Numbered from the stretch's first letter, positions 1 to 34,040 are shown. The stretch is DNA of 34,040 nucleotides from Promethearchaeota archaeon (GCA_048938445.1 JBHLME010000042.1:1-34040), one strand, 5' to 3'. A program made the numbers and translations. The notes: generated from the letters alone by a model not told the origin.

Positions 1-1787
1 TCTTTTTTTTGTTCATCAATCCGCTGGATTTGTGGTTCTTGTACCTCTTTTTTCATCATGTATGTTTGTTCATACTCTTCGTCTCTTCTTGCTTTTTTTG
101 CCTCAATTTCACGCAATTTTTTATCCTTTTCTAACTTTTCTTTATAAAGACGTATGGAATTATTGTAATATGCCGCTTCATTTTTTAATCCTTTTTCTTG
201 AAGCATTTTCTGAATTTTTTTATATGTTTCTATAATTTCAGGATAAGGACATTCAATGAAATTCTTCTTTTTTAATGCTAAAGTATATTCTCTATCTAAA
301 TTATTGGCATGATTAATCATTTCATTGATAGCATGTTCAAAGTCTTCCTTTTCAGTTTCTTTTTTCCTTAATTCTTCTATTTTTTCCATTTTTTTCTCAA
401 ATGCCGCTAACTGTTCTTCAATGCTATCCATTTTTCTCATTTCTTCAATGTCTTTTTGTTTTTGGGCTTTTTCAGCTTCAACCTTTCGTAAATTCTCATC
501 TTTTTTCAATTTATCTTTATAGATATTAATTTGAAGATAGTAAGGTTTTGCTTCATTACTCCATCCTTTTTCAAGTAATCTATCTTTTATTTCAGTATAA
601 ATATTAATTACATCAGAATAAGGGCACTCCATTTTTTTTATCGTATCACTAACATCTTTTCTCAAAGCATATTCATAATCTCTTACCCTTTTTTCAGCAT
701 CATCAACCATGGTTGATATTTCATTTTGAAATATCTCATCTTCTTCTTTTTGTCTTTCAATTTCTAAAAGTTTTTCTGCTTTGTCTTTTAATTCTTGAAA
801 TCTTTCCTTAGCTTCTTTGTCTAGTCTTTCATAATGCTGAGTAGTTGTATCCCCTTCTTGCTCCTCAACAATATCAACTTTTTCTAATTCTTTTGTATGA
901 AGTTCTTTATCTTGTTTTAATTGCTGAATTTTTTGTTGGACTTCTCTTTGTTCATGATCCCAACTTAATTGCTTAAATAAAATATTTGCTTCATCAAATA
1001 AATTAATCGCATCATCATATTGAAAATTTTCGGCACGTTCAGTAGCTTGCGCTAGCAATTTATACGCTAAACCTGAAAGATGCTTAATTCGTTTTTGAGT
1101 ATCATCATCTATTTCTGATTTGTCAGTTTTTAGTTCTTGTTCTTTTATTAATTCTTTTTCTGACAAATCATCAAGTACATCTAAAACGGGCTCTTCTTTT
1201 TTCGCACTTTTTAAGAATGCAGTCTTTTTCTTATAGCACGCTTCAATTAATTCATTAATTTCTTGTAATTTTGGAATATCATTCAGTTTTTCATAAATTT
1301 TAAAACTTTCGTCATATTTTTGAAGAGCTTCATCATATTCATCAATTTCTATTAGTTGTTGTGCTTCTTTAATTAAATTTGCTCCTAAATCCGTTGTATC
1401 AATTTTTTCTACTTCTGAATCTTTAATGAAATTCTCAACAAGTTCTTTTTCAAGAATTTCAGGGTTCTTTGAAACTGGTTCAATTGAATCCAGAGCAATT
1501 TCTACATCTCTAAATTGTTGTTCTTTTAAAAGGTATATTTCAGAAATTTTCTTATTTATAGCATCAATTTCATCTTGTCTATTAATTTGTTCATATAATC
1601 CAATTGCTTGACGTAATATTTCGATACTATCATCATAATATTGGGAATTAATCAAAGATATTGCATGCTCAACAAGTTGATATCCCTCCGCGGATATTTC
1701 TTCTTCCATTTCCATCAAGTTTGAAAAAAATGCTTCTTTTGTGGGATCATACCCATTTTCATCCCATTCTTCATTATTTTCGTTCAT
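1..1787 (-). CDS. Large alpha-helical (TPR-like/coiled-coil) protein, 3' end runs off the window
   Basis: Absent from the ORF track because no stop lies in the window. Translated by hand from ATG at 1787: MNENNEEWDENGYDPTKEAFFSNLMEMEEEISAEGYQLVEHAISLINSQYYDDSIEILRQAIGLYEQ. Frame was open wherever checked (1201-1260, 241-300). Glu/Lys-rich with TPR-like helix pairs and an internal repeat (ECPYSDVINIY...KGW / ECPYPEIIETY...KGL). Confidence 0.85.
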   Translation of the reverse strand, partial: MNENNEEWDENGYDPTKEAFFSNLMEMEEEISAEGYQLVEHAISLINSQYYDDSIEILRQAIGLYEQINRQDEIDAINKKISEIYLLKEQQFRDVEIALDSIEPVSKNPEILEKELVENFIKDSEVEKIDTTDLGANLIKEAQQLIEIDEYDEALQKYDESFKIYEKLNDIPKLQEINELIEACYKKKTAFLKSAKKEEPVLDVLDDLSEKELIKEQELKTDKSEIDDDTQKRIKHLSGLAYKLLAQATERAENFQYDDAINLFDEANILFKQLSWDHEQREVQQKIQQLKQDKELHTKELEKVDIVEEQEGDTTTQHYERLDKEAKERFQELKDKAEKLLEIERQKEEDEIFQNEISTMVDDAEKRVRDYEYALRKDVSDTIKKMECPYSDVINIYTEIKDRLLEKGWSNEAKPYYLQINIYKDKLKKDENLRKVEAEKAQKQKDIEEMRKMDSIEEQLAAFEKKMEKIEELRKKETEKEDFEHAINEMINHANNLDREYTLALKKKNFIECPYPEIIETYKKIQKMLQEKGLKNEAAYYNNSIRLYKEKLEKDKKLREIEAKKARRDEEYEQTYMMKKEVQEPQIQRIDEQKK

Positions 1788-1957
1788 GTGAGCTCAATTT
1801 AGATATTATGTTAGACTTTTCCTATTATAAATTAATTTTAATGTAGTTAAGATATAATATTCAGTTATGACTTAAAAACTCATTTTTAGACATTAATTAT
1901 AAATGATAATTATAAATATGAATCATTAGTATGATGAAAATCTTGTTTTAAAAGGAT

Positions 1958-2356
1958 TTATAGCTTCGCACGATATTTTTTGATATATTCATCACACGCA
2001 TCTCCTCCCTCATCAGTTAAGATCCACCCATCATCTATTTTTTTTACAAGATTTAACCTAGACACGTTATCTAATAATTGTTCTATTTGAGATATATTTT
2101 TATTTGTCTTGAAATCCTGTTTCAAGCATAATATTATTTCTTCCATGGAAACAGGATGATTAAGGTCATCTTCCATCACACCTATTGCGGCTAGAATGAG
2201 GTCCTCTTCTTTCATTGCAGCATCCATCTCTTGTGATATTTCTTCTAATAACCATGGATTTTGTGCTAATAATTCTTTAATTGCTTTATCATCTCCTGCT
2301 TTGAAAACTTTCTCAAAATCTTCTCGGATTTTTTTCTTTTTAGCCATTTTTTTCAC
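1958..2356 (-). CDS. Hypothetical protein with probable C-terminal winged helix
   Basis: 132-aa ORF. C-terminal VSMEEIILCLK...IEQLLDNVSRLNLVKKIDDGWILTDEG fits a wHTH pattern. Start may be the downstream ATG (MAKKKK). Confidence 0.7.
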   Translation of the reverse strand: MKKMAKKKKIREDFEKVFKAGDDKAIKELLAQNPWLLEEISQEMDAAMKEEDLILAAIGVMEDDLNHPVSMEEIILCLKQDFKTNKNISQIEQLLDNVSRLNLVKKIDDGWILTDEGGDACDEYIKKYRAKL

Positions 2357-2494
2357 TTATCACTCAAGATAATTTGAATAAAGTAATCATGATAATCTTA
2401 AATTTATATATCCTTTAAGAAAGTTAAGAAATTTATATTTAATGTTTTCAAATATTCAAGGTTCTTTTTATTAGAAAAATTTAAATTATAAACT

Positions 2495-2992
2495 CTATAC
2501 CATGTCTTTTCTTTTTTCAATGACGTATTCGCAGTGTGTTAATTTTGGGTCATCAATAGAACATCGTGTTTCTTTCACAGTGACACGATAAAGAATATAT
2601 TCACCGAAACCAGTGAGGAATCCTTTAATGAAATAACAAATATTTTTTGCAGGACTTTCTAACTCTGTAGCTATATTTGTATGTTGTTCTATAATGATTT
2701 GGTCTTCTGAAATTTTTTTTGCTACAAATCGACCCCATCCCAGATTAGACATGATATCCACAAAATTATTTGTAAGATCTTTTATAGATTTAGCGTTTAT
2801 GTTTGCATCCCAATTTTGCACTAAATTCCATCCCGCTCTTTTTCCAAGCCAAACTAATAAAGACAAAACTCCTTCACCATATATCGATGAAAGAAGATCA
2901 ATTATTTGAGGAGGGAACAAAACAAATCGATCATCAAATATTTCGAATTTTCCAGTACTATATTTAAGTCCTTTTATTTTAAAATTTCTCAT
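2495..2992 (-). CDS. V4R (4-vinyl reductase) domain protein, Bet3/TRAPP-related fold
   Basis: Motifs LGKRAG, LGWGRF, ICYFIKGFLTG and ETRC...HCEY are typical of V4R domains. Confidence 0.8.
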   Translation of the reverse strand: MRNFKIKGLKYSTGKFEIFDDRFVLFPPQIIDLLSSIYGEGVLSLLVWLGKRAGWNLVQNWDANINAKSIKDLTNNFVDIMSNLGWGRFVAKKISEDQIIIEQHTNIATELESPAKNICYFIKGFLTGFGEYILYRVTVKETRCSIDDPKLTHCEYVIEKRKDMV

Positions 2993-3179
2993 AATTAATA
3001 TTATTATTATTATTATATTTTAATTCTTTTTCTTTCAAATGTCCATTTAATATAATCTCTAATTACTTATTTATGATGTTTATAAATAGAATAAATTCCA
3101 TTCTTAATAATCCTCATATTGAACGTAATTAAACTTGTTCAATTAAAAGAAAAACTAATAAAAAAGTAATAGATAAAAA

Positions 3180-3893
3180 TTATAATTTTAAGAATTGTTC
3201 AATTTCTTCTTTAGAGCATATTTTAAATTGTTTATCTTCAGATTTAATATATCCTAATCGAAGATTATCTTTATTTAATTCGTCTTCACTTGATTCTTTC
3301 AGAGCATTTAAAGCTAATTTAATTAATTCATCAAAAGTTAAATCTGGTTTATAATTTTCTGTAATATAATCTCTCGCGGTGGTTTCACCACTTCCAATAG
3401 CATAAGCTTTAAAGGATCGATAAATTCCACTTGGACTTGTAGTAAATATCTGTGGTCCAATAGAATCGATTCCAATGAAAAAGAGAGCACAACCAAAGGG
3501 CCTAATACCTCCATACTGAGTATACATTTGTTTCAAATCAGCAATTGATTTTACTAACATTCCAAGGCGCACAGGTTCGTCATATGTTAATCTAAATGAC
3601 TGGGCTTGCACTCTAGAGTAATTTATTAACATTCTTGAATCTGCGTGTAATCCAGAAATTGCAACTCCAATATGTTCATCAACTTGAAAGATTTTATCAA
3701 TAGCGTCTGCATCCATTAAGACGGATGGTACCTTGATTTGAGCTGCAATACATACATCAGTATTAGATTTTATGGCAACTGCTAAAGTACCCCTTCTAAC
3801 AGCCTCTAAAGCATATTCTACTTGGTATAATCGCCCTTCAGGACTAAAAACTGTTAGGGCTCTATCATATGCCCTTCCTCCTGCTCCAAACAT
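3180..3893 (-). CDS. psmA: Proteasome subunit alpha (archaeal 20S)
   Basis: Signature YDRALTVFSPEGRLYQVEYA, plus YTQYGGIRPFG and AIGSG. Confidence 0.97.
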   Translation of the reverse strand: MFGAGGRAYDRALTVFSPEGRLYQVEYALEAVRRGTLAVAIKSNTDVCIAAQIKVPSVLMDADAIDKIFQVDEHIGVAISGLHADSRMLINYSRVQAQSFRLTYDEPVRLGMLVKSIADLKQMYTQYGGIRPFGCALFFIGIDSIGPQIFTTSPSGIYRSFKAYAIGSGETTARDYITENYKPDLTFDELIKLALNALKESSEDELNKDNLRLGYIKSEDKQFKICSKEEIEQFLKL

Positions 3894-3994
3894 TAAAATC
3901 TTGACCTATAATTGTATGATTATTAATTATATTTATAATATTAAAATTCTCAACAGAATTTTAATTTAATCAATTTAAAACATTAATAAAGTAT

Positions 3995-4543
3995 TTATAT
4001 TTTACCTGAAGACTTTAAGATAGCTAGAGTTAATTCTTGAAAAATATTTCTTATATGAACATCTGCTTTCGCACTTGATTCAATATAGGCTATTGCACCT
4101 AGTTCTTCTTTATATGATTCACCATCTTGGGAACTTACTTCTCGTAAATCACCATCTGCCAAATCAGTTTTATTTCCTACTAACATGTAGGGTTTACCAG
4201 TGCCAATTACTTTTTCTACTTCGGTTCTCCATCCATTTAAATTTGCAAATGAACTTCTTCTAGTAAGATCAAATACAAAAATGACTCCCGTAGCTCCTCT
4301 ATAGAATGGAGGTCTGACAAATGAAAAATGCTTTTGTCCTGCTAAATCCCATAATTGAAGTTTTACTGAAATGTTAGAATGATCGAGTAGATCTACTTGT
4401 TTAGTTGAGAAATTACTTCCTATTGTCATGATGTAATTTTCTTTAAAAGTATTTTCGCAATATCTCAAAACCATGCTGGTTTTTCCGACACCACCGTCAC
4501 CGACAATAGCTATCTTATATATAAAGCTCCTTACTTCAGACAT
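3995..4543 (-). CDS. Rab-like small GTPase (Ras superfamily)
   Basis: G1 GDGGVGKTS, G2 TIGSNF, G3 WDLAGQ, FYRGA, G4 NKTD, G5 SAK. No C-terminal prenylation cysteines. Confidence 0.95.
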   Translation of the reverse strand: MSEVRSFIYKIAIVGDGGVGKTSMVLRYCENTFKENYIMTIGSNFSTKQVDLLDHSNISVKLQLWDLAGQKHFSFVRPPFYRGATGVIFVFDLTRRSSFANLNGWRTEVEKVIGTGKPYMLVGNKTDLADGDLREVSSQDGESYKEELGAIAYIESSAKADVHIRNIFQELTLAILKSSGKI

Positions 4544-4766
4544 AATATATTTGTTGATACTAATATTTTAATTATAATAATAGTAATAAATTTATATAAA
4601 TATAAGGAATTGCGATAAATAAAACCAATACTAATATAATTTTTTCTTAATTTAATTCTATTATATATGTGGTAAAAACAAGTCTGAAAATAAAAATAAT
4701 TTCTTTTTCAAGTAATTTTTATAAAAAACCTTATCTTCAACTCAAATAAGTATAAATTTTAGGAAA

Positions 4767-5537
4767 ATGGATGATAAAGAAAAGCTTGAGAAATTAGCAC
4801 AGTTAATCATTGATTCAAATAATATCATTGTTTTAAGTGGTGCGGGGATGAGCACTGAATCGGGTATTGCTGATTTTCGCACACCCAATACGGGATTATG
4901 GGAAACCGTAGACCCTTATGAATTTGGAGATATTAGATCTTATGTTAATGATACAGGGAACTATTTTAAGATGATGTTAGAAGTAGGTCTTGCGATTTTT
5001 AGAGCTAAACCGAATAAAGGTCATAAAGCACTTACAAGATTGCAAAAATTAGGAAAATTACATGGGATACTTACACAAAATATCGACAATTTGCACAAAA
5101 AAGCCCGGACAAAATGTGAAATTGTAGAACTTCATGGAACTGTAACTGAGTCAAAATGTATGAAATGTAAAAAGATATTTCCCATTACTACATTAGTAAA
5201 TAAGGTATTAAGTGGTAAAAGTGTAACTTGTGATGAATGTAATGGACTACTAAAACCAAATGCCATTTTTTTTGGAGAACCGTTAGAATTTAATACACTT
5301 GCACGAGCTGATAAATTGATTGATGATTGCGATCTCCTAATAGTGCTCGGAAGTTCTTTATTGGTTTCACCCGTGTCTTTTTATCCTGCAAGGGCTATTT
5401 CCCATGGTGCTAAAGTGGCAATTATTAACATTCAAGATACATACATTGATGCTCAAGCAGAAGTTGTCATCCATGATAAAATAGGTGATATATTTCCTCT
5501 AATAGTAGATCTAGTAGAACAAAAACTATCTCACTAA
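4767..5537 (+). CDS. cobB: NAD-dependent protein deacylase, Sir2 family
   Basis: SGAGMSTESGIADFR, TQNIDNLH, ELHG, two CxxC zinc pairs, LGSSLLVSP. Confidence 0.95.
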   Translation: MDDKEKLEKLAQLIIDSNNIIVLSGAGMSTESGIADFRTPNTGLWETVDPYEFGDIRSYVNDTGNYFKMMLEVGLAIFRAKPNKGHKALTRLQKLGKLHGILTQNIDNLHKKARTKCEIVELHGTVTESKCMKCKKIFPITTLVNKVLSGKSVTCDECNGLLKPNAIFFGEPLEFNTLARADKLIDDCDLLIVLGSSLLVSPVSFYPARAISHGAKVAIINIQDTYIDAQAEVVIHDKIGDIFPLIVDLVEQKLSH

Positions 5538-5641
5538 ACCTATATCATAGATCTAGTTTCTTTTAAGAAGGTTTATATAAGTAAAATTTGTTGTGTTATA
5601 TATACTAATTACCAAGTAATTCTTTTAATGTAAATAAGGAG

Positions 5642-5923
5642 TTGTTAAATTTGGACAAGTTATCTGATAAATTATCCCCAAGTATGCAAGAAAAAATTGA
5701 GAAAAGTGTTGAAAAAGTATTCCAAAAAATATTAGAGAGAGCATCAAAAGATGATTCCATAGAGGGATTAATTAAATCATTATTAGTAGAAAAGGTAATG
5801 AACATTATTGGATCCTTGATTAATAGACCTGTTGTTAAAAAATTAGCAAAAAAAGCAGTAAAAAAATCTGTTGATAATATTTGGGAAAAAAAACGAGATG
5901 TATTTATGTCAAGATTCAAGTAA
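5642..5923 (+). CDS. Small helical hypothetical protein
   Basis: TTG start preceded by AAGGAG; basic/helical composition. An internal ATG (MQEKIEK) is an alternative start. Confidence 0.6.
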   Translation: MLNLDKLSDKLSPSMQEKIEKSVEKVFQKILERASKDDSIEGLIKSLLVEKVMNIIGSLINRPVVKKLAKKAVKKSVDNIWEKKRDVFMSRFK

Positions 5924-5955
5924 TCCGTCTATGATTTAATTAAGGATCATGAATT

Positions 5956-7677
5956 CTATGGTCTTCTTAAAATTTTTTTATCAATCTTACCTACTGAAGT
6001 TAATGGTAATTCTTCTATGAATTCAATAACTTTAGGTATTTCATATGGAGCACATTTTTCTTTTGCATGCCGTAAAATGTCCTCCTTTAACTCATCTTGA
6101 TTTTCATGACCTTCATAATTAGGATGAAGTTGTATGAATGCTTTCACTATTTCGGAACCAGGTCTTTCTGGATTTGGTACCCCTACTAAAGCAATAGCAT
6201 CGATTGCTTCATGCTCACATAGAATATCTTCCACTTTACTAGAAAATACTTTATATCCAGAAACGATTATCATGTCTTTTGTACGATCAACTATTCTTAA
6301 ATATCCTTCTGTATCCATTATTGCAATATCGCCAGTGTGCATGTAGCCATCAGGATCAATTGCCTTATTAGATTCTTCTGGTTTGTTGTAATAACCTTTC
6401 ATTACCATGGGCCCCCGCACACATATTTCTCCGGGTTCACCAACTGGAACCTCTTCACTTGTTACAGGATCGAGTAATTTTAGCTCTGTGTTTAATAAAG
6501 GTAAACCAATTGAACCTAGCTTTTTTTTACCTCTTGCAGGATTCATGGTTGTCAATGGAGAGGTTTCTGTCATTCCATACACTTCTATTAATTTCCCCTT
6601 TCCAACTATTCTTTCTAATTCTATTTGTGATTCTTTTGGGAATGGAGATGCTGCTGTAATACAAGATTCAAGATAGGAATGATCTAATTTGGAAAATTTG
6701 GGATTTTTCAATAATATCTGAAAAAGTGAAGGTACATTGACTAGAGCTGTTGGATGATATTTCTTAATTTGTTTACAAATTTGTTTTGTATCCCGAGGAT
6801 CTGGAATTAAAACTTGAGTCCACCCTAAATATAAGCAGTTTTCACAAAAAAACAAGCCAGCGATATGAAAAAAAGGGAATCCAGATAATGCAAGTCCCCT
6901 TCCAGCACCCCAATTTAACCATTTTTGCACGATTAGAAGATCAGATAATGCACTTTTATGTGAAAGCATCGCGCCCTTTGGGACTCCAGTCGTACCTCCA
7001 GTATATTGAATATAAGCAATATCTTCATTTGAAATATCAATATCAATTGGCGATGTTGGATAATTTAAGACTTCTTTATGAAAATCAATAACTTTTTTTC
7101 CAGGAAGAGGATAAACATCACCCTTTGGAATTTTTCCTGCTAATTTTCCTAAAGTTCTGATTATTTTTGGTAAAAATCCTCCAACATTGGTAGTTATAAC
7201 CAATTTTACTTGAGGAAGTTTTGATGCAATTTTAGTTAATCTTACAGCAAAAATGATATCTAATGTAAATAGTGCCACTTTTTTTCCTTCTTGACCCAAA
7301 TCGTTTAGTTGGTACTCCATTTGGACTTCTGAAAGAAGTGGTGAAACTCCTGACACTATACATCCTGCTTTGAGTGTGCCAACTAAGGCTATTATATATT
7401 CTGGGATATTTGCTAGATTGATAGCAACGATATCCCCTTTATTAAAGTCATTATCAATTAACATGTTTGCAAATTGATTTGAATACTCATCAAGTTCTTT
7501 AAATGAAATTTCTACACCCCTAAAGGTGAATGCTGTTTTTTCAGGAAATAATTCAAAAGTGCGTCGTAAAGATTGAGGGATTGAACCTAAAGTTTCCCAT
7601 TCCTTAGGATCTAAATCATCTAAGCCTTTATCCCACGATTTCTTCCAAAACCTATCATGATATAAGCTATATAGCAT
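5956..7677 (-). CDS. fadD: Long-chain fatty acid--CoA ligase (AMP-binding family)
   Basis: YTGGTTGVPKG, YGMTE, HTGDIA, DRTKDMIIVSG and A10 motif LPLTSVGKIDK with intact Lys. AGGTGA RBS upstream. Confidence 0.92.
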   Translation of the reverse strand: MLYSLYHDRFWKKSWDKGLDDLDPKEWETLGSIPQSLRRTFELFPEKTAFTFRGVEISFKELDEYSNQFANMLIDNDFNKGDIVAINLANIPEYIIALVGTLKAGCIVSGVSPLLSEVQMEYQLNDLGQEGKKVALFTLDIIFAVRLTKIASKLPQVKLVITTNVGGFLPKIIRTLGKLAGKIPKGDVYPLPGKKVIDFHKEVLNYPTSPIDIDISNEDIAYIQYTGGTTGVPKGAMLSHKSALSDLLIVQKWLNWGAGRGLALSGFPFFHIAGLFFCENCLYLGWTQVLIPDPRDTKQICKQIKKYHPTALVNVPSLFQILLKNPKFSKLDHSYLESCITAASPFPKESQIELERIVGKGKLIEVYGMTETSPLTTMNPARGKKKLGSIGLPLLNTELKLLDPVTSEEVPVGEPGEICVRGPMVMKGYYNKPEESNKAIDPDGYMHTGDIAIMDTEGYLRIVDRTKDMIIVSGYKVFSSKVEDILCEHEAIDAIALVGVPNPERPGSEIVKAFIQLHPNYEGHENQDELKEDILRHAKEKCAPYEIPKVIEFIEELPLTSVGKIDKKILRRP

Positions 7678-7784
7678 TTAATCACCTAAATCATATTTGT
7701 ATATTAAATCATTTGTATATACTTAGATGTAAAAGAATATATATACTTTCAATTTTAAAATTAATCATTTTCACATTAAAAAAA

Positions 7785-9503
7785 TTATAAATTTCGAAGA
7801 GCTTTTTTATCGACAAAGCCTTCAGAAGTTAGAGGTAAATTATCAACAAATTCAATTATTTTTGGTACTTCATATGGAGAAGAACGCGCTTTTGTAAACC
7901 TTATTATTTCTTTTTTCAAATCATTTTCGCTCCCATTAAATTCATAATCTGAATCAAGTTTAATAAAAGCTTTTACTAATTCCGAACCAGGTCTTTCGGG
8001 ATTTGGGATTCCAATGATTGCTAAATTTTCAATAGCAGGATGTCTATATATTGTATCTTCAACTTTTTTTGAAAAAACCTTGAATCCTGATACGATAATC
8101 ATGTCTTTTCTTCTACCCACGATTTTTAAGTATCCCTCTTCATCCATTACTGCAATATCACCAGTACGAAGAAAACCATCTTCATTTAAAACTATCTTTG
8201 TTTCTTGTGGTTTATTATAATACCCTTGCATTACCTGAGGGCCTCTTACCCATATTTCTCCAGGCTCTCCCAATTGTACTATAGTTTCAATCTCAGGATC
8301 CATTATGGTTAACTCCGTATTCATGATTGGTAAACCTATTGAATCCAATTTTTTCTTTCCTTTAGCAGGATTTAATGTAATTATTGGAGAAGTTTCTGTC
8401 ATTCCATATGCTTCTATTAATTTTCCCTCTCCGATAATTGCTACTAATTGTTTCTTTGATTCTGATGGAAAAGGGGCTGCTGAAGAAATACAATATTCTA
8501 AATTGGAGAAATCTATTTTCTTAAATCTTTCATTCTTTAATAACAATTGATAAATCGAGGGGACATTAACAATAAGATTTGGTTTATATTTTTCCAGCAT
8601 TTTGCTAATATAATTAATATCTTGAGGTTTTGGTATTAATATTTGAGTTTGAGCATTGAAAAGGCAGCTTTCACAGAAGAAAATTCCAGCAATATGAAAA
8701 AACGGAAATGCTGAACATGATATTCCTTCACCTTGTTTCCATCCAAACCATTTTTTTACAATCAATAAGTTTGAAACGGAATTGCTATGAGTTAACATTG
8801 CTCCTTTAGGTAACGCAGTTGTGCCTCCAGTATATTTAATAAAAGCAAGATCTTCACCATTAACCTCAACATTAACAGGAGTGGTGGGATATTTAATTAA
8901 GATCTCTCTATGGAAATTGATAACCTCTTTATCTCGAAGGTATCCTTTCATGCCTTTAGGGATCCTTTTAGATAACTTTCCTAGTGACTTCTTAAACTTA
9001 GGCAAGAAATCCCCTAAGTTACATGTTATCACTAATTTTAATTGAGGTAAAGTTGATGCGATTCTTCTGAATTTTTTATAACATAAGGTATCAAGAGTAA
9101 AGAGTGATACTTTCTTTCCTGCTTCTGCTATATCACTCAATTTATATTGAATTTGCACCTCGCTAAGAAGCGTGCTCACGCCTGAAACAATACACCCAGC
9201 TTTAAGGGATCCCACTAATCCAATGACGTATTCTGGAATATTTGGGAGATTTAATGCAACTACATCGCCTTTATCGAGCCCTTTTTCAATCAACATGTTA
9301 GCAAACTGATTTGAATAAAGATCAATGTCTTTAAATGTGATTTCTACACCATAATAAGATAAAGCTACTTTATTTGGAAAATTATCAAAAGATTTCTTGA
9401 AAGCTTGAGGTAGTGAACCTATTGATTTCCACTCGGAAGGATCCAAATCCTCCAATCCCTCATCCCAAGATTTTTTCCAAAATCTGTCGCTATAAACTGT
9501 CAT
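7785..9503 (-). CDS. Acyl-CoA ligase paralogue with the A10 Lys replaced by Phe
   Basis: Collinear tandem paralogue of 5956..7677. Motifs YTGGTTALPKG, YGMTE, RTGDIA; C-terminal LPLTSEGFVDK. Confidence 0.88.
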   Translation of the reverse strand: MTVYSDRFWKKSWDEGLEDLDPSEWKSIGSLPQAFKKSFDNFPNKVALSYYGVEITFKDIDLYSNQFANMLIEKGLDKGDVVALNLPNIPEYVIGLVGSLKAGCIVSGVSTLLSEVQIQYKLSDIAEAGKKVSLFTLDTLCYKKFRRIASTLPQLKLVITCNLGDFLPKFKKSLGKLSKRIPKGMKGYLRDKEVINFHREILIKYPTTPVNVEVNGEDLAFIKYTGGTTALPKGAMLTHSNSVSNLLIVKKWFGWKQGEGISCSAFPFFHIAGIFFCESCLFNAQTQILIPKPQDINYISKMLEKYKPNLIVNVPSIYQLLLKNERFKKIDFSNLEYCISSAAPFPSESKKQLVAIIGEGKLIEAYGMTETSPIITLNPAKGKKKLDSIGLPIMNTELTIMDPEIETIVQLGEPGEIWVRGPQVMQGYYNKPQETKIVLNEDGFLRTGDIAVMDEEGYLKIVGRRKDMIIVSGFKVFSKKVEDTIYRHPAIENLAIIGIPNPERPGSELVKAFIKLDSDYEFNGSENDLKKEIIRFTKARSSPYEVPKIIEFVDNLPLTSEGFVDKKALRNL

Positions 9504-9800
9504 GTAAAGAGGTTGTTTTTATTTTTCAGCACTAAAAGAAGATCAGTCATGTATAAAATATGGTTTAAACCTTAAAAAATTATTTTTATAATAATAATAA
9601 GAAATTTGCTCATTTTTCATTGATTTAAGCATCATTTTTTTTATGCATAAATTTAGTTTTACTTTTACTCACCTCTCTCTGTCCGAGAAAAACATCATTA
9701 CATTTAAAAGAATCATTATTTCTAAAAAAGAAACATTCAAATTAATCAAGAGATATTGATTGATAGTTAAAAAAAAAATGTCGGTATATTAGAAAATTTT

Positions 9801-9830
9801 TTCCCTCATTTCATTTTATTGTTGGGGGAA
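9801..9830. promoter_or_regulatory. Imperfect inverted repeat upstream of the RadA-like gene
   Basis: TTCCCTCA-N14-TGGGGGAA, GC-rich in an AT-rich intergenic region, 13 nt before the start codon. Confidence 0.35.
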
Positions 9831-9843
9831 ATTAAATCACATA

Positions 9844-10596
9844 ATGATGTTTAACTCGGGGTTCAAGGTTTTTGAAAAAAATACACGCCTTCCACTTGTC
9901 TCAAGCGGAGATCCAACATTAGATGAACTTCTATCGGGAGGGTTCCACCGTGATCTAATCTATTTAATATACGGAGACAAAAAGAAAACAACAAATGTCT
10001 TATTGACCACCGCAGTGCTTTCTCAACGTTCTTTTAGTAATGGGGGACTAGGAGAGGGTATTCGAGCTTCCTTTATTGATGGAAATAATCGATTCAATCC
10101 CTATAATATAAGTAAATATGCCGTTTCACAGAACTTATCCCCTCTAAAAATCTTGGAAAACATAATTGTTGCTCGGGCATTCACGTGGGACCAAATGGTT
10201 GAGCTTTTAGAGAACAGGCTCTCTAAACTCACCGATGTCAAAGTAGTATTGATCTCGGGTATTACTAGTCTATTTGAAAGTCACGAGAAACAGATTTTTG
10301 AGGACTTATTACGTGCAATAGGGGGAATAAAGAAAATTCTTGAAAAAGTAAGGCCTTTAATAGTATTAACGGCTCCTTTAAACGAATATTCTTCATTCAG
10401 ACCGAAGGGGGGCAAAATTCTCTCTCATTTTGGAAGCGTGTTGGTAATGATAAACGAAGAAGAGCGTTATACAGAATATGTCCTCGTTCAGCACCCATAC
10501 TTGCCAGAAAATAGGCTTTTGAAGTGGAAGCCTCGGAAATCAAAAAGATCTTTGTCAAATACTACAAGCAACATGAAACTAGACTGCTGGTTTTAA
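9844..10596 (+). CDS. RadA/RecA-fold protein with degenerate Walker motifs (PolB2-associated type)
   Basis: SSGDPTLDELLSGGF, FIDGNNRFNPY and LENIIVARAFTWDQ are RadA/Rad51-like. Walker A reads YGDKKKTT and Walker B reads VVLISG (no Asp). Ends in a PIP-like NMKLDCWF. Confidence 0.85.
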   Translation: MMFNSGFKVFEKNTRLPLVSSGDPTLDELLSGGFHRDLIYLIYGDKKKTTNVLLTTAVLSQRSFSNGGLGEGIRASFIDGNNRFNPYNISKYAVSQNLSPLKILENIIVARAFTWDQMVELLENRLSKLTDVKVVLISGITSLFESHEKQIFEDLLRAIGGIKKILEKVRPLIVLTAPLNEYSSFRPKGGKILSHFGSVLVMINEEERYTEYVLVQHPYLPENRLLKWKPRKSKRSLSNTTSNMKLDCWF

Positions 10597-10607
10597 TGTG
10601 AAAATGC

Positions 10608-11777
10608 TCATTTATTAATATGGTTACTGATGAGGGTTTTGATTTCTTTATACTTTCCTAATGCTTTATTTATGTCATTATCGTCTAATGATTCTAATCC
10701 TTCCTCATTCAATTTCAAGATTTTTTCCTTGAGAATGTCGAATTTCTCTTTTTCTTCTCTTAGAACAATATCTACTCTCATTTCTTTGAGTAATTGTTCA
10801 TGATGTTCCTTAATATCGCTTAATCCATGTTCTTGGGAAATTTTAATTATCTCATTGCATTGTGCAACTGCTTCTTCCAATCTATTTTCTTTAAAACATT
10901 GTTTAAGTTGATTCTTTAAAGCCTCTATCTCATCATTTACGCCATCTACTAAGTGTCTTGAGGTTTGGATTTCATATAATCGATCTTCCAATTCCGACTT
11001 TAAATCTACCATATCATCTATTAAGTCAGAGTTGAGTTCTGCCTTTAGAATGTTAATTGCTTTATTAAATTGAGAGTTTTCTTCAAATTTCTTGCTGTCT
11101 TCAATAATTTTTCTTATTCTTTTTTTAAATTTTACAATTTTTTCATATTCTTCATATTTTAATCCTTGAATTAAATTATGTTCAAGTGTACCCCATTTAT
11201 TTTGATAAATTTCTTTCTGATCCCCTTCTAATTTATAAATATGATCCCAAGCTCTTTCAATTATTAGATCAGCATTATCTATGTCTTTATGTTTTAAGAA
11301 TTGATAAAATTTTTTTTCAAATTCATCTAATTTCTCTACTTTATTTTTTTGTTCAATTAAATATCCATTCCAAATTTTCTCATCTCTTTCAATACATTCC
11401 TTCACAGAAGAAATCTTTAGTAAGTTATAATGAGGTGCATATTTTTGCTTGAATTGTTCCATTAATTCATGAGCTTCAATTATTCTATCAATTTCTACTA
11501 ATTCATTATATTCCTTCCTTAATTCATTGCCAAGTAACGTAATATCTTGAGGTTTAGTTTTAATTTCTTTCTTTTCAGTTATATTATAAATATAATCCTT
11601 TTGTTCATCAATTATATATGGAGAATTAATTTTCTTAGCCAAAACAGATATTTCATTTGATATTTCTAATGCATGTTCAAGATCTCCTTTAGAAATATAA
11701 CTTGCTTGAATAACTTTTAAACGATCAATTTCTGCTATTATATTGATAATATCTTTGTCATCTACACCTTGAGGCAG
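10608..11777 (-). CDS. Helical-repeat protein, short paralogue of the upstream gelsolin-domain protein (probable CTG start)
   Basis: The frame stays open 45 codons upstream of the tracked TTG (11642) to a CTG at 11777, preceded by GAGGAG. The extension (ISKGDLEHALEISNEISVLAK) matches the repeat unit of the neighbouring gene. Confidence 0.75.
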   Translation of the reverse strand: MPQGVDDKDIINIIAEIDRLKVIQASYISKGDLEHALEISNEISVLAKKINSPYIIDEQKDYIYNITEKKEIKTKPQDITLLGNELRKEYNELVEIDRIIEAHELMEQFKQKYAPHYNLLKISSVKECIERDEKIWNGYLIEQKNKVEKLDEFEKKFYQFLKHKDIDNADLIIERAWDHIYKLEGDQKEIYQNKWGTLEHNLIQGLKYEEYEKIVKFKKRIRKIIEDSKKFEENSQFNKAINILKAELNSDLIDDMVDLKSELEDRLYEIQTSRHLVDGVNDEIEALKNQLKQCFKENRLEEAVAQCNEIIKISQEHGLSDIKEHHEQLLKEMRVDIVLREEKEKFDILKEKILKLNEEGLESLDDNDINKALGKYKEIKTLISNHINK

Positions 11778-11795
11778 TCTTTACATCTCCTCTGT

Positions 11796-14540
11796 TCATT
11801 TACTATATTTCTCTAAAAGGTTTATTATTCTTTCAAAATGTATTAAAGACTCTTGAAACATGCTATTATTTATGGTTTCAATTCCTTTTTTGCTTAAATC
11901 CATGATCTGATCTTTTAATTCACGGATTTTTTTTATTTCAATTTTATCATTAATTTCTTTTAAGAATTTTGTATAATTTGTAGCTAATCCTATTTTATTA
12001 TTATCAATTGAATATTTAATTAGCTCATCACATACTTTTTTTGCTATATCAAAATTCTCACTGTTCATTTCCTCTTGTAATTTATCTTCTAACTCTTTTA
12101 TTTTATCATCGATTCTTCTTGCATTAGCAAGCTCATCAACAATTTCCTCCTTAATTTTGAAAAATTCCTGTTTTTCTTTAGAGAAAATTATTTCTGGGAT
12201 TTCGATTACAATTGAATCTATTTTAGTGATAATTTCTTCCAACTCTTCTTTTTTTCTCAACCTTGGAATTTCATCAAATAATTTGTTAACCTTTTCTCGT
12301 TTTATTTCAATTTGTTTTTCGATATCTTGATTTATCTTGTTATAATTTTTAATTTTATCATCTTTACCAATATCTTGGGATATTTGAATGATTTTTTTAC
12401 TAATAGTTAAAGCATCATGCAAGTTGTTTTCATTTTTACTATTTGAAAATTCCTCCTCTAACACTTTCAACTGTTCATTGAATTTTAATATTGCTCCATA
12501 TTGAGCAATCAATTCCTCTTTTATGCTGTTTAAATTGGAATATTCTTCGGGAAAGTCTTCTTCATATATGTCTTCAATTATAGAATCTATTTTTGCTATA
12601 CCTTCTTTAAATTTACCCTCTTTTTTTAATTTATTTATGTCTTTTATTAGAGAATCTACAATTTCACTTGTTTCTTCGCGTTCTTTCTTTATTTCTTTGA
12701 TAATTTCAGAATAATTCTTTACTAACTCACCATTCCCAATTTCTTCTTGGATTTTAATAATTTGTTCACAAAGATTAATTGCTTCTTGAAATTTATGATT
12801 TTCTTGGCTTGTTGATAATTTTTCTTCTAAAATCTTTAGTGTTGCGTTAATTTTTATCCGTTTCTCATATTCAATTAATAAATCCACTTTATTCTTGTTT
12901 AATTTTGAATACTCTTCAGGAAAGTCTTCTTCATGTATGTCTTCAATAATAGATTCTATTTTTGCAATTCCTTCTTTTAATTTACCCTCATTTTTTAATT
13001 TGGTTATTTGTTTAATTAAAGAATCAATATTTTTACGTTCTTCCTCACGTTTTTTCTCAATTTCTTTAATAAGTTCAGAATAGCTCTTTATCGACTCATT
13101 TTTCCCCAATTCCTCGTAAATTTTAATTAATTTCTCACACGTATTTATTGCTTCTTGAAATCTATGAATTTCTTGACTTGCGGATATTTTTTCTTCCAAA
13201 ACTTTTAATTCCGCGTTAATTTTTATTCGTTTCTCTTTTTCATTGAATAATTCTTCTTTTAGGTTATCTAAGATTTTTCTTTGCTCGATAAAATCTGGTC
13301 CTTCGATTTCTTCTAACATTGAATTAATTTTTTTAATTCCTTTATCAAAATCTCCTTTTTCTTTAAGAACTAGGATTTCTTTATGTAAGGTTTCAACAAT
13401 CTCTCGTGTTTCCTCGAGTTCTCTTTCACTATCTTCCAGGATTATAGAATATTTTTCAATTATGTTTAAAATTTTATTTTCTTTTGCAAATTCTAATAAT
13501 GCCTTACAATTACGAATAGTTTCAGTTAAAAAATTCTTATTTAGAGTATCCTCAATATTTTCTTGGAAAGTAAGAATTTGTTGATTTATTTGTTCTTGCT
13601 TTTTATCATGTTCAATTTTTTGTTTTATAAAATCCTGTTTGATTTTATTCCATTTTTGTATTAGATCGTTATCTGATATGGAATCAATTATTTCAATGGC
13701 ATTCTGTACTATTTCTTCAGATTTAACATAATTTTCTTCTTTAAGAAGAGTTTTGAAATCTTTTTCAAGCATTGAAAGTTTTGTTATTAAGCTTTTCTCT
13801 TCTAATTTTGTAGAATGCCAAATATTTTCCTCTTTTAAAAATAATTCTTCAATTATAGGTATAGAGGTTAAATTAACTTCATATTTCTCAATTTCTTTTT
13901 TAAAATTATTTACTAATTCATGAGCTTCATTAATTTTATTTTGATTAATGAGGTTTTCAAATTCTTTTTTAATATCGCTTCCCTTTTTTTCAATATCAAT
14001 GTATATCTTTTTTAATTTCTGTCTTTCTTTTAAATTACTCAATAATTCCTCTTGATCTCCTTGAAGAGATTTATCTTTTATTTCTTTTGATAAATTAATT
14101 AGTTGTTCTGAAATTTCTATTGCTTCTTGATACTGTCCTTCTTTGATAAATGCATCCAATTTATCTTTTAATTCACTAATTTCATTAAAGATTGGTTCAA
14201 TTAATTTTTTTTGAGTTAAGATATGGTCCTCAAATATCTCCTTCTCAAAATCAAAGAGTTCAAAAAATTCAAGAGGTTCTTCACCTGATTCAACGGTGAT
14301 ATTTCTTAATATCCTTAGTTTGGGATATTTTTTTGAGAAAAGTTCTCGAATTTGAGGTATGAAAATTTTTAATGAATTCGTGGCATTTTTACTAACCCAT
14401 ATATACATTCTTTTCGATTTTTTTGAATAGATAGCTAAAATCGTGTATAATGTGAAAAGATCAATGGGATTATCACTTGGTTGCTCTTCAAATGTCCCAG
14501 AATAGTTAAGTTTATAGATTTTTATATCGCTTTCAACCAT
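11796..14540 (-). CDS. Gelsolin-like domain fused to a long alpha-helical repeat rod
   Basis: N-terminal ~100 aa carry gelsolin-type motifs RMYIWVSKNA and ITVESGEEPLEFFELF. The remainder is Glu/Lys/Ile-rich helical repeats. Confidence 0.8.
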   Translation of the reverse strand: MVESDIKIYKLNYSGTFEEQPSDNPIDLFTLYTILAIYSKKSKRMYIWVSKNATNSLKIFIPQIRELFSKKYPKLRILRNITVESGEEPLEFFELFDFEKEIFEDHILTQKKLIEPIFNEISELKDKLDAFIKEGQYQEAIEISEQLINLSKEIKDKSLQGDQEELLSNLKERQKLKKIYIDIEKKGSDIKKEFENLINQNKINEAHELVNNFKKEIEKYEVNLTSIPIIEELFLKEENIWHSTKLEEKSLITKLSMLEKDFKTLLKEENYVKSEEIVQNAIEIIDSISDNDLIQKWNKIKQDFIKQKIEHDKKQEQINQQILTFQENIEDTLNKNFLTETIRNCKALLEFAKENKILNIIEKYSIILEDSERELEETREIVETLHKEILVLKEKGDFDKGIKKINSMLEEIEGPDFIEQRKILDNLKEELFNEKEKRIKINAELKVLEEKISASQEIHRFQEAINTCEKLIKIYEELGKNESIKSYSELIKEIEKKREEERKNIDSLIKQITKLKNEGKLKEGIAKIESIIEDIHEEDFPEEYSKLNKNKVDLLIEYEKRIKINATLKILEEKLSTSQENHKFQEAINLCEQIIKIQEEIGNGELVKNYSEIIKEIKKEREETSEIVDSLIKDINKLKKEGKFKEGIAKIDSIIEDIYEEDFPEEYSNLNSIKEELIAQYGAILKFNEQLKVLEEEFSNSKNENNLHDALTISKKIIQISQDIGKDDKIKNYNKINQDIEKQIEIKREKVNKLFDEIPRLRKKEELEEIITKIDSIVIEIPEIIFSKEKQEFFKIKEEIVDELANARRIDDKIKELEDKLQEEMNSENFDIAKKVCDELIKYSIDNNKIGLATNYTKFLKEINDKIEIKKIRELKDQIMDLSKKGIETINNSMFQESLIHFERIINLLEKYSK
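11934..13409 (-). repeat. Four intragenic tandem repeats of 369 bp (123 aa)
   Basis: EDFPEEYSKL and EDFPEEYSNL lie at 12900 and 12531 (offset 369). Units start TREIV, ERKNI, TSEIV and KREKV. Confidence 0.85.
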
Positions 14541-14676
14541 GTGTTTTTTCCTTCCGGGATACTAATTGTTATACATCAAATTTTCAATTTTAATAAATCA
14601 CTTGCCAAACTTCCTAATTAACAGCCCATCACTAATTTAATAATTAATATTTTAAAAAAAGTTTATTGAATTATAT

Positions 14677-15105
14677 TTATTTTTCCTTTTTCTTATACAT
14701 GCTCGCATCTTTTTTTTCTAGAGTCAGATCATCCCCACCATACCTAATTTTTCGTGCGTTATAATAAAGATTAGTTTTCTCTTCGCAAATTTTATTCCAT
14801 TCTACTATTCCATGCTTCTTTATCATCAATAGATTATATACTTTTGAATTATGTGGCAAGAAAATCTCGAAATTGACAATTGGTTGTAGCTTTTTACAAG
14901 GAAATTCAACACATTCATAACAAAAATTATATCCCTTACTTGTCACGCACTCATAAGTCTTACATGTGGGAAAATTCTTGACTTGTCCTTTTTGTTCCCG
15001 ACACCCCTTACAATTATAGGCTTTTACTCCAGGACATTCCTTACAATAAATGCCGCATGACGCGTGGTTCTTGAAATAAAGGTCGAAAGAACAAAAATTT
15101 GACAT
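14677..15105 (-). CDS. DUF3795-like Cys-rich metal-binding protein
   Basis: CGIYCKEC, CKGCR, CKTYEC and CYECVEFPC pattern. Confidence 0.75.
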   Translation of the reverse strand: MSNFCSFDLYFKNHASCGIYCKECPGVKAYNCKGCREQKGQVKNFPTCKTYECVTSKGYNFCYECVEFPCKKLQPIVNFEIFLPHNSKVYNLLMIKKHGIVEWNKICEEKTNLYYNARKIRYGGDDLTLEKKDASMYKKKEK

Positions 15106-15160
15106 ATATTAATATTTAATTAAAGAAATTTAAAATTAATTAAATGTAGAATAATCTGTC

Positions 15161-15232
15161 ATTTGGGGTGAAAATCAGTAAATTCATGTTGAGTCTTCTT
15201 TTTAATTGTATCTTGTACTATTCCCCTCAAAT
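15161..15232. promoter_or_regulatory. Imperfect inverted repeat upstream of the PolB2 operon
   Basis: ATTTGGGGTGAA (15161-15172) and TTCCCCTCAAAT (15221-15232). Confidence 0.3.
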
Positions 15233-15250
15233 CAAATAAAGGTGATATAT

Positions 15251-15505
15251 ATCGGTCGAACCGTACCATCATTTCGTCCTGCACTTGAACATGAAATAGA
15301 AAGTTGGAAAGATTTTAAAAGAGCACTTAGACCTGAAGATCAAAAAATATTTGATAAATTGATGAATTTTGCGCGAATTCACGCAGATGCCGGGAGCATG
15401 AGTGCTCGACCAATGCTTTCTGAAATACTTTTCATCTCATTTGCGATTGAACAAGAAAAAAGAATCAGGAAGCTTGAACAAGAATTATCAGATCTAAAGA
15501 AATGA
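15251..15505 (+). CDS. Small helical PolB2-associated protein (arCOG07300-like); start codon uncertain
   Basis: GRTVPSFR...WKDFKRALRPEDQKIFDKLM...HADA resembles the small protein encoded next to archaeal polB2. Its stop overlaps the polB2 start (ATGA). GGTGA RBS at 15241 points to ATC at 15251; GTG 15242 and TTG 15206 are alternatives. Confidence 0.8.
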   Translation: MGRTVPSFRPALEHEIESWKDFKRALRPEDQKIFDKLMNFARIHADAGSMSARPMLSEILFISFAIEQEKRIRKLEQELSDLKK

Positions 15506-17922
15506 AGAAAGGGATCAATAGAGTGCATCGTCAAGAATTTTTTAATGGCTGGTTGCTAGATGTCTCAACAAGTAGTGAAGGAATGGTTCTTTGGGTAAAG
15601 ACAGCAAACGAGCAAGAGATCGTGAGAATTATCCAAGATTACGCTCCTGAATTCTTTGCCGTACCTAAAAAAGGAATTGGTAAGGACCTAAAGACATTGA
15701 AGCAGATACTTCAATCTCATCAAAATGTAAAAGGAGTTCGAACATGTGAAAAATATATCACTTTAGAAGATCACGAAAAAACCACGATATTTGCTGTTTC
15801 AATTATAAAACCATCATTATTCAAGCCGACAATCGAAGAGATCAGTAGGATTGATCTTTTTACGCTCTATAACATCGATCTTCCAATTTCCCAAATGTAT
15901 TTTTATGAGAATGATCTATTCCCTATGGCTTTTTGTAGGTTTAAGATTATAAATGAAAACAACGAAAAATTGCGACTGGTGTCTCTTGAGTTACACGATG
16001 ATAATGAAGCATTATTCTATGATTTACCGCCACTTAAGGCAGTATGGTTAGACATTAAAATCCAAATGAAAGGGATTAGAGCCTATTACAATGATCCTCT
16101 TTCCCATGTTGAAATTAGCATCGTTGAAAGAGACAAAATTAATAACATCCCAAGAGCAGACGGTCAAAAAACAAGAACGATAGTAATTGATAAAGCTGAT
16201 GAAGCTGAAAACTTGAGGGAGATCACGAAAATTATTGAAAAACTGGACCCTGACATCATTCTCACTCAAGGGGGGGATGAATTCGTCTTTCCATATTTGG
16301 CAGCACGGGCATCTGTAAATGGTGTATCAAATGAACTTTATTTTTCTCGCACGAAAACGCCCTTGAAAAATTGCATCTTTGATCTCTCAGGGGGTTCAGA
16401 TCATTATATGTCCTATGGAATAATTATGCGTCGTTCAAAAACGCAAGTATATTTTACTGGAAGATTCCATCTTGACACGACAACCTATGGGAGCCTACAT
16501 TTTAGTGAAGGAAACATACCCGGCGTGATCGAAGTTGCACGAATTTCGCGAGTGCCAATGCAAAGATTATGTCGAGTAACGATAGGGGGGGCCCTCCAAT
16601 CCATCCAGTTCTATAATTCTTACAAGTTAGATCATTTAGTTCCACCCTTTAAAAAAAGTCCTGAGGGGTTTAGATCGGGAATGGCATTGATTAGAAGCGA
16701 TCGTGGAGGTCACATTTTTGAACCATTAATGGGCGTGTTTGACCAAGTCGCGGAATTGGACTTCTCTTCGATGTATCCCTCTTTGATGGCTAACTTCAAT
16801 ATTTCCTCTGAGACTATAAATTGCAAGTGCTGTAAGGATGATAATACGGGTATAAAGGTTCCAGGATTAGATTTTCATATCTGCACGAAAAGAGAAGGTA
16901 TCATTTCAAAATCAATTAAACTCCCTCTGGAAAAGCGACTTAAATACAAGGAGATTGTTCGTAAAACAGGAGATCTTCGATATAAATTCACGGATATTGC
17001 CCTTAAGTGGGTTCTAGTGGTCTCTTTTGGATATTTAGGCTTTAGAAACGCACGCTTTGGAAAAATTGAAGCGCACCAAACGGTTTGTGCGTTTGCTCGT
17101 GAGTTTCTCATGCGGTCTGCGGAAATTGCTCAAGCCCACGGTTGTAAGATAATTCACGGAATTGTTGATTCGATATGGCTTCAGGACACGAAAGACAGGA
17201 CTCCTGAAGAATTTGAAAGGGTTACACGACAAATTGCGCATGAAATTACAGAAAAAACAAACATTAACATGAGTTGGGATGGTATGTTTGATTTTATCGT
17301 TTTTCTTCCCTCTCAAGCAGAACCAGATGTCCCTACTCTTAATCATTATTGGGGTATTAAAAACGATGGAGGAGTGAAAGTAAGAGGTATCGAAGTGAGA
17401 CGTAGAGACATACCGCAAATAATTAAACAGGCCCAATATGCGTTTATCAACGTGTTTAAAGGATCAAAAACTGTCGAGGAATTTGTTGAAAAGATACCGG
17501 AGGCAAAAAAAGTACTCCAAGACTATGTTGATAAGATAGAAACAGGGGACGTATCAAAAGAAGAACTCTCAATCAAGCAGAAAATTTCCCGAAAACCATC
17601 ACAATACAAGGTAAATTCATATCAAGCGGTTGCCGCGAGGCAATTAGAACGTTCAGGGGTTGTTGCATCTGCAGGAAAGAATGTTCGCTATATCATCCTT
17701 AACGCAGAAGCCGATCCCGATTTTCCAGAAAAAAAAGTAGTCCTTTCAGATCTCTACGATGAAAAAAAGCATCAATATGACAAAAAAAAATACCTTGAGT
17801 TGTTAAAAAGAGCATTTGAGAACATTTTTCCCTTTGAGTTTCCTGATCTTGAAGGGTTGCTAAAATCTAACCTTAATCGAAGGTCAACTCAAAAAGATCT
17901 TATAAGTTTTTTACCTGAATAA
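15502..17922 (+). CDS. polB2: Family B DNA polymerase, PolB2 (Dpo2-like) clade
   Basis: Motif A LDFSSMYPS, motif B KWVLVVSFGYLG, motif C HGIVDS (instead of YGDTDS), KVRGIEVRRRD. Exonuclease motifs degenerate. C-terminal PIP-like QKDLISFL. Confidence 0.92.
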   Translation: MKKGINRVHRQEFFNGWLLDVSTSSEGMVLWVKTANEQEIVRIIQDYAPEFFAVPKKGIGKDLKTLKQILQSHQNVKGVRTCEKYITLEDHEKTTIFAVSIIKPSLFKPTIEEISRIDLFTLYNIDLPISQMYFYENDLFPMAFCRFKIINENNEKLRLVSLELHDDNEALFYDLPPLKAVWLDIKIQMKGIRAYYNDPLSHVEISIVERDKINNIPRADGQKTRTIVIDKADEAENLREITKIIEKLDPDIILTQGGDEFVFPYLAARASVNGVSNELYFSRTKTPLKNCIFDLSGGSDHYMSYGIIMRRSKTQVYFTGRFHLDTTTYGSLHFSEGNIPGVIEVARISRVPMQRLCRVTIGGALQSIQFYNSYKLDHLVPPFKKSPEGFRSGMALIRSDRGGHIFEPLMGVFDQVAELDFSSMYPSLMANFNISSETINCKCCKDDNTGIKVPGLDFHICTKREGIISKSIKLPLEKRLKYKEIVRKTGDLRYKFTDIALKWVLVVSFGYLGFRNARFGKIEAHQTVCAFAREFLMRSAEIAQAHGCKIIHGIVDSIWLQDTKDRTPEEFERVTRQIAHEITEKTNINMSWDGMFDFIVFLPSQAEPDVPTLNHYWGIKNDGGVKVRGIEVRRRDIPQIIKQAQYAFINVFKGSKTVEEFVEKIPEAKKVLQDYVDKIETGDVSKEELSIKQKISRKPSQYKVNSYQAVAARQLERSGVVASAGKNVRYIILNAEADPDFPEKKVVLSDLYDEKKHQYDKKKYLELLKRAFENIFPFEFPDLEGLLKSNLNRRSTQKDLISFLPE

Positions 17923-18155
17923 TGAAATAAATTAAGTATAAAGCAATTTAATCAATATAATATTTGTTACATGGATTAGATTGTTCAAATTCTTTGAGTG
18001 AGGTGAATACCATTTGTCTATATTTATATTTCATAGGATAATTAGCATTTAATTCTAATGATTAATTAAACATTTAACAGCTTCCTCATATAATCCTGTA
18101 TTAAATTTTTTGATACCAAAAAATTTTTTAAATAATAAAATAAAGAATTTTAATT

Positions 18156-18815
18156 ATGAAGAATCAAGAATCTCCAACTAAATCAAATAATGGGAAGATT
18201 ACAGCTTCTAGGATAGAAGTCTCTATATTAGGTATGCTCGGAGGATTTATTAGTATAGAACATGGTATCTTTGAGGTGCTACAAGGAAATATTCCCACAA
18301 ATGGAATACTAATAAATGCTATTGCTCCAGGACATTGGTATTGGAAAGAAGGAGGTGAGCTTGCTATGACATTTATTCCTAACTTTTTAATAACTGGCAT
18401 AGTTGCTATAATCATTGGAATTTTTACTATAATTTGGTCGATTGGATTTGTTCATAGAAAATTTGGTGCTTTGGGATTGTTTACCCTAACTATATTAACA
18501 TTATTATTTGGTGGAGGAATTGCTTTTTTTATATTAGGAATTTTAATCTCAATCATCGCAACAAGAATAAATTCATCTCTAATGTGGTGGGAAAATCATT
18601 TACCTTCTAAAATAAAGAAATTTTTATCGAAATTATGGTTTCCAATATTTACTGTTTCAGTTATAATATTCATATTTTTAGTTTTAGGAGGGATATTCGG
18701 AGTCTGGTTCTTAGATCCAAATAACGCTACAACCTTATTAAGTTATATTGGTTTAATATCAATTGGATTAATTATATTTGCTTTTCTATGTGGCTTTGCA
18801 TATGATATCAATTAA
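18156..18815 (+). CDS. Hypothetical multi-pass membrane protein
   Basis: About six hydrophobic Gly-rich segments; conserved-looking IEHGIFEVLQGN and AMTFIPNFLITG. Confidence 0.8.
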   Translation: MKNQESPTKSNNGKITASRIEVSILGMLGGFISIEHGIFEVLQGNIPTNGILINAIAPGHWYWKEGGELAMTFIPNFLITGIVAIIIGIFTIIWSIGFVHRKFGALGLFTLTILTLLFGGGIAFFILGILISIIATRINSSLMWWENHLPSKIKKFLSKLWFPIFTVSVIIFIFLVLGGIFGVWFLDPNNATTLLSYIGLISIGLIIFAFLCGFAYDIN

Positions 18816-18863
18816 TCCAATAAACAATTCTAAATTCTAATAGGAAAAAAATTAGATTTTAAT

Positions 18864-18886
18864 TTTCCCTTTTTCTCTAAGGGAAA
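18864..18886. terminator. Hairpin between convergent genes
   Basis: TTTCCCTT-N7-AAGGGAAA perfect 8-bp stem between the stops at 18815 and 18903. Confidence 0.4.
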
Positions 18887-18902
18887 TATAAATAAAAATA
18901 TA

Positions 18903-19526
18903 TTAATTATATGGTTGTCTTATAACAGTTTTCATTTTTTCTGGTTTTGTTTTACGAGGATCACTAAGATAGATTTCATGATGCTTTAGTTTATGTCCAT
19001 CAAAGGTTCCGCCTTGTTCTTTTATATACTTATGAATTTTTGAGACGGTTGGCCCTTCCTCTGAATAAGGACCAATGTGCATTATTTGAGCAGATTTTCT
19101 TTCTTCATATTCCTCAAGACGTAATCTTTTAAGGTTTTCTTTGAGTTCAGGTTTTTTTTCCCCAGTGATTTTAATAGCTTCATTAATCATGTCCTTTGTA
19201 ATCCATTCTGGTTGCATGATCATCATGGTCCATTTCCATTTGTCTCGATTATTATCAGTAAAATCATCCATGTTATCTGCCCACCAGAGACCTTCTGAAG
19301 GTGGCACGACATAATCTTTTCCTTGGTCTTTACTAATGAATTTTGTTTTGAAAGCTACTGGAAATAAAACCTCTAAAGCATCTTGATATTCTTTTGAATC
19401 ACCAGGAGATCCCTGGCCATCAATCATTAAGAATTGCATCTTAGGGACATCAATCGTTACTACTTCTTTTGAACTAGGTTGATAAAACTCTTTCATGGAC
19501 TTTTTGAAATCAATTTTAGCAGACAT
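18903..19526 (-). CDS. GyrI-like small-molecule-binding protein
   Basis: FLMIDGQGSP, YVVPPSEGLWW, WKWTMMIMQP, HIGPYSEE, HHEIYLSDPR. Confidence 0.9.
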   Translation of the reverse strand: MSAKIDFKKSMKEFYQPSSKEVVTIDVPKMQFLMIDGQGSPGDSKEYQDALEVLFPVAFKTKFISKDQGKDYVVPPSEGLWWADNMDDFTDNNRDKWKWTMMIMQPEWITKDMINEAIKITGEKKPELKENLKRLRLEEYEERKSAQIMHIGPYSEEGPTVSKIHKYIKEQGGTFDGHKLKHHEIYLSDPRKTKPEKMKTVIRQPYN

Positions 19527-19543
19527 CTATAACACCCCTCTAC

Positions 19544-19672
19544 TTATCGTGGTTGAAAACTTTTAGTTGGACAGTTATCAACATTCGTTGTTGCAGGTAC
19601 TTCATGTCCAAAGCAATCTCCTTTTGCTTCATCAATTGGTTTGTAAAACTTACAATCTTTACATTGAGCCAT
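19544..19672 (-). CDS. 42-aa four-Cys protein resembling BssC/HiPIP-like [4Fe-4S] small subunits
   Basis: Not in the ORF track. MAQCKDCKFYKPIDEAKGDCFGHEVPATTNVDNCPTKSFQPR; ATG at 19672, TAA at 19546-19544, 17 nt upstream of the GyrI-like gene. Confidence 0.8.
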   Translation of the reverse strand: MAQCKDCKFYKPIDEAKGDCFGHEVPATTNVDNCPTKSFQPR

Positions 19673-19737
19673 TTTTTTCACTTTTTTTTATTTTTTAAAT
19701 ATAATTCATTTTTTATGTTTCTATGATATAATAATAA

Positions 19738-19801
19738 TTTGTGACAATTAATAGATATCCAAAATACAAAAAACTTTTATAATCTGTCACAAACTAGTCA
19801 C
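19738..19801. promoter_or_regulatory. Putative TrmB-family operator in a divergent promoter
   Basis: Perfect 9-bp inverted repeat TTTGTGACA (19738-19746) / TGTCACAAA (19785-19793), plus a further GTCAC 11 bp downstream. Confidence 0.5.
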
Positions 19802-19834
19802 TTAAAGCATGATTAAAAAATGTAATTTCTTACA

Positions 19835-20860
19835 ATGAATAATCAAATATTTTCCTTTCTAAATGAGATTGGATTTTCAGATATTCAAATTAATATCTAT
19901 AAGTTTCTTCTCATTCATAAATTTGGAACGATTAATGATATAAAAAATGAATTAAATTACAGTTATGCTCAAGTATACAATAATTTACTTTATTTAGAAC
20001 AGCAAGAATTGATTGAAACTAATCCTAAGACAAAACCTAAACTATATATTCGCAAGAATCCAAAACTCGTGTTAATTCAATTACTTAATAGAAAATATAG
20101 AGTATATGAAAATCTTGTTGAAAAGTTGGATAATGAAATTAATATTCAAGAAAGTAAGTTTGGAAGGTGTCTTAAAGATGTTACTTTTTATTATTATTCT
20201 GATATTGCTTTAGGAATAGAAAATTTAATCACCATGATTCAAAACAGCGAAAAGGAGATTATCATAACAGCATTACCATTACTACTAGTAAAAAAGTTAG
20301 AACTTGCCTTATATAATGCTTTTACTAGGGGGATTGAAATCAAATTATATTTTTCAGAATCCGATTTTGAGTTCCCAATAAATTATTTTAATGAAATAGT
20401 TAACATTCTTCATAGGGTAAGAATTCAAATTATAGAAACTAAAGAAAAAACGTGCCAAGTTGTTAGATTTAATGATGATATTGTTAATATGGGAAATATT
20501 TTTATAGATGAAATATATTTGAATTCAATTCTCTTTCAAGAAAACGAAACTCTTGCTTTTGATGGGCATTATAATCCAAATATTATTAAACAAGTAAAGA
20601 ATTACTTGGAACTGAAAACAGTATTGAAAAAAGTCGAAATTGAATATCCAGAATCAATCAAAAACGTGCTAAAAATAATAGAAGACCAAAAGTCAATTAA
20701 AACAAGGGATTTAAGTTCTAAATCGAAAATTGGTGGTGCTAAGCTTCGAGAAATTCTTGATTTTTTAATAAAAGAAGGAGCAATCCAAGAAGAACTCATT
20801 CAAGGTGAGAGAGCTGGCAGACCAAAACGAGTCTATTCTATGGCAGAGGAAAATCTTTAA
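19835..20860 (+). CDS. TrmB-family transcriptional regulator with an extra C-terminal wHTH
   Basis: N-terminal IGFSDIQINIYKFLL...QVYNNLLYLEQQELI HTH; middle IQNSEKEIIIT...RGIEIKLY effector-type domain; C-terminal TRDLSSKSKIG...GRPKRVY. Confidence 0.85.
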   Translation: MNNQIFSFLNEIGFSDIQINIYKFLLIHKFGTINDIKNELNYSYAQVYNNLLYLEQQELIETNPKTKPKLYIRKNPKLVLIQLLNRKYRVYENLVEKLDNEINIQESKFGRCLKDVTFYYYSDIALGIENLITMIQNSEKEIIITALPLLLVKKLELALYNAFTRGIEIKLYFSESDFEFPINYFNEIVNILHRVRIQIIETKEKTCQVVRFNDDIVNMGNIFIDEIYLNSILFQENETLAFDGHYNPNIIKQVKNYLELKTVLKKVEIEYPESIKNVLKIIEDQKSIKTRDLSSKSKIGGAKLREILDFLIKEGAIQEELIQGERAGRPKRVYSMAEENL

Positions 20861-20879
20861 AAGTCCTGATTTTTAATTA

Positions 20880-21995
20880 TTATAATATTTGAATGATTTT
20901 ATTTGTATCTTTAATGCTAATCTCTGAAAATTCAATTTTACCTTCCTTCTTCTGAACAAATGTACTAGCAATCAACCAAATTCTTACAATTTTTTCGGGT
21001 GGTACTCCTATCGCTCTTTTATAATCTTCATATAAGTTCCGTTCTTCATTAATCCATTTCCCTAATCCTACTTTTCCAGAGCGAACTACGATATGAGTTT
21101 CTCGTTTATTCCATGTGGGAAAAGGGCATCTGTAAAATGTTTCAACGGGCAATTCAGGACTCCAATGGTAAGTAATATCTTGTCCATTATCAAACTCAAC
21201 AGCCACGCTCAAATAATCGTGGAAAAAAAAGTTATTCTCCGCTTTATCTGATGGTAATTTTTCAATTTTCCACGACCAATGAAATTTTGTCATTGGTTTG
21301 AGATCGATATCAACTTCCTTTTGTAAAATTGCACCTTGTCCTCGAGCTGTGCAGCAAATTTTTTTTTCCTTAATGTTATCTGAACATTCCCAAAATACAT
21401 TACTTTCTCCAACCGACCACAAATAATTCCAATCCCGAGGTCTTTGTATAGGATTTTCAAGAGCCTTTAATTCTGCTTCCAATAAATTTTTATAATCTCC
21501 AATGCTTTTTATTTTTTTAAGACCTTTAAGAGGTTCTCCATACCATTTTATGACAAGAATCGAAATTCCTCCCTCAGGTTTGTATACTTTATACATTCGT
21601 TCATCCTTAGGATTGGTTTTTCCTTTTTTATCTGCCCAATCTTGTAAATAATTGCCTATATATAGTTTTCCTTGTTCATCTGAAGTAAAAGTAAAACTGT
21701 TTCTTGGTCCATTAAATATTTCTCCTTCACTACCAATTCGGAACCATAACTGAAGAAAAGGTTCTAAGAAAAAATTAAATTGTTTCATAAGATAAACCTT
21801 ACCATGAGAAATAATAGTCATTTTTTCTCCCTTTTTAATATCAATATCCGTTTTTTGCCATGGTAATACATTAGCTGGTAAGTAGATAAAATGGTAGTCT
21901 TTCATAATATAAGATTGAGCTTTTTCAAGAGTTTTTGAAAGATTCAAAATAAAATCATTATATTCTTGGTTTTTAACATTCATAATCCCGCTCAT
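20880..21995 (-). CDS. DUF3047 domain protein
   Basis: WSWKIEKLP, DYLSVAVEFD, ITYHWS, HIVVRSG, WINEERNLYEDYKRA. Confidence 0.75.
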   Translation of the reverse strand: MSGIMNVKNQEYNDFILNLSKTLEKAQSYIMKDYHFIYLPANVLPWQKTDIDIKKGEKMTIISHGKVYLMKQFNFFLEPFLQLWFRIGSEGEIFNGPRNSFTFTSDEQGKLYIGNYLQDWADKKGKTNPKDERMYKVYKPEGGISILVIKWYGEPLKGLKKIKSIGDYKNLLEAELKALENPIQRPRDWNYLWSVGESNVFWECSDNIKEKKICCTARGQGAILQKEVDIDLKPMTKFHWSWKIEKLPSDKAENNFFFHDYLSVAVEFDNGQDITYHWSPELPVETFYRCPFPTWNKRETHIVVRSGKVGLGKWINEERNLYEDYKRAIGVPPEKIVRIWLIASTFVQKKEGKIEFSEISIKDTNKIIQIL

Positions 21996-22074
21996 TAAAT
22001 TCCCTTCATGTGGATTTTACTAAAAAATTTATATATAATTTTTTGAAGGAATATATCATATAAAAATGTTATGA

Positions 22075-22084
22075 TGTCATGACA
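22075..22084. promoter_or_regulatory. Palindrome upstream of the second TrmB-like gene
   Basis: TGTCATGACA perfect palindrome in a divergent intergenic region; shares the TGTCA half-site with 19738-19793. Confidence 0.4.
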
Positions 22085-22124
22085 CTTTAACAATATTTAA
22101 ATATTTTTAATCTAAATAATAATT

Positions 22125-23090
22125 ATGGAATCTGAAACTCAAGATGATAAAATCATAAGTGCTTTAATGAAAACCGGATTAAATTATGAGGAATCTCTAG
22201 TTTATAAATCATTAATCAATTATGGATATAAGGGGACTACCGTTAGAAAATTAAATAATGCATTACCAATTGAAAGAACAACAATTTATTCTATCCTTAA
22301 AAGATTGGTTGAAAAAGGTTATGTTTTGGAATTAAAATCCTCCGAAACATCAAATAAAGTTAAATCATTCATAAGTTTAGAACCATCTAAATTTTTTGAA
22401 CAAATCTTATTAAAAAAAATAGAAGATCTTAAAAAATTTGAAGAACAACGACTTATCTTCACAGAAACAATGCAAGATTTATACTTAAAGAAGAGATTTA
22501 TTACTTTTGAAAATCTTGATAAATTTATTCGACCATATCTAGAACCCTTATTGAAAAAAAAATGGGAAGTTTATTCTCAAGTTGTAGAGAAAACCTTTGG
22601 AGTTAATATATATGAATATCAAATCAATTCTCCTAGTGCAACTAGAACTATTCCTTATTGCGTTTTCAATGTTTATGATTTCAGTGATAGTTTTATGAAA
22701 AATTTTTCACTTTCTGAAAAATTTGAGCTTGATTTAAGTTATTTATCTGATAAATTAATCCTAGAGGATCTTTTAAATGATGCAAACACAAATTTCATTT
22801 TTTATTTTTACCTTAAACGAATTAATAAGAGAATAAAGCGAGATGACCTGCTAAATAAATATAATATGCTTGATAACTTTCGAATAAGAGAAATAAAGGA
22901 AAAACTTTTAGGAAAACATTATCCTTCTTTAAAATTCGAAGCAATTCCCAAAAAGGGCACGAATTATTATGAACTTATGAATATAGTGCTCATTCCATTA
23001 AATAATAAGTTATTTAGTTTATGGGCAGAATCTATTGACCTTATGAAAGCAATGTATGAGTGTATATTGAAAATCGAAAAAATAAATTAA
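22125..23090 (+). CDS. TrmB-like HTH transcriptional regulator
   Basis: LMKTGLNYEESLVYKSL...IERTTIYSILKRLVEKGYV; C-terminal part unrecognised. Confidence 0.8.
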   Translation: MESETQDDKIISALMKTGLNYEESLVYKSLINYGYKGTTVRKLNNALPIERTTIYSILKRLVEKGYVLELKSSETSNKVKSFISLEPSKFFEQILLKKIEDLKKFEEQRLIFTETMQDLYLKKRFITFENLDKFIRPYLEPLLKKKWEVYSQVVEKTFGVNIYEYQINSPSATRTIPYCVFNVYDFSDSFMKNFSLSEKFELDLSYLSDKLILEDLLNDANTNFIFYFYLKRINKRIKRDDLLNKYNMLDNFRIREIKEKLLGKHYPSLKFEAIPKKGTNYYELMNIVLIPLNNKLFSLWAESIDLMKAMYECILKIEKIN

Positions 23091-23106
23091 AGAAGATAAA
23101 AAAAAA

Positions 23107-23649
23107 TTATGGAATTATATATAATCCAAAAAAGTCAAAGCAAATTAGCACGACAAATATAATCTCTATTATTGCCCAAATAGTACGTTTCAAGTTTCCT
23201 AAGGGTGATCCCGAACTAATAATGTTATATGTTAACATAACAATCAATGTAATGGCGATAAATACTATAGGTAATAATAAAGCAATTAACGTTCCGTTAA
23301 GATATTCCATTAAGTATGAATATCCTAGAAGTGAAAATCCACAGACTACTAAAGTAAAACCAAAACCGAAGGAATATTCTGCTAAAGTTATAAATTTATT
23401 GATTTTAATTTCAGGAGTTTTCCCAGATCTTGCTTCAAAATTCGCTCTCGAATTCGTAGATACGGAATTTACGAAAAATATGAAAGAAATCATCAAAAAA
23501 AATGTTGCTGTTCCAATACCTCTATATCCTCCCATTGAGTAATTAGGTGGTCGTTGCCAGATTAATGCAAGAATAGTCAAGACCGCACCAATCATGACTG
23601 TACTGAGAGTTATCCAATCTTTAACATTTAATTGTTCAGATTCTGCCAT
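23107..23649 (-). CDS. Hypothetical membrane protein (about 5 TM)
   Basis: Five hydrophobic segments. ATG at 23649 preferred over GTG at 23658. Confidence 0.8.
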   Translation of the reverse strand: MAESEQLNVKDWITLSTVMIGAVLTILALIWQRPPNYSMGGYRGIGTATFFLMISFIFFVNSVSTNSRANFEARSGKTPEIKINKFITLAEYSFGFGFTLVVCGFSLLGYSYLMEYLNGTLIALLLPIVFIAITLIVMLTYNIISSGSPLGNLKRTIWAIIEIIFVVLICFDFFGLYIIP

Positions 23650-23744
23650 TTTTAACACTTTAATGTTTTAATGAATTTCTTAATTACGGATTCTAATATA
23701 AAGGTTTTGCTATAATAAATCGTAAAAAAGATTAAGTCATAAAA

Positions 23745-23852
23745 TATGTTTTGTCGGTAGAATTGGAGGCAATTTTTTTACTCAATAATAATATTCGTTG
23801 AGTAATTATTCAATTTCGTGTTATTGGAACGAAATAAAGCTCCAAAAACATA
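23745..23852. ncRNA. Candidate structured RNA (three-way junction, possible loop-loop pairing)
   Basis: Nested stems TATGTTT/AAACATA, TTGGAG/CTCCAA, TTACTCAA/TTGAGTAA and ATTTCGT/ACGAAAT. Confidence 0.4.
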
Positions 23853-23944
23853 ATCGTTTATATTAAAATTTTAATGTTTTTTTTAGAGTTTAGAAATTTT
23901 ACACTCTGTTTGAATTTATTTTCATGAAAGGTTGAGGTATAATT

Positions 23945-24130
23945 ATGTCTAAAGCAATGCAAATTAAATCAAGATCCTATTATGATTGGAATCAACAATT
24001 TTTAAATTCAAATTCTCAAGAAATAATTCAAGGATTTAATGTTTATGAAGAAAATAAAATGAATTCGTTAGGAATTTCCAAGGATCATTTTAAAGATTTT
24101 CTGAAAGAATGGAAAGAAAAAAATCTTTAA
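23945..24130 (+). CDS. Small hypothetical protein (61 aa)
   Basis: GAGGT RBS before the ATG; fills the gap next to a convergent gene. Confidence 0.65.
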   Translation: MSKAMQIKSRSYYDWNQQFLNSNSQEIIQGFNVYEENKMNSLGISKDHFKDFLKEWKEKNL

Positions 24131-24178
24131 AACTTACATCAAGCTTATTTATTCCTCCATTTAATTATATTTTTCCTT

Positions 24179-27100
24179 TCAAATTGTTATTGAATTAAAA
24201 ATTTCAATGCCTAAGTAAACACCTAGAATAATTGCAATTATTAGGATAATTATAAAAAAAAGAGTTGTCCAAAATCTATATCTAACTGATAATTTACCTA
24301 ATTTTTCTAAACGATAAATATATATCAAAATAAGCGCTCCAAAAATTACGGCACTTACGAGTAGAACGAAGAATGAGAGTAAAAGATTAAATGTATCACT
24401 AATAATTTGTGGAACACCTAATATATAATATAGTAAGGTAATAGTAAGACTAAACCACATGATACTATAGAATCCGAATCTCCACCAGAATTGTTTTTTA
24501 GGATCTTGATCTTCCCTTGCTGGAGATATAAAATATAATAAAAAAGCAAGTAAAGCAGCACTAAGTGGTAATGAGTGATACCATAACCAATTAAGAAAGG
24601 TGAATAAAAATAAAAATAAGACCGCAAATGCTATGATTGCAAATATAGCATATATTATCTTAAAATATTTTTTAAGGAATAAAACAATTTTATGATAAGC
24701 ATTAATCAGTGCTTGTTTTATATTACTTATGAAGGTAATTAATGCTAATACGAATATTTGCCATTTCTGAATGATAATTATAATAAAATTTCTAAATAAA
24801 TTTATCAATTCTTCAAGCATGAAAATAAATGGGAACATTAAAAGGAAAAAAATAACAATTCCAATGGATAAAAAGATATTACTGAATCCAAATAATAGAG
24901 CAAGGCTTGATGATGAGGTTATCCCTAACCAATATATAAAAGCTGTAAGATGTCGAACTTTAAAGGGATTCAATACTATACCGAGAAAGATGAGAAATAC
25001 TAATGTAGATATGCTTAAAATCGTACCTATATTAAAGGTTGGATTGATAGGTTGAACAAATAATTGAAGTAATACAAAAATATCAATTGAAACAATAATC
25101 CCAATTATTAAAAAAGAACTAGAACGTATAATATTCCTAATTTTTATTTTTAAAACTTCTAGATATTTATCAATAATTAACAAGTTATAAAGGATTATAA
25201 ATGATAAAAGAAACAAGTTTAAGATGATAAATGGATTTAAAGTTGAAAAAAATAACGGCCAAGTGGTAAAATCAATATATAATGATAATAAAATACTTGA
25301 TCGAATCTTTTTCTTATTGTCCTGAACATATTTCACGAATCTAAGAAGTTTTACCAAGTATGCTATTTCAAGTGTAAAGGTGAACCATAATAAGGGAACT
25401 ATTGTGATAAAAACATCGATTAAAAATGTAAAGTAAAAAAAGGACAAATAAATCATTGAAAATATCATTAATAAAATCCAAGAACCGATTTCAAAGAAAT
25501 TTGACACTTTTCCAAGAAATTTAAAAAGATAATAATCTAGTTTCATTAAACCATGAATGATTATGCTCATGCATAATAAGATAAATGTCCAATTTACATT
25601 TCCTAGTATTAATGCATGAACTATAAAGGACAATAGTGTTATATAGAATAAATCACCAATGATATTTTGTGCTCTTATCCTTTGGTTCATTATTTTACTT
25701 GCTTTTTCCTCATCACTTTCATTTCCATCGATAAAACTATTACGGGTACAAAAGACTGAATAATTTGAATAAAATTGCATAATATTGAAAATTAGAAAAG
25801 CTAAACTAAGAAAGATTTGGTAAATAGGTATTAATAAGACTAGTAGCATGAAAGCTAATATAGAGATTATGATATAACATAAAGTTTGAATAAGATACAT
25901 GTATTTCCTGTTAAATTTCTTTAAAATTATCAATTCTATGCTAATTATCAAAAATAACACTACCTGTGAAATCATGAGACTTTCAAAAAATCCTAAGAAG
26001 AGATAAGATAATCCAAAAAAGAGGAGTGAAACTTCAAAATATATTATGAGATAAAGTATGCTAAATACTTTTTGTTTGAGCACCAGACTTTTTTGATCTG
26101 ACCGAATTGCATTGTATAAATAGAAAGGATAAAATGAAAGTATGGTTTCTATTAATATTATTAAAAATAAGGCAAATAGAGTAAGTAGATTATACAAGGA
26201 TAATGCAATTATAAGAAATATCGCAAAAAATATTTGAAAAATCGTGTAAAACAATAATAAAATAATATTCTTTTGTTTAATCTTTTCCATTCTATTCAAA
26301 ACTCGATACGTAAAATATATTATTAGATTTAAAAGAAACATTAAAAATGAAAAGATAGTTGGGAGTAAAAAGAATGAAGGAACGCCAATTAATAAATTAA
26401 AAAGATTTACTGTTAAATTTGTAAAAATTGAGGAGATATATCCACAACCTATGATAAAAATTAGATTAAATAAAATATTATTTATTAAAGCTCTTATTGA
26501 AAGGGATTTTTCACTTTTTAATCCACCATATAATTTTATTAGCGATGAAAATGCGTAAATTGTATAAAATTGCATTGATAGAAAAAAACCCAATATCAAC
26601 CAAGAAAAATCCTGTGAAATTTTAACAAGAATATAATTTAGATATAATGAAATAATTATGGAATCCGTTAAATAAGCGATAGCATTAATCGAATACATTT
26701 GTTTTCTATTGACTTTTCTTACTAACAAAATATCTAAAAATGTTAGAAAGATCAGGACTGTTAGCGATATAATAATACCTTCAAAAATACCGATGAATTG
26801 AAAACTTGGAATGAAAAATATAATGCTTACTTCAATATATAAGGAGAAATAAAAAAATGGATTTAATCTATCAAAATAATCAAATAAATAAAAATTTCCA
26901 ATGACCAATTTATCTTTTGAAATCTCTGCATATTTTATACTTAGAATGTGTAAGATTGAAAAACATGTTAAAAACTCAAGTATTTTATATTCAATGGTTA
27001 CGGGTGTCATGAATGAAATCAATAATGGTATCAAAACGGAATTAAGCAAGAAAGAACCAAAATTATGGAAATTAATTATATTTTTATTCTTAAAGAACTT

Positions 27101-30100
27101 CTTTAATCCTTGTTGTCTAGATTCTCCATAAAGAGAATTGAATATATTCACGAGAATTTGAAAAATTCCTATATATACAATGATAAAAATTAAAACCGAT
27201 ACTTGTTGGAATATTTCAATTAAAAGAAGAGCCTCTTGAATTATGAAAACAATTGGGAGGGGAAAGAAATACCATAATAAATATCTATATTTTTCAGACC
27301 AGAAATATGCGAAAGTAATGTTTATCGCACAAAATATTGCCCAATTAATAAAAATCAGAGAAGAAATCATTTGATAGCATAATGAGTAAACTGCCCAAGC
27401 AGTTCCAAATGCCATGATTACCCAAGGAATTGTTTTATTTATTTTCCGTATCAACATGTTGTAATGATTAAAAACAAATAATGAACCTCCAAAAACAGCT
27501 ATCGCTAAAAATATAGCAAAAAACAATAATTCTGGAATGATACTAAAAGTATTATAGGTTAATGATGAAAAATTAAAAATTAATAATAGGGAAATAGCGA
27601 GATGAATATATTTTTTTGGATCAGTTTTCTCAAATTTCAGATATTTTGATGAAAACAAACTAAAAGCTATAATTATACAGGATATATTAATTGAGATGGG
27701 CAAATTGTAAAATATAAAATAAAAAATAAACATGATTAATGAAAAGATTCCCATTAACAATGTAATATAAGAGAGTACCATGTATAACAACTTATTTTTT
27801 ATATTGGGAAAATATGAATATATCATGAAGAATATACTTCCAATAATTACTCCAACTGAAATGATTATTAAAGGGTGAGTTCCATTATAAAATAAAACGA
27901 CGATAAAGAAAGAAATATTGATTATAGCTAAAACCCACCACATTATAGAAACAATCAACCAACGTGTCAATTTGTATAAAACGGGCATTACTAATATTAC
28001 AGCGATGAGAACAAAAGATAACAGGGTCAAAACATTTCTTTGAATTTCATCTAAAAAGGGATTTAAAATAAATAGGTTTTGACAAATCCAAAAAACTAGA
28101 AATAGACTTTCAAACCATACAAATAAGAGACAATGGTAGAAATATTTCTTTATTTTTGTATATAAAATGGGTATGTATAATAATGTAATAATGGTCATCG
28201 TGAGGATGATTGATCCTGTAAGATTTGTATTGATTCCAAATACATTGATTGCATTTGTTATAACATCAATGCCAGCAAATCCTTGATAAATAAAAAATAC
28301 ATTTATGATAGGTAAGAAAATCCACATCCACCATCCTGTTTCCCAAATTACTTTCGAAAATTTCCATTTGTATACTCCAACAGATAAATAGAACAAAAAA
28401 ATTCCAAGATTTAAAGCAATCACAAGTGAAACTTGCCATCCCAATGGAATTGGAGAATATGTCGATAAAATGAGACCAATAAAGGTTGGCATTGAAATTA
28501 TAAGCGATAATAAAACAGGATAAAATGCTTTTTGCCTTATTTTATCTTTCAAATCCCTGTAAAGGTAAATAAATGCAATATCCGTCATGCTCAAGGTTAA
28601 TGTAAAAGTTAAAAGTGGATTGAATAATGAATACATTGGATTAATGAAGAATATTCTATAAGATAGATAACTAAATACATCAAAAATCAATAAAAGAATA
28701 CAAGGCCTTATCAACCACTTATATCTTTTATCTTTTCTTCTGTATAATGTAATTCCTGAAAATAATAAAAATATGAATAGAAAAATTGTTATATTATAAA
28801 TAATTAGAATATTTGTATAGATTTCTATAAAAACAGAAGCCCAAATCGAGCACGTGGTGTATAATAAAATCAAGTCTAAATCATTTCGCCTTTTTAAGTT
28901 GGTAATAACTGAAAATGAGATTATACCAATCAGAGAAGTTAGGAATATTATAAAATAAAATCCAATTGGAATGTAGGGTATTGTTGAAATTTGTAAGTAG
29001 ATTTCTAATAGAGTAAGAATATCAATACAAGTAATTAAAGAAAGAGACATATAGATTAGAACCCTATTAATAATAGTTCTACTTCTATTTAATATAAAAT
29101 GGATATAAACTATAAATAAAAGAAATGGAGATATTTCAGGAATAATATATAGCAGTCCAATAGTAAGAATAATATTTGAAAGAAAAAAACCATATAACTG
29201 TAAAATTGAATCGGTTTCGATAATATATTTAAAATTTAACATAAAGAAATTAAAAATCAAGAACAAATTACATGAAATGAGAATAGTTAAAACTAATGGA
29301 TAAATTAAGAAGTAATTAATATTACTAATAAAATAACCAAAAAGTCCGATATAGAAAATTGTTAAAAAAAATTCGAATATGATTAATTCTAGGATCTTAA
29401 TAATTCTTTCCTTATCCTTTGGTAGCAGTTCTAGTTTTCTCAAGTAATATCTGGTTATAGGGGTTAATAATGTAATTCCCACTATTGAGAAAGAAATTGT
29501 ATGAAAAAGAGATAAATTTAATGGAAATAGACCCAAAAGCAGAAAGATGTTTATTTTTATGAATACCCAAGAAATCAATTGAATCCAATTTTTGAGCTTT
29601 GGAACGTCTTTGGATAATACTAAACCACTAATCATGAGGATATAAAATGAAGTTAGGATTAATGAAATTAAAAAGTAAGAAGTTAGGCTTAAGATATATA
29701 AAATTAGATATGAATAATAAAAGACACATGTAATGCTAAAAGTAAATAAGACTAATACTTGAATTTTATTCGGTAATCTTGATTCGCTGCTTGTTTTCTT
29801 ATAAATATATTGAATGAGTGAAAGTATACCTAATAATATGACTAAAGTACTATTTATTGTATTCATAACTAAAAAATGGTCTAATAATAAGCCTAAAAAC
29901 ACTAATTCCATGGAAATCATTGTTGGAATGAGTAAAAAAAGTCCTAATATTACCCAACTATTTCCAATAATTATGTATTTTAAAACCTTTTGATTAAATA
30001 TTCCTCTTTTGTAAGAAAGGAAACTTGGTAAGTAGTAAAAAATAGAAGTTAAAAAAAGGGGTAATATAGTTTTAATGACTGTAGCTCCAAGAAAGAGATA

Positions 30101-32659
30101 TGAATAGAAAAATATTGCTGTTATTCCAAAAGGTAATAATACTAAAACTTGTACTCTATTAATTAAATTTATTATCTTCTTATTGATATTAATTTTTCTG
30201 CTAATGAATTGAAGGTATGAAAGAATTCCAAGTAAGAGTAATAATGTTAAATTCATAATATTCATAATACCATAATTAAAGACTTCAATAGCTATTATCG
30301 AAGGAATGAGAAGAATAAAACTCGATAAAAATAGACTATTTATCAACAATATTTTTCTCATAAAACTTTCTTTATACTTTATTTTTAACAAGTACACAAT
30401 TGGTAGATAAAGGATTAAGCAAAAAAGAGAAGTTGGAATAATCAAGATATATAAAGTATTAAAAGTCGCCATAAAAGTATAATATCCAACGATTATTGGT
30501 GCGATAAATAAAGTCAAAAACGTAATGACTTTAGTAAGTAATTCTGAAAACATTCTTTGCTTATATGACAATAAGTTTACAAGTATGCATGATATAATCA
30601 GAGAGATATATGTAGAAAGAACATTATTATCTAAAGGAGTAAGTATCTTGATTAAGAGTATTGTAGAAAAGAATAGAAAGGATAATAAAATTAGTCCAAT
30701 AAATATTATATAAGAATTTATTGCTGTATATTTAACATAATTATCATCTTTTATTTTTCCAAGCAATTTACCAAATTTAAGTTGTAAATTAAATAAAATA
30801 AAAAAGATTATCACGTCTAATAATATCCAAAATAACAATCCTGTCAGGTTATTAATGATAAAAATAATGTTAAGTGAAAGAATTGTTAAAACTTGAAAAT
30901 AACACGTATAATAACAAGTTACTATAAAAAATTGGCTTGAAAAAACTTTAGAGAGATAATTTAAATATAAAAAAACGAAAAAGAACAACGGAGTAATTGT
31001 TATTGAAATGATTAAAATAGATATAATAACATTCAAATTATGAACAATGGAGACTCTTAGATTAAATAAAGCAATAATAGCTATAAAAAGACTTAAAAAT
31101 GTTAAAATCACGCTATAATTAAAACTTTTAAGGTTTTTACCACGAAATTTTCGTGTATATAATAAATATAAAGATAATAAAAATGCACCAGCGATTATTA
31201 TTATATTTAATAAGATTAAAGAAAACAAATCTGATAAAAACATGCCTGTAGGGATGAAAAGATTATTGATGATAATTGGATAATATACAAATCCATAACC
31301 AATCATGAGATATGACCCTACAGCCATTAGATTTTGTATTAATATGACATTTTCTTTTTTAAAATACCCTATTCTGGCATAGAATTCCAAAATAAATAGA
31401 AAGGAAATGAAAAAGATAATAAATTGAACACTCAATATTAAACTTGAAAATAGGCCAAAACAAATAGAAGTCAAAAGTGCGATTGTATTAATAATTGAAA
31501 CATATCGATGTTCATTATTTCGAATGTAGCCCAATTTTACTTCATAGAGAGATAATAAATAAAAAAGTGGTGTAATCAATGCAATTTGAATGATTATAAA
31601 TATTAGATTTTGTAAAAGTGCTAATATGAAAAATGCAAAAATTAAATAGGAAATAATGAAGATTGTTGAAAAATAAGAGTTTAATTTCTTGTATTTAATT
31701 AATTTCTTATCAATATCTTCTTTTATATACTTAGATTTATCAATATTGATGATATTACTTATAATTGTATTGAAATGGAAAAAGAGGTATAATCTAATTT
31801 TCAGATAAAAAGTCAGAATTATGACTATTAAAAAAGAAATATAAAGTAAAGTGTAAAAATCAAAAAGTGGAATTAATGTGATTATAGGGAGCATAAGAAT
31901 TAAGCAACATGATAAACTCACGATTAAAATAGTGAATTTCTGCTTAAATTTTATTAAATCAACTAAAAAGCTTTTTTTATTTCTAATAGCTTCCTTGATA
32001 TCCTTACGATTCTTTTTAGTGTATAAAACTGAGAAAAAATAGAAAACGGGATTAATTATTAATAAAATGATATAAGAGAAAGTGATATATGATATGATTA
32101 TGAGAAAGATGATACTAATTAAATAATTAAAAATTATGACAAGATTATTTATTTGTTTAATAGAAAGCTTAAAACTCAGAGCCATCCTAAATTTACCTTC
32201 AGAAAGGTCAAAAATATCAATTGGTTTATAGTAATAATAAAAAAAGATGGGAAGATAAAGAATTATAAAGGATAATAATGGAAATAGGCTAAAAATAGGA
32301 AATTCTGTAAAAAATAAAGTAATTACATCACTTATAAGCGGAATTATCAATGAAAAACTTGAAATTAAGAAAAGGATATTTAACCTAGTAATTAAATTAT
32401 TTTCCTGATTTAAAAAGTATGGATTGTTACGATATTTATCACATATTTTATAAAGGAATAGAGCTACAAAAAAATACATGATGAGTCCAAAAGCAAAGGA
32501 TACATATACATTTATAACAATGCTTTGGCAAATAAAGCCTGATACAATAGCTGCTAAAACTGGTATTGCAAATAAACAAAGCGAAAACCAAAATAATTTC
32601 CAGATAAATTCCGTTCTCTTTTGATATTTTCCTTCATCATTATAGAATGTATTTTTCAT
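24179..32659 (-). CDS. Giant polytopic membrane protein (2826 aa) with internal helical repeats
   Basis: Uninterrupted 8.5-kb ORF with GGTGA RBS. Hydrophobic segments recur every ~30-35 aa along the whole length, separated by short Lys-rich loops. Confidence 0.9.
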   Translation of the reverse strand: MKNTFYNDEGKYQKRTEFIWKLFWFSLCLFAIPVLAAIVSGFICQSIVINVYVSFAFGLIMYFFVALFLYKICDKYRNNPYFLNQENNLITRLNILFLISSFSLIIPLISDVITLFFTEFPIFSLFPLLSFIILYLPIFFYYYYKPIDIFDLSEGKFRMALSFKLSIKQINNLVIIFNYLISIIFLIIISYITFSYIILLIINPVFYFFSVLYTKKNRKDIKEAIRNKKSFLVDLIKFKQKFTILIVSLSCCLILMLPIITLIPLFDFYTLLYISFLIVIILTFYLKIRLYLFFHFNTIISNIINIDKSKYIKEDIDKKLIKYKKLNSYFSTIFIISYLIFAFFILALLQNLIFIIIQIALITPLFYLLSLYEVKLGYIRNNEHRYVSIINTIALLTSICFGLFSSLILSVQFIIFFISFLFILEFYARIGYFKKENVILIQNLMAVGSYLMIGYGFVYYPIIINNLFIPTGMFLSDLFSLILLNIIIIAGAFLLSLYLLYTRKFRGKNLKSFNYSVILTFLSLFIAIIALFNLRVSIVHNLNVIISILIISITITPLFFFVFLYLNYLSKVFSSQFFIVTCYYTCYFQVLTILSLNIIFIINNLTGLLFWILLDVIIFFILFNLQLKFGKLLGKIKDDNYVKYTAINSYIIFIGLILLSFLFFSTILLIKILTPLDNNVLSTYISLIISCILVNLLSYKQRMFSELLTKVITFLTLFIAPIIVGYYTFMATFNTLYILIIPTSLFCLILYLPIVYLLKIKYKESFMRKILLINSLFLSSFILLIPSIIAIEVFNYGIMNIMNLTLLLLLGILSYLQFISRKININKKIINLINRVQVLVLLPFGITAIFFYSYLFLGATVIKTILPLFLTSIFYYLPSFLSYKRGIFNQKVLKYIIIGNSWVILGLFLLIPTMISMELVFLGLLLDHFLVMNTINSTLVILLGILSLIQYIYKKTSSESRLPNKIQVLVLFTFSITCVFYYSYLILYILSLTSYFLISLILTSFYILMISGLVLSKDVPKLKNWIQLISWVFIKINIFLLLGLFPLNLSLFHTISFSIVGITLLTPITRYYLRKLELLPKDKERIIKILELIIFEFFLTIFYIGLFGYFISNINYFLIYPLVLTILISCNLFLIFNFFMLNFKYIIETDSILQLYGFFLSNIILTIGLLYIIPEISPFLLFIVYIHFILNRSRTIINRVLIYMSLSLITCIDILTLLEIYLQISTIPYIPIGFYFIIFLTSLIGIISFSVITNLKRRNDLDLILLYTTCSIWASVFIEIYTNILIIYNITIFLFIFLLFSGITLYRRKDKRYKWLIRPCILLLIFDVFSYLSYRIFFINPMYSLFNPLLTFTLTLSMTDIAFIYLYRDLKDKIRQKAFYPVLLSLIISMPTFIGLILSTYSPIPLGWQVSLVIALNLGIFLFYLSVGVYKWKFSKVIWETGWWMWIFLPIINVFFIYQGFAGIDVITNAINVFGINTNLTGSIILTMTIITLLYIPILYTKIKKYFYHCLLFVWFESLFLVFWICQNLFILNPFLDEIQRNVLTLLSFVLIAVILVMPVLYKLTRWLIVSIMWWVLAIINISFFIVVLFYNGTHPLIIISVGVIIGSIFFMIYSYFPNIKNKLLYMVLSYITLLMGIFSLIMFIFYFIFYNLPISINISCIIIAFSLFSSKYLKFEKTDPKKYIHLAISLLLIFNFSSLTYNTFSIIPELLFFAIFLAIAVFGGSLFVFNHYNMLIRKINKTIPWVIMAFGTAWAVYSLCYQMISSLIFINWAIFCAINITFAYFWSEKYRYLLWYFFPLPIVFIIQEALLLIEIFQQVSVLIFIIVYIGIFQILVNIFNSLYGESRQQGLKKFFKNKNIINFHNFGSFLLNSVLIPLLISFMTPVTIEYKILEFLTCFSILHILSIKYAEISKDKLVIGNFYLFDYFDRLNPFFYFSLYIEVSIIFFIPSFQFIGIFEGIIISLTVLIFLTFLDILLVRKVNRKQMYSINAIAYLTDSIIISLYLNYILVKISQDFSWLILGFFLSMQFYTIYAFSSLIKLYGGLKSEKSLSIRALINNILFNLIFIIGCGYISSIFTNLTVNLFNLLIGVPSFFLLPTIFSFLMFLLNLIIYFTYRVLNRMEKIKQKNIILLLFYTIFQIFFAIFLIIALSLYNLLTLFALFLIILIETILSFYPFYLYNAIRSDQKSLVLKQKVFSILYLIIYFEVSLLFFGLSYLFLGFFESLMISQVVLFLIISIELIILKKFNRKYMYLIQTLCYIIISILAFMLLVLLIPIYQIFLSLAFLIFNIMQFYSNYSVFCTRNSFIDGNESDEEKASKIMNQRIRAQNIIGDLFYITLLSFIVHALILGNVNWTFILLCMSIIIHGLMKLDYYLFKFLGKVSNFFEIGSWILLMIFSMIYLSFFYFTFLIDVFITIVPLLWFTFTLEIAYLVKLLRFVKYVQDNKKKIRSSILLSLYIDFTTWPLFFSTLNPFIILNLFLLSFIILYNLLIIDKYLEVLKIKIRNIIRSSSFLIIGIIVSIDIFVLLQLFVQPINPTFNIGTILSISTLVFLIFLGIVLNPFKVRHLTAFIYWLGITSSSSLALLFGFSNIFLSIGIVIFFLLMFPFIFMLEELINLFRNFIIIIIQKWQIFVLALITFISNIKQALINAYHKIVLFLKKYFKIIYAIFAIIAFAVLFLFLFTFLNWLWYHSLPLSAALLAFLLYFISPAREDQDPKKQFWWRFGFYSIMWFSLTITLLYYILGVPQIISDTFNLLLSFFVLLVSAVIFGALILIYIYRLEKLGKLSVRYRFWTTLFFIIILIIAIILGVYLGIEIFNSITI

Positions 32660-32912
32660 TCAGATTTCACCCATAATTAAATAAGGAAAATGAACCTATT
32701 AAAGAGATCTAAGAGACTCTTAATATATAAAGCAATAGTAGTCCAATTTTTGTTTTTATAGTCATGTAATATAAATCTATATGATTAACATTATTATACG
32801 TATGATTTGGTTTTAAATATTTTGAATTTTATTTAAAAAAATTACGAGATATTTAGCAATAGTTGCCTTTTCGATACTTTTTTATTTAATGAACATCTAT
32901 CATTAATTAATA

Positions 32913-33002
32913 ATGGTCTTTCGTAATAATACTTCTAAAAACACTTGGTTTGCACGCGTATTAGGTGTAGTGTTAGTATTAGTAGTAGTATTATTACTCT
33001 GA
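32913..33002 (+). CDS. Val/Leu-rich 29-aa leader peptide (uORF)
   Basis: MVFRNNTSKNTWFARVLGVVLVLVVVLLL*. 13 of the last 14 codons are Val or Leu. TATA-like TTTATTTA at 32881-32888 lies about 25 nt upstream, as for a leaderless transcript. Confidence 0.6.
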   Translation: MVFRNNTSKNTWFARVLGVVLVLVVVLLL

Positions 33003-33093
33003 GCGAGTAAATCCTAATGACCTTTTTCTTATAAAATACTCACGGATTTGCTTGCTGGTGTGAAACATTATATTAAAGAGGTCATGATTTTTT
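32994..33093 (+). promoter_or_regulatory. Attenuator-like alternative hairpins followed by a U-tract
   Basis: 32994-32999 pairs with 33005-33010; 33002-33014 pairs with 33044-33056 (13 bp); 33017-33027 pairs with 33075-33085 (11 bp); T6 at 33088-33093. Confidence 0.55.
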
Positions 33094-33136
33094 ACTGCAT
33101 AGAGATCAAGAATAAAAATGGAGGTAAAAATAGAGC

Positions 33137-33274
33137 ATGACAGCAATCGTTAAAGAAGAGAAGAAAATTATTGCCCAAAATGAATTTGATATTACAATCA
33201 TAAATATGATGGATGTCAGTAAGTTTCCCATGCCCGCAGAAATGTTTATTTCTGAAAAGGATATCGCATGGTAA
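33137..33274 (+). CDS. 45-aa small protein of unknown function
   Basis: Not in the ORF track. GGAGGT RBS at 33120-33125; MTAIVKEEKKIIAQNEFDITIINMMDVSKFPMPAEMFISEKDIAW*. Confidence 0.7.
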   Translation: MTAIVKEEKKIIAQNEFDITIINMMDVSKFPMPAEMFISEKDIAW

Positions 33275-33493
33275 GAATTAAAAAATATATTGGCATTTAC
33301 TAATCAATTACAGTCAATAAATTAAAGTATTAATGTAATTATAATTATCAAGTATTCAGATTTTAAAAATATTAAAATTTAGGGCTATAATACTAAAGTA
33401 TCACAACTTTTATATATTCATTTCAGTAATAATTTTACAGATTAAAACTAATTACTTTTTTCAAACATAATAAATATAGAGGTGCATTAGAAA

Positions 33494-33694
33494 ATGGAAA
33501 ATTTATCAACAGATTTCTTTAAAAAAGATGAAGGTGATGGAGATGCTGAAAAAGAATCTCTAGAACAAATTAACGATGAATTAATATTAGAAAGATCAAG
33601 TAAAGAATTCAAACCTTCGGGACTTTACACGCAAATCGAAGATGAAATAAAGATGTCACGCCTCAGAAAAAAGTATCGAAAATTTTCTCCTTAA
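33494..33694 (+). CDS. Small hypothetical protein (66 aa)
   Basis: GAGGTG RBS upstream; acidic N-terminus and basic C-terminus. Confidence 0.7.
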   Translation: MENLSTDFFKKDEGDGDAEKESLEQINDELILERSSKEFKPSGLYTQIEDEIKMSRLRKKYRKFSP

Positions 33695-33780
33695 ATCTCT
33701 TTTTCATTAGGAGATATTTAAAAGAATATGTTATTTTAACATGATAAATCTTAACCCTCTTCAAATATAAAATTGAAATC

Positions 33781-34040
33781 ATGTTAAAGAAAATTATGTC
33801 GGATCTGTTAATTCATAAAGTATTGAATTCAGAAAAGAATTTTCAGGAATTAAAATTAAAAAATGCTAATTATAATACCCTCAAATCGTATAATAACAAG
33901 ATATATACAGGGATGTCGATCGGAGGTTCGCACCAATGGAATTATAATAATGGTAAATGGTTTGAGATTAAAAAAACACCTGATAAATGGGTGTTTTCTT
34001 TTAATAGCGTGAAAACTCGTTTAAATGCTGCACCTGTTAA
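33781..34040 (+). CDS. Conserved-looking hypothetical protein, truncated by the window end
   Basis: Open frame from ATG 33781 to the end, containing YNTLKSYNNKIYTGMSIGGSHQWNYNNGKWFEIKKTPDKW. Function not recognised. Confidence 0.7.
   Translation, partial: MLKKIMSDLLIHKVLNSEKNFQELKLKNANYNTLKSYNNKIYTGMSIGGSHQWNYNNGKWFEIKKTPDKWVFSFNSVKTRLNAAPV

Follow-up and report, generated by a model that had tools for sequence, protein, structure and literature searches.

A candidate family of ribosome-read leader-peptide sensors ahead of leucyl-tRNA synthetase and small-protein genes in one family of Promethearchaeota

Ribosome-mediated attenuation is a textbook bacterial mechanism that depends on transcription being coupled to translation, and ilvL, ivbL and leuL are its enterobacterial examples for branched-chain amino-acid operons, acting as leader-peptide transcription attenuators. 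Whether an archaeal locus of similar outward appearance could work in the same way is the question raised by a stretch of 34,040 nucleotides from a Promethearchaeota archaeon (GCA_048938445.1 JBHLME010000042.1:1-34040; this whole stretch is referred to below as the window), in which a first-pass annotation had proposed a Val/Leu-rich leader frame, a set of competing RNA helices and a U-tract terminator ahead of a gene for 45 amino acids. Comparison with related loci leads us to favour, with confidence a little above even, the reading that the locus belongs, as one copy among many, to a set of leader-peptide attenuators, leaders read by the ribosome, that occurs in one Promethearchaeota family. 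Comparative support is strong for the putative sensor half, a leader peptide read by the ribosome; transcription termination as the output, translation of the upstream frame (uORF) and the direction of control are what we infer.

All elements described in the first-pass annotation were found where it had placed them, namely the uORF, the small 1:2 hairpin, the 13-bp and 11-bp helices, the T6 tract, the 45-aa ORF and the TATA-like box, and two helices beyond that description, P1 and PC, were added (Table 1). The uORF peptide is MVFRNNTSKNTWFARVLGVVLVLVVVLLL, and its final 14 residues comprise seven Val, six Leu and one Gly. Val and Leu are thus the only hydrophobic residues of the tail, Ile and Phe being absent though they are the dominant hydrophobics in the genome; under the composition of the neighbouring membrane protein, the probability that 13 hydrophobic residues would all be Val or Leu is about 6e-6. 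The 1:2 hairpin is the same in a congener (L010) and is not recognisable by eye in other genera, so that this part of the earlier description holds for the genus. Two further reading frames lie close by. An 18-codon frame at 33084-33140 (+) starts from an ATG within the PB 3' arm and closes with a TGA that shares bases with the start codon of the 45-aa ORF (ATGA); it is probably due to chance, its own ATG being missing in the congener. On the opposite strand, a 2826-aa ORF (24179-32659, -) has its end about 250 nt 5' of the leader; almost its entire sequence is made up of hydrophobic segments in which Ile, Leu and Phe abound.

Table 1. Parts of the leader and the small gene behind it, with positions counted from the first letter of the window
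Feature	Position	Strand	Remarks
TATA-like box, T/A-rich	32880-32889	+	read from sequence; 24-33 nt 5' of the uORF ATG
Leader frame (uORF), 29 codons	32913-33002	+	ATG 32913, stop TGA 33000-33002; Val/Leu run at end
P1 5' arm	32923-32933	+	uORF codons 4-7; 11 perfect pairs with 32987-32997
P1 3' arm	32987-32997	+	last Val/Leu codons of uORF
Small 1:2 hairpin	32994-33010	+	TTACTC 32994-32999 / GAGTAA 33005-33010; stop codon in loop
PA 5' arm (segment 2)	33002-33014	+	first base is last base of stop codon
PA 3' arm (segment 3)	33044-33056	+	13-bp helix with 33002-33014, two G-U pairs
PB 5' arm	33017-33027	+	pyrimidine-rich, contains U5 run
PB 3' arm	33075-33085	+	purine-rich; 11-bp helix with 33017-33027
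PC 5' arm	32997-33011	+	outer extension of PB hairpin; spans stop codon and PA 5' arm bases
PC 3' arm	33091-33104	+	13 pairs with 32997-33011; takes in last three T of T6
T6 tract	33088-33093	+	two bases past PB; candidate termination signal
Shine-Dalgarno-like GGAGGT	33120-33125	+	5' of 45-aa ORF
45-aa ORF	33137-33274	+	conserved small protein, ends ...IAW

The 45-aa protein gave no match in Pfam, the PDB profile or the ESM Atlas, and that its gene has no known tie to Val or Leu counts against the preferred reading. An orthologue with 64% identity occurs in the congener, where the neighbouring genes are the same, and weaker relatives occur in additional genera. A profile of the protein finds it in 35 of the order's 154 genomes, every one of them from a single family (34/134 there and 0/19 elsewhere). 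Promoter, frame, helices and small gene are kept together in the congener and in 16 further loci from eight more genera, which gives 18 loci in 9 genera; the ~230 nt upstream of the small gene in these loci hold a TATA-like box, a frame of 23-29 codons that opens at a conserved ATG and closes on Val/Leu, the helices PA and PB and, 5' of the small ORF, a Shine-Dalgarno (SD) motif of the form GGAGG/GAGGT. Of the features on whose conservation the attenuator proposal had been staked, the Val/Leu run is kept in these loci, and the stop position and the covariation of the helices are kept in the wider family. Some relatives in one genus carry the small gene without the leader.

The leader itself is distributed more widely than this one small gene. 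Within one Promethearchaeota (Asgard) family, a covariance model of the leader core, R1, matches 112 of the 135 genomes, which often carry two to four copies each, and on an even sample of the phylum it matched 18 of 25 genomes of the leader-bearing family and none of 125 genomes from 26 other families. No leader of this kind was found at six leucyl-tRNA synthetase (LeuRS) genes in four genomes of a neighbouring family, or at the source genome's own LeuRS gene, which is of the bacterial type. The source genome holds three R1 matches at E 6e-4 or better, on which nhmmer with a broader profile agrees, and one weak match at E 0.5. The 143 copies studied comprise the 18 small-gene loci, loci from R1 matches and 100 regions taken from match lists; they are a part of the R1 matches, with 44 further matches in genomes of the family and some of the listed ones lying outside the sample.

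That the gene downstream in the window is not an ilv or leu enzyme had been entered as a caveat, which is true of this copy and is answered by its sister copies. Downstream ORFs were clustered, ten representatives were scanned against NCBIfam and Pfam, and residues were counted in the last 12 of each frame. LeuRS lies behind 59 copies, and Leu is dominant in 59/59 of them, with a mean of 6.9 residues. These synthetases belong to three non-orthologous types (53 archaeal type A, 3 archaeal type B and 3 bacterial type), as sorted by N-terminal motif, a single representative per type having been scanned against NCBIfam. The tails of the LeuRS leaders draw on all six Leu codons, TTR and CTN codons both occurring in 59/59, and this mixture of synonymous codons indicates that the amino acid is kept, not the nucleotide string. 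Ile is dominant in 14 of the 17 copies (with two ties) that precede an FrhB-like protein; this FrhB/FdhB-like iron-sulfur protein of 474-493 aa stands regularly behind Ile-rich leaders (L157, L164, L183 and 14 more) and has a C-terminal TrmB-type DNA-binding domain in one of three copies scanned. Val is dominant in all four copies ahead of an acyl-CoA dehydrogenase (ACAD), and Ala in all three copies, from three genera, ahead of a class-IV (branched-chain type) aminotransferase. Leu or Val dominates ahead of the 45-aa gene family (33 copies), and no clear run is seen ahead of the family of the window's 66-aa ORF (22 copies). The search for leaders rich in other amino acids, which had been put forward together with the original proposal, thus yielded Leu, Ile, Val and Ala classes.

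Differently tailed leader copies stand side by side in single genomes, the source genome included. Its three leaders are the Val/Leu copy of the 45-aa gene, a Val-rich frame 5' of a 413-aa acyl-CoA dehydrogenase (L124, G000:C117:18685-18808, -) and an Ala-rich frame 5' of a branched-chain-type class-IV aminotransferase (L125, G000:C71:17027-17161, -), and the two latter bear directly on the caveat about ilv and leu enzymes. The best NCBIfam match of the 413-aa protein, below cut-off, is acryloyl-CoA reductase.

An attenuator needs RNA folds that compete with one another, and the folding of the window copy is consistent with such a competition. The 116-nt core has a folding energy of -28.1 kcal/mol, compared with -17.7 +/- 3.0 kcal/mol for its shuffles (z -3.5; 0/200 shuffles as good), and the 241-nt leader gives z -2.8, with 2 of 200 shuffles as good. 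PA and PB appear in alternative minimum-energy folds, one in the core and the other in the leader. P1 is seen in the centroid fold of the 241-nt leader and in a minimum-energy fold, and it is found in nearly all homologues. PA and PC are mutually exclusive, because the same nucleotides (33002-33011) are used by both; the coexistence of the two long helices as an H-type pseudoknot, which had been considered earlier, could therefore concern at most the inner PB helix and is impossible for PC. The PA state and the PB/PC state lie 2-3 kcal/mol apart, in the window and as a family average, and the minimum-energy folds of the homologues divide between the two.

Evolutionary evidence for the helices was sought by several routes, since RNAalifold on plain MAFFT alignments recovered PB only; duplex energies, the comparison of cognate with non-cognate arms and an Infernal alignment were used for this reason. 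In the Infernal alignment of 96 copies (A4), PA and PB together have 80.7% paired cells, compared with 73.9% in shuffles, 199 cells with both sides changed, compared with 86.5, and a covariation score of 0.284, compared with 0.174 (0/500 shuffles in each case), while slid controls score 0.09-0.15. Changes on both sides occur in 9/11 pairs of the main PA helix and in 9/11 PB pairs. The cognate-arm test, which is alignment-free and was run in fixed windows on 23 class-by-genus representatives, found cognate arms to be more stable than non-cognate ones for P1 (-16.5 vs -11.1 kcal/mol), PA (-18.7 vs -12.0 kcal/mol), PB (-13.7 vs -9.6 kcal/mol) and PC (-12.5 vs -8.5 kcal/mol), with 0/10000 permutations for every helix and 0/5000 for PC in a further run. 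PC is present in all leader classes, and the PA duplex energy is between -17 and -29 kcal/mol in 18/18 loci. Covariation and cognate-arm tests are thus both positive for the helices that had been proposed to compete as 2:3 and 3:4. A small stem formed by TCAC/GTGA around the PA 3' arm (PD), covarying by eye, was unsupported, with 2321/5000 and 2608/10000 permutations as good, and was dropped.

On the proposed mechanism, transcription would start a few bases 5' of the ATG, and the 29-codon frame would be translated as a leaderless mini-gene during RNA synthesis, its Val and Leu codons gauging the supply of charged tRNA. When supply is ample, a ribosome at the stop would cover 33002-33014 and block their pairing with 33044-33056 (PA), whereupon the PB hairpin would form, and on departure of the ribosome PB would zip outward into PC, the putative off form. 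In this genus PB followed by U6 would then bring about premature termination near 33092-33094. With the ribosome held up at least five codons short of the stop, the bases beyond the stop would be free, PA would form first and delay PB, and the polymerase would continue into the 45-aa gene. The assignment of PA as on and PB/PC as off would follow from the feedback logic of a synthetase gene, which stalling must switch on.

Two results speak to the masking step of this scheme. In almost every copy, whatever its class, the PA 5' arm begins between -3 and +2 relative to the stop codon, as expected from the claim that the stop is placed to mask segment 2. In ribosome-mask folding of the window, at the point where the PB 3' arm has just emerged, P(PA) is 0.96-1.0 with the ribosome absent or stalled at Val codons, and P(PB) is 1.0 once the ribosome sits on the last Leu codon or the stop, which reproduces the logic first suggested for the locus, a ribosome at the stop giving 3:4 and a stall giving 2:3. 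For the family as a whole, we lean, by a modest measure, towards an amino-acid-specific leader-peptide regulon (Leu, Ile, Val and Ala) that would read tRNA charging from the position of the ribosome nearest the polymerase. Such attenuation would be a first for archaea, with an output suited to their eukaryote-like polymerase and not reliant on the bacterial hairpin-plus-U terminator.

The nature of that output is the point at which the window and the family part ways. With PB closing at 33085 and U6 reaching to 33093, the arrangement has the geometry of a bacterial terminator except for the long interior of the hairpin (47 nt), and a simple terminator scan of the window returned 0 sites. The U-tract terminator of the original proposal finds its signal in this genus, T6 here and T9 at the same position in the congener, but does not extend to the family: at least five T follow PB in 13 of the 86 copies tested, where about 7 are expected by chance, and a T-tract follows the hairpin in 1/31 LeuRS leaders, on which grounds a family-wide T-tract terminator was rejected. 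Half of the T6 tract, bases 33091-33093, also pairs in PC and may be kept for that purpose. Archaeal termination is reported to need a U-tract and no hairpin (PMC7515710), and a hairpin-gated terminator is to that extent unproven for the archaeal polymerase.

It is conceivable, with a probability well short of even, that the same ribosome-read sensor has another output, possibly of opposite direction, acting through translation start, through factor-dependent (FttA/aCPSF1-type) termination where a U-rich strand is exposed, or through decay of the RNA. The T-tract missing after PB in most copies favours such an output, as does the stretch of 25-55 nt from the long hairpin to the LeuRS start, which is A-rich and without T-runs. 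The PB 5' arm, in turn, is U-rich, holds the most conserved bases (T>=5 in 66/86 copies) and is single-stranded in the PA state, as termination on an exposed strand would have it. Folding of the full-length window RNA in the PA state pairs the PB 3' arm and the U-run with the SD/start region of the 45-aa ORF, a predicted pairing that would make PA the off state for translation of this ORF, and PB/PC is the state with the slightly more accessible start region in three classes (small-gene, FrhB and ACAD). Control at the start codon sits less well with the LeuRS leaders, however, where start-region accessibility is equal in the two states (0.57 vs 0.58; 15/30 each way), and an opposite direction sits less well with the synthetase feedback logic, which would want a stall to mean on. 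Scored across 81 loci of the family, with 5 loci and those with PA weaker than -13 kcal/mol left out, occlusion of the downstream start differed in no consistent way between the states.

Whichever output applies, the preferred reading of a ribosome-read leader depends on the frame. A frame running from ATG to stop over 18-40 codons, with its stop at +8 to +36 of the model start, is present in 141/143 copies, one of the misses being cut by a contig end; among the first 96 copies it is present in 94, compared with 153 of 1920 shuffles (8%). The frames of these 96 copies have ten different lengths of 20-35 codons, and the other two frames are open across the same span in 0/94 and 12/94. In about 89 of the 140 copies compared, a TATA-like hexamer has its first base 29-34 nt 5' of the ATG; a purine-rich stretch stands ahead of it, and it is accompanied by a conserved TTATAATAATG context. 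The TATA-ATG spacing places the transcript start a few bases 5' of the ATG, as in leaderless archaeal messages, and thus implies, as far as sequence can, a transcript that is leaderless or nearly so. With pN/pS at about 1 whichever frame is read, the ratio does not tell the frames apart and the peptide sequence shows no conservation, and Asp and Glu occur within the tail in several genera; this fits a frame that would matter as a frame and not as a protein. In a subclass of genus g11 (L158, L162, L173, L188, L191, L195, L210, L254, L256, L264), the stop of the Val/Leu frame is lost, and the only frame passing the above rule is a shifted one, which ends ~8 nt later inside the PA 5' arm and has a conserved non-hydrophobic end without a hydrophobic run.

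An RNA-only switch, either a riboswitch or a tRNA- or protein-binding leader, in which the open frame would be a by-product of P1 and descent, appears improbable in the light of these data, though some of them can be read its way. P1 forces complementary AAT/ACT and AGT/ATT strings, which are read as Asn/Thr and Val/Leu, and P1 alone would favour GTA/TTA in the last 4-5 codons of the uORF, which counts against the sensor reading; the pN/pS of about 1 in every frame agrees with a frame of no consequence. Such a by-product is hard to reconcile, however, with a frame that survives indels through ten lengths with the other frames closed, with class-specific residues that reach upstream of P1 and use synonymous codons, with a stop position fixed relative to PA, or with a promoter spacing that places the ATG at the 5' end. 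When 32000-34040 was searched with cmscan against the whole of Rfam up to E 10, the four matches were weak and unrelated and none was a T-box, neither the Stem I/specifier loop nor the T-box sequence of the Rfam model having a match in this interval. That the uORF is instead a functional hydrophobic micro-protein with unrelated RNA helices (the membrane peptide or type I toxin of an earlier caveat) is very improbable, for although its C-terminal 14-16 residues are hydrophobic and peptides of this small, hydrophobic kind are common, there is no conservation of its sequence, charged residues interrupt the tail in several genera, the window's tail holds only Val and Leu in a genome whose hydrophobic residues are dominated by Ile and Phe, and the tail's amino acid changes with the downstream gene.

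As a ribosome-read leader, the locus resembles the bacterial ilvL (ilvGMEDA), ivbL (ilvBN) and leuL leaders in having a short frame with a codon run for what would be the relevant amino acids, a stop set such that a terminating ribosome would cover the anti-terminator 5' arm, and mutually exclusive helices; as ilvE is part of ilvGMEDA, so a branched-chain-type aminotransferase is among the putatively regulated genes of the source genome. Unlike these leaders, it has an archaeal host, a TATA promoter and a predicted leaderless start, and the archaeal copies carry an additional helix, P1, inside the frame. Their off hairpin encloses segment 3 instead of sharing it and extends over the stop codon (PC), most copies are without a U-tract, and most targets are small proteins without assigned function, not biosynthetic operons.

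Attenuators 5' of synthetase genes offer a further comparison, for the LeuRS class, and one study (PMC1262725) describes pheM-pheST of gamma-proteobacteria and predicted attenuators of leuS and trpS in Streptomyces. These share with the 59 archaeal copies with Leu runs before leuS a leader peptide of cognate codons ahead of the synthetase; they differ in that the terminator hairpin is followed by poly-U, whereas a T-run is present in 1/31 archaeal leuS leaders, and in that a synthetase lies downstream, whereas the window copy precedes the 45-aa gene. That study also holds a caution, the similar-looking ilvB leader of Streptomyces coelicolor, which was unresponsive to codon changes and did not act like a classical attenuator (PMC1262725). 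T-box riboswitches of Firmicutes are alike in gauging tRNA charging for synthetase and amino-acid genes by means of competing helices, but they bind uncharged tRNA directly without a translated frame, whereas the archaeal leaders have a frame (PMC1262725). A full-text literature search found no archaeal or Asgard leader-peptide attenuation among the papers that it listed, and a short review names attenuation only as a general role of coupling (PMC13681488).

If the attenuator reading is true, coupling in the prokaryotes most closely related to eukaryotes would be tight enough to serve gene control, and an RNA fold would act on the archaeal polymerase or its termination factor and offer a natural way into that question. 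With more than 140 natural variants and four codon runs, the hypothesis is open to direct testing. The 45-aa and 66-aa families and the FrhB-like/TrmB protein would likewise be assigned to a response to branched-chain amino acids. The 66-aa ORF of the window (33494-33694, +) belongs to a second small-protein family, with the motif ...EDExKxxYLRKKY, which is linked to the 45-aa family by BLAST and in other genomes has its own leader copy, whose frame is often without a hydrophobic run. The weak R1 match of the source genome (L126, G000:C206:14546-14632, +; E 0.5, no nhmmer confirmation) contains one hairpin and a frame with a Val/Leu run at its end, and lies directly 5' of a methylmalonyl-CoA-mutase-family gene.
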